Position numbers and translations under genes: made by a program
Part shown: positions 1-64,000 of the stretch, one piece after another
Numbering within the stretch: position 1 is the first letter of the stretch
Layout: each line of letters begins with the position of its first letter
DNA from: an uncultured Pseudomonadota bacterium
GTDB lineage: Bacteria > Oederibacteriota > Muellerivitia > Muellerivitales > Muellerivitaceae
Length of the DNA stretch: 64,000 nucleotides
NCBI GenBank assembly: GCA_963843375.1
Contig: CAWJKT010000001.1
Coordinates: 1-64,000 of the forward strand
Reading direction: 5' to 3'
The notes under the pieces: generated by a model
What the model was told of the DNA's origin: nothing
The model's database searches: none
The model's input: only the letters and a program-made list of their open reading frames with translations

Positions 1-67
1 CGTAGACGGTGCTTGGACCGCGAACCTCGAGCGCGTTTTCGGGCGTGCCGACGGCGGGCGTCGTCAT
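1..67 (-). CDS. 5' start of a peptide ABC transporter ATP-binding subunit (DppD/OppD-like), runs off the window
   Basis: ATG at 67 overlaps the permease stop (ATGA). Reads MTTPAVGTPENALEVRG, matching the typical 'LEVxxL' start of DppD; position follows two permeases. Confidence 0.55.
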   Translation of the reverse strand, partial: MTTPAVGTPENALEVRGPSTVY

Positions 68-986
68 GCATACCGGATCCGCGGATCGAGCATTGCGTTC
101 GCGATGTCGGCGACCAGGTTGAAGATGACGACCGCGGTCGTCGCGACGATCACGGTGCCGAGAACGACGGGGATGTCATTGGCGCTGATCGCGTTCCAGG
201 CCTGCTGTCCGATTCCCGGGCCAGCCGAACACCTGCTCGACCACCAGGACGCCGCCGAGGAAGATCCCGAAGTCGAGGCCGATCATCGTGATCGCCGGAC
301 CGATCGAGTTGCGGAGCACGTGGCGCGCCCATCACGCTCCACTCGGAGAGTCCTTTCGCCCGGCTGTTGCGCACGAAATCCTCGCCGAGCACGTTCAGCA
401 CCGACGAGCGAACCATCCTCGCGTACCAGGCGGCACCGGGCAGGCCCAGCGCCAGGGCCGGCAGCACGAGCGCCGGCAGCGAGGCCGTTGCGCCGAGCGG
501 AAAGATCGGGATCTTGTAGGCAAACAGGTACAGGAGGACAAAGCCGAGGACGAACTGCGGCACGACGACGCCGAGCAGCGAGCCGGTGAGGACGCACGAT
601 CCGCGGGCCCGTGCCACCTCATGGCGGCCAGGAACCCGAGCGGAAGCCCGATCGACGACCTCGATCAGCAGCCCCGCGGCGGCTAGCTCGAGCGTCGCCG
701 GGAGGCGTCCGAGCACGAGCGTGCGGACCGATTCGCCGGTCGAGAAGGAGTGCCGAGGTTGCCGTGCAGCAGCCGTCCGAGGTAGCGGACGTATTGCACG
801 AAGATCGGTTGGTCGAGTCCGAGCGTGCGGCGTGCCAGCTCGTACTGCTGCGTGCGTCGCTCGGATCCCCGCGTAGAGACGCGCCGGGTCGACCGGTGAG
901 AGAAACGTAACGCCGAACGTGATGATCGTCATCGCGAACACGACAACGATCGCCCAGCCGAGCCGGCCGGCGATGTAGCGGATCAT
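64..986 (-). CDS. Peptide/nickel ABC transporter permease, DppB-like (several frameshifts)
   Basis: MIRYIAGRLGWAIVVV...GRLPATLELA...ARMVRSSVLNVLGEDFVRNSRAKGL (EAA loop)...DPRIRYA*, spread across frames. Confidence 0.85.
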
Positions 987-1975
987 CCGATCCCCCCGAG
1001 CGTGAACCTGCACCGAGCGCTCGAGCGTCGGGTCGAGCGCGTCGCGCAGCCCGTCGCCGACCAGCGAGAAGCCGAGCATCGCGAACATGATCGCGAGGCC
1101 CGGCAACAGGACCAGCCAGACGTCGGTGGTCATGTAGCTCTGGCCGTCGGCGATCATGTTGCCCCACGACGGCGTGGGCGGATGGATCCCGAGGCCGACG
1201 TAGCTGAGCGCCGCCTCGAGCTGGATCGCGGTCGCGACGCCGAGCGTGCAGAACACGATCACGCTCGGCATCACGTGGGGCATGATGTGGCGGACGAGGA
1301 TCCGCCCGCGGCTGACGCCGGCGGTCCGCGCGGCGAGCACGAAGTCGCGCTCGCGCAGCGTCACCGACCTGCGAGTAGACGACGCGCGCCAGATAGGCGC
1401 CGAAGCCGATCCCGACGATGATGCTGATCGTGATCACGCTCGGCGCGCGTGACCGCCAGCACCGCGGTCGCCAGCAGCAGGATCGGGAAGCTGAGGATCA
1501 CGTCGGCGAGCCGCATCAGCAGCTTGTCGACCAGCCGCCGAATAGGCCCGCGACGCCGCCGATCGCGAGACCGAGCAGGCCCCCGAGAGGGCCGAACCAG
1601 CCCGACGGCGAGCGAGACGCGGGCGCCGTACATCAGCCGGGACAGCTCGTCGCGTCCGAGCGGGTCGGTGCCGAGCAGGAACTGGCCCCCGGGCGGCTGC
1701 GGGTTGCCCGCCGCCGTCAGCCCGTTCGCAAGCTGCTGGTCGGCGCCGTAGGGCGCGATCAGCGGCGCAAGCACGGCCGCCAGCACGAGGATCGCGACGA
1801 ACACCAGCCCGATCATCGCCAGCCGGTCGTGGCGGAACTCATACCAGGCGGTCCGCCAGTAGCCGCGCTCGCTCCCCTGCCCGGGACCCTCGCCCTCGGT
1901 GACGGGGTCGGGCACGACCGCACTCTCGCCGACCAGCACGGCGCTCAGGCTGCGCGCCTCCTCGGCTCCCTTCAT
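983..1975 (-). CDS. Peptide ABC transporter permease, DppC-like (frameshifted)
   Basis: LLGTDPLGRDELSRLMYGARVSL, ERDFVLAARTAG, PPTPSWGNMI and GDGLRDALDP motifs. Confidence 0.9.
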
Positions 1976-2221
1976 CGGTGACAGCGACCGCTTCAGAGTC
2001 GACGAGAACCGCGCGCGCGAACCTTTTGACGTGTGGGAGATCGAGCCTCCTATCGAGGTATGCGGAGCTTCGCCCGTACGGGCGGCGAACTGGCTGAGGC
2101 TCCTCCACCGGGCGGCAGTTTTATCGTAATGTCACTACATTTGCAACGCGAAACGATTACATTTGCGTTGACGGTCTAGCCCCAGCCACGGAGGGTCCAT
2201 TCCGGTCACCGGGAGGTAGAA

Positions 2222-2595
2222 GTGAACGCACCGTACGAGGTCAAGCAGGCCGGCCAGATCAAGCACTCGACGGACTCGGCCGAGGAGTTCGAGCCGTTCC
2301 CGCTCGACGACGTGATCGAGGGCGACCCGCAGGGCAAGGTCCACTGGCTGCGAACCGAGGGCAGCACCGACGCGACCCTGATGTCGGGATGTTCACCGGC
2401 CAGCCGTCTCGCTTCAACTACGTGTTCGAGACCGACGAGACCTTCCACGTCGTCTCGGGCCGCGTCACGATCACGCTCGACTCGGGCGAGTCGGTCGCGC
2501 TCACCCCGGGCGACATCGTCTCCTTCCCGCGCGGCGCGCACGCGGTCTGGGACATCCAGGAGCCGCTGCGCAAGTTCTTCGTGCTCAGCGGCTGA
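2222..2595 (+). CDS. Cupin protein, DUF861/EutQ-like (one frameshift near 2385)
   Basis: GGAGG RBS before GTG. VIEGDPQGKVHWL...FNYVFETDETFHVVSGRVTI...LTPGDIVSFPRG...WDIQEPLRKFFV. Confidence 0.8.
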
Positions 2596-2658
2596 CGGAG
2601 CCGCTGTTCCGGCCCTGACCGGTCGCCGTGTCGCGCGCCGGTGCGAACATGCGCGGCC

Positions 2659-3325
2659 GTGAATCCGTGGGACACGGCGATCGTCAGGCGGATCCTCGGT
2701 GAGCCGCGCGTCGCCCGCTGGCGACACCGGATCGGCGAGGCACGCTGGGCCGCGCAGCTGGTCGGCCTGCCGCCTCGCGTGGTGCGCTTTCAGCTGAACG
2801 CGCGGCGGCTCGCGTGGCGACCGAGGATTACCTCAGCCTGATGTCGACGACCCGCCCCGCGGATCTGCGGACGCTGTTGCGCGTCGCCCGCGGCCGGCGC
2901 CGGGTCGTCGAGCTGGGACCGCCGCGGGCTGGACGGCGATCTCGCTCGCGGTCGCGGCGCGCGACCGGCGCGTGATCACCTACAACGTCGTCGAGCGGGC
3001 CGAGCCGTTGCGCTACCTGGGGCTCGTCGACCAGTCGGTCCGCGCCCGGGTCGAGCTCGTCGTCGCGCCCGGCTCCGACGGACCGGCCGGCGACGCGCGG
3101 GTCGACATGCTCTACATCGACAGCTCACACGAGCGCGAGCAGACGGTCGCCGAGGTGCTGGCGTGGCGGCGGGTGCTCGCCCCCAGCGCCCTGGTCGTAT
3201 TCGACGACTACCGCCATCCCGATTACCCGGGCGTCGCCGCCGCGATCGTCGAGCTCGGTCTGAGCGGCGAACAGCGCGGGACGCTGTTCGTCACCGGGTC
3301 GGCTGATCAGGGGCCGATCTCGTAG
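2659..3325 (+). CDS. Class I SAM-dependent methyltransferase (Methyltransf_24-like), frameshifted
   Basis: RRVVELGT motif upstream, then DMLYIDSSHE...LAP...VVFDDY..P.YPGV. Both ends are approximate. Confidence 0.7.
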
Positions 3326-4180
3326 CCCGAGAGCTCCTCGATCACCCGCAGCAGCGCGGAGTGGTCCTCGTCGCCGTGGCCGTGCTGATGCAGGCTGGCG
3401 AGCATCTGGTCGATGGCGGCGGTTGCGGGCAGCACGACGCCGTTCGCCCTCGCCGTGGCCAGCGCGATCCTGAGGTCCTTGTGGTGAAGGTCGACCTTGA
3501 AGCCGGGGGTGAAGTCGTGCTCGAGGAAGTTGGCGCCGGACCTCCATGACCCGGTTGCCGGCCAGGCCGCCGGAGAGCACGCGAGGATGCGGCGGGGTCG
3601 ACACCGGCCTCGAGCCGAGCACGAGCGCCTCGCTGACCGCTTCGATCGTCACGGCGACGACGATCTGGTTGCACGCCTTGACTACCTGGCCGGCGCCGCT
3701 GTCGCCCACCTGCGATCGTCTTGCCAAGGACCTCGAAGATCGGCCTCGCCCGCTCGAACGCCGCCTCGGTCGCCGCCGACCATGATCGACAGCGTTCCCT
3801 CCCGGGCGCCGACGTCGCCGCCGCTAACCGGCGCGTCGAGCACGTCGACTCCTGGGCGCGGGCGCGCGCGGCGAGCTCGCTGGGCGACCACGGGCGAGAT
3901 CGTGCTCATGTCGATCACGAGTTGGCCCGGCACGCCCCCGCGAGCACGTCTTCCATCACCTCGCTGACCTGGGGTGAGTCGGGCAGCATCGTGATCACGA
4001 CCTCGCTGCGCTCGGCCACCTCGGCCGCCGATCTCGCCGCGTGCGCGCCTCGCGGCGTGAGCTGGTCGACGCGGCGCGCGGCTGCGGTTGTGGGCCACGA
4101 GCGGATAGCCGGCCCGAGCAGGTTGCCCGCCATCGGTCGACCCATGATCCCCAGGCCGATGAATCCGATCGTCTGTGTTG
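3307..4180 (-). CDS. glxR: 2-hydroxy-3-oxopropionate (tartronate semialdehyde) reductase, frameshifted
   Basis: IGFIGLGIMGRPMA, VVITMLPDSPQV, LDAPVSGGDVGA..GTLSIMVGG, GAGQVVKACNQ; adjacent to hyi. Confidence 0.8.
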
Positions 4181-4190
4181 TGGTCTTCCT

Positions 4191-4960
4191 CTAGCGCCGG
4201 CTCCGGGCATCCAGCCAAAGCTCTCCTCGGTCGCGCGGTCGTCGGCACGTACTCGAGGCCGACTGACCCCCATAGCCGATCTCCTCGAGCACGCCGAACA
4301 GGAACGGAAGTTGATCTCGCCCGTCCCCGGCTCGCCGCGGCCGGGGGAGTCGGCGATCTGCACGTGCGCGATCCGGTCGCGGTAGCGGCGGATCGTGTCG
4401 GCGAGGTTGCCCTCCATGCGCTGCATGTGGAAGACGTCGTACTGGAGCCGACGTTCGGCTCGCCGACGCGGTCGATCAAGCGCGACGGCGTCGTCAGTAT
4501 GGCTGACCAGGTAGGGGCCGTTGTCGAGCGTGTTGACGGCCTCGACGAGGACCTCACGCCCCGCTCCCGCCGGCGGGTCGCGGCCTCGCGAGGTTCTCGG
4601 CGGCGAGCACGAGCTGCTCATGCGGTTAGGGCCGGGCAGCCGACGCCGACCAGCGCGTTGAGCTGCCGGCACCCAGCCGCTCGGCGAGCTCGAGCGCGAC
4701 CGGCAGGTTGGCGCGGAACTTGCGTTGGCGGTCGGGGTCGCTGAGTAGGCCGCGATCGCCGCTGGGCATGTCACCGGCGTCGAAGTTGAACAGCGCGACC
4801 TCACGCCACTGTCCGCGATCGCCGCCTGCGACCGCTCGAGGTCCTCGCCGCTGGGCCACCAGAACTCCACGGCGTCAAACCCGGCTCGCCCGGCGCGCTC
4901 AAAACGCTCGAAGAACGGAACCTCGCGAAACAGGAGGGAGACGTTGACGCAGAACCGCAC
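4191..4960 (-). CDS. hyi: Hydroxypyruvate isomerase, frameshifted
   Basis: [66 protein letters not shown]. Confidence 0.85.
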
Positions 4961-4971
4961 GTCCCGAGCGC

Positions 4972-5440
4972 TTACGTCGAAGCGGAGTTCGATGCCGTCT
5001 CGAGCACCGCCTGCACGATGCCGTCGTATCCGGTGCAGCGGCACAGATTGCCGGCAGCGAGATCCGTACCTCGTCCTCGCTCGGGGTCGGGGCTGCGTCA
5101 GCAGCGCGGTCGCGGAGATCAACATGCCCGGCGTGCAGAACCCGCACTGCACGCCGCCGTGCTCCAGGAACGCGCGCTGCAGGTGGCCAGCTCCTCGGGC
5201 GGTGCGAGCCCCTCGACGGTCGTGATCTCGCGCCCTCGGCCTGCAGCGCGAGGTACGAGCAGGAGTTCACGGGCTGGCCGTCGAGCAGCATCATGCAGGC
5301 GCCGCATTCGGAGTCGTCGCAGCCCTCCTTGGCGCCGGTCAGTCCGACCGGTCGCGCACGGTGTTGAGCAGGCTCGCGTGCGGCTCGATCTCGACCGGGT
5401 AGTCGACTCCGTTTACGCTGAGCGTCGCGGCGACCTTCAT
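4972..5440 (-). CDS. Molybdenum hydroxylase small (2Fe-2S) subunit, frameshifted
   Basis: [43 protein letters not shown]. Confidence 0.9.
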
Positions 5441-5441
5441 T

Positions 5442-6337
5442 TCAAGCCTCCATGCGTTGTCGTGCTTGCCGGAACCGGCACCGCCCCGCCGGTGGCACGG
5501 CGGCGGCGACCTCGATCGCGCGCCGTCCGATCACGGCCGCCATCGCGCTGCGGTAGTCAGCCGACGCGCGAACATCGGAGATCGGCTGGACGCGTCGGCG
5601 ATCCGCCTCGGCGGCTTTCTGCGTGGCGTCCTGCCCGGCGTCTGAGCCGACCAGCGCCTGCTCGGCGGCCGGACCCGTTGGATCGTCGGCGCCAGTGCGG
5701 TGATCGCGACCCGCGCGTCGGTGATGCTGCCGTCCGCGATCCTCAACACGTGCGGTCGCGCCGACGACCGCGATCTCCATCTGGCGGCGGTACTCGAGCC
5801 GGACGTAGGCGCTCCCGGTTCCCTCGGCCTGGAACGGGACATGAACGGACTCGAGCAGCTCGCCGGGGCGGGCGGTCGTCTGCCCGGCCCCTCGAGCAGC
5901 TCATCGACGCTGAGCTCCCGCGTGCCGTTGGTCCAGCGCAGCGTGACCGTCGACCCGAAGCACAGCAGCGGCCCGCCGGTCTCCATCGCCGGCGACGCGT
6001 TCATCACGTTGCCCCCGATCGTTCCAAATGCGCGTGTCGCGTGCGAACCGACGATCGCGCGACGCGTCGGCGAGGGCGGTCAACCGGGTGCGGAACGGTC
6101 GTCGTTGACCGCGAGCTCGGCATGGCTGACGAGCGCGCCGAGTTTCAGCGCCGTCGGCCTCTCCTCGGTCCGTTTGAGCTCGTCGAGCCGGTGGATCGCG
6201 ACCAGCGACTCGGGCAGCGGTGCTTTGCCCTGCCGGGCGCCGACGACGATGTCGGTGCCGCCGGCGACGACCCGCGCCCCCTGGTGAGCTCGTCGAGGCC
6301 TCGTCGACGGTCGATGCGACCAGCAGCGAGCGTTCAC
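5442..6337 (-). CDS. Molybdenum hydroxylase FAD-binding medium subunit, frameshifted
   Basis: VVAGGTDIVV, TIGGNVMNASPA, PISDVRASADYR motifs. Confidence 0.85.
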
Positions 6338-8597
6338 CGCCTCGCCTCCCAGATCCGCTCGGGGGTCATCGGCAGTCGATGGATGCGGGTGCCGATCGCC
6401 TTCGCGATCCCGTTGGCGATCGCTCCGGGAGTCGGCACGCAGGCGGCTCGCCGATCCCCTTGGATCCGTTCGGTCCGCCGTCCACCGCGGGGACCTCGAC
6501 CCACGCGATCTCGATCGGCGGCGCGTCGGCCGCCGTGACCAGCTTGTAGTCGAGCAGGTGCGGGTTGAGCTGGCGGCCGTCGTCGTCGAGCTGCATCCCC
6601 TCCGACAGCGCCATCCCGATGCCCATCACGACTCCGCCGCGCACCTGACCGTCGGCGCCGATCGGGTTCAGGATCATGCCCGAGTCGTGCGCCGCCGCGA
6701 CCCGCAGCACGCGCACGACGCCGGTCTCGGGATCGACCTTGACGTGCACCGCGTGCGTGATCAGCTGCGGCTCAAGAAACGACTCCATTCCGACCCGACC
6801 GAGGCAGCCGCTGTCGGCATTGCACTCCGGCTGGTCGGGAACGGGGCCGGAGCCCTTGCCGAGGATCGCCTCGCCCGAGCCGGCCAGCTCTGTGATCGAG
6901 ACGGCCTTCTGCGGCGAGCCCTTGACGCGGACCGTGCCCTCGGCCAGCTCGAGGTCCTGCGGGTCGATCTCGAGCTGCTCGGCCGCGAGTTCGGTCAGCT
7001 TGTCGCGCACCTCGATCGCGGCCTCCTTGACCGCCCGGCCGTTGTTGAACGTCGTCTGCGAGCCCGACGAGCCCATGTCCCACGGGCCCGGCGTCCGTGT
7101 CCTGGTAGAGGATCGAGAAGTCCTCGGGCTGCATCCCGAGCACGCCGGCGGCGATCAGCGGCAGCCCCATCACCGCGCCGCTGCCGTTCTCCTGCGCGCC
7201 GGTGACGATCGTCCCGGTTCCGTCGGCGTTGAGCTTCAGGTACGCGCCCGAGGGCACGCCGAACGACGGCCACCAGCCGCACGCGACCCCGATCGCCTCG
7301 TTCTCGGGCAGCTCCTGCCCGTAGCCGATCAGCTCGGCCGCGCGCTCCAGCGTCTCCCTGACGGCGACGGTCCGAACACCTGGCGCATCGCGCTCTCGTC
7401 GCCCTCCTTGATTAGCGTGCGCCGGCGCAGCTCGACCGGGTCCATCTCGAGCGCCTCAGCGACCTCGTCGATGTGCTGCTCGACCGCCCAGCAGGCCTGC
7501 GGCGCGGTGGGGGCCCGGATCGATCCCGACGGCTGGTTGTTGGTATAGACGAGCTTTGAGTCGATGTCGATGTTCTCGAGCACGTACGGCCCGCAGGCGT
7601 GCATCGCCGCCATCTGGGCGAAGAACCCGCCCTCGCCGCAGTACGCGCCGCCGTCGAGGATCAGCCGTCCCCGGCGCGCGAGCATCGTCCCGTCCTCTCC
7701 GGCGCCGGTCTCGAGCTCGATCACCATGCTCTCGCGCCGGTGGTCGGGGGCGATGAACTCCTCCTCGCGCGAGAAGACGAGCTTCACCGGCCTGCCGGTC
7801 GCCGCGTGCCAGCGCGGCCACGTGGGCCTCGTAGTGGAAGTCGCACTTGGACCCGAAGCCACCGCCGAGCAGCGGCACGATGATCCGGACGCTTGACTCG
7901 GGCACACCGAGCGTCAGCGCGACGCCGCTCCGCGCCGCGAACGGCGTCTGCGTCGAGGACCAGACGGTGACCCGGTCGCCCTGCCAGTGCGCGACGATCG
8001 CGCGCGGCTCGATCGGCACCCCGTGCGAGCCGTCGGCGAGGTAGCGGCTCTTGACGACCACGTCGGCCTGGCCATCGCCTCGTCGACGTCGCCCTTGACG
8101 ATCGTCGAGTGGCCGAGGAGGTTGCCGTTGCGGTTCAGCGACTCATCGCCTCGTACGAGCTCCAGCTCCGAGTGGACCAGCGGGGCGTCGGGCCTGCCGG
8201 CGCCGATCTGGGTCGGTGATCGGCTCCAGCGGCTCGTAGTCGACCTCGATCAGCCCGAGCGGCTGCTCGGCCAGCTCCGGCGTCATCGCCGCCACCGCGG
8301 CGACGACATCGGCCTCGAACCGCACCTCGTCCTTGGCGAACAGCCGCCGGTCCTTGGCCATCTGCCCATACAGCACGTCGGGCACGTCCTCGTGCGTCAG
8401 CACCGCGAGCACGCCGGGGAGAGCCTTCGCCTTCGACGTGTCGATCCCGTTGATCCTCGCCCGGCATGCTCGGAATACAGAAACCGCGCATGCAGCTGCC
8501 CCGCCAGCGAGACATCCGCCGTGTACCGGCCGGCACCGGTGACCTTCTCCTTACCGTCGGGCCGGATGAAGGTCTTCTCTTCGACGGTCGTCGCCAT
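6334..8597 (-). CDS. Xanthine dehydrogenase-family molybdopterin-binding large subunit, frameshifted
   Basis: EKVTGAGRYTAD, PIEPRA, LGGGFGSK, GSSGSQ, GQVRGGVVMGIGMALSE, SKGIGEPP. Confidence 0.9.
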
Positions 8598-8732
8598 CGG
8601 CTCTTCCTCTCTGGTCTATGCCGCGTTCGTAATCCGGCCATGCCGCGCGACACGCGGGCGCGCAACACTAGTCAGTCTCGCAGTTGCGCACCCACACGAC
8701 CAGCGCGCGAGCAGGCGGGGCGGGCGGGCCGG

Positions 8733-9670
8733 CTAACGCTCCGGGATCTCGCGCACCATGATCAGGCTCGTCGCCCCGGGCACCCCGGTCTGTTGGCCTG
8801 ACGTGAGCACGACGCGCGCACCGCTCGGTATCCCGGCAAAATCACGCGCCGAGACCAGCGACGCCTCGACGAGCGCGTCGACGGACTGGGCCAGGCGCCA
8901 TCGTCCGCGGGTACACGCCCCATTCGAGCGTCAGCTGATTGGCGCACGGGGTCGCCCGTGAGGGCGATGATCGGCTGCCGGTGACGGTATTGGCGCACGC
9001 CCGGGGCGAGCTCCGCCGGTTCGGTCGGGACCACGAGCGCGGCGGCGTCGAGCTCATCCGCCAGTTCGACGGCGGCGTGCATCACCGTGGCCGCGGGCGT
9101 GTGCGGATGGATCCGCGGGCTCGGCCATGGATCCGGCGATTCCTCGGCCGCCTCGGCGACTCGTGACATCGCGCGGACCGCCTCAACGGGGTATCGGCCG
9201 ATGCCCGTCTCGGCCGAGAGCATCACCGCGGAGCGCCGTCGATCACCGCGTTCGCGACGTCGGTCGCCTCGGCCCGCGTGGGCTCCGGCGCGTGGATCAT
9301 CGATTCCAGCATCTGGGTCGCGGTGATCACCAGCTTGCCGACCTGGGTCGCTCGGTAGATCGTGTCCTTCTGCATCAGCGGGACGCGAGCCACGCCGGCC
9401 TCGACGCCGTAGTCGCCGCGCGCCACCATGACGCCGTCGGCGACCTCCAGGATCTCATCGAGGTGCTCGTAGGCCTCGATCTTCTCGATCTTGGCGATCG
9501 TCCTCGCCCGCGCAGCCTCGATCCAGCAAGCGGTCCCGCAACTGCTCGATGTCGGCCGCCGAGCGGACAAACGACAGCGCGACGAAGTCGGCGCCGACCT
9601 CCGCGGCCACCGCCAGATCCCCAGGTCCTTGTCGGTGATCGCCGGCAGCTCCGGCCGCGCATGCGTGACG
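8733..9670 (-). CDS. pyk: Pyruvate kinase, 3' part only (5' end lost at the junction), frameshifted
   Basis: [36 protein letters not shown]...[29 protein letters not shown]. Confidence 0.9.
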
Positions 9671-9671
9671 A

Positions 9672-10280
9672 GTCGTCAAGGATCCCGAATGGGGGGATTT
9701 CCGCAGCGTGGTGACGGGCGACGGCTGTCCCAAATGCGGTAAACCCCTCAAGGCGGGGCGTGGAATCGAAGTGGGGCAGACCTTCAAGCTGGGGCTTAAA
9801 TATTCCAAGGCTATGCACTGCGTATACCTGGACGAAAAGGGGCAGGAAATACCGGCGGTCATGGGCTGTTACGGCATCGGCGTCACTCGAACAGTGGGGG
9901 CGGCGATCGAACAGCATAACGACGCCGATGGAATCCTTTGGCCCATTGCCATCGCCCCCTACCAGATTCATTTACTGCTTTTGAACCCCGTCGACCCGGA
10001 GGTAACCAAGGTCGCTGACCAATGTTACGAGGATTTAAATAAAGCCGGTTACGAAGTTCTTTATGATGACCGGATGGACGCCACCGCCGGTTTCAAGTTC
10101 AAGGACGCAGACCTTCTGGGTTTTCCCTTGTCGGTGCGAGTCGGGGCCAGGGGCTTGAAAGAGGGAAGCGTCGAAATCAAGCAACGCCGTTCGAAAGATG
10201 TGGTGAAGGTTCCGGTGGCGCAGGTCATGGACAAGGTGAAGGAACTGGCCGCCGAGGAATGGAAAATCTGCACGCCCTAA
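9672..10280 (+). CDS. proS: Prolyl-tRNA synthetase, C-terminal part only (5' end lost at the junction)
   Basis: GDGCPKCG...[16 protein letters not shown]...[10 protein letters not shown]...[11 protein letters not shown]...LYDDR...[11 protein letters not shown]. Confidence 0.93.
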
Positions 10281-10410
10281 GGCGTTGAACCTTAATAACA
10301 CCGGGGTCACCCAGAGCGGGTTAACGTAGGGTTTTCAAAAAAAGTTAAATTTTTAATTTTCTTAGTGTTCTTGGTGTCCATATTGTTAACATGTTTTTGA
10401 AAGGTATTAA

Positions 10411-11565
10411 GTGAAAATCGCTCTCGTTACCGACACTTATTTTCCCCGCATCAACGGAGTGTCTACCTCCACCCAGATATTCGCCGAGGAATTCGTCAAG
10501 CTCGGCCACGAAGTCCATATTTACGCCCCGGATTATCCTAATAGCATCGACGAAAACAACCACTTGAAAATCTACCGGTTTCCCTCCCTCTATCTCTTTT
10601 TCGATCCCGAAGACCGATTGGGAATGCCCTGGACCGATAAAAAACTGATCCGGCAATTTGTTGAAAATAAGTATGATATCGTCCACACTCAGACGCCCTT
10701 CACCCTTGGAGGCCCGGCGGTTAAGTGGGCCCGTAAGAGCGGCGCCAAAGTGGTCCATACTTACCACACGCTTTTCGCCGCTTATACCGAGCACTATATT
10801 TGGTTCTTACCGAAATCTTTTGGGGTTTGGTATGCCAAAAACGCCAGCCGCCGTTACTGCAACTCCTGCGACCTGCTCATTACCCCTTCCACCGAAATGA
10901 AAAACGTCCTTCTTAGTTATAACGTAACCAAGCCGGTGGAAGTCATTCCAACCGGAATTAGACTGGAACGCTTCAATGGGAAGGACCGGGAACGCTTTCG
11001 CAAGATGAAAGGTTACAAACCCGAGGATCAGGTGGTTCTTTTCATGGGCCGGGTCGCGGAAGAGAAAAACATCGATTTCCTCATGCGAGTGGTCCACCGA
11101 CTGAAACCTCATATACCCAATCTTCAATTCCTCATCGCCGGAGAAGGGGCGGCCAAGAAACATCTCGAAAAAATGACGGTGGACTTGGACATGAAAGATT
11201 ATGTTCATTTCGCCGGCTATTTAAGCAAGGAAGACTGGCGGGATTGCTATACGGGTTCGGACCTCTTCGTTTTCGCTTCCATCACCGAAACCCAGGGATT
11301 AGTGGTGACCGAGGCTATGGCCGCTGAAACCCCCGTGGTAGCCGTTGGGGAAATGGGCATTAAAGATGTCATGGCTTCCGGTAAAGGGGGATTGGTGACG
11401 AAACTGGATGAGAACGAATTCGCCGAAGCGGTTCGCAGGATGTTGACGGACAAGGCCTTTTACGCCCAAAAGAAATCCGAAACCCTCACGGAAGCCGAGA
11501 AATGGTCTTCCACTTCCATGGCCAAACGAATGGTCGAAGCTTACGAGAAAATCCTCAAGAATTAA
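10411..11565 (+). CDS. Glycosyltransferase family 4 (similar to diacylglycerol glucosyltransferases)
   Basis: TDTYFPRINGVSTS, HTQTPF, HTYHT, GRVAEEKNID, ETQGLVVTEAMA. Confidence 0.88.
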   Translation: MKIALVTDTYFPRINGVSTSTQIFAEEFVKLGHEVHIYAPDYPNSIDENNHLKIYRFPSLYLFFDPEDRLGMPWTDKKLIRQFVENKYDIVHTQTPFTLGGPAVKWARKSGAKVVHTYHTLFAAYTEHYIWFLPKSFGVWYAKNASRRYCNSCDLLITPSTEMKNVLLSYNVTKPVEVIPTGIRLERFNGKDRERFRKMKGYKPEDQVVLFMGRVAEEKNIDFLMRVVHRLKPHIPNLQFLIAGEGAAKKHLEKMTVDLDMKDYVHFAGYLSKEDWRDCYTGSDLFVFASITETQGLVVTEAMAAETPVVAVGEMGIKDVMASGKGGLVTKLDENEFAEAVRRMLTDKAFYAQKKSETLTEAEKWSSTSMAKRMVEAYEKILKN

Positions 11566-11566
11566 G

Positions 11567-12433
11567 ATGAATCTCCAAGGCACGAAGGCAACAAGGAATA
11601 AAAAAAATCATTTAAATCTTTTAGTTTTCTTTGTGTTTTTAGCCATTGGTGGTGAAACGCTTTTTTTCTCTTCTGTTGCTCGAGCGCAACAAGAACAATG
11701 GATATTCCTTCCGCCGACCCCCCTTTTTCAGGCCTTTATCGGCGATCCCAGGGAAGCCTATACGGGCATTACCGCCTATGGCAATCAGAGCCGCTTTGAG
11801 GGCGCGGTAGGCCAAACCTTTGAGTTCCTCCGTTATCTGCCCCCGGACAAGACCCAATGGGGATGGGGAGTTTTCGGCCAGGGGTTCATCTTGTTGGATG
11901 AAAACGGCGCCACTTTTCCCATGAGGGCCGGGGATTGGTACGCAGGAATGTATGTCAGTGAAACTTCCGGGGATTTATCCCACCGGCTTGAATTCGAGCA
12001 TCAGAGCGCCCACCTAGGGGATTCCCTCCAAGGTATTCAAGAACCCTTTTTTTTCAGCCGGGAAAATTTTAATTACACCTTTTCATTCCGGCCGGGAGAG
12101 GCCTATGGCCTTTACGCCGGACTGGGGGCCTGGGAAAACATGTATCCGAGGGGAGCGGCCTTGTTCGCTTCATTAGGATTGGAAATTTATTCGCCCGCCG
12201 CCAATGTAGGCGGGACCTACTTACGCGGATATTCCACGGGTGACCTGAAGTGGCTGCAGGAGACGGAGGTTGCCGATCAAGAATACCAACTGGGCATCCA
12301 ATGGAAATTTAAGAAGGAAGAAAGCCGGGACGTCCGGCTGACTCTTCTTTATTACAACGGCAATTCGGAATTTGGACAATTTTATCAGGACCATGACGAA
12401 CATTGGGGCTTCGGCCTTTATTTTGATCAGTAA
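11567..12433 (+). CDS. DUF1207-like predicted outer-membrane beta-barrel protein
   Basis: Signal peptide, LF..FIGDPRE, HQSAHLGD, YYNG.SEFGQF, aromatic C-terminal strand. Confidence 0.65.
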   Translation: MNLQGTKATRNKKNHLNLLVFFVFLAIGGETLFFSSVARAQQEQWIFLPPTPLFQAFIGDPREAYTGITAYGNQSRFEGAVGQTFEFLRYLPPDKTQWGWGVFGQGFILLDENGATFPMRAGDWYAGMYVSETSGDLSHRLEFEHQSAHLGDSLQGIQEPFFFSRENFNYTFSFRPGEAYGLYAGLGAWENMYPRGAALFASLGLEIYSPAANVGGTYLRGYSTGDLKWLQETEVADQEYQLGIQWKFKKEESRDVRLTLLYYNGNSEFGQFYQDHDEHWGFGLYFDQ

Positions 12434-12458
12434 ATAAATTTTTTACCGCTAAGGCAAA

Positions 12459-13298
12459 ATGTTGAAAAATAGAATCTTGAAATTTATTTTTTCCAGTTGT
12501 GTCTTCGTGCCGCTCGGGTTAATCCCTTTGTTGGCTTTGGCGGAGGGGGACGAACTGCGCTTCCTGCCCCCGGAACCCGTTTTTGACCGGCTGATCGGCG
12601 ATCCCCGGGAACCCCAGAACGCCTTGATCGCCGACCTCACCTATGCCCGTTACGAGGGAGCCATTGGACCTATCCTGGAATTTCTGCAATGGCGCCCGGT
12701 GGACGGAAGCCGATGGGGTTGGGGAATCCAGGGGGCCAGTTTCATCGAGTTGGACTCGCTGGGCGACTTTGTTTATCCCGAGCGCGTGAGCGACTGGTAT
12801 CTAGGGATGTATTTCAGCGAGGCTTCCGGCGATTATTCCCACCGCTTTGAATATACTCACATCAGTTCCCACCTGGGTGACGAGCTTTTTGACGAGATCC
12901 CCCGAATCATTTATTCCCGCGAATTCTTCCGTTGGACGACTTCACTCCAACCTTCGGAATCCTTCCGGCTTTATGCCGGATTGGGTTGTTACAGCCACAT
13001 GGCCCCTGCTGGCAAACCCTTTTTCCTGCAGGCCGGAACTGAACTTTTCACCCGTTATTTCGAGTTCATCGCCGGAACGGTGGGAAGGGGTTATATGACC
13101 TATGACATAAAAGCCGAACAGGATGCGGGAGGAGTTGTGAACCAGAATTTCCAGTGGGGAATTCAGTGGAAATGGAAAAAAGAAACGTCCCAGGCTCTTC
13201 GAATAGCGATTTCTTACTATAACGGTAACAGTGAGTATGGCCAGTTTTACCAAACCAACGACAATCATTGGGGCCTCGGAATTTATTTTGATCCTTAA
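12459..13298 (+). CDS. DUF1207-like beta-barrel protein, paralog of the upstream gene
   Basis: LIGDPREP, HISSHLGDE, YYNGNSEYGQF; collinear with the previous ORF. Confidence 0.65.
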   Translation: MLKNRILKFIFSSCVFVPLGLIPLLALAEGDELRFLPPEPVFDRLIGDPREPQNALIADLTYARYEGAIGPILEFLQWRPVDGSRWGWGIQGASFIELDSLGDFVYPERVSDWYLGMYFSEASGDYSHRFEYTHISSHLGDELFDEIPRIIYSREFFRWTTSLQPSESFRLYAGLGCYSHMAPAGKPFFLQAGTELFTRYFEFIAGTVGRGYMTYDIKAEQDAGGVVNQNFQWGIQWKWKKETSQALRIAISYYNGNSEYGQFYQTNDNHWGLGIYFDP

Positions 13299-13477
13299 CA
13301 GGAGGGTGAAAAAGTCTTCGGAACAGACTTTCTCAACATTTCGAGGAAACCAAGTTCAAAGAAACCATTTTTAACGGCTTGGTTCATTCCGCGGCTATTC
13401 GAAGGTTTTTTAAAAATATTTTTTTGAAACCGGTGAAAGTTTTAGTTCGTAAAATTCCAAAATAATCTTTTAATTTC

Positions 13478-13506
13478 TTGAACTTCCATCCTACTGGTTG
13501 TATAGT
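13478..13506 (+). promoter_or_regulatory. Putative sigma70 promoter of polC
   Basis: TTGAAC-N17-TATAGT about 60 nt upstream of the ATG, with a GGAGG RBS. Confidence 0.6.
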
Positions 13507-13564
13507 CCGTTGAAGTAGACCCCAAGCACTTTCCAATCCCCTATAAACCGTCGATGGAGGCAGG

Positions 13565-16500
13565 ATGACCCCCGTAGAAAGCCCGGCTCACGCCGATACG
13601 GATCAAACTTCCTCTCCTTTTTACCAGCTATTACAACAAATCCCATTGCAGTGTTTTGAACAGGAAAGATTCCTCCAATCCGAGCTTTTAGGGGTCCAGG
13701 TCTATCCTGAAAGGGGTGTTTTGGTCCTTGGCATTCGGATGGCTGGCGCTATTTCTCCCGAGACCTATGCCAATGTCTCCCGCTACTTGAAAGAAAGCCT
13801 TCCTAATGTGAACCGGGTGGTTTTGGACGTCCACTATTCTCCCGCAACCATCAGCCTTTCCGATTACATTGCCGCTCATGAAAAAGACCTTCTTTTTTGT
13901 GTAACGGAGGAAGCCGATATCGCCGAGGGATGGTTTTCCCATTATCAAATTCAGATAAAGGATAACAACCTCATCTTCCAGGTTCCCCATGAGCTGGCCC
14001 GCCAGCAGTTGGACCGCAAGCTTTTTCCAAAAAACATGCAGGATATTATTAACAGCCGTTGTGGCCTGAATGCCAAGGTTGAATTGGCTATCAACCCGGC
14101 CATTCTTCCGGAATTACCGTCGATGACCGAAGAAAAACCGGATGAACTTTCAATTCCCAAGGCTCCCCAACCCGTTATTCTTCTTGGCCGTAAGATCGCG
14201 GAAGAACCTCAATCCATGGACGTGAAAGAAGAAGCGAACGGGTTCGTGGCCCAGGGTGAAATTATCATTTACGAGCAGATCCAGACCCGCAGCGGCCGCT
14301 TCCTGGTCAAGATGACCATTACGGATTACAACAATTCCCTGGATGTGCGTTTTTTCCATGAGAACGACGGCAAGTTCAAGGGGGGGGTGAGGGAAAGGGA
14401 TTGGGTGAGGGTTCGAGGCGACTTGCGGCCCGACAAGTATTCCCATGACGAACTGACTTTGGCTGCCAAAGACATCATGAAAATGCCCCCGCCGGAAAGC
14501 CGCCAGGACAACGCCGTGGAAAAGCGCGTGGAACTACATTGTCATACCCAAATGAGCCGCATGGATGGCCTTTCTAAGATCGACCGGCTTATCGAAAAAG
14601 CCGCCAAGTGGGGCCATTCGGCCATTGCCATCACGGACCACGGAGTTGTGCAGGCCTATCCGGAGGCTCGAGCCGCCGCCAAAAAGCACGGAATCAAGCT
14701 GATTCTTGGCATGGAAGGCTATCTCGTGGACGAGTTCAAACGAGAAAAGGGCATGAGCATCTACCATATTATTCTTCTGGTGAAAAATAAGAAGGGCTTG
14801 AAAAATCTTTATAAGATGGTTTCCGAGAGCCACATGAAATACTTTTACAAGCGGCCGCTGATTCCTAAGGCCCTTTTACAGGAATTTCGTGAAGGAATCA
14901 TCGTTGGCTCGGCATGCGAGCAGGGGGAAGTGTGGCAGCATCTTCTGCATAAGGGACGGCCATTGGAGGAAGTGGCTTCTTTTTACGATTACATCGAAAT
15001 TCAACCTTGCGCGAACAACGAATTCATGATCGGTGACGGCATCGTCAAGGACATGGAAGAACTCCAAAATCTTACCCGGCTCATTTACGATACGGGTAAA
15101 AAACTGGGCAAGCCCGTGGTGGCCACAGGGGATTCCCACTTTATCGATCCCCAGGATGAGGTTTATCGGCGGATCCTGCACGCCGGCATGGGTTATGGGG
15201 TGGAAAGACAGGCCCCCCTTTATTTCAAGACTACCGACGAGTTAAAGAGCGACTTCGCCTATTTCGGGGACGAAGTCGCCCATGAACTAGTCGTGAAGGG
15301 TCCGCGGCAAGTTGCGGAAATGGTGGAGGATGTCGAGCCACTTCCCACTCAAACCCTCTCTCCCATGTGGGAAGGCGCGGACCAGGAACTTCGGGATACA
15401 GCCACTCAAAGAGCCCTGGAACTTTACGGCTCCCCTTTGCCGGACTTCATCGAAAAGCGACTAAAAAAAGAGCTGAATGCCATCATCGGTAATAAATTCG
15501 CGACCTTATATGTGATCGCCATGAAGCTAGTCAAAAAATCCCTTTCCGATGGTTATATCGTGGGAAGCCGGGGAAGCGTGGGGAGTTCCTTCGTAGCTTT
15601 CCTATGCGGCATTACCGAAGTCAATCCCCTGATGCCCCATTGGCGTTGCAAGGAAGCCCATTGGTTTGAATTTCCGCCCAATCCCTCCTCCATGGCAGGG
15701 GTAGACCTGCCGGAAAAGAATTGTCCCAAGTGTGGTAAGGAGGCGGTGCGGGATGGCTTTTCCATCGCTTTCGAGGTCTTTATGGGTTTCAAAGGCGACA
15801 AGATGCCGGACATCGACCTTAATTTCTCCGGAGAATACCAGCATGTGGCCCATAAATATGTCGAAGAACTTTTTGGTAAGGACCATTGTTTCCGCGCTGG
15901 AACCATTTCGGCCGTCCAGGATCGTATCGCTTTCGGGTTCGTGAAAAAATTCGTGGAGGAAGCGGGTCGCACAGCTCGAAACGCGGAACTCAATCGCCTA
16001 GTCAAAGGCTGTTCGGGCGTTTCCAAGACTACCGGCCAGCATCCCGGCGGTATCGTTATTCTCCCCAAGGAAATGGAAATCACCGATGTCTGTCCTGTCC
16101 AATATCCCGCTGACAACAAAGATGGCGATGTCATCACCACCCACTTCGATTACAACAGCATGCACGATTGCCTAGTGAAGTTGGATATCCTTGGCCATGA
16201 CAATCCCACCAGTTTAAAAAGATTGGAGGGAATGACCGGTGTTTCGGCCGTGGGTATCCCTCTGAATGATCCTGAAACGATGAGTTTGTTCTCTTCGACC
16301 AAGGCGCTTAACCTAAAAGAAAAAACCGACAAGGACCTGGGAACCCTGGGAGTTCCCGAGTTTGGCACCAACTTCGCTATGGACATGTTGCGGGATACCA
16401 AGCCAACTAAGTTCGAGCATCTGGGAAGGCTGTCAGGGTTGGCCCACGGCACGGATGTTTGGCTTGGAAACGCGCAGGATTTGATTAAAAAGGGAACAGC

Positions 16501-17234
16501 CAATCTTTCGACGGTCATCTCTACTCGTGACGACATGTTGAACGACTTGCTGGCAAGGGGAATGGACGAGGCCCTGGCTTTCAAGATCATGGAGGATGTG
16601 CGAAAGGGAAAGGGATTGAAGCCGGAATATGAACAGGCGATGGTGGCGGCCAAGACACCCAATTGGTACATCGACAGTTGCAAGAAGATAAAATACATTT
16701 TCCCCAAGGCCCATGCGGTGGCCTATTGCATCATGAGTTTCCGCATCGCTTACTTCAAAGTGCACCATCCCCTGGCTTTTTACGCGGATTATTTCACCAA
16801 TAAGGCTTACGGTTTCGACGCCACGGTGGCCTGTGGCGGATTGGGCCGGGTGAAGGATCGTATCAAGCTGATCCGGTCCCTGGAAAAACCAACGAATAAG
16901 GAATTAGATGAGGCTTCGGTCTTGGACGTGGTGGAGGAAGTTTACGCCCGAGGGTTCAATTTCCTGCCGGTGGACCTCTATAAATCAGACAATCGGCAAT
17001 TCCTCATCCAGGAACAAGATAAGTGAGAAGAAATTACTCCCGCCCCTCATCAGTTTGGCAGGCTTGGGTGAAACGGCGGCTGATCTTATTCGGGCAGAGC
17101 GGGTAAAAGGCCTATTCGTCACGGTCGAGGACCTAGTGGACCGTTGCGGCGTAAACAAGAACGTCATTGAGATCTTGAAAGAACACGGCTGCCTCAAGGC
17201 TGTCCCTGATTCCAATCAAGCCACCTTGTTCTAA
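13565..17234 (+). CDS. polC: DNA polymerase III PolC-type, lacking the inserted 3'-5' exonuclease domain (one frameshift near 17020)
   Basis: N-terminal domain, OB fold before PHP, KRVELHCHTQMS, GSRGSVGSS, PDIDLNFSG, TTGQHPGG, KLDILGHD, FPKAHA, C-terminal clamp motif QATLF. Confidence 0.93.
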
Positions 17235-17383
17235 AATAAGGTTGATCAAGCCGAAACTTTAGTGGCGACTGGTTCAACTCGGGGAATTCGAACGAAACCC
17301 TTTATTTATGCCTTTTTAACTGGTTGCCCTTGCCAAACTTTGGTCTTTTTGATACAACAATCCAGCAATTTAAGGTTGTCCCG

Positions 17384-17415
17384 AAAGTGGGCCCTTTCCG
17401 GCCTGCTTTTTTTTT
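17384..17415 (+). promoter_or_regulatory. Terminator-like hairpin in the rimP leader
   Basis: AAAGTGGGCC / GGCCTGCTTT stem followed by a long T run, ~110 nt upstream of rimP. GTGGG-containing leader terminators are known upstream of rimP. Confidence 0.65.
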
Positions 17416-17527
17416 CTTATTTTTTGGCTATGGGTTAGGGCAAGGATTGTTAGATTTCAGACGGCCGAAAGGCCGTTTGTCGTTTGTGCCCTATTTTTTG
17501 GGGATGCCCAAACCGGGGTAGGAAAGA

Positions 17528-18000
17528 ATGGGACTTCCAGAGGAACCGAGGAATGTCCAACTTCGGGATTTGGCCGAGGCCGTGGTCAAAGACAACTTTT
17601 TGGAGCTTTTTGACCTGCGGTCCAGGCCTCAAGGTAAAAAGCTGATTTTGACGGTGGTCTTGGACAAGAAAAGCGGTCCTGTGACTTTGGAGGATTGCGC
17701 GGTGGTGAGCCGGGAACTGGAAAAACGGCTTGATGAATTGGACTTAATTGAGACTGCTTATGTTTTGGAGGTGTCTTCCCCGGGTTTGGACCGGCCCTTA
17801 AGGCACCTGGAGGATTGTCGGAGATTCAAAGGCCGGTTAGCCCAGTTTATATTGAGGGAGCCCTTGGAAGGGCAGGTGAGTTTTGAGGGACGATTGGGCG
17901 AGACGGATGATAAAAGAGTGGAAGTAAAGGTTGGAAAAGAAAGAACCCTGTGGGTTCCTTTTCCGACGTGAAAAGCGCCAAGCTGGTTGTGGAAATATAA
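17528..18000 (+). CDS. rimP: Ribosome maturation factor RimP (frameshift in a T run near 17962)
   Basis: VTLEDCAVVSRE...LD...YVLEVSSPGLDRPL; C-terminus DVKSAKLVVEI in the shifted frame. Confidence 0.92.
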
Positions 18001-18033
18001 CTTTTCAACGCCAACAAAACGAGGGATGGGTCA

Positions 18034-19361
18034 ATGAGCAACGAATTAGCCTTGGTGATGAGCCAGTTGGAACATACCAAGCGAATCGACAAAAAAAAGC
18101 TGGTCGAGGCGATCCAAGCCGCTTTGTCGTCGGCCGCCAAAAAAATGTACGGCGCTGCCCAAGAAGTGGATGTGGAATTCGACGAGATCAATTACGAGTT
18201 CCGCGCCTTATTACCTAAAGGAAGTAGCGGACGAAATCACCGATCCCAACACCCAATTAACCCTCTCGGAAGCGCGTAAATTAGACAAAGAAGCCGAAGT
18301 GGGAGGCGTCATCAAGGTCCGCATTCCCGCCGAGCAATTCGGCCGAATCGCGGCCCAAACCGCCAAGCAGGTCATCGTCCAGCGGGTTCAGGATGCCGAG
18401 CGCCAGAGCGTTTACGACCAGTTTAAGGAAAAAGAAGGCGATCTGATCACGGGAAGCGTTCTTCGTTATGAAAGCCGCAATGTCATTATTTCCCTCGGCG
18501 ATGCCGAGGCTTTGATGCCCGCCAAAGAACAGGTTCCCCGGGAACGTTATTCCACCGGGGAGCGGATGAAGTTTTTGGTTCTGGAGGTTCGAAAGACCTT
18601 AAAGGGGCCGGCCATCATCGTCAGCCGGGCCCATCCCAATCTAGTCCGCAAGCTTTTTGAATTGGAAGTTCCCGAGATTTACGAAGGAGCCGTGAAAATC
18701 GAAAGCGTGGCCCGCGAAGCCGGGGCCCGCACAAAAATATCCGTCCGTTCCATGGGAGACGACCGTATTGACGCGGTCGGCGCCTGCGTGGGGGTGAAAG
18801 GCATCCGTGTCCAAAACATCGTGGACGAAATCCGCGGGGAAAAAGTGGACATCGTCCGTTGGGATGAAGAGCCTCACAATTATCTTTCCAACGCCCTATC
18901 GCCCGCCAAGATAGCCCGCATTATTTTCCATCCTGAAATACCCTCGGCCGAAGTCATCGTGCCCAACGACCAGTTGTCGTTGGCCATCGGCAAGAAAGGC
19001 CAAAACGCCCGCTTGGCTGCCCGCTTGACCGGAATCAAAATCGACATCAAAAATGAGGAACAACACACCCAGGAAGAACGCGCCCGCATGGACGCCCACT
19101 TCCAGGAGATCCAACAAGAAGTTCCCCAGGATCTGGCCGGAGGCCAATATTGAGGCTCCTTCCGCTGGAGCCGCGGCTTCTTTGACTGACGAGTCGAGAA
19201 AAGACGCTCCACCCGATGAGATTGACGAGGGTGCTGTAAAGGGTGAGGCGGTCCCAGAGGCTCCCGAACTGACCAAGGACCAGACCGGAATCCCGACTAT
19301 TCCTCCTTCACCGGAGGTCACGGGATCGATGGCTCCGGGTCCAGAAGGCCAGGAGGATTAA
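18034..19361 (+). CDS. nusA: Transcription factor NusA (frameshifts near 18210 and probably 19140)
   Basis: FGRIAAQTAKQVIVQ, LFELEVPEI, AREAGARTKI, SLAIGKKGQNARLAARLTG. An acidic tail to 19361 is likely in frame after correction. Confidence 0.93.
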
Positions 19362-19367
19362 CCAACC

Positions 19368-21665
19368 ATGGGTAAACGCCTTTTTGAATTCGCCAAGGAA
19401 CTAGGTCTTACTAGCAAGGATGTGCTGGAACGTTGCAAAAAGCTGGGCCACAACATTCCCAGCCAATTAACCGTCGTTGACGATAAAATCCAATCCGATA
19501 TTCGCCGCGATTTGGGAATGGCCGACTTGAATGCCCCTTCCGTCGGCGCTGCCGCACCGGCCTCCACTGCCACGGCCATCCGCACACCGGCCCCCAAAAC
19601 GCCCGCGACCACCTCTGCTTCACCTCTGCCCGCGACGGCAACCCGTACCATGGTTAAACCTGTCACCGGCTTGTCCGCCCCCACGGCCACTTATCCAACC
19701 TTGAAACCTACCGGCACTCAAAACCGCCCCTCGACCGGCCATGGTTCCCCGTAAAAGCGGACCGGGGCCCAGACACATGCCAGTTAAATCGGGTGGCCAC
19801 GGTTTAGCCGCGGGCCGTCCCAAAAGCGTGACCTCCGTCGTGAAAGAGGCTGTTGAGGAAAAACCCAAGGTTGAAGAACTCAACGCCGATGGGACTCCCG
19901 TTGAACCCAAGGTTCTTACGAAGATCAAAATCTCCGAGGGCATTACGGTTTCGGAACTGGCGCAAAAACTCAATGTCAAAGCGGGTGTTCTCATTAAAGA
20001 ACTGCTCGATCTCAAAATTTTGGCTACCATCAACCAGCGGGTGGATATGCCCGTCGCCGAAACTCTTGCTTCCGCCCATAATGCCGAAGTGGAAGTTGTC
20101 CCTCTTTATGGGGCCGAAATGTTCCAGGATACCCCGGATGACCCCAAGGATCTGCTGCCCCGTTCGCCGGTCGTCACAATCATGGGACATGTGGACCATG
20201 GAAAAACCCTTCTTTTGGACGCCATCCGCAAGACCAAGGTGGCAGAGGGGGAAGCGGGCGGAATCACCCAGCATATCGGCGCTTATCAGGTAAAACAGGA
20301 AAAAGGATCCATCACCTTTCTGGATACCCCGGGCCATGAAGCCTTTACGCTCATGCGCGCCCGCGGCGCCAAGGCCACGGATATCGTGGTTCTTGTAGTC
20401 GCCGCTGATGACGGTGTCATGCCTCAAACTTTAGAAGCGATCGACCACGCCAAGGAAGCCAAGGTGCCCATCATCGTGGCCATCAATAAGATCGACAAAC
20501 CTGAAGCTAATCCGGACCGAGTGAAAACCCAAGTGGCGGAACGAGGCCTCGTGCCTGAGGAATGGGGCGGGACGACCATTTTCGTTGAGGTTTCAGCTAA
20601 AAAACGCCTGAACCTGGACAAACTGCTGGAGATGATTTTTTGCAGGCGGAAGTTTTGGAACTCAAAGCAAATCCAAACCGCGCACCGAAGGGTGTTGTTT
20701 TGGAAGCTCGCTTGGATAAGGGGCGGGGTCCTGTCGCCACTTTCCTTGTTGAAAAAGGAACGCTCAAAATCGGAGACGATATTATCGCCGGAAGTACCTA
20801 TGGCCGCATCAAAGCCATGCACGACGATTTAGGGAAGCCGGTCAAGTCGGCCACGCCCGCTACTCCTGTTGAAATTTTAGGTTTGAATGACGTGCCCCAA
20901 GCCGGGGATGTGTTTTATGGGGTGGAAGACGCTAAAGTCGCCCGGGAAATCGCCATGCGCCGTACCGAAGCTCGCAAGGATAACCGTCTGGTCGGAGCAA
21001 TGAAACATATCACCCTCGATAATCTTTTCGAGCAGATCAAGGAAGGACAGATTAAGGAACTTAAAGTCATTGTTAAGGCCGATGTGCAGGGATCAGTGGA
21101 AGCCCTTACCCAGTCTCTTGAAAAACTTTCAACCGGAAAGGTTGTTTTAAGAGTCATTCGTAGCGGTACGGGAAACATCGTCAATTCCGATATCCTGCTA
21201 GCTTCCGCCTCCAATGCTATCGTAGTTGGGTTCAATGTGAAGGCTGATTCCAACGCCAAGTCCACTGCCGAAAGGGAAGACGTGGATGTAAGGGTTTACA
21301 AGATTATTTACGACGCGGTCGAGGATGTCCGCAAAGCGATGGAAGGCCTTCTGGAGCCGACTTATCGTCCCTTGACCATCGGCAAAGCGGAAGTGCGCCA
21401 AATATTCAGTACGCCCAAGGGAACCATTGCTGGTTCCATGGTGACCTCCGGCAAAATCACCAGCAAAGCCAAAGTGAAAGTCCTTCGGGCCGAGGAAGTT
21501 GTTTTCGAGGGCGCCCTTAAGTCTTTGCGGCGTTTTAAGGATGATGTGAAGGAAGTGACCAACGGCTACGAGTGCGGTATCGGTATTGATGGTTTCGATG
21601 ATATCCAAGTTGGGGACCAGCTCGAAATTTACATCATGGAAGCCGTCGCCCAGAAACTTGAATAA
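19368..21665 (+). CDS. infB: Translation initiation factor IF-2 (frameshifts near 19738 and 20640)
   Basis: IF2_[54 protein letters not shown]. Confidence 0.96.
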
Positions 21666-21681
21666 AAACTGTTTAAAGCCT

Positions 21682-21771
21682 CACGCGAATTCCACCTTAT
21701 CCAAAAGGTTGGATCTTTTGGATGATGAAGCGGATTTACAAGTCACCGGGGTTCAAACGGAGTTTTTGTAA
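21682..21771 (+). pseudogene. Probable C-terminal remnant of a DUF503/YlxP-family gene
   Basis: HANSTLSKRLDLLDDEADLQVTGVQTEFL* with no start codon, in the slot between infB and rbfA where ylxP usually sits. Confidence 0.45.
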
Positions 21772-21788
21772 AAGGTTGGTGAGTCGAT

Positions 21789-22157
21789 ATGGGCTTTAAA
21801 CGGGCGGATAAAGTTTCAGCTGCGATAAAAAGAGAAGTCGGGGTGATGTTGATTCAGGATGTCAAGGACCCGGGAATCCATTTTGTGACGGTCACGGGTG
21901 TGGAAACCGCGGATGATTTGCGCCATGTGAAGATATTCGTATCGATTTTAGGTGACGAAAAGACACGACAAGAAACCATGGCTGGGCTGGACCGGGCCAA
22001 GGGTTTTTTAAGGGGTGAATTAGGACGCCGTCTTCAGTTACGATATACCCCCGAAATCCAATTCCGACTAGACGAGTCGCTTGACCATGCGATGAAGATC
22101 AAAGGCATCTTGAACCAGATAAAATCCGCTGAGGAAAAATCAAGCGATGAAGCTTAA
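21789..22157 (+). CDS. rbfA: Ribosome-binding factor A
   Basis: KDPGIHFVTVTGVE...DLRHVKIFVS...GFLRGELGRRLQLRYTPEIQF. Confidence 0.95.
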   Translation: MGFKRADKVSAAIKREVGVMLIQDVKDPGIHFVTVTGVETADDLRHVKIFVSILGDEKTRQETMAGLDRAKGFLRGELGRRLQLRYTPEIQFRLDESLDHAMKIKGILNQIKSAEEKSSDEA

Positions 22158-23151
22158 AACGAAATCAGCACCTAAAATGTCCGCCAAATCAAAAGATAGT
22201 TCCTATGCCCAAGTCGTTAAGCTCATCAAAGACCATAATTCCTTTCTCATCACCACCCATGTCAATCCGGATGGGGACGGTTTAGGCGCCGAGTCTGCTC
22301 TTTTCGCGGCATTGCGCAAGCTGGGAAAAAAAGTGCAAGTGGTAAACCATGACCCTCTCCCCTACAAGTTTGACTTCCTGGCCTTCACCCCCTTCTATCA
22401 AGCCAGTGATATTATTCCTGACCACGAGGTTTGCTTCGTCCTCGATGCGGGGGATTTCAGCCGCATCCGCGAAGGGGTCCAAAGAAAAGAGTTCACCACC
22501 CTCGTAAATATCGACCACCATTATTCCAACGATCGCTACGGAAACTACAACCTGGTGGTTCCGGAGGCTGCGGCGACAGGCGAGGTGGTTTATGAGTTGA
22601 TAAAAGCCATGAAGGTCAAGGTGGATAAGGACATCGCCCAGGGGATTTACACCTCGATCGTCACCGATACCGGCCGGTTTCGTTATCCCAGCACGACCCC
22701 CCGGATCTTTCGGTTAGCGGCCGACTTGGAGGAAGCGGGCGCGAATGTCTCCCAAATCAGCGAGAGTATATTCGGCGACATCAGCAAGGAAGCCCTTGAG
22801 TTGACCCGCTTAGCCCTGGCGAGCATTCATACCACCGACAAAGGGGCCATCGGGACCATGACATTGACCCTGGGCGATTTTATTAAGTCTAAGGCTTCCG
22901 ATGACGACACGGAAAACCTCATTAATTTGGTGCGCAATCTGGATACGGTTCAAATCGCCGCCTTCCTCAAGGAAAGGTCCGACGGCCGGATCAAGCTTTC
23001 CCTTCGTTCCAAAAACGGGATCAATGTGGCGAACGTGGCGAAACTTTTCGGTGGAGGCGGGCATTCCTACGCCGCCGGAGCCGTTCTTGAGGGGCCTTTA
23101 GATAAGGCCTTAAAGGCCGTATTGACCGCCTGCCAATCGGTCCTTAAGTAA
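22147..23151 (+). CDS. nrnA: DHH/DHHA1 phosphoesterase (NrnA-like oligoribonuclease/pAp phosphatase)
   Basis: HVNPDGDGLG, NIDHH, TDTGRF, SLRSK, GGGGHSYAAG. Confidence 0.88.
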   Translation: MKLKTKSAPKMSAKSKDSSYAQVVKLIKDHNSFLITTHVNPDGDGLGAESALFAALRKLGKKVQVVNHDPLPYKFDFLAFTPFYQASDIIPDHEVCFVLDAGDFSRIREGVQRKEFTTLVNIDHHYSNDRYGNYNLVVPEAAATGEVVYELIKAMKVKVDKDIAQGIYTSIVTDTGRFRYPSTTPRIFRLAADLEEAGANVSQISESIFGDISKEALELTRLALASIHTTDKGAIGTMTLTLGDFIKSKASDDDTENLINLVRNLDTVQIAAFLKERSDGRIKLSLRSKNGINVANVAKLFGGGGHSYAAGAVLEGPLDKALKAVLTACQSVLK

Positions 23152-23192
23152 TCCAACCGCTTCTTTCCAAAAAACCCTAAAGTGAAACTGCT

Positions 23193-24077
23193 ATGGACGG
23201 GGTCCTTAATTTAAACAAACCTTCCTCCTGGACTTCCCATGATGTCGTGGCAAAGACCCGCGGAATCCTGAAAGAAAAGAAAATCGGCCATTTGGGGACA
23301 TTGGATCCCCTGGCGACGGGGGTTTTACCCTTAGCCGTGGGAGGGGCGACTCGGCTTCTGGAATTCGCTTCCTATTCCAAGGAATATATAACGACTTGTC
23401 TTCTAGGAAAATCCACCGATAGCTATGATATTTCGGGAAAAGTATTAGAAGAGAAACCTATAGGAAACCTTGTGCCGGAACAAATCAAGGAATCCGTTCT
23501 TAAACTTCAAGCCCTAACCCAGCAGGTGCCACCCATGGTTTCGGCGGTTAAACAAGGGGGGCGAAAGCTTTATGAGTTGGCCCGCCGAGGTATGGTCGTT
23601 GAGCGTCAAGCCCGTCCAATTCGAATCGAAATCATGGAAATCATTCAAATTGATTTACCCCGGGTATCTTTTCGGGTCACCTGTTCACCGGGTACTTACG
23701 TGAGATCCTTATGTCAAACCCTTGGGGAATCCTTGGGTGTGGGCGGATGCATGGAAAAACTGGAAAGGACCCAAGTGGGGCCCTTTTTTTTGAAAGACGC
23801 CATGACCCTGGAGGATTTGAAAAAAAACGTGGAGGATGGAAATCTTTCGGGTATCTTGTTTCCGCCCAGCCGGCTGGCCCAACATCTGCCGGAATTGACA
23901 ATTGAGGAGCTTTCGCTTCAACGCCTCTGCGAGGGCCAAAAGCTGAGAATCCCCGGTCATTCCCCCGGGCTTTATCGTGTCATGAACGGCCAAGGAAAAA
24001 TCAGTGCTATCGCCCGGGTTTCACCTGATGGGGAAGTGCGGCCGGATAAAGTATTCGGCTTGGAAGGAATGCTTTGA
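23193..24077 (+). CDS. truB: tRNA pseudouridine(55) synthase
   Basis: TSHDVV, KIGHLGTLDPLATGVL, PPMVSAVKQGGRKLYELAR, GTYVRSL. Confidence 0.96.
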   Translation: MDGVLNLNKPSSWTSHDVVAKTRGILKEKKIGHLGTLDPLATGVLPLAVGGATRLLEFASYSKEYITTCLLGKSTDSYDISGKVLEEKPIGNLVPEQIKESVLKLQALTQQVPPMVSAVKQGGRKLYELARRGMVVERQARPIRIEIMEIIQIDLPRVSFRVTCSPGTYVRSLCQTLGESLGVGGCMEKLERTQVGPFFLKDAMTLEDLKKNVEDGNLSGILFPPSRLAQHLPELTIEELSLQRLCEGQKLRIPGHSPGLYRVMNGQGKISAIARVSPDGEVRPDKVFGLEGML

Positions 24078-24979
24078 AAAAACCAATCGTTCTTACTATC
24101 GGTGTTTTTGACGGAGTTCATTTGGGTCATCAGACCCTTGTTGGTGAAACAGTCAAAATGGCGACCGGTTTAAACGCTGTTCCCGTCGCCGTGACATTCC
24201 AAGATCATCCCATGCATGTGCTAAAGGGCGGGCCTTATATTCCTTTTCTTTTACCTCGGAAAGAAACCTTTCGGCTTTTGAAGGAAGGGGGGATCCGAAG
24301 GGTCCATGTACTCCGGTTCACTCGCGCCTTCTCCCAAAAGACCCCGGAACAGTTTGTCAATTGGTTGGGAAGATTAGGGACTTTAAAAGGGATCGTGGTA
24401 GGAGAGGACTTCCGGTTCGGGCACGGGGCCAAGGGTGATGTGGCGCTTTTAAAGCGCTTGGGAAAAGAAACGGGTTTTGAAGTCAAAGCGATGAAGTCTG
24501 TTCGGGTGAAAGGGATAGCGGTTTCTTCCAGCCGGATCAGGGAGTTGTTATCCCAAGGTGAAACCGGGTTGGCCAATCGGTTATTGGGAAAGTCTTATTC
24601 CATCAAGGGTGAAGTCATCCACGGAAAGCATGTGGGCAACCAGATCGGTTTTCCCACCGCCAACCTGGGTCATATTGGCGAATTCCTTCCGAGGGACGGA
24701 GTTTACGCCTGCACCGTAAAATTGGGCTCAAAGTATTACCGCGCCGGAATGAATTTGGGCAAACGCCCAACTTTTAAGGAAGACGACCACCATCGCCAAG
24801 CCGAAGTACATCTGCTTCATTATTACGGACGACTCTACGGCCGGAAGATGAGGGTGTACTTACAAAAATATTTAAGGCCGGAGAAAAAATTTTCCTCCCC
24901 CGCTCAGTTGGTAAAACAAATCCGTAAGGATCTGATTCAAGTCCAAAAGACACCCCTTAAGGGTTTAAAATCTGCTTAA
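24074..24979 (+). CDS. ribF: Riboflavin kinase/FAD synthetase
   Basis: IGVFDGVHLGHQ, VGEDFRFG, SSSRIR, IGFPTAN. Confidence 0.95.
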   Translation: MKKPIVLTIGVFDGVHLGHQTLVGETVKMATGLNAVPVAVTFQDHPMHVLKGGPYIPFLLPRKETFRLLKEGGIRRVHVLRFTRAFSQKTPEQFVNWLGRLGTLKGIVVGEDFRFGHGAKGDVALLKRLGKETGFEVKAMKSVRVKGIAVSSSRIRELLSQGETGLANRLLGKSYSIKGEVIHGKHVGNQIGFPTANLGHIGEFLPRDGVYACTVKLGSKYYRAGMNLGKRPTFKEDDHHRQAEVHLLHYYGRLYGRKMRVYLQKYLRPEKKFSSPAQLVKQIRKDLIQVQKTPLKGLKSA

Positions 24980-25019
24980 ATTCAAGGGTTTCGTTCTCTT
25001 AGGGAAGGGGGTAATCTCC

Positions 25020-25048
25020 TTTACACCCCCCGGTAAAGTCCATAGAAT
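25020..25048 (+). promoter_or_regulatory. Putative sigma70 promoter of rpsO-pnp
   Basis: TTTACA-N17-TAGAAT. Confidence 0.65.
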
Positions 25049-25180
25049 ACAGCCCCTGCGTCCGATCTTTGGGCGTGTGTTCGCAAGGCGATGATCCTTT
25101 ACTCGGCCCTCGTCCACTCTGACGATCGCTTGGTTTCAGGGGAGTCCGGCAAAAAAATTTTAATTTGAGGAGTTGTACCC

Positions 25181-25447
25181 ATGATGACGAAAGAAAAGAA
25201 GACCCAGTTAGTTCAGGATTTCAAACAAAAGGATACGGACACCGGTTCCCCGGAAGTTCAAGTTGCCCTCGTTACCGAGCGGATCAAGTACCTGACCGAG
25301 CATTTCAAAACCCATCCCAAGGACCATGCGTCCCGCCGTGGATTGCTCAAGCTGGTCGGGCACCGGCGCCGCCTTTTGGATTACCTGAAAAAACACGATG
25401 TGAAGCGTTATGCCACGCTCCTCGATCGTTTGGGTCTCCGCAAATAA
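25181..25447 (+). CDS. rpsO: 30S ribosomal protein S15
   Basis: [39 protein letters not shown]. Confidence 0.98.
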
Positions 25448-25570
25448 GGGAAGCAGATTTAACCACGACGGAACCAAGGGCCCCACGAAAGACTATTGGG
25501 AGCCCAAGGCCCTAAGCGGTTCACTCTAATTTCCAACGTCACCAACCTTAAACAATCTGGAGGAGTCAAA

Positions 25571-27684
25571 ATGATGGAACGTGTCAGCTGTAAATTGTCT
25601 CAAGCGACTTTATCTTTCGAAACGGGTCGCATGGCGAAGCAAGCCGACGGGTCAATCCTGGCCCAATATGGTGAAACCGTGGTCCTGGTGGCCGTGGTCG
25701 GAGCCAAAGAACCCATGCCGGGCAAGGACTTTTTCCCGCTCACCGTCGAGTATCGCGAGAAGTCCTCTTCCGCAGGCCGTATTCCCGGCGGCTGGTTCAA
25801 GCGCGAAGGCCGTCCTCGCACCAAGGAAATCCTTACCTCCCGACTCATTGACCGCCCCATCCGCCCGCTTTTCCCCGACGGTTTCTTCAATGAAGTCCAG
25901 ATGCATTGCACGGTCATTTCCTCCGACCAAGAAAATGATTCCGACGTGCTGGCAGTTTCCGCCGCCTCGGCGGCCTTGGCGGTTTCCGACATCCCGGTGG
26001 CCGACATGTTCGGTTGCGTTCGGGTGGGCCGCATAAAGGGCGACCTGGTTGTCAATCCAACCTTCAAGCAAATGGAAGAAAGCACACTGGACCTGGTGGT
26101 TGCCGCCAGCCGCAAAGCGGTGGTCATGGTCGAGGGCGGGTGCGGACGAGGAATCCGAATCGGTTTTGTACGAAGCCATTAAGCTGGCCCATAAGGAGTG
26201 CCAAAAGATCATCGATCTCCAGGAAGAACTGGTCAAGAAAGCCGGCAAACCCAAACGCGCTCTCACATTGGTGAAACCCGCCGAGGACTTGTCCGTCGCC
26301 GTCAAATCCTTCGCCCTTCCTAAAATGAAAGCCGCCATGGCCGAGAAGGACAAGCTGAAGCGCCAGGAAGGCATCCACCATGTTGGCAAGGAAACGGTTG
26401 AGGCCTTGAAAGAAAAGTTTCCTGAGAAGGAAAAGGATATTTTGGGGTTGATCCATGGCATCGAGTCCGACCTGGTCCGCGAAGCCATCCTGGACCGCCA
26501 CGAGCGCCAGGACGGACGCAAGCTCGACGAGTTCCGCCCCATCACGGGGGAAGTGAAAGTGCTGCCCCGCACCCATGGATCGGCGCTCTTTACCCGCGGC
26601 CAAACCCAGGCTCTGGTGGTAACTACCCTCGGCACCAAGGAAGACCAGCAGATTTTGGAGGAGCTGGAAGGTGAACAGAAAAAACGATTCATGCTGCATT
26701 ACAATTTTCCTCCTTACTCGGTGGGTGAGATCAAGCGTCTCTCGGGTCCGGGCCGCCGTGAAATCGGTCATGGCAACCTGGCGGAAAGGGCGCTGGAGCC
26801 CCTGCTCCCCTCCCTGGACGATTTCCCCTACACCATCCTGGTTTCCTCCGACATCCTGGAGTCCAATGGTTCCTCCTCCATGGCCTCGGTCTGCGGCGGT
26901 TCGCTTTCCATGATGGACGCGGGAGTGCCCTTGAAGAGCCCTTGCGCAGGCGTGGCTTTAGGGTTGGTTTCCAGCCCGGATATGTCCAAGTACGCCATTC
27001 TGACCGACATCCAGGGTTTGGAAGATCATTTCGGCGATATGGACTTCAAGGTTGCCGGTACCCGCAAGGGCATCACGGCCATCCAGATGGACATCAAGAT
27101 TACGGGTTTGCCATTCGAGGTCATCGAAAAGGGCCTGGCCCAGGCCAAGCAGGGCCGTTTGACTATCCTGGATATCATGGATAAGACCCTGACTTCCCCC
27201 AACGCGACACTTTCGCCCTATGCCCCGCGGATTGTCACCATTAAGATTCCGGTAGACAAAATCCGGGACATCATCGGCAAGGGTGGCGCGATGATCAAGA
27301 AAATCACAGGAAGATTTCCAAGTGGAAATCAACGTGGAAGATGACGGGTCGGTGAATATCGCTTCCCCCAACGGGGCCTCCATCGAGAAGGCAAAGAGCT
27401 TTATCGACGGCCTCATGGCCGAGGCCGAAGAAGGAAAGATTTATTTCGGCACTGTCAAGAAGATCATGGATTTCGGCGCTTTCGTCGAGATCCTGCCGGG
27501 CACTGACGGCTTGGTGCATATTTCCCAACTGGACAAGCGCCGGGTGGAACGGGTGGAGGATGTCCTGAAGGAAGGCGACGAGCTTTTGGTCAAGTGCATC
27601 GGGATCGACCCGAAAACCAAGAAGATCAAGCTTTCCCGCAAGGAAGCCCTTGGTTTGAACATTGCCGATTACAAAAAACTTTAA
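25571..27684 (+). CDS. pnp: Polyribonucleotide nucleotidyltransferase (frameshifts near 26142 and 27310)
   Basis: [52 protein letters not shown] and S1 domains. Confidence 0.96.
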
Positions 27685-27701
27685 CTTTTAACAGAACCTA
27701 G

Positions 27702-27732
27702 GCCCTGGTTCGAAAGAACCAGGGCTTTTTTT
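27702..27732 (+). terminator. Intrinsic terminator after pnp
   Basis: Perfect hairpin GCCCTGGTTC-GAAA-GAACCAGGGC followed by T7. Confidence 0.9.
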
Positions 27733-27742
27733 ATGCCCTTGG

Positions 27743-27761
27743 GTGTAAAATAAAATTACAC
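27743..27761. promoter_or_regulatory. Palindromic GTGTAA-N7-TTACAC site, candidate binding site of the downstream sigma54 activator
   Basis: GTGTAAAATAAAATTACAC has the same arms as the site at 30165-30183. Confidence 0.6.
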
Positions 27762-27763
27762 TC

Positions 27764-28219
27764 TTGAAACTATGCCATGACCGCCATGTGGGGGTATTGC
27801 TCTTGCAAAAGACCATGCTGAAAAATGTCGACTGGGGCGGCCTGACGATCGTGAATCTCCTGGGCGTTCTGGCCTTTCCCCCTTACTTTATTTACTTAAT
27901 GACCTTGGCGGCCTTAACCGCGTCGGGATTTCTCTGGACAACCCATTTATCCGAGGCGGACCAACAGCGCTTCATCGAATTCGAGAAAGAATTCCGCAAG
28001 GGCTACAAGTTGGAAAAAGCCGGGAAGCTCAAAGAAGCTCTGGCTTGGTACCTCAAACTGAAAAAGCGTTACGCCAACCATCCACAGGCAAACCATTTAA
28101 TAGCCCTCCAGATCGAAAAACTCGGGACTCTCAACGGGAAACCACCCGGCGGAAAGTCCCCGAAAACTCCACGTCTTTCAAAGAAATCGTCGCCTAAGAC
28201 GAAGAAAGCGGGGGGGTAA
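27764..28219 (+). CDS. Hypothetical membrane protein with a TPR-like helix pair and Lys-rich tail (start may be ATG 27816)
   Basis: Two hydrophobic segments, then GYKLEKAGKLKEALAWY. Ends 3 nt before the next gene. Confidence 0.6.
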   Translation: MKLCHDRHVGVLLLQKTMLKNVDWGGLTIVNLLGVLAFPPYFIYLMTLAALTASGFLWTTHLSEADQQRFIEFEKEFRKGYKLEKAGKLKEALAWYLKLKKRYANHPQANHLIALQIEKLGTLNGKPPGGKSPKTPRLSKKSSPKTKKAGG

Positions 28220-28222
28220 CCC

Positions 28223-30100
28223 ATGGCCGATTTTATCTGTCGTGAATGCGGGAATCCTCTGGACGAGGAACACCGGTTTTGCCCGGTGTGTGGGGCCGCC
28301 CATGAGGCAGTCGAGAAGGCCACAGAAGAAGGCGTGGCCGCCTTTGAGGAAGGAGAATATGAAAAGGCCCTCAAACTGTTCAAATCCGTGGTCAAGAAAA
28401 ACCCATTTAGCGCTTTTGCCCTTCGGGACGCGGGACATGCGTCCTTCCATTTGCAGGATTTCAGCACCGCATTGGATTATTACGAAAAGGCCCTGAAAAT
28501 CCACCCCGCCCTCCTGGACGTTCATTTCAACATCGGTTTGATTCACATGAAAAGGGGCCATGTCAATGACGCAATGTTTTCATTCATGGAGGCCCTTCAC
28601 CTGATCCATCCCCTGACGCCCGGCAGTTTTTACCTGGGACTTTTTCACACGGCCGAAAACTTATCCTTTCAGTGCCGGATGAACCTGGGAACCTTGTTCA
28701 AGGAAAAGGGGGATTTGGAAAAGGCCCTGGACCAATATCAATTAGTGATCGATTCCAATCCCCGGAATTTCGTCGCCCTGGGCAGCCTGGGGGAATGCCT
28801 GATGGCTTTGGAAAGGTACGATGAAGCTATCAAGATTTATCGGAAGGCCCTCAAGATCTTACCCGCGGGAGAGGAAAGGTTGAACATCCAAAACGACCTG
28901 GGTATTTGTTATTTCAAAAAGGGTGAATTGGAAAAGGCCATCACCGAGTTCAAGGCCGTGTTGAAAGTGAATCCCGATCATGTGAACGCCATCTACAATC
29001 TGGGGCAGGTTTATTTTCACGAGGGACTGACCGGGCGGATGAAGGAAGACTATGAAGAGTTCGTGAAATCCTCCAAGAACGCTGCTTCCATTCTCTTCGC
29101 CTTATCCAAGTCCATGGTGTCAGTGGCGGCGGCGCAAAAAAGCCGCCCAGCGGAAGAGAGTCTTCTGATCGGTAACAGTTTGGTCATGCTTCGGATCCAG
29201 GATCTGATTAAGCGGGCGGCAGCCAGCGACGCGACGGTGCTGATTTTGGGGGAAAACGGCACGGGAAAAGAGCTGGTAGCTCGTTCCATCCACCAGCAAT
29301 CGGCGCGTCATGACCGGCCCTTTGTCGCCCTGGCCTGCTCGGCCTTGAGCGAGTCCCTTTTGGAGAGCGAGCTTTTCGGGCATGAGATGGGGTCTTTCAC
29401 CGGGGCCATTGGGCAAAAGATCGGAAAATTCGAGGCCGCTGACCAGGGGACCGTTTTCTTGGATGAGATTGGCGAAATCTCCCTTTCCACTCAGGTCAAG
29501 CTTCTGCGGGTGCTCCAGGAAAGAGAATTTGAACGGGTGGGGGGAACAGGCACGGTGAAGATTGATATCCGGGTCATCGCCGCCACGAACCGGGATTTAA
29601 AACAAGCCATCAAGGAAGCAAAGTTCCGCGAGGATTTGTTTTATCGGCTCAACGTCATCGTAATCGATATGCCGCCCTTGCGGGAAAGGGAAGGGGATAT
29701 CCCCTTGCTGGTCAAATATTTTCTGGATCGCCTAAGAGCTAAGCGGCCGACGAGGTTCGAGGGTATTTCACAGGAAGCTTTAGAGATTATGAGACAACAC
29801 CGCTGGCCGGGGAACGTGCGGGAACTTGAAAACGTCATCGAGCGTATCGTGACCTTGAATGATGACGTGCTAATTAAGCCTGCCTATCTTCCGGAGGAAT
29901 TGACCGGAACCAAAAATACCACCTCCAAGACAATGGAAAAGCTTCCGGCAAACAGTGTTTTAGAGTCAGGAGAAAAGGATTTAATCTTCCGGGTTCTACA
30001 GGAATCCCACTTCAATAAAAAGCGGGCCGCCATCCGTTTAGGCATCAGTCGCCCAACGCTCTATCAAAAGATAAGGAAATATGGGATTGGGGTGGAGTAA
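28223..30100 (+). CDS. Sigma54-dependent enhancer-binding protein: Zn-ribbon, TPR repeats, AAA+, Fis-type HTH
   Basis: CRECG...FCPVCG; multiple TPRs; [67 protein letters not shown]. Confidence 0.92.
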
Positions 30101-30136
30101 GGATCAAAGAATAAACCTGGTCCCTATTGAAAATAG

Positions 30137-30183
30137 TGTAAAGATTATGTACAATAACTTTATAGTGTAAAAAATAATTACAC
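30137..30183. promoter_or_regulatory. Two tandem TGT-N11-ACA sites, candidate upstream activator sequences
   Basis: TGTAAAGATTATGTACA (30137-30153) and TGTAAAAAATAATTACA (30166-30182), ~70-120 nt upstream of the -24 box. Confidence 0.65.
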
Positions 30184-30254
30184 ACAATGTTAAGCGAAGT
30201 TTTTAAAAACCTTAATTTATAAGGCTTTTTGACTATGAAAAACCGCCCATGAAT

Positions 30255-30269
30255 TGGCATGGACATTGC
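30255..30269 (+). promoter_or_regulatory. Sigma54 (-24/-12) promoter
   Basis: TGGCAT-GGACA-TTGC versus consensus TGGCAC-N5-TTGC, with exact spacing, 155 nt after a sigma54 activator gene. Confidence 0.8.
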
Positions 30270-30280
30270 CTTATATAGTT

Positions 30281-30365
30281 AACAGGTAGGCCAGCGACAA
30301 CTGGTTTGCTTTCAAACAAATCAACACTCACCTCCTAGCCTCGGTCCGACCCACCGGGGCTTTTT
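30281..30365 (+). ncRNA. Candidate sigma54-dependent small RNA (~85 nt) with an exposed anti-SD motif
   Basis: 5' hairpin GTAGGCCAG/CTGGTTTGC, A/C-rich linker ending in TCACCTCCT (30328-30336), terminator AGCCTCGGT/ACCGGGGCT plus T run. Confidence 0.65.
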
Positions 30366-30366
30366 A

Positions 30367-31563
30367 TTGCTATTTTCCTGGTTTTTAAGCCAATTGGGCG
30401 CCCTTTCCCTTTGTGTTATAGTGCCTCAAGACAACCAACCATTAGCCATTCACTGCCTTTGGAGGACGCCCCTGGACGCCAACTGGATTATCTTCGCCGT
30501 CACTTTATCCCTCTCCTTGGGATTGACCCCCCTTTTTCGGAAAATCGCCTTAAGAGCCCACTTTTTAGATTCCCCTCAAGGACAGCTGAAAAAACACACC
30601 GCTCCGGTTCCTTATATGGGGGGGCTAGCCATATACTTTTCCTTTCTTTTGGGGGTGCTTTCAGCCCTCATCCTGTCTCCGCCCTCCGATTCACCCCGGG
30701 TCTTAGCCCTTTTAGCCGGGGGGACAGTAGTCGCCATCCTGGGCCTGACGGACGATCTCTTTTCACTCTCACCGGCGCTCAAATTCCTTTTCCAAATCCT
30801 AGCCGCCTCGCTTCTAATTTTCTTTGGTGTTCAATTAGAATTTTTACCGAGTCATCCTTGGCTCGCTAAGGTTTTAACCGTCTTTTGGGTGGTAGCCGTG
30901 ACGAACGCAGTTAATTTGATCGACATCATGGACGGACTGGCGGGTGGGGTGGCGGTGATCGCCTGTCTTGGCTTCGTTTTCGTCCCCTTCCTGGGGTCCC
31001 AAAGCTATGTCCCGATGGCGGCGGCGGCATTGGGGGGAAGCGTTCTTGGATTTCTTCCCTATAACTATCAACCAGCCCGAATCTATATGGGGGATTCGGG
31101 GGCCCTTTTCCTGGGTTTCATTCTCGCTGGAATCGCCATGGGCCACGGTTATACCCAAATCAACGTAGTGGCCCTTTGCGCGCCCCTTTTCATTTTGGGA
31201 ATTCCCCTTTACGACACGGCGTTGGTGATGTTTTTGAGGTTTTTGAAAGGGCGGTCCATGTTCCGGGGTTCCAACGACCATCTGGCCTTGAGGTTGCGTT
31301 CACTGGGTATGTCGGTGAAACAAATCACTTGGACTCTGTGGAGCCTTTCGGTCTTGCTCATCTTCTGCGCCGGGTTGCTGGTGCGGCTTTCGGAAAAACG
31401 GGCCCTGTTTTTCATGGTCTTGTTTTTTTTCGCCTGCCTTCTTTTCACCGTGGCGGTTTCCACTATTCGGGTGGATGAAGGCAGGGAAAGAATGCGAGAA
31501 AATCCCTTTCGGATTTTCCTGGGGACTTCACCCAAAACCACCCGTAAAGCGAAAAGAAAGTGA
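30367..31563 (+). CDS. MraY/WecA-family polyprenyl-phosphate sugar-1-phosphate transferase (real start probably near 30472)
   Basis: KKHTAPVPYMGGLAI, LGLTDD, NAVNLIDIMDGLA, ARIYMGDSG, DHL. Confidence 0.88.
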   Translation: MLFSWFLSQLGALSLCVIVPQDNQPLAIHCLWRTPLDANWIIFAVTLSLSLGLTPLFRKIALRAHFLDSPQGQLKKHTAPVPYMGGLAIYFSFLLGVLSALILSPPSDSPRVLALLAGGTVVAILGLTDDLFSLSPALKFLFQILAASLLIFFGVQLEFLPSHPWLAKVLTVFWVVAVTNAVNLIDIMDGLAGGVAVIACLGFVFVPFLGSQSYVPMAAAALGGSVLGFLPYNYQPARIYMGDSGALFLGFILAGIAMGHGYTQINVVALCAPLFILGIPLYDTALVMFLRFLKGRSMFRGSNDHLALRLRSLGMSVKQITWTLWSLSVLLIFCAGLLVRLSEKRALFFMVLFFFACLLFTVAVSTIRVDEGRERMRENPFRIFLGTSPKTTRKAKRK

Positions 31564-32873
31564 AAGTCCACACCCTTATCGCCGGCGGGGGACTGGCCGG
31601 TCTTGCCTGCGCGCGTGAATTGGACAAAGCTTCAAGCCCCTATTTATTGGTGGAGAAAGAAAAAAATATAGGTGGGCTTTGCCGAACGATTTTGGACCAA
31701 GGTTTCACTTTTGATTACACCGGTCATTTTCTTCATTTCCACAAACCCGAAATAAAGCAATGGGTTCTTAACCTTGTCGGGAAAGAATTGAAAACCAGAA
31801 CCCGCCACGCGGTCATTTATAGCCAAGGGACTTACAGCGAATATCCTTACCAGGAAAACACCGCCGGTCTTTCCTCGGATACCGTCAGGGAGAATGTGCT
31901 GGGTTATTTGGAGGCGGTTCTGCACCAGAGGTTTTCCGGAATCCGGCCCTCGGAAGCCCGGGATTTCAAAACCTGGTGCCTCCAAGCCTTCGGGCCGGGC
32001 CTGTCCAAATATTTCATGTTTCCGTACAACCGGAAGCTTTGGAAAGTTCCTCTTCAAAAACTAACTACTCATTGGATGGGCCGGTTTGTCCCTTCGGCCC
32101 GTATTCTGGAGGTCCTTCAAGGCGCTTTCGCTAGGAAGACCTCTCAATCGGGCTATAACGCCACTTTCCTTTACCCGGACAAGGGTGGCATTTCCATACT
32201 TCCCAGAGCCATTGCCCGGAACCTTCCGAATCTTTGGACGAGTGTGGGAATCCAAAAACTGGATTTGTCCAAACGCAAGGCTATCATGACAAGCGGGCTC
32301 GAAGTGGAGTATCGGCACCTCGTTTCCAGCCTTCCCCTTCCCCGGCTGGTGATCCTGACATCCAATCTCCAAGGCGTCTTGACTCTTTCGGCCAAACGTC
32401 TTCAGGCCACATCAATTTACAACATCAACCTTGGCATCCGGGGAGAACAACCGGTTCCTTACAGTTGGGTTTACTTTCCGGAAAAGGAATTCGCCTTCCA
32501 TCGGGCGGGTTCCGTCAGCGCCTGTGTTCCAACCGTCGCACCCCGGGGGCACGCCTCGATATACGTGGAATTTTCCTATCGAGGTGCCAAGCCGGACCCG
32601 GTAAAACTGGGGAACCATGCCGTTCAAAAGTTGATGGAATTGGGATGGATCAAAAGTCGGAAAGAAATCGTGACCAGGGTGGATTTGGACTTGCCGGGAG
32701 CTTATGTGATTTATGACGACCACCGGGATCAAACGGTATCCGATCTTCTTTCTTTTTACAGGGGAAAGCGGGTTTTTTCCGTTGGCCGTTATGGCCGGTG
32801 GGAATATGGCAGCATGGAGTCTGCCATTGAACAGGGAATCGCCGCAGCCAGGGAAATATTGTCGAAGAATTGA
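31560..32873 (+). CDS. FAD-dependent oxidoreductase (protoporphyrinogen oxidase / UDP-galactopyranose mutase-like)
   Basis: IAGGGLAG, GGLCRT..GFTFDYTGH, PYNRKLW, GRYGRWEY; overlaps the upstream transferase stop. Confidence 0.75.
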   Translation: MKVHTLIAGGGLAGLACARELDKASSPYLLVEKEKNIGGLCRTILDQGFTFDYTGHFLHFHKPEIKQWVLNLVGKELKTRTRHAVIYSQGTYSEYPYQENTAGLSSDTVRENVLGYLEAVLHQRFSGIRPSEARDFKTWCLQAFGPGLSKYFMFPYNRKLWKVPLQKLTTHWMGRFVPSARILEVLQGAFARKTSQSGYNATFLYPDKGGISILPRAIARNLPNLWTSVGIQKLDLSKRKAIMTSGLEVEYRHLVSSLPLPRLVILTSNLQGVLTLSAKRLQATSIYNINLGIRGEQPVPYSWVYFPEKEFAFHRAGSVSACVPTVAPRGHASIYVEFSYRGAKPDPVKLGNHAVQKLMELGWIKSRKEIVTRVDLDLPGAYVIYDDHRDQTVSDLLSFYRGKRVFSVGRYGRWEYGSMESAIEQGIAAAREILSKN

Positions 32874-32956
32874 AGGGGCCCTAAACCCTTTAGAGGAGTC
32901 TTTTTAAGGCGAAATGAATGTATAATGCCGTCCACCAATACCTTTGAAGAGGAAAT

Positions 32957-33409
32957 ATGGCCGCACCTTTAGAAGTGGAATCCTTGAAACCCCTGCCCCT
33001 TTTTGCGGACTTGACCTCCACCGAATTGGCGAATGTTGCCCCGCTTTTTTTTGAGAAATCCTACACGAAGAACTCCACATTATTCGTTGAGGGGATGACG
33101 GGTGAAATCCTTTACGTTATCCGAAAAGGTTCCGTCAACATCACCAAGAAGGGAACCACAAGCCAGGAAATCATCCTGGCCACCCTGAAAGAGGGCGAGT
33201 TCTTAGGTGAAATGTCCCTGATTGATAATCGTCCCCGTACCGCCACGGCCCGGGTGGCGGAGGAATCCAGCCTGCTCGTCATGACCAAGAAAGCCTTTAA
33301 TACCCTGCTGGAGAAACAGCCCTCGACCGCCTTGAAAATCCTGCTTTTCTTCCTGAAAATAGCCAACGAACGGGTCCGCAAAGCAAACGAATCCATAAAA
33401 CAAATCTAG
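32957..33409 (+). CDS. Stand-alone cyclic nucleotide-binding domain protein
   Basis: LFVEG..GE.LYVI.KG.V, GEFLGEMSLIDNRPRTATA; no HTH. Confidence 0.85.
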   Translation: MAAPLEVESLKPLPLFADLTSTELANVAPLFFEKSYTKNSTLFVEGMTGEILYVIRKGSVNITKKGTTSQEIILATLKEGEFLGEMSLIDNRPRTATARVAEESSLLVMTKKAFNTLLEKQPSTALKILLFFLKIANERVRKANESIKQI

Positions 33410-33424
33410 ACCGGAACTAACGTC

Positions 33425-35173
33425 ATGAAAAAAACTATTTATCTTCTCGGCGCTTTATTCTTATGCGCTGGGGCGTGGCTGGGCTCCTCACATTCCCTTT
33501 GGGCGGATGTTGACGGGGAAGACCTCGACCTGGATCCCCGCGCCTATTGGCATTACCTCAACGCACTTTACGCCCAGCATACAAACGACGTGGACCGTTC
33601 TCTCATCGAGTTTGAACAAGCCGCCCGTTACGATCCTAAGTCTTCCGCCATCCATGATCGGTTGGCTTATCATTACTACGTGGAAGGCTTGGATTATAAG
33701 AGTGTTGAGGAACTACAGAGGTCTATCGAACTTCAACCCAATAACATCAATACCCGCTTGATGCTGGCGAATCTTTTTTCTAGCCAGGGGGAATACGGAA
33801 AAGCGCAAAGGGAATATTCGGAAATTATCAAACGGGATTCACAAAACATCGAAGCCCGTTATTACCTGGCGGGGGTTCTGGCCAGCCAAAACCGCATCGA
33901 TGACGCCATGGACCAATACCAGAAAATCCTCGTGCTAAACCCAAAGGCCGCCGCGGTTTATTACAACATGGGGTTGATTTACACCCGCGCCAATCAAGCC
34001 ACCAAAGCGGAAGCTTCCTTCAAAAAAGCCATTGAGATGGATCCGGAAATGGAATCGGCTTATACCTCTTTGGGGCTGGTTTACGAGTTGGACCAAAAGC
34101 CCCAGGAAGCGATCGAGGCCTACCAGGATCTGCTGAAGGTCAATCCGGAGAACGCCCAGGTTTATTTGGCCATGGGGGAGCTTTATTACAACGACAAGGA
34201 CGACCCCAAAGCTTTGGAGGCTTTTCTTCATTACGCAAAGTTAAAACCTTCTGACGTGAGCGTGGATGATTACATCGGCCTATGCTATTTCCGCCTCAAG
34301 CAGTTTTCCGATGCGGTCGCGACCTTCCAAAAACTATTGGATAAACAGCCCACTAATGCGCTCCTGCGCTACCGTTTGGCGGCGGCTTATGAGGAATTGA
34401 AAGAATACGCCAGCGCGGAGGAACAGCTCAAAGCCATCCTCGACAACGACGAAAAGTCTGTAGATGCCTGGGTTCGTTTGGCGATGCTGTACGATAAGCA
34501 GAAAGACGACGCGAACGTCGAAAAAACAGTCGAGGCCGGTCTCAAGGCCGTTCCCAACCACCCGGATCTTCTCCTGGTCCAGGCCATGATGTACCACGAG
34601 AAGGATGATTTCAAAAACGCCGAACCGGCTTATAAAAAGGTCATTGATCTTGAGCTCGGCTACAAAAGCAAACAGGCCCCGGAGTATAACCTCGGAACCT
34701 TAAGTCAGGCCTATTTCAATTTGGGTGCGCTTCTGGACAAGGTGGGGCGTTTCAACGAGGCGATCAACGCGATGAAGAAGGTAATCGAGGTTCAGCCCGA
34801 CAACGCTGACGCTTATAACTATATTGGGTATTCTTATGCGGATAAGGGCATCCAACTGGATGACGCGAAAAAATATTGTGAAGGCGCCTTGAAGTTGGAT
34901 CCGGACAATTCCTATTACCTTGATTCTTTGGGGTGGGTTTATTACCAAAAGGGCCTGTATAAGGATGCCCAGGACCTATTTGAAAAAGCCATCAAGATGC
35001 TCAAAGGCGCCCAAAAGGACGATGGGGTCATTTACGACCATTTGGCCCAGGTTTTGGTCAAGCTGGGCCAAAAGGATGATGCCGTAGCCCAATGGAAAAA
35101 AGCACTTCAGTTGGATCCCGACAATAAGGATTATTCCGAAAAAATCCAAAAGAACGCTTCCCCCAATTTGTGA
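33425..35173 (+). CDS. Exported tetratricopeptide-repeat protein
   Basis: Signal peptide, many TPRs, NYIGYSYAD...YLDSLGWVYYQKG, as in TPR genes found upstream of ispE. Confidence 0.88.
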   Translation: MKKTIYLLGALFLCAGAWLGSSHSLWADVDGEDLDLDPRAYWHYLNALYAQHTNDVDRSLIEFEQAARYDPKSSAIHDRLAYHYYVEGLDYKSVEELQRSIELQPNNINTRLMLANLFSSQGEYGKAQREYSEIIKRDSQNIEARYYLAGVLASQNRIDDAMDQYQKILVLNPKAAAVYYNMGLIYTRANQATKAEASFKKAIEMDPEMESAYTSLGLVYELDQKPQEAIEAYQDLLKVNPENAQVYLAMGELYYNDKDDPKALEAFLHYAKLKPSDVSVDDYIGLCYFRLKQFSDAVATFQKLLDKQPTNALLRYRLAAAYEELKEYASAEEQLKAILDNDEKSVDAWVRLAMLYDKQKDDANVEKTVEAGLKAVPNHPDLLLVQAMMYHEKDDFKNAEPAYKKVIDLELGYKSKQAPEYNLGTLSQAYFNLGALLDKVGRFNEAINAMKKVIEVQPDNADAYNYIGYSYADKGIQLDDAKKYCEGALKLDPDNSYYLDSLGWVYYQKGLYKDAQDLFEKAIKMLKGAQKDDGVIYDHLAQVLVKLGQKDDAVAQWKKALQLDPDNKDYSEKIQKNASPNL

Positions 35174-36046
35174 CCCCTTCGATCACCCTTCGAACCCCCG
35201 CGAAGATCAACCCGGTTTTGGAAGTCCTCGGAAAAAGGGAGGATGGATACCACGAACTCGCCTTGGTTTTCCAAGCGATCGGGCTTTATGACGAACTTGA
35301 TTTTTCTGAAGACCGGCAAGGTCTCCGCCTGGAAATCTTAGAATCGCCCGATGCTCTAGAGGCCGATGATTCCAATTTAATTCTCAAGGCCGCAAAACTT
35401 TTTTTCAGGGATATTTTGAAAGAGGAGAGGAAAGTCCATATCCGGTTGAAGAAAAAAATACCTTTGGCGGCCGGATTAGGCGGGGGTTCCAGCGACGCGG
35501 CGGCCACGCTTTTGGGTTTGGACCGACTATTTAGGACCCAGGCGGGGGAAACGAGACTCAACTTGTTGGCCGCCCAATTGGGTTCGGATGTTCCCTTTTT
35601 TTTGACCGGCGGAACTGCTCTCGGAAAGGGCCGGGGTGAAAAAATCACTCCCTGGACTCCAGGACCGGAAATCTTTTTGATACTCGTCAAACCCCCGGAA
35701 GGCCTTTCGACTCCCTCAGTTTATAAGTCAGGCAAAGCAGTCATGACTCAGGGGGAGAAGATACGTGATTTTCAGTCGGTCCTTGGGGGAGGAAATTTTG
35801 TGGAAATAAGCCGATCTTTGTTTAATGGTTTGGAACCCGCGACTTTTTTCCTGATGCCTGAGGTGGAATCGATCAAAAAACAGTTACTTCAGGCCGGGGC
35901 CCTTGGGCGCGCTTGTTTCAGGAAGCGGGCCAACCGTTTTTGGGCTGGCGGAAAACCTCCCCCATGCACAAAGGATCCGGCAAGGGCTGGAAGGGAAGGG
36001 TTATTCGGTATTCGTGGTTTCCACGGTGTCGGTAGGAGCCCATTAA
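35170..36046 (+). CDS. ispE: 4-diphosphocytidyl-2-C-methyl-D-erythritol kinase (frameshift near 35907)
   Basis: PAKINPVLEVLGKREDGYHEL, IPLAAGLGGGSSDAA, LGSDVPFF; VSGSGPTVF in the shifted frame. Confidence 0.93.
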
Positions 36047-36070
36047 TTTAATTAAGGTGAAAACGAAGCG

Positions 36071-37120
36071 ATGAAAAAATTGATTCCAACTTTACTGAAG
36101 TGGGCGGCCTTGGGGTTTTTTTTCCTATTGGCCGTCGGGTTGATTTTTATCTATGAAATTTTACCGGCCAAGGTAGCCCAGTCTATTGCAGCCAAATCTC
36201 AAATCCATAAACCGCTCACCGAAACACCCAAGGATTATGGCTTGAACCAATATAAAGACGTTACCTTTACGACCTCGGATGGGATCACCATTTCCGGATG
36301 GTGGATTCCCCTTACGTCGTCGAAAAAACCTCTGGGGACCGTTCTGCTTTCCCACGGCGTTTTCAAGAACCGGGAACAGGTTTTAAGCCGTGCCGCGTTT
36401 CTTTCCCGATTAGGCTACCAGACATTACTTTTCGATCAGCGGGGTGAAGGTTTAAGCGGCAACAGTCCTGTTTCGGGCGGACTTTTGGAAGCGGGTGATT
36501 ATCTCGCGGCAGAGGCTTACCTGGATAGCCGGCATGCTTTACGGAAACCGGTGGTTTTTTTCGGGTTTTCCCTTGGGGCCATCAGTGCTCTTCGTGCCGC
36601 AATCAAGGCCCCTGAAATCGACGCCGTCATCGCCGACAGTCCTCTTGCCAATATCAAGTCTTATGTTTCACGTAGGACAATTGGAGGCACTTTTTCCTCC
36701 ATGCCAGGCTTCTTGGACCGATGCTTGGCAGCTTATGACCTGGTCACCGGCCTTAACTTGAACCCAGAAGATTTGGATCTCCTGCCGGTCGTTGGACAGC
36801 TCCATGAAATACCGGTGCTTTATATCACGGGAGAAAATGACGATTTGGCCAAACCAGATGAGGTGCGGGAACTTTTTGAGCACACGGCCTCTCATCACCG
36901 GCGGTTAATTTATATCCCCGAGGCGGGACATGAAGAAACCTATAAAAAATATCCCGTTATCTATGAAAAGGTCGTTACCGAATTTTTGAAAGATTTAAAA
37001 AATGGGTTTCCGAAACCGGACGATGGGATGGGGTTGTCGGGAGGGCCCGAGAAAAAGAAGGTTGGAAAAGCAAAGGATCATTCAAAACATTCAAAAGACC
37101 ATTCGGCTGACTTGAATTAA
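36071..37120 (+). CDS. Membrane-anchored alpha/beta hydrolase
   Basis: N-terminal TM, LLSHG, FDQRGEGLS, GFSLGA nucleophile elbow, GEND, AGH. Confidence 0.85.
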   Translation: MKKLIPTLLKWAALGFFFLLAVGLIFIYEILPAKVAQSIAAKSQIHKPLTETPKDYGLNQYKDVTFTTSDGITISGWWIPLTSSKKPLGTVLLSHGVFKNREQVLSRAAFLSRLGYQTLLFDQRGEGLSGNSPVSGGLLEAGDYLAAEAYLDSRHALRKPVVFFGFSLGAISALRAAIKAPEIDAVIADSPLANIKSYVSRRTIGGTFSSMPGFLDRCLAAYDLVTGLNLNPEDLDLLPVVGQLHEIPVLYITGENDDLAKPDEVRELFEHTASHHRRLIYIPEAGHEETYKKYPVIYEKVVTEFLKDLKNGFPKPDDGMGLSGGPEKKKVGKAKDHSKHSKDHSADLN

Positions 37121-37133
37121 TGGTTTGGTTTAA

Positions 37134-37340
37134 TTATTCGACACATCCAATGAAATAATGGCAGTGGTAGCAGACTATCTTGCATTTCTTTGTCACCATG
37201 CCGTGGCCGCATTGGGGACATGTGTAAAAAAGTTCTTCCGTTTCATTGGTGTAGGAGGCTTGCCTCGTTTTTTGGCCGAATTCGAGAAGTGAGGGAAGTT
37301 TCTTGATTATCGGGGCGCCGTTGGTTAAGTCTTCATTCAT
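37134..37340 (-). CDS. Small Cys-rich zinc-finger protein (start uncertain)
   Basis: CPQCG..M...KCKIVCYHCHYFIGC. Confidence 0.55.
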   Translation of the reverse strand: MNEDLTNGAPIIKKLPSLLEFGQKTRQASYTNETEELFYTCPQCGHGMVTKKCKIVCYHCHYFIGCVE

Positions 37341-37454
37341 GAAACTAGGGTAGCATGGCTTTTCCGGAGCCTCAACAACAGCATTTGAAGCTTGATTAAG
37401 GCTGCAGACCGAATTAAATTAACACCCCTCCTTCATCGCTGTTTTTGTTTAGAT

Positions 37455-37529
37455 TGGGGCGTCGACAAGCGGTAAGTCACCAGATTTTGGATCTGGCATT
37501 CGTAGGTTCGAATCCTACCGCCCCAGCCA
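37455..37529 (+). tRNA. tRNA-Gln (TTG)
   Basis: Cloverleaf: acceptor TGGGGCG/CGCCCCA, anticodon arm CCAGA-TTTTGGA-TCTGG, T arm GTAGG-TTCGAAT-CCTAC, encoded CCA. Confidence 0.97.
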
Positions 37530-38040
37530 TTAATGTACCCTTTTTCTTAAGGGTTTTTAACATAATGAAAGGGCTATCTACCTTTTCATCTACCTTTCCT
37601 GCATCTTGTTTTTTAACGGGGTAAGCAAGCTCCATTTTCCGTAAAAGGTCCTTTGGAGCGTTTACTCCATATCCTTCTAAGGTACTCACGTTCTTATGAC
37701 CAGTTAAACTCATGATTTCGTATGGGGAAAGTCCTGCGGACCTCATATTTGATACGAAGGTATGACGGAAAACGTGAGGCGTAATCTTTTTGGTTATCCC
37801 GGCCTTAACCGCCAAGTCCTTGAACAATTGTTTTCCGGGTTGGTTCACAGGATTTCCTTCTTCGTCACAAAGTAAAAAGACCTTATGCTTGGCCTCTCTG
37901 GGTGCCCAGTTACGATAATTGGGACGATGTGTTTTAAGCTTCTCCAATAAGGGAAGTAGTTGGATTGCTATGGGTAAGATTCGGTAGTCATTAGTTTTTT
38001 CAGCCCTTACCGTTAAGAGTGTTGAAAGAAAGTTTTCGGA
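37477..38040 (-). pseudogene. Tyrosine recombinase/integrase, C-terminal remnant abutting tRNA-Gln
   Basis: EKTNDYRILPI...ITPHVFRHTF...LTGHKNVSTLEGY (K, HxxR, H, Y motifs). The N-terminal half with the first catalytic Arg is missing. Confidence 0.85.
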
Positions 38041-38044
38041 CTCC

Positions 38045-38650
38045 TTGGGCCAGGATTATTATATTTTTAATATGAACAACGGCAAAAGAGACACTTATTA
38101 CGTTAGGAATAATTTCCTAATTTTAGGAAACGGTGTTTTGTTGAAAAACGACAAAACCACTCGAAAATATAATTCAAATACCTTCGAGTTGTGTTCGTAT
38201 GTGGCCAGTGGTTATTGGGATAAGGCCGAGGTTGTCGCTAAAAGAATGAATGATTATCCGATGGTTTCCATCATTGACGTGGAAAAAGGGGACTTGGATT
38301 CGGCCTACGTTGATTACAACCCAAGCCTTTCTCTTCAATTCCCCAATGGATATCCCGCTAAAACCCAGGGAACAATCGATGAATTCATTGCCGATAGGCT
38401 TATGGCCGATGGGAAAATAGAGAAGGCAAAGGAATTTTATCAAAAGGCGGTCGAGGGTTATTGTGCCTGGTTAGACCATCTCCAAAGTATCAAGGATGCT
38501 AGTCTTAAGTTTGACAAGACCAACCTCAAATTAGTAACCGCGGAAAGAGTAAAAAAAGAGGAAAAGAGCTTCGATTTTACAATCGATCAAGAAAACTTGG
38601 AAATTGACCGTGTAAAACAAAAAATAAGAATCATTGAAGACCAAATATGA
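38045..38650 (+). CDS. Hypothetical protein, possibly 5'-truncated
   Basis: 201-aa AT-rich ORF starting where the integrase breaks; ATGA overlap with the next gene. Confidence 0.55.
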   Translation: MGQDYYIFNMNNGKRDTYYVRNNFLILGNGVLLKNDKTTRKYNSNTFELCSYVASGYWDKAEVVAKRMNDYPMVSIIDVEKGDLDSAYVDYNPSLSLQFPNGYPAKTQGTIDEFIADRLMADGKIEKAKEFYQKAVEGYCAWLDHLQSIKDASLKFDKTNLKLVTAERVKKEEKSFDFTIDQENLEIDRVKQKIRIIEDQI

Positions 38651-39363
38651 AAATAATTACTATGTTTTGGCCCCGATTTTCCTTGCCCTCTTGTTTATCG
38701 GCTTTCCTTATATCCATTTCCCCTTTATTTGCCCAACTAATTCCATCGCCTCCTATCCCAGGGACCCCGACCTTGCCCGCCGGCCATGTTTCCATGCCTC
38801 AAACATTAACGGGCCATGTTCCCAAGGAAATCCAAACCGCACCTTTATTAGGAGATCTTCCGTTGGATCAAAAGCTCTATTTGGGCATCGGGTTGCCTTA
38901 TCGGGATCAAAAGGCTGTGGATGAAGAAACCGCCTCGCTTTATGATCCCAAAAGTCCAAATTACAAAATGTTTCTTTCGGGAAAAGAGATTGGGGAAAGG
39001 TTTGGCCCTTCCCGGGAGGATTACCAAAAAGTAGTGGATTTCTTTAAATCCCACGGGTTTGAAATCGTGGAAGTTTTTGACACCCGTATTTTTATCAATA
39101 TTAAGGGAACGGTCGCGGACATCCAGGACGTTTTCCATATCCATCTGCATAATTACAAAAGGCCCGATGGGACTATATTTCATGCGCCCGACACTGAGCC
39201 ATTCATTAATTTGGATATTCCCTTATCCCATATCAGCGGTCTTGATACCCATTTTAAGAACCGCCCGCGCCATAATAACTACTTGAATAGGAGTCAAAAT
39301 GAGGCTCTACCCGACATTACACCCGGCACCACTCCCACAGTTTCCCACTATATTGTTCAATAG
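38647..39363 (+). CDS. Exported protein consisting of a sedolisin (S53) pro-domain only
   Basis: GHVP...IGLPYRD...LYDPKSPNY..FL...ERFGPS..DY...GTVADIQDVF...APD.EP...ISGLD, then a stop with no catalytic domain. Confidence 0.75.
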   Translation: MKIITMFWPRFSLPSCLSAFLISISPLFAQLIPSPPIPGTPTLPAGHVSMPQTLTGHVPKEIQTAPLLGDLPLDQKLYLGIGLPYRDQKAVDEETASLYDPKSPNYKMFLSGKEIGERFGPSREDYQKVVDFFKSHGFEIVEVFDTRIFINIKGTVADIQDVFHIHLHNYKRPDGTIFHAPDTEPFINLDIPLSHISGLDTHFKNRPRHNNYLNRSQNEALPDITPGTTPTVSHYIVQ

Positions 39364-39470
39364 GGATAAGGAGGTTTAATTTGAAAAAACTTTTTCACCC
39401 TAGGGCTCCAAAACTCGACGAAGTCCTTTGTTTTCGGTGTCCTGATACTCCCCTCAAAGGAGGTTTTTAA

Positions 39471-39991
39471 TTGATCTCCCCAAAAAGTGATCTAATCGAA
39501 ACCTGGCAAGTTGGGCAAAAGATATTCCCCGAAAAGCCCCATATATACTTTCTGAAGATAAAGTATATTTTGAAAAAAATTACTTCAATAAAAAATCATG
39601 GAAATAAAAATTTTGGTGCGACGATGATCGGACACACCAGCAAGAAACAGAGGAATACTTAGAACCTAACAACAAAAAATTCCACCTCGGCCTTTTGCCC
39701 GCTCCCTATTGCGGAAACCTTAAAAAAGCCTCTATCTTTATCCTGATGTTGAATCCGGGCCTGGGTTCTGGGGATTACTTTGCCGAATACGAAAACCCGG
39801 GTTTTAAACAAGCTTTGCTTGATAACCTGAAACAAAATAAAAAAGCGCATTTTTTTCCCCACAATAGGGATAAAGCAAAAAGCCGTCTCCGTTACGGGAG
39901 ACGGCTTTTTTATTGGATGATGAAATCTTATCTGCTGAGTCTGGACCGGGCAGGAATATCAAGATACCCGCTCCCGGAAACTGCAAGTTAA
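39471..39991 (+). pseudogene. Degraded gene with a UDG-superfamily-like 'P.PY.G...LNPG' motif
   Basis: GGAGG RBS; pieces in different frames: LIETWQ / PPYILSED / FHLGLLPAPYCGNLKKASIFILMLNPG; internal stop and truncated end. Confidence 0.45.
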
Positions 39992-40002
39992 AAAAATCTC
40001 TG

Positions 40003-40770
40003 TTACTGAGCAGAAGCGCTAACTTCCCCGCTAGTGGAATCGCTTACCGAAATTTCTTCGCTATTAGCGATGTGTTTAACCACTTCATCTAAGTGACGGC
40101 GGTCGTTTCTTAATTCCAGATCACATTTGGCTTTGTAAGCAATGCGGTTGTTCAATTTGGTTGTATCGGTATCCACAACAGCCTTATCCGTTTCCACATT
40201 AGCCTTGGCCTTTTCAATGTCATCTGCGATGTTTTTGGACTGGGCATCTGCTAACCTAGCCGTATCATCTGACACTTTTTTGCCGTCACGAATAATGGCA
40301 TCGCGCGTGTCGCGGATTCTGTCGTCTAATTTGCGAATAACCACCCGGACGTTCTTGATTTTTTCCGCGATAAACTTCTTCAAGCGTTCGCGATCTTTTT
40401 TGATAAGGGCTTTATCTTCGTCCACATCAGCCTTTGCCTTAGCGATGACTTGATCGTCGGTTTTTGTCTGTGCTTCTTTTAAAGCATCGATATCCTCCGA
40501 CAATTTTTTAATGTCGCGATCCACATCCTCGCGCGCCTTGCGAATATTGATTTCGTTGTCTCGAATTGCGGGGTTGTTAATTTCGATTGTATCGGTTTCG
40601 TTTACATCCACTTTCCCGCTGGTCATTTTCGTATTCGACTCAACATTCGCGTCTGCGTTTACTTGAGTTTTAACTAATGGCTTGTTGTTAACGAACGCTT
40701 CCTCAGCCATCACCAAACCGGGGCCTGTAAAAATAAGAACCCCCAACGTTAACTTGAATAAATTTTTCAT
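40003..40770 (-). CDS. Exported coiled-coil protein with an internal repeat
   Basis: AGGAGG RBS, signal peptide, D/K/R-rich helices; IAKAKADVDEDKA and IEKAKANVETDKA. Confidence 0.75.
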   Translation of the reverse strand: MKNLFKLTLGVLIFTGPGLVMAEEAFVNNKPLVKTQVNADANVESNTKMTSGKVDVNETDTIEINNPAIRDNEINIRKAREDVDRDIKKLSEDIDALKEAQTKTDDQVIAKAKADVDEDKALIKKDRERLKKFIAEKIKNVRVVIRKLDDRIRDTRDAIIRDGKKVSDDTARLADAQSKNIADDIEKAKANVETDKAVVDTDTTKLNNRIAYKAKCDLELRNDRRHLDEVVKHIANSEEISVSDSTSGEVSASAQ

Positions 40771-41035
40771 ATATGCCTCCTTTTTTTAAGTTAATTGTCT
40801 TCTATTAGTATTTTTAGAGGTGTAAAGGGATAGCTTTCAATCCCCTGACTCCAGAAAAAGCCCCGAAATTTTCAGATTGAAAAGCGTTAAAATGATGAAT
40901 TTCAACTAATAATTGACAAAAGGGGTATTCCGTGTGTACTTAATTGCTCAAGTTGGGTTCTGAATAAATCCACGATGGAAAGCCATCTTTTCCAAATGTT
41001 TACTTGGGGTTTTCATCCTAAAGAGGAGCAATTCA

Positions 41036-41383
41036 TTGAAAAAGATACTTTTGATTTGGACGAGTACAATTCTTTTAGTTTTCGTTTCCAGCATAACGGT
41101 AGCCCAGGCCCCCAACACCCAAACGGTTACCACCCCGGAAACTTTGAAGGGAAATCCGTCTTCCAATATAAAAGACGGATTGTTGGACATTAATAAGGCC
41201 ACCCGCGACCAATTAACCGCCTTGGGATTGAGCAGCGCCGCCGCAGACAGGATCATCCAAGAACGTCCTTTCCATCGTAAGCACGATTTGCTGTCCGATA
41301 AAGTTTTGAACGAAGAGGAATTTTCGATTATCAGGGGCAAAATTTTTGCATGGTCTCCGACGAAGAGTAAGCCGGTAAAATAA
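41036..41383 (+). CDS. Exported helix-hairpin-helix (ComEA-like) DNA-binding protein
   Basis: Signal peptide; LLDINKATRDQLTALGL...ADRIIQERPF....DL. Confidence 0.75.
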   Translation: MKKILLIWTSTILLVFVSSITVAQAPNTQTVTTPETLKGNPSSNIKDGLLDINKATRDQLTALGLSSAAADRIIQERPFHRKHDLLSDKVLNEEEFSIIRGKIFAWSPTKSKPVK

Positions 41384-41712
41384 GTTTATTTTAACCTGAT
41401 TTTATTACCCGATTTCGACCCCCATCCTCATTAAAATCCTTTCTGTTTAGGGGGAAGTGCCGTTGAACATTTTTCAACTTCTTTAAAAAAATCCTTCCTT
41501 TTTCTAATCTCCGTAATTTTAAATATAACGAATTGCCCGGCTGATTTTGGGGACGCTTGCGAAACCACTGCCATGATTTTTCAACGAAATTTACCGTCTC
41601 ATTCAAAAAATAATTATTGTTTCATTCTAAATTAGGAAATTCCCTTTTTTAAAAAGTAAAAAAATCAGTCTTTTTAACCTTCCCGAAACAAAATTTTAAA
41701 TTGTTATTTTCA

Positions 41713-41771
41713 TTTAATTTATTTGTAACCCAGAAGTTACCTTTGACCTTTCTTTTTAACTTCTATTTAAC
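41713..41771 (+). promoter_or_regulatory. Pho-box-like direct repeats with 11-bp period upstream of the porin
   Basis: TTTAAT (41713), TGTAAC (41724), AGTTAC (41735); TTTAAC (41755), TTTAAC (41766). Confidence 0.5.
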
Positions 41772-41885
41772 GAAAAATGTTTTTCATCGAAACATGACTA
41801 AATAATAATCCCGCATCTTTTCACCGTTAAACGCCAAACCTATGGCTGTGATTTTTCTAAATCCATTCGACCAAGGGGAATCCAA

Positions 41886-43496
41886 GTGAAACTTCAGAAA
41901 GTTCTCGGAATGTCGTTTGCCTTACTGCTTTTAGTTCTGTCGGGGTTAGGCCGATCCAACGCTCAAGAAGACGCGACGCCTGTTCCCGCAACTTCACCCA
42001 CTAGTCCGCAAACCCCGGAAGATCAAGCTACCCCGGTATCTGACACCAAGAAGTTGAATGTCAATGAAAAACTAAACGCTCTGGAAACGGAAAACCAAAA
42101 CCTCGAAGAACGCCTCAAAATTCTGGAAGATAAAGTTCAAAATCTCCCTACTTCGCCGTCTCCCGTCTCCACCCCTGCTTCCCAGAGCCCGGCTTTCGGC
42201 CCCGAAGGAGAAACCGAGGAAAACAGCAATGGAACCATGACTCGGGGAGTACATGACATGCCCGTCACTTTAATCGGGGGCAATGAGTATATGTATTCGG
42301 AAGGGCGGTACTTGTCCTTCTCAAATCCGGAAGGCGACACAGAGTTCAGAATTGGTGGTTATCAATGGACGGACCTCGATATGAATGTGCAGGACAAGTC
42401 GAATGGGCAATATAACTATATCAATGGGAGCACCCCGAATGGGTTCGACATGCGAAAAGCCCACCTGGATTTCCGTGGAAGCTTCGACAAGTTTGTTGGA
42501 GCGGCCATCGGCATTGAAAGCGATAAATCTACTGGTGTTAGCCTAGGCCTTTTCCACGCCTATGCCTATGTCAAATTCGACAAGGCCTTCGTGTTTCAAG
42601 CGGGAAAGATCACCAACGATTTAAGCTTGGAAGGACTCCAGCCAAGCGCCGACCTTCCTTTCGTTGAAGCCTCGATGATCGCCAACCTGACCGTCAACAA
42701 GGTTTTCGGAGCCGAGGTTCATGGCGAAGTGAACCATTTAATGGATTACGTGGTGGAAATCGACAACGGCCAACAGGACAACGAATCTTCCGCGACCGGT
42801 CCCGGCAAGCCTACGGGGGATATGAAAGACCTTACAGGACGAGTCTTCTTCACACCTTGGGAAAAATCAGGGGACGAATGGCTTCAAGGCCTGGGTTTCG
42901 GCGGGGGCGGCTCCTGGGATAACGAAACTAATGAGGATACTTCGGTTTGGTCGAAACTTGAAACATCCTTTGGCGGAAACTCTTTCGCGACCTATAGCGT
43001 TATACCTCGGAGCGATTTTTTCCATGTGGACGGACAAGGTTATTACTACAACGGGCCCTTTGGTTTTATGGGGGAATGGGTTCAATCCATCCAATGGGTC
43101 GGAGAAAACCCCACCGATCCCATGGTGGAGTTAGCCAATACCGCTTGGCTCACCGAAGTCCAATGGGTGTTCGGCGGAAAGGCAGGATTTGAGGGGGCAG
43201 AAGTAGATTATCCCTTCAATCCTTCCAAAGGTCATTGGGGCGCCCTGGAACTGGTGGCCCGAACGGACGCCAACCTCCTTGATCCTCAATCTTTCGCAAA
43301 AGGTTTCCCATATGCCCCGGCCACGCCCATGGCTACAGGAGCTGAAATCGCCCAGGCTTACGGTTTCGGATTTAACTGGTGGTTCGACGAAAATTTCAAA
43401 TGGATGTGTGATTTTGAAACAACAAATTTCTCGGGTGGCAACGAAAAGATTCTTCCGGAGGACGAGTTTATCGCCCGTGCGGCGCTTACCCTTTAA
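41886..43496 (+). CDS. OprO/OprP-like phosphate-selective porin
   Basis: Signal peptide and coiled coil, SLEGLQPSADLPFVE, KDLTGRVFFTP, YYYNGPFG..GEW, GHWGALELVAR, GFNWW. Confidence 0.75.
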   Translation: MKLQKVLGMSFALLLLVLSGLGRSNAQEDATPVPATSPTSPQTPEDQATPVSDTKKLNVNEKLNALETENQNLEERLKILEDKVQNLPTSPSPVSTPASQSPAFGPEGETEENSNGTMTRGVHDMPVTLIGGNEYMYSEGRYLSFSNPEGDTEFRIGGYQWTDLDMNVQDKSNGQYNYINGSTPNGFDMRKAHLDFRGSFDKFVGAAIGIESDKSTGVSLGLFHAYAYVKFDKAFVFQAGKITNDLSLEGLQPSADLPFVEASMIANLTVNKVFGAEVHGEVNHLMDYVVEIDNGQQDNESSATGPGKPTGDMKDLTGRVFFTPWEKSGDEWLQGLGFGGGGSWDNETNEDTSVWSKLETSFGGNSFATYSVIPRSDFFHVDGQGYYYNGPFGFMGEWVQSIQWVGENPTDPMVELANTAWLTEVQWVFGGKAGFEGAEVDYPFNPSKGHWGALELVARTDANLLDPQSFAKGFPYAPATPMATGAEIAQAYGFGFNWWFDENFKWMCDFETTNFSGGNEKILPEDEFIARAALTL

Positions 43497-43588
43497 AACA
43501 GGAAGTTGAATTTAGGGGAGCCAATAAGACAGTTAAAAGGTTTGGAACAAATTTTAAATTTAACCGAATTGAATTTAAGGAGGCCGAG

Positions 43589-44764
43589 ATGAAGACCCAA
43601 AAATTAATGACACCGATCGCATGGGGTGTCGGCGGGATAATCGGTGTATTTGCAATGGGAAGTTTGTTCATCTCCTGCAGTCCCAAGGCCATCCCAACAG
43701 CTCCCCCTACCCCAACCAATACTCCGACGGTTACAAGGACCCCCACATCCACGGGGACGGTTACCTACACTCCAACGTTAACTCCAAGTTCCACACCTTC
43801 GGCCACTCCCACGGCCACCTATCCCCCGGGAACTTACACGCCTACGCCTCTTCCAACCTCCACGGCTTCCAGCACGCCCACTTCAACAGTCACCGCGACT
43901 GTTACAGCGACTCCGGCTGGTGGCTTGGGACCCGGATCAATCGCTTTTACGGGAATCACCTATAACGGGGACAGCCAGATCGCTTTTGTTTCTACCACCC
44001 CTATTCCCAGCGGACAGGTCATATATTTCACCAACTATACCTGGGACGCAACCCTTGGCCAATTGGTGGATGAGAGTTACAACTGTTGTTCCGACACCAG
44101 CAACGGCTTAACAGTAGTTGAAGGAATCATTTCCTATACGGCCACAAGCGGGTTATCCGCCTATAACCAGGTCGTTATCAGCAACACTGGCGACGCTTCG
44201 AACGTCCTTCAAGGCGGAGCGGTAGCTCTGGTTAATGGAAATGTTGCCGATCCGGGCGACTCTTGGTTGTTACTAAACCATAACGGAAATGGCGATAAAA
44301 TTTTAGCCTTTACGACTACCGCATCCTCTCCTAGTACCGTTACGATCACCTCTTCCAATACCACATTCCTGGGTGCCATCATCTTTGGCCCCGATTCTTG
44401 GCTTTCGACCGAACCCGTGAACGTTAATTTAAGCACTCCCTCCGCCACGGGGGTTCCACCCTTTTACGATTCCAACCTTCCACCAGGCCTGGTGAACGGC
44501 ACGACGGCCACCGATCTTTCAACTCTTTGGAATGGAGCAGCTAATTTGAGTCAATATGCGGATGTTGACGATCAAAACGACAACGCAATTGTGAACAGTT
44601 GTAACAGCAGTTTATCCGCCTTCGTGAGTCCAGCCGATTGGGACGTGGACGGGAACCAAAGTAAATCAGCCGTATGTTTGAGCGTTTACGCCAAATCAGG
44701 GGCCACGGCGGTCCAAACGCCTTGCCCCTCCGGCAGTGGAGGTTTTAGCGGAAACCTTCCTTGA
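43589..44764 (+). CDS. Putative lipoprotein with Thr/Pro linker and one 'PGSIAF' domain
   Basis: LFISC lipobox-like, long T/P stretch, LGPGSIAFTG...AFV...QVIYFTN...ISYTA...LNHNG.G.KILAFT. Confidence 0.75.
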   Translation: MKTQKLMTPIAWGVGGIIGVFAMGSLFISCSPKAIPTAPPTPTNTPTVTRTPTSTGTVTYTPTLTPSSTPSATPTATYPPGTYTPTPLPTSTASSTPTSTVTATVTATPAGGLGPGSIAFTGITYNGDSQIAFVSTTPIPSGQVIYFTNYTWDATLGQLVDESYNCCSDTSNGLTVVEGIISYTATSGLSAYNQVVISNTGDASNVLQGGAVALVNGNVADPGDSWLLLNHNGNGDKILAFTTTASSPSTVTITSSNTTFLGAIIFGPDSWLSTEPVNVNLSTPSATGVPPFYDSNLPPGLVNGTTATDLSTLWNGAANLSQYADVDDQNDNAIVNSCNSSLSAFVSPADWDVDGNQSKSAVCLSVYAKSGATAVQTPCPSGSGGFSGNLP

Positions 44765-44935
44765 ACTGGGTTCAGGGTAAAGGCTTAGTTATTTTTTGAC
44801 AGCCTATTCCATAAGTTTTTTTCAACGCCCACCGATGATTTTACCGGATTGGAGTCCTCGGTATTGGCCGAGGACCGGCCCGTCCGAGAGTTTTTAAAAC
44901 CATTAATGATTAAAGTTTTTTTAAGGAGACATTCG

Positions 44936-47161
44936 ATGAGTTCGAATCAAAAGCCGCTTGAAATCAGCCATTACATTCCCCTCTTTGGAATCCTTTTGAC
45001 CTTTGCCTTCCTAAGCTTTGGTTGCCCGGGGAAAAACAATCCCACTACTCCCACCTCCATTACGCCTACCGCGGTAGTTTCGGGTCCCTCAAGTACGGCA
45101 ACTTCAACCGCGACTAGTACTGCTACTGCGACCCCAACCCGCACGGCACTTTCTACTTCAACCACCACTCCAACTTCCTCACCCAGCCAAACGATAACAA
45201 GTTCCATTACCCCGACTGCGTCTCTCACGGTCACCTCAACCGTGATTGGAACAGCCACATCCACGGCTACCAATAGCCCAACGGGAACACCAAGTATTAC
45301 GGCGACGTCCACGTCTACGGCAACCGTTACCATTACCCCTTTGCCCAATTTGACCCCGGGCTCCATTGCCTTTAGCGCATTCGTACAAAATGGGAGCAGC
45401 GAATTTAGTTTCGTCGCGACCAACAGTTTGGTCGCCAACCAGGTGATTTATTTCACGACTAATTCCTATGATAACACTGTTGGAGGCTTGGTAAGTTTCG
45501 CGGAAGCCGATCCCAGCGGCGCTTCCGGCCAGGGCGTCACCACTGGTATTATTTCCTATACCGCTCCGACGACGGGATTAGGGTCCTATATACCAGTAGT
45601 CATAGCCAAGACCGGCAATGACTTCAGTTTGTTACAGGGCGGAACGATTGCCAATGTGTCGGGTAATGCCGGCTCAACCTATCTTGTACTTAACCATAAC
45701 GGGGAAGGGCAAAAAATATTGGCCTTTACCATTAGTGCGGGGGTTACCCAATACTTAGCGGGCTTGATTTTCGGGCCTGATACCTGGCAGACCAGCGGTT
45801 CAGTTGTCAACTACTGGGATTCCTATAACCCTCTCTCGACTTATGGCTCCACCTACACAACCGATCTCTCCGGCCTTTGGAGCAGTGATAGCCTGAGCAG
45901 TTTTGTGACGCAAGGGAACCAAAATGCCGTCCTGAACACTTGCCAAACGACTTTAGCTGGAATCGTGAATCCCACGAATTGGGTGGCGGACGGGAACATT
46001 CCAAAACCTTCTGCCCCAGGTGTTAGCAGTACCACTACGTTGGGTTTGGAATCCGGTCCACTAGCGGTTTGCGCAAATGGAAGCGCCGGCTGGACAGGCA
46101 CTCTGCCGCCTTCCAACTTTAACTACACACCAACACCTAGTGGCACCCCGTCCAACACGGAAACCTATAGTCCAACCGAAACACCCAGCGATACGGCCAC
46201 AGAAACGATTACTGGTACTTCCACCAATACTCCTCAGGTCACCAGCACCCCGTCGAACTCGCCCACCCAAACGGCGTCATTTACGGTGACTTCCACGCTT
46301 ACCAATAGCCCCACGGCAACAGTTACGAATACTCCATTACCCAATTTGACACCGGGTTCTATCGCTTTTACCGGCTTCGTTCAGAATGGAAGCAGTGAAT
46401 TCGCTTTCGTGGCACCTAGCGGCTTGAGTGCCAGCCAAGTCGTTTACTTCACTAATGAGGGCTACGATAACACCATCGGTAATTTGTTCATCAATAACGC
46501 CACGGTCGCCGCTGATTCGACGACAATTGTTGAAACTATTATTTCCTACACAGCTCCGACGACGGGGCTGGGAAGTTACGTTCCCGTGGTTATCTCCAAA
46601 GTCGCCAATGACCCCAACCTGTTGCAGGGTGGGACTGCGTCGGGCAACCTTACGCTTAACCACAATGGGCTAGGACATAAGATTCTGGCCTTTACGGTCA
46701 GCGCGGGCGTCACTGAATATGTGGCAGGCTTGATTTTTGGGCCGGATAGCTGGCTCCCGAACGCCACGGAACCAGTTACCTTTTACGATTCGAACCTTCC
46801 ACCGGGGTTGAGTTCCACAACTACTACTGATCTTTCAAGTGCTTGGAACAGCAACAGCCTTGAAAGCGTAGCGGCCGAAGGCAACGATAACGCGGTCTTG
46901 AACACCTGCGAATCGACTTTGTCGGCGGTCGTAAACCCCTCCAATTGGGTGGTTGATGGGAATATTCCGACTTATAGCGCTTCAAAACCCACCGCCAGTT
47001 TGGGCTTGGATTCAGGTCCCTTGGTCGTTTGCGCGAGTGGCAGCGCTGGTTGGACGGGCACCATGCCCCCCACCAACTATGACTACACATCAACACCCAC
47101 CAATACACCAACTGAAACCGCTACGGATACTCCCACTCCCACGCCTTCAGCAACTCCCTAA
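44936..47161 (+). CDS. Putative lipoprotein with Thr/Ser/Pro linkers and two tandem 'PGSIAF' domains
   Basis: AAGGAG RBS before ATG 44936, FLSFGC lipobox; repeats begin near 45340 and 46336 and are similar at DNA level. Confidence 0.78.
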   Translation: MSSNQKPLEISHYIPLFGILLTFAFLSFGCPGKNNPTTPTSITPTAVVSGPSSTATSTATSTATATPTRTALSTSTTTPTSSPSQTITSSITPTASLTVTSTVIGTATSTATNSPTGTPSITATSTSTATVTITPLPNLTPGSIAFSAFVQNGSSEFSFVATNSLVANQVIYFTTNSYDNTVGGLVSFAEADPSGASGQGVTTGIISYTAPTTGLGSYIPVVIAKTGNDFSLLQGGTIANVSGNAGSTYLVLNHNGEGQKILAFTISAGVTQYLAGLIFGPDTWQTSGSVVNYWDSYNPLSTYGSTYTTDLSGLWSSDSLSSFVTQGNQNAVLNTCQTTLAGIVNPTNWVADGNIPKPSAPGVSSTTTLGLESGPLAVCANGSAGWTGTLPPSNFNYTPTPSGTPSNTETYSPTETPSDTATETITGTSTNTPQVTSTPSNSPTQTASFTVTSTLTNSPTATVTNTPLPNLTPGSIAFTGFVQNGSSEFAFVAPSGLSASQVVYFTNEGYDNTIGNLFINNATVAADSTTIVETIISYTAPTTGLGSYVPVVISKVANDPNLLQGGTASGNLTLNHNGLGHKILAFTVSAGVTEYVAGLIFGPDSWLPNATEPVTFYDSNLPPGLSSTTTTDLSSAWNSNSLESVAAEGNDNAVLNTCESTLSAVVNPSNWVVDGNIPTYSASKPTASLGLDSGPLVVCASGSAGWTGTMPPTNYDYTSTPTNTPTETATDTPTPTPSATP

Positions 47162-47186
47162 ATATAGGGATTAGTCGAAAGTTATG

Positions 47187-47218
47187 GCCCGGGGATAATC
47201 ACCACGGGCTTTTCTTTT
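47187..47218 (+). terminator. Probable intrinsic terminator
   Basis: GCCCG-GG...CC-A-CGGGC stem followed by TTTTCTTTT. Confidence 0.55.
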
Positions 47219-47258
47219 CCAATCCAAGAAACATTAATTCATTTTAAGGGAGGCAAGA

Positions 47259-48650
47259 ATGCGTTCAGGATTGCATCGGTTCGTTAAGGTTCCGCTTGTA
47301 TTGGCTGTCTTATTAGTCAGTATTCCATCGGTTTGGGCGGGGGGACTGCCTTGGACAGCGTCCCAACAGGAGGGTACCTTCCTTATTTTGGCAGACATCC
47401 ATTTCGATCCTTATGCGGACACCTCACTGGTTCCTAAACTGGCGGCTTCGCCGGTCGACCAATGGCAGTCCATCCTCGAGACCTCCAAAATCACCCAATT
47501 TTCTGCCTATGGAAAAGACACCAACTATCCTCTCTTTGAATCAAGCCTCGAAGCTGCGGCCCGGTTGGACGAGAATTGTGATTATGTCCTGGTGAACGGA
47601 GATTATATTTCCCACCACTTCCGGGCCGATTTTACCAAAAACCTCCACGGTGATGAAAAGGCCTACCAGGATTTCGTTCTGAAGACGGTGGTTTTCGTTA
47701 GCCGTCAAATCCAGCAGGCTTTTCCTCATGTACCGGTTTATTTCTGTCTTGGTAACAACGACTCGGACTGTGACGATTATGGCGGTATCACCCCGGACTC
47801 TCCCTTCCTTCCCGCATTGGCAAAAGAATGGACGACGGTTGCCAACGACCCGGAGGCGGTTAAAACCTTTCTGCTGGGCGGTTATTACACGGTGGCCCAT
47901 CCCACCCTCAAAGGAAGGAGGTTCGTGGTTTTCAACGATGTGTCCTGGTCCAAAAAGTACGAACCTGCCTGCCACACTCCAGGGACGATCGGGGAAGACG
48001 AGATGAACTGGCTATCCGGCGTCCTACAGGAGGCTCGGCAAAAAAGGGAAAGGGTAACCCTTATCACCCACATGCCCCCGGGCATCAATGGCCGCAACGC
48101 CACCGAACACACGGACCGCACCACCAAACCCCAGCATACCTTTTATGACCCGGGCTATCTCTGGCCCTTTCTCAACGCACTAGCCCCTTACAGGGACCTG
48201 ATCGACGCCGAGTTCACAGGCCATACCCACATGGATGACTTTCGGGTGATGGTCGACCGGCAGGGCAAACCAGCATTCTTTACGCATATCGCCCCGGCGG
48301 TGAGTCCGGTACACCATAACAATCCAGGATTCCAGGTCATGTTGTACAACAAGGAAAGCGGGAATCTGGAAGACATGGCCACCTATTTTGTTCCCCTAGA
48401 CAAGCCGGGAACCCCATGGAAACTTGAATATGATTTCAAGGAGGCCTATTCGCTCTCCTCCTACAATATGGACAGCTTGATTACCCTAGCCAATGCCATC
48501 GAAAACGACCCGAAAGTTCGGTCACGGTTTATTCAATATATGTCGGTATCTTGTACTGACGACCCGCCCGCGACTATGACGAACTGGAGATTCTTTGGTT
48601 GCGCGCACTTGAACATGGATCCCGACTCATACAAGAATTGTTACCAATAA
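47259..48650 (+). CDS. Secreted metallophosphoesterase, acid-sphingomyelinase/SMPDL3-like
   Basis: ADIHFDP, GDYISH, LGNND, THMPPG, GHTHMDDFR, SP.H.NNPGF, W.LEYDF..AY. Confidence 0.85.
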   Translation: MRSGLHRFVKVPLVLAVLLVSIPSVWAGGLPWTASQQEGTFLILADIHFDPYADTSLVPKLAASPVDQWQSILETSKITQFSAYGKDTNYPLFESSLEAAARLDENCDYVLVNGDYISHHFRADFTKNLHGDEKAYQDFVLKTVVFVSRQIQQAFPHVPVYFCLGNNDSDCDDYGGITPDSPFLPALAKEWTTVANDPEAVKTFLLGGYYTVAHPTLKGRRFVVFNDVSWSKKYEPACHTPGTIGEDEMNWLSGVLQEARQKRERVTLITHMPPGINGRNATEHTDRTTKPQHTFYDPGYLWPFLNALAPYRDLIDAEFTGHTHMDDFRVMVDRQGKPAFFTHIAPAVSPVHHNNPGFQVMLYNKESGNLEDMATYFVPLDKPGTPWKLEYDFKEAYSLSSYNMDSLITLANAIENDPKVRSRFIQYMSVSCTDDPPATMTNWRFFGCAHLNMDPDSYKNCYQ

Positions 48651-48889
48651 GCGGGTAAACTTGGAACAAATCGTTTTCCCGCTGTACATCTTGGAAGCCG
48701 TCCTTCTTTTGGGGAAAACAAGGCGGAGAAATTCTCAAAAACGAGGGAAATATTTGCGTTTTTGAATCAACAGCTTTTCCGAAGGTTCAATTTAACCTAT
48801 CCCGTCAGCCGACTTTTTGATTTTTTTGGTACAATCATATTCGATCCATTTTAGAGGGCAACGAGCCTAACCTTTTTGATGGGGAGGAT

Positions 48890-50410
48890 ATGATGATAAA
48901 AAGCCCTTTCCTGTTTGGTTTGTTATTTTTTACTTGTTTCATTCCGAAGGTCCTCTTCGCCGTACCTAATCCCTTTCAGCAAGTGGTTACTCTCAATACC
49001 GGCGTCAGCCCCCGGGGTGTAGCCACCGGCGACGTCTTCGGCAACGGAACCACAGATTTAATCGTCGCAAATTTCGGATCACCTACGTTCATCGGGCAAT
49101 CAACCCCCGCCTCCGTTTTGGCCCTCGGCAATTCATCCATTCAAATTTTTGTCCCCTCGCCGAACGGCTTGGTTTCGGCTGGGACAATCCCCACAGCCTC
49201 CAGTCCGAGGGGCCTTTCCACGTTTAAATTAATACCCGGGGAAGCCGATGATATCCTGGTGACAGGTTACGACGCCAACTTGGTCCAAATCTTCGGATGG
49301 CAGGGCGAGAAGTTTACTCAAATTGACCAAGCGCCGACCATGAATATGCCCGTTGGGGTCGCGGCTGGACTTACTCGGCCAGGTGGGACGCCCTTTGTCG
49401 TTGTCGCCGATTTCGGTACGAACAGCATTTCTATCTACCCGGTAAAAAATGGAAAGCTTGGCGCGAGAACCGACATCCCGGTGGATGGAGGCCCGACCCA
49501 AGTGGCCGTGGGAAACTTGAGCGGATCGGGATTCAACGAGATCGCGGTGGTCTGTCTCACGTCGGACAAGATAGACCTGCTGGCCGTGAAAAGCGACGAT
49601 CCTTCCACCTATGCCACGCTTCCTTCCCTCAGCCTTCCGCAGAACAGCGCGCCGTCGGATTTAAAATTAGCAGACCTGAACCACGATGGGAAAACCGACA
49701 TGGTCGTTTCGGATTTCTCCACCAACTCGATTACGGTTTATCTGCAACAGCCGGGCGGTAACCTCCTGCCCCAGGCCCCCGTGGCAACCAGCGGGAGCCA
49801 TCCCAATGGCTTGACCGTGGCTGACCTCACTGGACAAGGAAGCCCGAACATCATCGTGGCAAACCGGGATTCGAATTCCTTGGATATTTTCCAGTGGTCG
49901 GGCCTTCAATTTGTCCTCAACCAGACTTTAAAAGTCTCGCAGGATTCCGCGGTCACTTTTGGGCCCGTGGAAGTGGCAGCCCTGGACGTGACCGGACAGG
50001 GAAGCATGGCCCTGGCCACCAGTCATATGAGTTCCAACAGTCTTAAAGTTTTGCCTCTGAATATCACGGCCCAGCCGGCCTCAATTCCTCTGGGCAACTC
50101 TAATTTGAACGGAGGGGGTGTTTTTTCAGCGGAGTCCACCTATTGTTTCCCCAACCCGGCCCGCGGAGGGGACGTCAAATTTACTTTCCAACTGCCTTCG
50201 CCTTCGGTGGTGGAAATACGGGTTTTCGATATTACAGGCGCAGCCGTTTGGAGTGAAACCTTGCAGGCCTCCCAAACCCAGGCGGGAACCAATAACGTGG
50301 ATTGGAACTTGACCAACTACGGGGGCACAAAATTAGCCAGCGGAATGTATGTATACAGCCTCACAATCGGTGGCCAAACAATAACCCGAAAATTGGCAGT
50401 CATTCACTAA
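48890..50410 (+). CDS. Secreted FG-GAP/VCBS-repeat protein with a C-terminal FlgD-Ig / T9SS-type-A-like domain
   Basis: Repeats such as DLNHDGKTDMVVS and P.GVA.GD; C-terminus YCFPNP...IRVFDITG...WN...LASGMY...TRKLAVIH. Confidence 0.8.
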   Translation: MMIKSPFLFGLLFFTCFIPKVLFAVPNPFQQVVTLNTGVSPRGVATGDVFGNGTTDLIVANFGSPTFIGQSTPASVLALGNSSIQIFVPSPNGLVSAGTIPTASSPRGLSTFKLIPGEADDILVTGYDANLVQIFGWQGEKFTQIDQAPTMNMPVGVAAGLTRPGGTPFVVVADFGTNSISIYPVKNGKLGARTDIPVDGGPTQVAVGNLSGSGFNEIAVVCLTSDKIDLLAVKSDDPSTYATLPSLSLPQNSAPSDLKLADLNHDGKTDMVVSDFSTNSITVYLQQPGGNLLPQAPVATSGSHPNGLTVADLTGQGSPNIIVANRDSNSLDIFQWSGLQFVLNQTLKVSQDSAVTFGPVEVAALDVTGQGSMALATSHMSSNSLKVLPLNITAQPASIPLGNSNLNGGGVFSAESTYCFPNPARGGDVKFTFQLPSPSVVEIRVFDITGAAVWSETLQASQTQAGTNNVDWNLTNYGGTKLASGMYVYSLTIGGQTITRKLAVIH

Positions 50411-50434
50411 AGCTGAGGTTGGCTTCGGCTTTTT
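50410..50434. terminator. Possible bidirectional terminator between convergent genes
   Basis: AAAGCTGAGG / CTTCGGCTTT stem followed by T run. Confidence 0.5.
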
Positions 50435-53114
50435 AACGAACATCCGATGGGGTGATGCCCTTATGTCCAAGGATTTCGGATAAAGGCTTGTCTTTCTTGA
50501 CCTCTAAAAGATAGTGATACAACTCCTTATCATCCGGGGTCAGGAAACGGGAAGGATCGGGGAGCTGATAGGGCCGGTCATCCGATTTGTCCGTGAAGAT
50601 GGAAAAAAGAGGGGCGGCTAGGCCGTCGTTCATGTTCAAGGGGTCCAAACCCAGGATCAGCTCCATCGTCCTCAAGAGGCCCAACTGGTCATAAAGGTCG
50701 CTGACCACTGTTCGGCGTTTCACGTAAGGGCCCGCGCAAAGGGCGAAACTTCGCATGGCATCCACATGGTCGGGCCCGTTTTGCGAATCATCCTCGATGC
50801 AAACCACCAGGCTTTCCTTCCAGATGGGGCTCTTCGACAAGGTATCCAAAATCGCCCCTACCGCCGCGTCGTTCTGGGCCACTAATTGGTTGGGATTCAA
50901 GGATTTGGGGTCCATTCCCGCTGTATGGTCGTTGGGAAGCCAGATGTACTGTAAGGAAAAAACCCGGCCGCTTTCGACCTGGCGGTTGAAATCATCCTGC
51001 CAAACCGCCACCCGTTTCAAGTCGGAATAGGCTAGGTCCCACCCCAAAAAATTGAAGGAGCAGTGGTAGAGAAAATTCGCCCATTGGGACTTGAAAGCCG
51101 GATACGCTTCGATGGCCTGCCCCAAGCTTTTGTCCCCGCTGTAAAAGGCGGAGAATTTCTGGAGGAAATCCGGATCATCCAAAAGCTTGAAGCAATCGTC
51201 CCTAGTGGAATTCCTTCCCTTATAACCTTTCATCATGTCCTGGAACGCCGTATCCCTGACTTTGTCCTTGGATAATTCCATGAACCGGTCGTAGCACTTG
51301 CGAGCCAGAGGACTGTCCTCGCCGAATTTGTCAGTAAGGAGCCGGTATGGTTTGCAGAAAAAGTAATAGTCCTCACCGTAAATACGGTAATCTACCGACT
51401 TGGCATCCATGGCGTCCCAAAGGTAACTGGGGGAAAAGGTGAAAGGAACCGTGCCAAATGGCCAGAAATCCTCGTTCTTCCGGGAGTTCTTGGCGTCCCG
51501 GGCGCCTAGCCTTCCGGAATAATCATCCATGCCAAGCCATTCCAGGAAGGGGCTGGCATAGCCGCTGGTGGTGTAGCTGTGGCCCAGGACGCTGATTTCC
51601 CCATCCACGTAGAAATTGTCCAGATTGACGAAATCCTCGGCTAGGCGGTGGTGGTTGGGGGTCACCTCATTGCCGAAGAGGCAAAGGTTCTTATCCGCGT
51701 TGCCGCTTCTCATATCTCCCAGCACCTGGTCGTAAGTGCGGTTTTCTTTAACTATATAAAATATATATTTTATCGGCAGTTTGATTCCTTGCGCGGGGTC
51801 ATAAATGGGTGAGGCGCTGGTGACCGTCTGGGTCCAATCCGAAAGGTTCGAGTCCAAATCTTCCAAGGGAATAGTTCCCAAGGCGCCCTTGAGCAGGGTG
51901 AGCACGTAACCGGGTTCCTCGCGTTTTTTGGTGGGCTGGGGGCCGTTGGGATTGGGCCGGCGCTCGTGAATGCCTTTGGCGCTGAGGGTATAAATGTTAT
52001 TTTCGTCACCCGTGACGCAGGTGGGATACCAGCCGGTAGGAATATAACTTTCCACTTTGCCATTTTTCGTGTCCATGACCGCTACGGCGTTGTAGCGGGA
52101 GAGGGTGACATAAAGCCGGCCGTCTTTCACGAAACCGGAGGTAGGGGCGGCACCGAATTTAAAAGCGCCCTGGCGCAAATTCCAAGTGCCTGTTTTTTTT
52201 AGAGTCAGGGTGTTGATGACGGAGATCTCGTCCGAATTCTGGTTCATGACGTAAAGCCTGTGTCGGGCCGGGTCCGCCGCGAAAGCGGTGGGGTTGGTTC
52301 CCGCCCGGAGGGTGGCCAGGAGGGACAAACGGCCCGCTTTCAACGCGTAAGCCGCTACTTGGTTATCCTGAAGAAGACTGACCCATAACTTCCCATCCTG
52401 ATACTCCAAGGCGTATGGCATCCGGCCACAGTCCAACTCATCCTTTACTTCGCCTGTTTCCGTATTGAGCAGGGCCAGGCGGCCCCGGGTCTTGTAACCT
52501 CCCTTGCTGTCGTCCAAGAGAAGATAAGCCACCGCTAAGGTTTTTTTGTCCAGGGGGATAAGGCCGGCGGTGAAACCGTTGACGGTGAAATCCTTTTTTT
52601 CCTCGAAATTCCTGTCATAGCCCCGGATGGTCTGGTCATAACCGCCGCTCACGTATAGGTGGCCGTCCGGACTGACCCGGGCGCAGGGAAAGAGGGAAGG
52701 GGTGGTAAAAGTTTTCAACAACTTGTCGCCGTTCCCGCTTACAACCGATATTTCCGGGTTTGTCTCCACATAATATCCGTTGTTCAAGACCACCAGGTTT
52801 CCCGCAAATGGGGTAATAACCATTGGATACCGGCCCAATTCCAATTGTTTTCCAGCGGGGGCCATCCGCCAGCCGTTGGGGAGAGTGACTTCGGTTGGGA
52901 CGGTATTACGGGATTCCTCGTGCTTCACCTCAAGGTTTTTTTGAACAACTTCATAGGAGGTGTTTTTGGCGAACCGCCAGATTTCGGCGTTCAGCTTTTG
53001 TTCCTGGCCGGGGACATCCAAGCCAGGTGTATCGTCGTCATCCAGGGCTTGGGCGGGAAGACAGGCCCCCAGGAAGCCTATTAAAAAAACGAAAATAAAG
53101 TGGGAATAAATCAT
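50433..53114 (-). CDS. Secreted YncE beta-propeller / alkaline-phosphatase-superfamily phosphoesterase
   Basis: LPNGWRMAPAG, IPTGWYP, YIVKENRTYDQVLGD, TPNHHRLA..F..LDNFY, LPNDHT, EDDSQNGPDHVDA. Confidence 0.85.
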   Translation of the reverse strand: MIYSHFIFVFLIGFLGACLPAQALDDDDTPGLDVPGQEQKLNAEIWRFAKNTSYEVVQKNLEVKHEESRNTVPTEVTLPNGWRMAPAGKQLELGRYPMVITPFAGNLVVLNNGYYVETNPEISVVSGNGDKLLKTFTTPSLFPCARVSPDGHLYVSGGYDQTIRGYDRNFEEKKDFTVNGFTAGLIPLDKKTLAVAYLLLDDSKGGYKTRGRLALLNTETGEVKDELDCGRMPYALEYQDGKLWVSLLQDNQVAAYALKAGRLSLLATLRAGTNPTAFAADPARHRLYVMNQNSDEISVINTLTLKKTGTWNLRQGAFKFGAAPTSGFVKDGRLYVTLSRYNAVAVMDTKNGKVESYIPTGWYPTCVTGDENNIYTLSAKGIHERRPNPNGPQPTKKREEPGYVLTLLKGALGTIPLEDLDSNLSDWTQTVTSASPIYDPAQGIKLPIKYIFYIVKENRTYDQVLGDMRSGNADKNLCLFGNEVTPNHHRLAEDFVNLDNFYVDGEISVLGHSYTTSGYASPFLEWLGMDDYSGRLGARDAKNSRKNEDFWPFGTVPFTFSPSYLWDAMDAKSVDYRIYGEDYYFFCKPYRLLTDKFGEDSPLARKCYDRFMELSKDKVRDTAFQDMMKGYKGRNSTRDDCFKLLDDPDFLQKFSAFYSGDKSLGQAIEAYPAFKSQWANFLYHCSFNFLGWDLAYSDLKRVAVWQDDFNRQVESGRVFSLQYIWLPNDHTAGMDPKSLNPNQLVAQNDAAVGAILDTLSKSPIWKESLVVCIEDDSQNGPDHVDAMRSFALCAGPYVKRRTVVSDLYDQLGLLRTMELILGLDPLNMNDGLAAPLFSIFTDKSDDRPYQLPDPSRFLTPDDKELYHYLLEVKKDKPLSEILGHKGITPSDVR

Positions 53115-53306
53115 TCCAAACCACCTTTTGCCGGTTTTAGGGAATCTATATAAAATGTATTTTCATTTTAAAAAGCCACAGTGGCGATAGAAAACTTGTT
53201 AATTACAAGTGAATTTATTCCCTTAAAACTAAGTCGAATAAACCCGAATTATCGTCTAAAGTAACGAGACCTCAAACGACGAAGTCCTCTTTTTGAAAGG
53301 TGTCTT

Positions 53307-54563
53307 ATGAAATCGATATTAAAATTATTATTGGGGATGATGTTTCTGTTTAACTTCCCGGTTTTCGCCCAAGACCGGCCGAATGATATGTCTAGGCCTG
53401 TGGAAAGACCGGCGCCTTCCCGTCCTGCGCCAGCGCCTCCAGCCCGTATCGAAGCCGCCCCCCCGAAAAACGAAGCCAATGCACCTCCGCCAGTCCAAAT
53501 CGACTTGAGCCACTCCACGTACCACAATAACGTCGGAAACCCGGACCCCAACCGAACAACCCGTTGGAACGCTTCAAATCAAAATCCCGCTCCTGTTATC
53601 GAGCGGCCCGGGGGTGGGTCCGGCCTTCCCCTCCCGCTCACGCGCACGGTTCAACCCTTGAGCCGTTCCCGCTTCGTTTCCGTCCAGCCCAAGGGAAGCA
53701 ATGTGGCCCATCACCACCATCCCTTTACGCAAGGCTACGTGCGCAAGAAACTCCAAAAGCTCGGAGTGAGCGTCCTCCCCCATTACATTACCGATCGCCG
53801 AAACATGTTGGATGCGGACAATCTGCATTCCGTCATCCGTCTGCCCCAGAAAGGCCCCGACCACCAGCCACTTAGCGCGATTGCGCTTACCCGCAAAGAC
53901 CTCGGAAATTCGATGGTGACAGCCCAAATGGCCTACCTCAGCAGCGGTGCGCTCCAGGACTCATTGACCCAGGCAAGCACCGCGGAAACCCGAGCCGGTC
54001 ATTATTACTGGCATACCGGCGACAGTTTCAATTACTGCCATTACGTCGATAGTTGGGGCTACCATTGGTACGGCTGGTACGCGGGGGACAATTGCTTCTG
54101 GACCCGCTATTACTCCGACCGCTGGTGGTTCTATGACGATAATCTGGACCGTTGGTGTTTCTGGGACAGCGGCTATTGGTGGTGGCAGGATCCCGACCAC
54201 GTTGGCGACCTTTATCTCTACGATTACAACTCGGACCAATATATTCCCTGCGATTCGTCCGAGGACGCGGTGGTGACGACGGTCCAGCCGGGAACCGCGA
54301 CCATTTACTCCAGCCCGGATGGAACCCGGACGGTCAAAATCATGGGAGGAGGAGACTGCTTTTTGTTTGATACCGCCATTCCACCCTCTTTCAATCCCAT
54401 CTATCTGGCGTCGCAGGTGACGAATGTTCAATTCTCGGACAACAGCGACGGAAGCCCGCTTCAAATCATGCTGACCTTGAGCGATGGGTCCTCGGACATT
54501 TTCGACGACCAGGGCAACCCCCTGAATTACAGCGACGACAATGCCCCGGTTCCACAGAACTAG
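53307..54563 (+). CDS. Exported hypothetical protein with Pro-rich N-terminus and a Trp/Tyr-rich segment
   Basis: Signal peptide (VFA-Q); HYYWH...WGYHWYGWY...RWWFY...YWWWQDP. Confidence 0.7.
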   Translation: MKSILKLLLGMMFLFNFPVFAQDRPNDMSRPVERPAPSRPAPAPPARIEAAPPKNEANAPPPVQIDLSHSTYHNNVGNPDPNRTTRWNASNQNPAPVIERPGGGSGLPLPLTRTVQPLSRSRFVSVQPKGSNVAHHHHPFTQGYVRKKLQKLGVSVLPHYITDRRNMLDADNLHSVIRLPQKGPDHQPLSAIALTRKDLGNSMVTAQMAYLSSGALQDSLTQASTAETRAGHYYWHTGDSFNYCHYVDSWGYHWYGWYAGDNCFWTRYYSDRWWFYDDNLDRWCFWDSGYWWWQDPDHVGDLYLYDYNSDQYIPCDSSEDAVVTTVQPGTATIYSSPDGTRTVKIMGGGDCFLFDTAIPPSFNPIYLASQVTNVQFSDNSDGSPLQIMLTLSDGSSDIFDDQGNPLNYSDDNAPVPQN

Positions 54564-54685
54564 GCCGGTCGGCGCGGCGCGTTGGTTCCAACTCCGGGGG
54601 GGCGCGAGTGCTTGAGTTGAATTCGAAAGATAAACCAGTGACTTGAACACTGGCGTATTGGCCGTTTTTCGATTTTAATAGGGCC

Positions 54686-55258
54686 ATGAAGCATATTTTC
54701 AAAGCTATTTTTTTTATTCTCTTCGGCCTATCGGCCCCTAGATTGGTTTTTTCTGATCCTTCTTCAGCTTTTTTCCCAGAAGGCGTTCCCATCGAATCCA
54801 AGGTGGACTTAGGCCTTTTCGGGCTTATCGGCGGTGGCATGAAATATACTATCGACGGCAGATCTATTGACCGCTATGAGGATTTCCAAAGTCTCATTTA
54901 TCCATTGCATGACACGGAAGCCTCCGATTTGCTCCGCGAGGCGCAGGCCGCCCATTTCGTGGCCTTGATGTTCTTCGTTTCGGGGGTGGGTGCCGGCGTA
55001 GACTTTGCCTTGGTATTTAAGCCCGATCCTTTCCTTGGAGTGAATTGGTTTGACCGGATCGCTACGGGATTCGTGGCCGCCCAATTTTTTTGGGGTGTTG
55101 GCGCACTTTTCGATGGCGATGCAGCAGGCCGAAAGTTCAACGCCGTCCAGCGTTACAACCATCTTTTGAAGGAAAAAGAGGATGCCTTTCTGGGCTTCAC
55201 TCCCCAAGTTTGCCTTGTCGGTCAAGGCTTAGGCCTGGATATAAACCGGCCTTTTTAA
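54686..55258 (+). CDS. Hypothetical membrane protein
   Basis: Signal peptide and two hydrophobic segments; AVQRYN motif. Confidence 0.65.
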   Translation: MKHIFKAIFFILFGLSAPRLVFSDPSSAFFPEGVPIESKVDLGLFGLIGGGMKYTIDGRSIDRYEDFQSLIYPLHDTEASDLLREAQAAHFVALMFFVSGVGAGVDFALVFKPDPFLGVNWFDRIATGFVAAQFFWGVGALFDGDAAGRKFNAVQRYNHLLKEKEDAFLGFTPQVCLVGQGLGLDINRPF

Positions 55259-55261
55259 TCC

Positions 55262-56746
55262 ATGACCATTCCTGGAACGAAAATCCGCAAAACCCAAAGA
55301 CTCTTCCTGGCAGTTTTAATTCCGTCCGTACTCTTTTTTTCCACCTGTTGGGGGAATTGGGCGGGGACATGGGAAGGAACCATGGGAACGGGCTCAAACC
55401 GGTTCCGGGTGGCCTTTGTGTTCGGTCAAAGTCTGGGGGAATACCACAATATCGATGATGGAATCCATGGCGAACCTTTGACAGTTGTTTCCAGAAAAGA
55501 GAATTTCCTGCGGGCTCAAACGACGGGCGGCGGATCCTTGGAATTGAATCAGGATCCCTCGGGACGCTTTCTCACGGGGTCTTTTTATCAAGGCCCTGGA
55601 AAGGATTCCCAATTAAGCCTTGTGGGGGAAGGGAAAACCTATCCGGTCACCCTGTACAGAGGCAAGGATTTTCTTAACCCCCGACTCAGGCCTTCCGGCG
55701 AAGAAGAAAGAAATTACAGCTATGACCCGCCGAAAGAACTTTCGGATGGGTGGGAGGCGGGGGACTTAAGACAAACTAACGCGGATCTTCCTCGGATTGA
55801 GGAAATCGTAGTGAAGATCCTGGATCAGGAATTTCCCTATATCCATAGTCTGGTCCTGGTGAAGGACGGCAAACTGGTGTTAGATGAGTATTTCTACGGT
55901 TATACCCCGGTTGACGGCCATCCGGTCCAGTCCATTACGAAACCAGTATTTTCCCTTCTTTTTGGAATTGCGGAGGCTCAAGGACTCTGCCGTGCCTCCC
56001 AAAAACTTTATGATTTTTTCCCCTCCTACCGCTCCCGGTTGGGATGGGACTCCCGCAAAGACCGAATCAGCCTGGAGAATCTTCTCACCATGACATCGGG
56101 CTTGGGTTGTGATGATTCCAGGGATTCGAAGGACTGTTCCTGGTCCATGGTCGCCTCTCCCGATTGGCTGGATTTCTCCCTTTCCCTTCCCTTCAGTGAG
56201 CTTCCCGGTTCCCACTTCGCATATTGCGGCGCATGCCTCACCCCTTTGGCGGCCCTGCTGGAAAAACAAAGCGGATTAAAATTGATGGATTATGCCCAAA
56301 AGTTCCTCTTTGATCCAATGGGGATAAAAGTCCCTCCTTGGTGGGAAGGTCCCCAAGGCATCCATTCCCCTGCGTTTGGGTTGGTCTTGACTCCTCGTGA
56401 CATGGCGAAGATCGGAGTTTTGGTTTTGAAAAATGGAAATTGGAGGGGCCGGCAGGTGGTTCCGGAAAAGTGGATCCGGGAGTCCACGGCACCCCAGGTT
56501 TTGAGTCCTCAGACCGACAAAAAATCGGACTACGGGTACTTATGGTGGGAAAGAGACGCCGATTGGCATGGGAAAAAGCTGCGAGTCCTGGACGCCTGGG
56601 GCGTGGGCGGCCAGCATATTTTTATCGTTCCGGAAATGGATTTGGTTTGTGTTTTAACCGGAGGAAACTATAAGGATGGGGTAGCGGCCAACCATTCTTT
56701 TTTGATATTTAATGAAGTGATGAAGTCTTTTAAGCCCGGCTCTTAA
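55262..56746 (+). CDS. Serine hydrolase of the beta-lactamase class C / PBP-like family
   Basis: SITK (SxxK), LLTMTSG, PGSHFAY, LFDPMGI, TPRDMAKIG, YGYLWW, GVGGQ. Confidence 0.85.
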   Translation: MTIPGTKIRKTQRLFLAVLIPSVLFFSTCWGNWAGTWEGTMGTGSNRFRVAFVFGQSLGEYHNIDDGIHGEPLTVVSRKENFLRAQTTGGGSLELNQDPSGRFLTGSFYQGPGKDSQLSLVGEGKTYPVTLYRGKDFLNPRLRPSGEEERNYSYDPPKELSDGWEAGDLRQTNADLPRIEEIVVKILDQEFPYIHSLVLVKDGKLVLDEYFYGYTPVDGHPVQSITKPVFSLLFGIAEAQGLCRASQKLYDFFPSYRSRLGWDSRKDRISLENLLTMTSGLGCDDSRDSKDCSWSMVASPDWLDFSLSLPFSELPGSHFAYCGACLTPLAALLEKQSGLKLMDYAQKFLFDPMGIKVPPWWEGPQGIHSPAFGLVLTPRDMAKIGVLVLKNGNWRGRQVVPEKWIRESTAPQVLSPQTDKKSDYGYLWWERDADWHGKKLRVLDAWGVGGQHIFIVPEMDLVCVLTGGNYKDGVAANHSFLIFNEVMKSFKPGS

Positions 56747-56786
56747 AAGAAATTCTGCTTCGGGGGAAATAAGGCATAATTACTTT

Positions 56787-58876
56787 ATGACAAACCCTGC
56801 CAAAACGACAAAGCTCCAAACTTTTCTCTATTCCGCGTTTATTGTTTGGATCCTTTTGGTTTTAAACCATTATTTTTCCTGGGGTTCCGTTTCGGATTTT
56901 TCATTTGTTTCAACGGCTTTTTCGGATTTTAACCAGGCGAGCCTACCCAAGATGGCGGCCAATGGGTTCCACTTCCTCAAGACGCTTTTGATTGCTCTTT
57001 GGACCGCGTTACTTCTTTGGCGCGCAGGACGAAGGCTGGGGAGGTGGTTGGGATTGGAAGTCATCCATGATCCTCTCCGATTTTGCCTGGAAATGGCTCT
57101 GGGAATTCTCCTGTTAAATGCCTTATGGCTTGGTTTGGGTCTTAATGGCCTTTGGTGGTCCCCGCTATTGGGTTTACTGGCTTTGACCCTTTTAGGATTC
57201 GCCCTTTGGGATTTTTTTGACGATTTTATGAAGATCCAGAAATTCCCGCGGTTGCGGCTACCCGGATGGCTTTATTTAACTTTGGGCGGTTTGGGAGCGA
57301 GTTTTTTTATCCTGGCGTTGTTTCAAGGAGAGGTTCCTGACGTCTACTTCGACGCCCTGGTTTACCACCTAACCACGCTTGAGTTTTGGAAGAACCACCA
57401 TGGAATCGCCGATTTTTATACCAATCTCTATTCCTATTATCCTTTCGGGGGTGAGCTTTACTTTTTAAATGGATATTTCTTCGGGGGAAGCGAAGCAGCC
57501 AAGGTTTTGAACAGCTTTGCCGCCGGCTTTTGTGGTCTGGCCGCCGGCGGTTGGGTGATGGAGGAGGCGAATCTGGAATGTGGTTGGCTCACGGGAGCCA
57601 TGGTTTTATCCATCCCCCTGGTTTCAGCCGCCGTTTGGACAACGCAGAACGACGTAGTATTGGCTTTCTTTTTAATCCTTTTCTTTTACGCCCTAGCCCG
57701 GTGGGCCAGGGAAAAAAATTCGCTAGCTTGGGCGATAGCGGCAGGGCTCCTAGGTGGGGCCGCGCTTACGGTTAAATACACCGCGATTATGGGGATTGCC
57801 GTGGGGTGCGTGACGTCCTTATTTTTTTTCGAGGGTCTTTTGAAAAGTCAAAAAAGAGGGGAATGGTTATGGATCTTAACCCTTGGGACCCTTTCCTTCG
57901 CGCCTTGGTTTTTAAAAAACACCGTCTATACGGGTAACGCCTTTTATCCCTATTTATCCTCTTTTTTAGGTGGCCGACCATTTCCCGTCGAAAACATGGG
58001 TTCTTTAATGGGAGACCATGAAGCCGTTTTGAATGGGAATTTCTCTTTAGGATCCTGGCTTTTCCAAGTGCTGTCTAAAGATTTAGATAAAACCATCGCC
58101 CCTTTGTTTTTCGGTTTCATTCCCTTTCTGTTTTTGAAGAGCGACCGCAAACCTGCGACCCGGTTTTTATTGGCTCTCAGCGGTTTATGGCTGGTGCTGG
58201 GTTTTCTCGTCTCCCATCAATTAAGGCTGATGATTCCAGTGTTCGTGACGGCCCTGACCGCTTTGGGTTTGGTTTTAGGGGAGATCAAAAAAGACAAACT
58301 GGTTTCGATCGGTGCATGGGCCGCTTTTATCTTTGGCTTGGTCAGTTTTTTTTCCCTCTGCCGGCTGCAGCGTCGAATTATTACCACAGCCAGAAGGTTT
58401 GGCTGGGAGAAGAAACGCGTTCGGAATACCTCAGCCAAGCCCCGCAAACTTCTTCCTATTACGGCCTCGCCCAATTGACCGGAAAACTTTTGCCGGAAGA
58501 AGCCCAAGTGTTGGTCGTTGGGGACGCCCGTGGCCTTTATTATCCACGGCCTTTCTACACCAACAGTGTTTTTGACGAACAGGTTTTGTTCAAGCTGGCG
58601 AGGGAAGAAAAGGATAATGATGACATTGGAAAAAGACTGCGCGAAATGGGGATTGACGCCCTGGTGGTATCCGCAGAGGAAGGGAAACGACTTTATGGGC
58701 AAGGCGCTATTGTACTTTCGCCAAAAGATTGGCAAAAACTAGATCTCTTTATTCAGCGTTGGACCGATCCACTGGTCTTGAAAAACGGGAGCGGAATCTA
58801 TCTTTTGCGGTCCCAACCCGCAATCAGGCGGGTGCCAATGCCCGATCTTCTGGGCTTTTTCAAAGCCGGAACCTGA
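56787..58876 (+). CDS. Multi-TM GT-C-like membrane glycosyltransferase (frameshift near 58370)
   Basis: FDALVYHL, YYPFG, QND, GAALTVKY, PWFLKN..YTGN.FYP, many TM segments. Confidence 0.7.
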
Positions 58877-58954
58877 TTCTTTTATCGTCCTTGGATAAGG
58901 TTTTCTAGATTATCATAAGGGCCGATTCTTGAGGCGATCACTGGGAGGGACTGG

Positions 58955-60301
58955 GTGGCTATTCCTTTGGTAGCGATCATTTTAGCGGCGGGGGACAGCA
59001 CCCGCATGAATTCTGAAACACCCAAAGTGCTTCACCCCATCGCGGGCCAGCCCATGATCGAGTATTCCCTCCAGAACGCCGAGACCCTGAACCCTTCCCG
59101 GATTTACGCGGTAGTGGGGTCCCCCGAAGTCGCCGATTTTCTTGGCAAAAGAGCCATTGCGGTTATTCAAAAGAAAAAGCTCGGAACCGGGCATGCGGTG
59201 GAACAAGTCATGCCTTTTTTAAAATCCTTCAAGGGCCATATCCTCATCCATTACGCCGATGCCTGCCTGGTACGTCCTCAGACCGTCTTGGCCTTGAGAC
59301 AATTCCATCTCCTCCAAGGAGCCGAAGCCACCCTTTTAAGCGCCCGGGTGGAGGATCCCTTTGGTTATGGCCGTATCGTCCGGGGAGCCAAAGGTGAGGT
59401 CCAAAAAGTCGTGGAAGAAATTGAGACCACCGAGGAGGAAAGGCGATTGAACGAGATTAACGGGGGCGTTTACCTCTTTAAGTCCCAGGTCTTGGGTCCA
59501 GCGCTTAAAAACCTTAAACCCAAAAGCGGAAACAAGGAATTTTACCTGCCCGACGCCATCCCCCAAGTCTTAAGCCAAGGTGGAAAGGTCCATGCCTTGA
59601 TGGTTCCCGACAGGTCCGAAGTTATTGGTGTCAATAACCGGCGCCAGTTAACATTGGCCCACCGGCTTTGGAATGTCCGCCGAGTCGAGGAACACCAACA
59701 TAATGGCGTCACCTTTTTGAATCCCGAAACGGTGGAGGTAGGGCCGAAAGTAAAAATCGGTAAGGATACCGTGATCGAAGGGAACGTCCATCTGTTGGGC
59801 CCCACAATTTTGGGTGAAGACTGCAAGGTGGAATCGGGGAGCGTTATTCAATCCTCCCAATTGGGCGCGGGAATCATGGTGCGTTCTTCCAGAATTATGG
59901 ATAGCGACCTGGGGGATGGCTGCGACGCAGGGCCTTTTGCTCATATCCGGGGCGGCAGTGTCTTGGACAAATACGTGCATGTGGGAACCGATGCGGAGAT
60001 CAAAAACGCCCGCATTGGCAGTGAAAGCAAAGTGGGTCATTTTTCTTATATCGGGGACGCTCGACTCGGCAAAGAAGTGAATGTGGGTGCCGGTTGTGTT
60101 TTTGCCAATTACGACGGCAAGAACAAGCATGAATGCCAAGTGGGGGATAAGGTTTTTCTCGGAAGCAATTCCACCCTCGTGGCGCCCGTCAAAATCGGAG
60201 CGAAGGCGGTTATCGGAGCCGGATCAGTTGTCACCCAGGATGTCCCCGGAGGAATGACGGTTGTGGGTGTACCGGCCCGTCCTTTTAAACGTAAAAAATA
60301 A
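58955..60301 (+). CDS. glmU: Bifunctional UDP-GlcNAc pyrophosphorylase/acetyltransferase
   Basis: ILAAG.STRM.S..PKVLH, LGTGHAV, GYGRIVR, hexapeptide repeats, HFSYIGDA, NYDG.NKH. Confidence 0.95.
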   Translation: MAIPLVAIILAAGDSTRMNSETPKVLHPIAGQPMIEYSLQNAETLNPSRIYAVVGSPEVADFLGKRAIAVIQKKKLGTGHAVEQVMPFLKSFKGHILIHYADACLVRPQTVLALRQFHLLQGAEATLLSARVEDPFGYGRIVRGAKGEVQKVVEEIETTEEERRLNEINGGVYLFKSQVLGPALKNLKPKSGNKEFYLPDAIPQVLSQGGKVHALMVPDRSEVIGVNNRRQLTLAHRLWNVRRVEEHQHNGVTFLNPETVEVGPKVKIGKDTVIEGNVHLLGPTILGEDCKVESGSVIQSSQLGAGIMVRSSRIMDSDLGDGCDAGPFAHIRGGSVLDKYVHVGTDAEIKNARIGSESKVGHFSYIGDARLGKEVNVGAGCVFANYDGKNKHECQVGDKVFLGSNSTLVAPVKIGAKAVIGAGSVVTQDVPGGMTVVGVPARPFKRKK

Positions 60302-60405
60302 AAAATTCCGGCTTTTTTGGGCTTTGTCTTTCACTCAGTGTCTTTTATGATTGGGCCTTCCCACGACGCCTTTCTTCGCCTCGGAAACATTTTTAAGGAG
60401 TTTTC

Positions 60406-61371
60406 ATGAGTCCCAGACTCGCGGGTCCGAACGGATTAAAAATTTTTAGCGGTACCGCCAATCCCGAATTGGCCAGGAACATCGCCAAGTCTCTCAAGGT
60501 TCCGCTGGGCGATATCATGGTCAGTCGCTTTTCCGAGGGTGAAATCCGAGTCAAGATCAACGAGGACGTCCGGGGTCGGGATATTTTCATCATTCAGCCC
60601 ACTTGTCCGCCGGTGAACGACAATGTCATGGAGCTTCTCATCATGCTGGACGCTTTTTGGCGGGCCAGCGCGCGTCGTGTGACGGCAGTTCTTCCCTATT
60701 ACGGATACGCCCGGCAGGACCGCAAGGACCAGCCCCGAGTTCCCATTACCGCCAAACTTATCGCCAATATCATCACCGAGGCCGGAGCCGACCGGGCTCT
60801 GACGATGGACCTGCACGCGCAGCAGATCCAGGGCTTTTTCGATATCCCCGTGGATCACCTTTACGCCTTTCCGGTCATCGCCAACTATTTCCGCCAGAAG
60901 AAACTCAAGAATCTTACCGTGGTCTCACCCGACGTGGGCGGCATCAAGATGGCCCGGGCTTATGCGAAGGGCTTGGACGCCGATCTGGCCATCGTGGACA
61001 AGCGCCGAAGCGGCCCCAACGAGGTGGAAGCCATGAACCTGATTGGGGAGGTCAAGGGAAAGACAGTCCTGATCCCAGACGATATGATCGCAACCGGTGG
61101 GTCCCTGGTTGAGGCGGTCAATGCCCTGGTAAGGTTTGGAGCAAAAGATATTTATGCCTCCTGTACCCACGCGGTTTTATCGGAAAAAGCAGTGGAAAAA
61201 CTCCAAAAATCGGTCTTGAAAGAAATAGTGGTAACGGATACCATTCCTATCCCCCCGGAGAAACGGATCGGTAAAATCACGGTCCTGCCGGTGGCTCCCC
61301 TTTTTGGGGAAGCGATCAGTCGAATCCACAACGAAGAATCCATCAGCTCGTTGTTCAACGATGTGATCTAA
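60406..61371 (+). CDS. prs: Ribose-phosphate pyrophosphokinase
   Basis: YYGYARQDRK, DLHAQQIQGFFD, VSPDVGG, DDMIATGGS. Confidence 0.97.
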   Translation: MSPRLAGPNGLKIFSGTANPELARNIAKSLKVPLGDIMVSRFSEGEIRVKINEDVRGRDIFIIQPTCPPVNDNVMELLIMLDAFWRASARRVTAVLPYYGYARQDRKDQPRVPITAKLIANIITEAGADRALTMDLHAQQIQGFFDIPVDHLYAFPVIANYFRQKKLKNLTVVSPDVGGIKMARAYAKGLDADLAIVDKRRSGPNEVEAMNLIGEVKGKTVLIPDDMIATGGSLVEAVNALVRFGAKDIYASCTHAVLSEKAVEKLQKSVLKEIVVTDTIPIPPEKRIGKITVLPVAPLFGEAISRIHNEESISSLFNDVI

Positions 61372-61449
61372 AAAAATAAAAAACAAGAACTTGGATTCCG
61401 TGACTGCCGAGTTGTCCGCGGTTACGCCCCAAGAAGGAGCTGGGCCGAC

Positions 61450-62199
61450 ATGAAACAAGTACCTTTAGCCGCTAAAATCAGGACCATCCGGGGCAGCAGC
61501 CGCACCCGCCGTCTGCGTTCAAGCGGGTTCGTTCCCGCGGAAGTATACGGGCACAAGGAACCCAACCAATCTATTGAGGTCCCTGAGAAGGAACTGACGA
61601 AAATCCTTTCTTCCGCCAAGGGCGACAATATTTTCTTCGCCCTGAACATCGAGGGTGCCAAGAGCACCGAGCCTCTTTTGGCCGTTATCAAAGAAGTTCA
61701 GGTCCACAAAGTGAACAACTCGATCCTTCACGCCGATTTCCACAAGGTGAACATGAAGGAGAAAATCCGCATTAAAATACCCATTCGTGTCCTCAATGCC
61801 GATACTTGTGAAGGAGTCAAAGTGGGCGGAGTTTTGCAGCTTTTCATGCGAACGTTGGAAGTCCAATGCCTGCCGGGACAAATTCCCGACTCCGTTCAAG
61901 TCGACGCTCTGCACTTGGCTGTCGGCCATTCGGTGCATGTTTCCGACCTGAAGCTGCCGGATGGCGTCAAAGCCGTCCAGCACGCCAAGAACGTCGTCGT
62001 TTCCGTTGCTCAGCAAATGGCGGAAGAAGTTAAGGCCGCCGCTGCCGAAGGCGCGGTTCCCGTGGAAGGTGCCGCTGCCGCCGCGGAACCAGAGGTTCTT
62101 ACGGCCAAAAAGAAGGAAGAAGGCGCCGCCACCGATGCCAAGGCTCCCGCCGGCAAGGCCGCAGTTCCTGCGGAAAAGAAACCGGCCGAAAAGAAGTAA
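61450..62199 (+). CDS. rplY: 50S ribosomal protein L25 / Ctc (long form)
   Basis: RRLR..G.VPAEVYG, ILHADF, GVKVGGVL, CLP..IPD, Ala/Lys/Glu-rich tail. Confidence 0.95.
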   Translation: MKQVPLAAKIRTIRGSSRTRRLRSSGFVPAEVYGHKEPNQSIEVPEKELTKILSSAKGDNIFFALNIEGAKSTEPLLAVIKEVQVHKVNNSILHADFHKVNMKEKIRIKIPIRVLNADTCEGVKVGGVLQLFMRTLEVQCLPGQIPDSVQVDALHLAVGHSVHVSDLKLPDGVKAVQHAKNVVVSVAQQMAEEVKAAAAEGAVPVEGAAAAAEPEVLTAKKKEEGAATDAKAPAGKAAVPAEKKPAEKK

Positions 62200-62222
62200 G
62201 CCGGAACTTATACGGTTTTGGG

Positions 62223-62259
62223 GCCATCCAGGGGTAACCCTGGGTGGCTTCTTTTTTTT
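62223..62259 (+). terminator. Intrinsic terminator after rplY
   Basis: GCCATCCAGGG-GTAA-CCCTGGGTGGC followed by a T-rich run. Confidence 0.88.
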
Positions 62260-62312
62260 GAGGGTTTTGATGCCCACCCATTTTCATTATCCTGCCGTAA
62301 AGCGAGAGCGAC

Positions 62313-62888
62313 ATGGCCGTTGAAACCTGGATGATCGTCGGACTGGGCAATCCGGGAGAAAACTACCGGTTTACACGGCACAATGTGGGTTTCCGGGTGG
62401 TTGAGGCCCTCGTTCTCAAACACGATGTCAAACTTCGTGAAAAGGATGAGGCGATTTTTGGAAGCTTTCCCCTCGATGGCAGGGAAGTCTATCTCTTTTT
62501 TCCCCAGACTTTCATGAACGAATCGGGCCGAGCGGTTGCTCCCTTCCTAAGGTATCGAAATATATCTTTGGAAAAAATGCTGGTGGTTTCCGATGATCTG
62601 GACTTGCCGGTAGGTAAAATCCGCCTCAGGGCTTCGGGGGGCTCGGGGGGACATCATGGGCTGGATTCCCTGATTACCCACCTCCAAAGCTCCGATTTTC
62701 CCAGGCTTCGAATAGGCGTTAGCAAACCGCCTTCAGCGGAAGAAGGGGCCCATCATGTGTTATCCACTTTTACACCGGAGGAAAAACCCAAGATCGAACA
62801 AGCCATCGAACGGTCCCGAGACGGGATCCAGACTTTCATTTTAAAAAGCCCTGAAGCGGCCATGATGGAGTTGAACAAGGATGCTTAA
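62313..62888 (+). CDS. pth: Peptidyl-tRNA hydrolase
   Basis: IVGLGNPG..Y..TRHNVGF, TFMNESG, DDLDLP, GGSGGHHG, RLRIGV. Confidence 0.96.
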   Translation: MAVETWMIVGLGNPGENYRFTRHNVGFRVVEALVLKHDVKLREKDEAIFGSFPLDGREVYLFFPQTFMNESGRAVAPFLRYRNISLEKMLVVSDDLDLPVGKIRLRASGGSGGHHGLDSLITHLQSSDFPRLRIGVSKPPSAEEGAHHVLSTFTPEEKPKIEQAIERSRDGIQTFILKSPEAAMMELNKDA

Positions 62889-63077
62889 TTTTTTTTCTGC
62901 ACACAACTTATATGCCAAGACCACCCAGATGCGTAGCTCTTAAGGGTTATAAAGACACATATCGAATTCGAATAGGAAAATTTCGAGTCATCTATGAAGT
63001 AAAAGATAAAGTCCTAATAGTTTTGATGATTAGGATTGCAAAACGTGAGGACCACGATTTTTAATGACGCTTGAAAT

Positions 63078-64000
63078 TTAATGCCCCAGCTTTGGTCTGA
63101 GCTTTCTCAAAACTTTTTTCACTTTCTTGCTCTTTTTGTCGGGTTCAATCAGGTTTCCTTCCTCGTCGATCTGATGGCGCTTTTTGTTTTCCAAATTCGA
63201 CATCAGACTATAGGCGCATGGCACCACCAGCAGGGTGAGGATAGTTGAGAAGACAATTCCGCCGATGATGGCGATTGACATGGGCTGGCGCAGTTCGGCA
63301 CCCGGACCCAAGGCCAGGGCGGCCGGAATCGCCCCTGCGACGGTGGCAAACGAGGTCATCAAGATTGGCCTGAGGCGGATGGGACAGGCATCCAACAAGG
63401 CCTCGTGGACGTTCATTCCTCCCGCCCGGCGTTGGTTGGTGAAATCCACTAGCATGATCGAGTTTTTCTTCACTAAGCCCATCAATAGAATGATGCCCAC
63501 CATGCTGTAAATACTCAGGGCCTGACCTGTTGCCAAAAGAGAGAAAAAGGCCCCCGTCACGCTGAAAGGCAGGGCCAGCAGAATGACAATGGGGTGGATA
63601 AAGCTGTTGAATTGGCTCCCCAAAACCATATAAGCCACCGCGATGCCTAAAATCATGACGAAAAGCAGCTGGCCGAGGGAATTGGAATTGGATTGGGAGG
63701 AACCGGTCAGAGCGACGCTGTAACCGGGGGGAAGAAGGCTTTTGCAAATCCGCACCGCCTCATCTAAACAGTCCTGTTGGGAAACGCCCGTTGCGGGGTT
63801 GGCGTAGAAGAACACCGCCCTTTGGCGCATGTCCCGGGGAATTTGCTGGAGGGAGGGAACGATTTTCAGGTCGGCCACGGAGGAAGTGGGGAGAACTTCC
63901 CCGCGATTATTGCGCACATAAATGTTTTTAACAGAATCGGGTCCCGTCCGCTGGTTGCTGGGCACGCGCATGGCAATATCGTTGTCGTGTCCCCCCTCAT
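63078..64000 (-). CDS. RND efflux transporter permease (AcrB/MdtB-like), C-terminal part
   Basis: SQFNSFIHP, GLVKKNSIMLVDF, RLRPILMTS, LRQPMSIAIIGG. Confidence 0.92.
   Translation of the reverse strand, partial: EGGHDNDIAMRVPSNQRTGPDSVKNIYVRNNRGEVLPTSSVADLKIVPSLQQIPRDMRQRAVFFYANPATGVSQQDCLDEAVRICKSLLPPGYSVALTGSSQSNSNSLGQLLFVMILGIAVAYMVLGSQFNSFIHPIVILLALPFSVTGAFFSLLATGQALSIYSMVGIILLMGLVKKNSIMLVDFTNQRRAGGMNVHEALLDACPIRLRPILMTSFATVAGAIPAALALGPGAELRQPMSIAIIGGIVFSTILTLLVVPCAYSLMSNLENKKRHQIDEEGNLIEPDKKSKKVKKVLRKLRPKLGH

Follow-up and report, generated by a model that had tools for sequence, protein, structure and literature searches.

A conserved small RNA gene with an anti-Shine-Dalgarno seed behind a sigma-54 activator in an uncultured bacterial order

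The gap between a gene for a sigma-54 enhancer-binding protein and a WecA/MraY-like glycosyltransferase gene contains a real, conserved RNA gene of about 86 nt, preceded by upstream activating sites and a -24/-12 promoter and ending in an intrinsic terminator. The RNA family is new, of a kind known from the pairs Nla19-Pxr, CbrB-CrcZ and LuxO-Qrr1. Its product is read here as an activator-dependent, trans-acting small RNA (sRNA) with an anti-Shine-Dalgarno (anti-SD) seed, a reading that we hold at a probability of roughly 0.6. The stretch of DNA analysed, referred to below as the window, is 64,000 nt long and comes from an uncultured, soil-type lineage. To our knowledge, no member of the candidate phylum has been cultured and no sRNA has been described from it, and the matches listed in a search of its literature are, by title and abstract, community surveys, metagenome and genome-recovery studies and single-cell genomics. 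We present the RNA as the first regulatory RNA of this phylum that is well supported and whose control circuit is complete and readable. Sensor, enhancer, promoter and RNA lie within about 2.6 kb, and such a circuit could be reassembled in a laboratory strain for testing a seed that copies the ribosome-docking sequence.

The activator, its binding sites and the promoter

The activator gene (28223-30100, forward strand, as are all stranded features below) encodes a zinc ribbon, TPR repeats, an AAA+ Sigma54_activat domain (E = 7.5e-70), an AAA lid and a Fis-type helix-turn-helix (HTH_8), as assigned by Pfam. It scores below every NCBIfam equivalog cut-off and so falls into no named subfamily; its TPR region plausibly serves to sense a signal, judging by the order of the domains. 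The sigma-54 gene rpoN, on whose presence a previous sequence-only reading of this DNA depended, was found on contig 8 (510-aa open frame, Sigma54_DBD E = 2.1e-63). Immediately upstream of the activator is an ORF of about 150 aa (151 aa at full length, 27764-28219), whose translation has a hydrophobic segment at the N-terminus and a tail rich in lysine, and which has no match in Pfam or NCBIfam. Its true start is probably an internal ATG, and co-translation with the activator is probable, given the gap of 3 nt between its stop and the activator ATG. Homologs of this ORF precede the activator in 29 of 30 loci of the order, and in all six distant-family loci examined.

A single enhancer-type palindrome, TGTAA-N7-TTACA with an A/T spacer (27744-27760, no strand assigned), fronts this operon. 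The genome has two copies with an A/T-rich spacer, this one and that at 30166-30182, ahead of the RNA gene, and 17 of 29 related loci have a like palindrome (at most one mismatch) 420-520 nt 5' of where the activator starts. The copy at the head of the operon is likely an autoregulatory binding site of the activator.

In the window, 180 nt separate the activator stop from the RNA start. The sequence-only reading had placed here two TGT-N11-ACA sites, a -24/-12 promoter and a short unit composed of a 5' hairpin, a C/A-rich linker and a terminator, and on re-examination of positions 30101-30366 all of its listed elements were recovered where it had put them. The first activating site, TGT-N11-ACA (30137-30153), is conserved in related loci, where it stands some 144 nt ahead of the RNA start (about -144), and the second, TGTAA-N7-TTACA (30166-30182), is 29 bp away from it; like the upstream palindrome, neither has an assigned strand. 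Among the 30 model-aligned loci, every one has at least one strict palindrome and 23 have two. Between enhancer and promoter is a conserved A/T tract (30216-30230), TTTAWAGGSTTTTT-like and recognized by eye in related upstream sequences, which is possibly a bending or IHF-type site.

The promoter, TGGCAT-N5-TTGC (TGGCATGGACATTGC, 30255-30269), is the sole match to TGGCAYNNNNNTTGC in the 64-kb window, where 0.17 matches are expected and at least one match arises in 16 of 100 shuffles. A TGGCA-N6-TTGC box stands in register in 20/20 BLAST-found homologs, with T4, G5, G6, C7 and A8 and T15, T16, G17 and C18 of the promoter invariant in all 20 when aligned. One related locus, in the same-genus genome G001, has an opposite-strand ORF of 278 aa between the activator and the enhancer-RNA unit, which is itself intact, in keeping with an RNA gene that stands on its own.

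Structure and conservation of the RNA

The RNA gene extends from 30281 to 30366 (covariance-model match 30281-30368; homologs 82-101 nt), its start being placed by the usual distance to the -12 GC and its end at the T run. The predicted fold of 30278-30370 consists of the 5' hairpin (30284-30311; 11 bp in the window, loop CGACAA), an unpaired C/A-rich linker (30312-30336) and the intrinsic terminator (30337-30366), in which a G+C-rich stem of 9 bp with a 7-nt loop (30337-30361) is followed by a T run. This two-hairpin fold has a minimum free energy (MFE) of -28.8 kcal/mol (z = -3.28; none of 200 shuffles as stable), accounts for 36% of the ensemble, is also the centroid structure, and is the MFE structure in most of 30 homologs. 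In the model alignment, 95.3% of cells are paired and 9 of 15 pairs show changes on both sides, among them all five modelled pairs of the 5' hairpin; none of 500 shuffles equals these structure counts and slid controls reach 22-63%, the counts being taken from an alignment fitted to the covariance model. Within the order, the regions behind homologous activators, which the earlier reading had proposed to compare, contain covarying RNA helices.

The covariance model matches 29 of the 30 genomes of the window's family, the one that is missed being 63% complete, and the single genome of its sister family (1/1). Similarity to the RNA locus at the DNA level was detected in 20 of 24 same-family genomes and in none of 16 outside the family. 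Across 14 genera the RNA retains 75-88% identity, with compensatory changes, and wherever enough flanking sequence is available it lies between the TPR/sigma-54 activator and the WecA-like gene, the activator being found upstream in 18/20 and 10/10 related loci (two misses, both contig ends). When 185,579 species genomes were scanned with a sequence pattern, 70 matches were obtained, of which 17 have both promoter and T run and none has just one of the two; eight of these 17 genomes are titled candidate division FCPU426, and the others bear unspecific labels. Weak covariance-model matches in another family of the phylum (f8; E >= 9e-4) and second matches in three genomes of the window's family were rejected, being plain gene-end terminators with neither promoter nor seed. 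It is this conservation that speaks against a chance origin of the unit, the statistics of the single window being modest. The proposed architecture, from activator through enhancer and -24/-12 promoter to a short, terminated anti-SD RNA, is kept as one block across one order (29/30 and 1/1 genomes).

Comparison of 29900-30700 with Rfam (release 15) gave no family match, in agreement with the suggestion that no described family applies to the RNA. The best rows, all with E >= 0.26, are PsrR1 (15.5 bits against a gathering score of 42, covering the terminator part only), STnc180 and HOTTIP_3; for the whole window at gathering scores, only a tRNA was detected. In the checks made, none of the contrary findings named in the sequence-only reading turned up.

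Mode of action and competing explanations

The 3' end of the linker is the seed CTCACCTCCT (30327-30336), of which 9 nt, TCACCTCCT (30328-30336), recur unchanged in the 16S rRNA 3' end (GGATCACCTCCTTT) of G001 and also of genomes G003 and G036, bearing out the anti-SD match noted earlier; the window's own assembly yielded no 16S gene. Among 30 homologs, CCTCC occurs in 26, CACCTCC in 22 and the complete 16S-tail 9-mer in 14, and the four lacking CCTCC have other C/U-rich variants in its place. The predicted probability that the seed core is unpaired has a median of 0.99 and is at least 0.7 in 25 of 26 cases.

A circuit can be proposed on this basis, in which the TPR-domain enhancer-binding protein would bind both palindromes within 30137-30182, with a third palindrome in front of its own operon, and would switch on sigma-54 RNA polymerase at TGGCAT-N5-TTGC. 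Transcription would begin near 30281 and end at the strong terminator, ahead of a separate promoter for the next gene, leaving a linker of about 25 nt open after the covarying 5' hairpin, with the anti-SD copy at its 3' end. Most likely, the RNA would then pair in trans with strong Shine-Dalgarno (SD) regions of the GGAGGUGA type and compete with the 30S subunit, lowering translation of the paired mRNAs. As far as its seed indicates, the RNA probably keeps certain mRNAs from being translated.

About 43 putative start regions in the genome are complementary to the seed over at least 8 nt, and in matching strong SD sites the seed is no more selective than the ribosome itself. The best start-region match is ftsA (11 nt), and any strong SD would score like it; since just 7 of the 26 cognate RNA/ftsA combinations retain at least 9 Watson-Crick pairs, ftsA was rejected as a conserved target and is kept as a lead. 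No conserved complement was found in the activator's own start region, and a genome-wide scan for linker duplexes was uninformative, its top scores being G-rich repetitive coding stretches joined via long loops. A gene for Hfq or CsrA was not found in four genomes, three of them 99% complete; the RNA would accordingly act without either, and no known chaperone can be named.

The element could instead serve the downstream WecA-like gene (30461-31563, Pfam Glycos_transf_4; below the cut-off of NCBIfam ECA_wecA) locally, either as a sigma-54 leader whose terminator acts as a regulated attenuator or as an insulator, or as a dedicated regulator of that mRNA, which we consider unlikely. Adjacency on the same strand holds in 19/20 and 10/10 loci, the one miss ending 79 nt past the RNA, and is limited to the RNA-bearing order, no match to the gene being present downstream in 16 distant-family loci; so constant a neighbour keeps a locus-bound role of the RNA in view. 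The gene has a GGAGGA SD sequence (30461-30466) and probably starts with the CTG at 30472, and at the homologous position 29 loci have CTG (22), TTG (5), ATG (1) or ACG (1), always 6-7 nt past GGAGG. A weak CTG start would make this mRNA dependent on its SD, as the dedicated-regulator variant supposes. However, a conserved sigma-70-like promoter (TTGGGC, 17 nt, TATAGT, with a TGTG extension; 30394-30422), which is a consensus match and not a mapped start, intervenes between terminator and gene, and the start codon follows the RNA 3' end after a spacer of anywhere between 61 and 438 nt. The terminators of all homologs have 5-9 T, and no competing antiterminator is seen in the predicted MFE and centroid structures. 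The seed pairs with the gene's start region through a 5-bp GGAGG/CCUCC core only, in loop-ridden duplexes, for which reason this region was rejected as a specific target, and the seed variants of four genomes are unaccompanied by matching changes in the gene's SD. The TGTGTTATAGT-like motif of the sigma-70-like promoter recurs 3' of the terminator in related loci.

Elsewhere in the phylum, the place of the RNA is taken by another gene. Orthologous activators in other families precede a gene for a conserved 62-aa protein instead of the RNA; this protein is the output in at least 12 families and never occurs in the same genome as the RNA. In the window's order, the protein gene is absent throughout the genome, and the anti-SD sRNA stands at its place. 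In family f8 the protein is present only as a TPR-62-aa fusion lacking the AAA+ part, and no sigma-54 promoter was seen there. The activator tree is a quick tree, read without the four rows L156, L167, L179 and L180, whose branches of about 10 changes per site almost certainly reflect a wrongly chosen ORF. None of 15 members of the protein has a Pfam family, and structure comparisons gave a best E of 0.57 with Foldseek, a best score of 0.86 and no family with Atlas, and a best Z of 6.0 with VIA-align, to common small folds including ribosomal proteins, PurS, T7 Gp2 (Z 5.1) and RNA polymerase epsilon (Z 4.1), from which no fold was assigned. Complex prediction for the protein with the TPR region of distant activators scored 0.07.

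Tentatively, the approximately 150-aa membrane-anchored protein and the zinc-ribbon/TPR/AAA+ activator may form a phylum-wide module driving one sigma-54 output, with the RNA as functional successor of the 62-aa protein. A role common to both might lie in feeding back on the activator or in braking gene expression; the naturally occurring TPR-62-aa fusion points to the former, and feedback binding by the 62-aa protein is suggested by it. Should the two outputs be equivalent in function, a regulatory RNA would have naturally taken over from a regulatory protein while the sensor stayed in place. The alternation of protein and RNA at one locus behind orthologous activators also lets two kinds of regulator be compared in nature, which is rarely possible.

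In another alternative, the RNA would be a protein-binding decoy and would not pair with mRNAs, either titrating a factor that recognizes the 16S tail, by mimicry of that tail or by way of its invariant loops, or feeding back on the activator module in the role of the 62-aa protein. The position that the protein gene holds in other families and its in-frame fusion to an activator-like TPR region in one family are in keeping with the feedback form, and what the seed has in common with the 16S 3' tail is a stretch of 9 nt, not a looser C/U-rich motif. The near-invariant terminator, with its invariant loop GACCC, and the hairpin loop CGACAA, conserved beyond structural need, also count against a pairing-only view, since linker pairing alone explains neither. 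Against a decoy, no candidate binding protein was identified, the exact 9-mer is present in only 14/30 homologs, and anti-SD pairing accounts for an unpaired C/U-rich seed with no extra assumptions; we regard the decoy as improbable and retain the trans-acting anti-SD sRNA as the preferred reading. That the unit encodes a tiny peptide, for which a 10-codon TTG frame crossing the linker to a TAG (30337-30339) could be cited in the window, or is a functionless remnant of the protein gene found at this place in other families, can practically be dismissed: as the sequence-only reading had judged, there is no credible ORF (no closed ORF in 20/30 homologs, 22 codons at most in any, and linker length differences that are not multiples of three), the covariance model matches nothing in the protein-gene loci, and the identity and compensatory changes maintained over 14 genera are not the behaviour of a remnant.

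Comparison with known systems

In its protein-bearing version, the module resembles the PspF-PspA feedback system, to which it has no sequence relation: PspF is an enhancer-binding protein without a receiver domain, whose sites overlap its own promoter and which drives an adjacent small output gene (PspA). The RNA-bearing version is closest in layout to activator-sRNA pairs. In Myxococcus xanthus, the sRNA gene pxr is described as lying directly downstream of nla19, a gene for a sigma-54-dependent regulator, as apparently transcribed from its own sigma-54 promoter in a gap of about 260 nt, and as placed between the same two flanking genes in all its myxobacterial homologs (PMC5568312). The present RNA similarly lies behind a sigma-54 activator, with its own sigma-54 promoter and fixed flanking genes. 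In contrast, Pxr is described with three predicted stem-loops and with long and short forms (PMC5568312), whereas the present RNA has two hairpins and an open anti-SD linker; Nla19 is given as a response regulator, whereas the activator here has a zinc ribbon and TPR repeats and no receiver domain. The Rfam comparison shows no sequence or model similarity between the two RNAs.

In Pseudomonas, CbrB is reported to bind several sub-sites upstream of the sigma-54 promoter that drives the sRNA CrcZ (PMC6296734). The combination of an enhancer-binding protein, multiple upstream sites and an sRNA with a sigma-54 promoter, as described there, is shared with the present locus. The crcZ gene lies just downstream of cbrB, and CrcZ is a protein sponge (Hfq/Crc) of about 400 nt with A-rich motifs; the present RNA, by contrast, has about 86 nt and a C/U-rich seed, in genomes where no Hfq gene was found. 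Vibrio Qrr1 is stated to be under sigma-54/bEBP control (PMC10162802), and a search of that paper for the qrr1/luxO gene layout gave no match. As in LuxO-Qrr1, a sigma-54 activator adjoins an sRNA gene here. Qrr RNAs are Hfq-dependent and divergently placed, and their fold and seed are unlike those of the present RNA. A literature search for the sigma-54 regulome of Desulfovibrio together with sRNA gave no match.

The nearest parallels to the seed are NfeR1 and AbcR1/2 of alpha-rhizobia ('CuKoo'-type), whose C/U-rich anti-SD copies are described as pairing with ribosome-binding sites, such seeds conferring low specificity and very large target sets (bioRxiv 10.1101/2025.11.14.688489). The present RNA shares a C/U-rich anti-SD seed with NfeR1 and AbcR, the likeness being drawn from the description of their seeds only. 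NfeR1 is described with three redundant CCUCCUCCC motifs held in hairpins, whereas the present RNA carries a single motif, in a linear linker beside the terminator, and has a sigma-54 promoter and a position adjacent to its likely activator.

The activator locus and its RNA gene

The activator gene (28223-30100) encodes a 625-aa sigma-54 enhancer-binding protein containing a zinc ribbon, TPR repeats, a Sigma54_activat domain (E 7.5e-70), an AAA lid and a Fis-type HTH; the protein does not belong to the two-component response regulators. In the 266-nt gap that follows the gene are two TGT-N11-ACA palindromes, at 30137-30153 and 30166-30182, a stretch rich in A/T, a sigma-54 box TGGCATGGACATTGC (30255-30269), and a folded unit: its hairpin spans 30284-30311, its open linker has CTCACCTCCT (30327-30336) as its 3' end, and its terminator (30337-30361) is followed by a T run. 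All parts of the series proposed in the sequence-only reading were thus located, and the rpoN gene that it presupposed is present in the genome. The unit folds with an MFE of -28.8 kcal/mol (z = -3.28), and the promoter pattern occurs once in the 64-kb window, versus 0.17 expected. Taken alone, the window evidence for an RNA gene is suggestive, not decisive.

The activator is preceded by a ~150-aa ORF (27764-28219), which encodes a hydrophobic segment and a lysine-rich tail, and whose stop lies 3 nt ahead of the activator ATG, suggesting co-translation. Homologs precede the activator in 29/30 loci of the order and in 6/6 distant-family loci examined. The product matches no family, and could be a partner of the sensor that is anchored in the membrane. 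Directly ahead of this ORF, outside the RNA gap, lies a further palindrome (27744-27760), with a similar one at the corresponding position in 17/29 related loci, a placement that would fit binding of the activator to its own promoter as well. The pattern TGTAA-N7-WTACA with an A/T spacer is found in the window's genome only at the second palindrome of the gap and at this site ahead of the ORF. The module stands at the end of a nusA-infB-nrnA-truB-ribF-pnp block (18170-27684); the pnp end lies upstream of it in 25/30 loci of the order, versus 0/6 distant loci examined. In the window, infB (19741-21665) occurs as two overlapping ORFs and pnp (25496-27684) as three, with each piece matching the full-length families in order; these frameshifts are either assembly errors or real breaks.

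Conservation and structure of the RNA

A BLAST search with 30100-30370 found a match in 20/24 other genomes of the family (14 genera, 71-90% identity), and in 0/16 genomes from nine other families. With 23 sequences as input, a covariance model detected the RNA in 29/30 family genomes, the sole miss being a 63%-complete genome, and in the sister family's only genome; weaker matches elsewhere are ordinary terminators. A degenerate pattern run over 185,579 species genomes gave 70 matches, of which 17 have a sigma-54 box and T run and the remaining 53 have neither; eight of these 17 records are titled candidate division FCPU426, and the others carry unspecific labels. The window's genome has one copy of the RNA. 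By these comparisons it is a conserved gene behind homologous activators. Rfam 15 contains no family for it, in line with the sequence-only reading, which recognised none. The only Rfam gathering-score match in the 64-kb window is a tRNA gene (37455-37526, + strand).

When 30 sequences are aligned to the model, pairing reaches 95.3% of cells and 9/15 pairs have changed on both sides, figures biased towards the structure because the model itself guided the alignment. In 500 shuffles of the columns, the observed pairing and covariation values are never attained, and slid partners pair at 22-63%. The five pairs modelled in the 5' hairpin all show covariation, and the earlier claim that the unit lacks a credible ORF agrees with the absence of a closed ORF in 20/30 homologs. 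The terminator is near-invariant, loop included, which a pure terminator role would not explain. Among promoter elements, which were assigned as consensus matches (sigma-54 and sigma-70-like), TGGCA and TTGC are kept without change in 20/20 aligned homologs. At least one strict TGT-N11-ACA site is present in 30/30 model-aligned loci and two in 23, the paired palindromes being 29 bp apart and preceding the -24 box by ~90 and ~119 bp.

Transcription unit, seed and candidate targets

The RNA is flanked by the activator upstream (18/20 loci, the misses being contig ends) and a WecA-like glycosyltransferase gene (30461-31563 in the window) downstream (19/20, the miss being a contig end), and by both in 10/10 further loci. 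With such a constant neighbour, a role tied to the WecA-like gene is conceivable. The apparent start of this WecA/MraY-like gene is CTG in 22/29 loci, TTG in 5, and ATG and ACG in one each, always with a GGAGG(A) Shine-Dalgarno 6-7 nt ahead (window 30461-30474 and 29 related loci). Past the RNA terminator lies a conserved TTGGGC-17-TATAGT motif, extended by TGTG, which is a putative sigma-70-like promoter of the WecA-like gene; the RNA 3' end lies 61-438 nt from the start codon of that gene. In the same-genus genome G001, an opposite-strand 278-aa ORF of unknown function (L011:1870-2706) is inserted between activator and enhancer, leaving the enhancer-promoter-RNA block intact. The motif, the distance and this intact block favour reading the RNA as an independent transcription unit.

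In the same-genus genome, the 16S rRNA has GGATCACCTCCTTT at its 3' end, and the RNA carries TCACCTCCT. Of 30 homologs, 26 retain CCTCC, 22 retain CACCTCC and 14 the 9-mer, and the median probability that the seed core is unpaired is 0.99. From this anatomy and a published precedent (bioRxiv 10.1101/2025.11.14.688489), we infer that the RNA would act by pairing of its anti-SD seed. The window's own genome (80% complete) has 43 putative start regions with a seed-region match of 8 nt or longer. The longest match is to ftsA (11 nt), and it is kept at 9 nt or more in only 7/26 cognate pairs. IstB start regions also rank among the best: this IS21-type helper gene (257 aa) has several copies on contigs 5, 8 (two places), 9 and 11, four of which share one start region that contains GGAGGTGA, while 10 nt of the contig 9 copy match the seed region. 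No Hfq or CsrA genes were found in four genomes.

A protein at the RNA's position, and known systems

Full-length activator relatives in other families of the phylum align over residues 6-622 at ~40% identity, with their domains in the same order, and are followed by repeated GTTAAC-type sites and a sigma-54 box (strict pattern in 10/16 loci; in most others, a GG-N10-GC near-match judged visually). In 15/16 distant loci (L172-L186, e.g. L173:2069-2251; alignment A4), these sites are followed by a Shine-Dalgarno and a conserved ~62-aa protein gene, the sixteenth locus being cut by a contig end. The protein has the consensus start MTFEC.VK.GH.GAGK and a near-invariant GVKKG, belongs to no Pfam family, and is confidently modelled (pLDDT 89.2) as beta-beta-alpha-beta with weak fold matches only. 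It is rare, with 161 cluster representatives (E <=1e-3) among 1.84 billion. Its profile matches 28/99 genomes of the phylum (13 families) and none of the 30 + 1 RNA-bearing genomes, and the RNA covariance model finds nothing real in those 28. In an activator tree (quick and midpoint-drawn, four mis-extracted rows ignored), the RNA-bearing order is represented by 27 correctly extracted activators, which group in a single clade (SH-aLRT 99); this fits a single protein/RNA switch. In one family, the two parts are fused: genome G031 contains a verified 342-aa ORF (L189:661-1689), in which a TPR region like the activator sensor, without AAA+/HTH, is joined in frame to the 62-aa domain; similar 350-355-aa frames occur in G089 and G090. 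This ORF has the appearance of a natural deletion-fusion, and may point to a joint function of the TPR region and the 62-aa domain.

By sequence or model, the RNA falls into none of the families of Nla19-Pxr, CbrB-CrcZ, LuxO-Qrr1 or the alpha-rhizobial anti-SD sRNAs. In Nla19-Pxr (PMC5568312), the sRNA gene lies directly behind a sigma-54 regulator gene, the same layout as here; CbrB-CrcZ and LuxO-Qrr1 are alike in kind of layout; and the alpha-rhizobial sRNAs (bioRxiv 10.1101/2025.11.14.688489) have the same type of seed.
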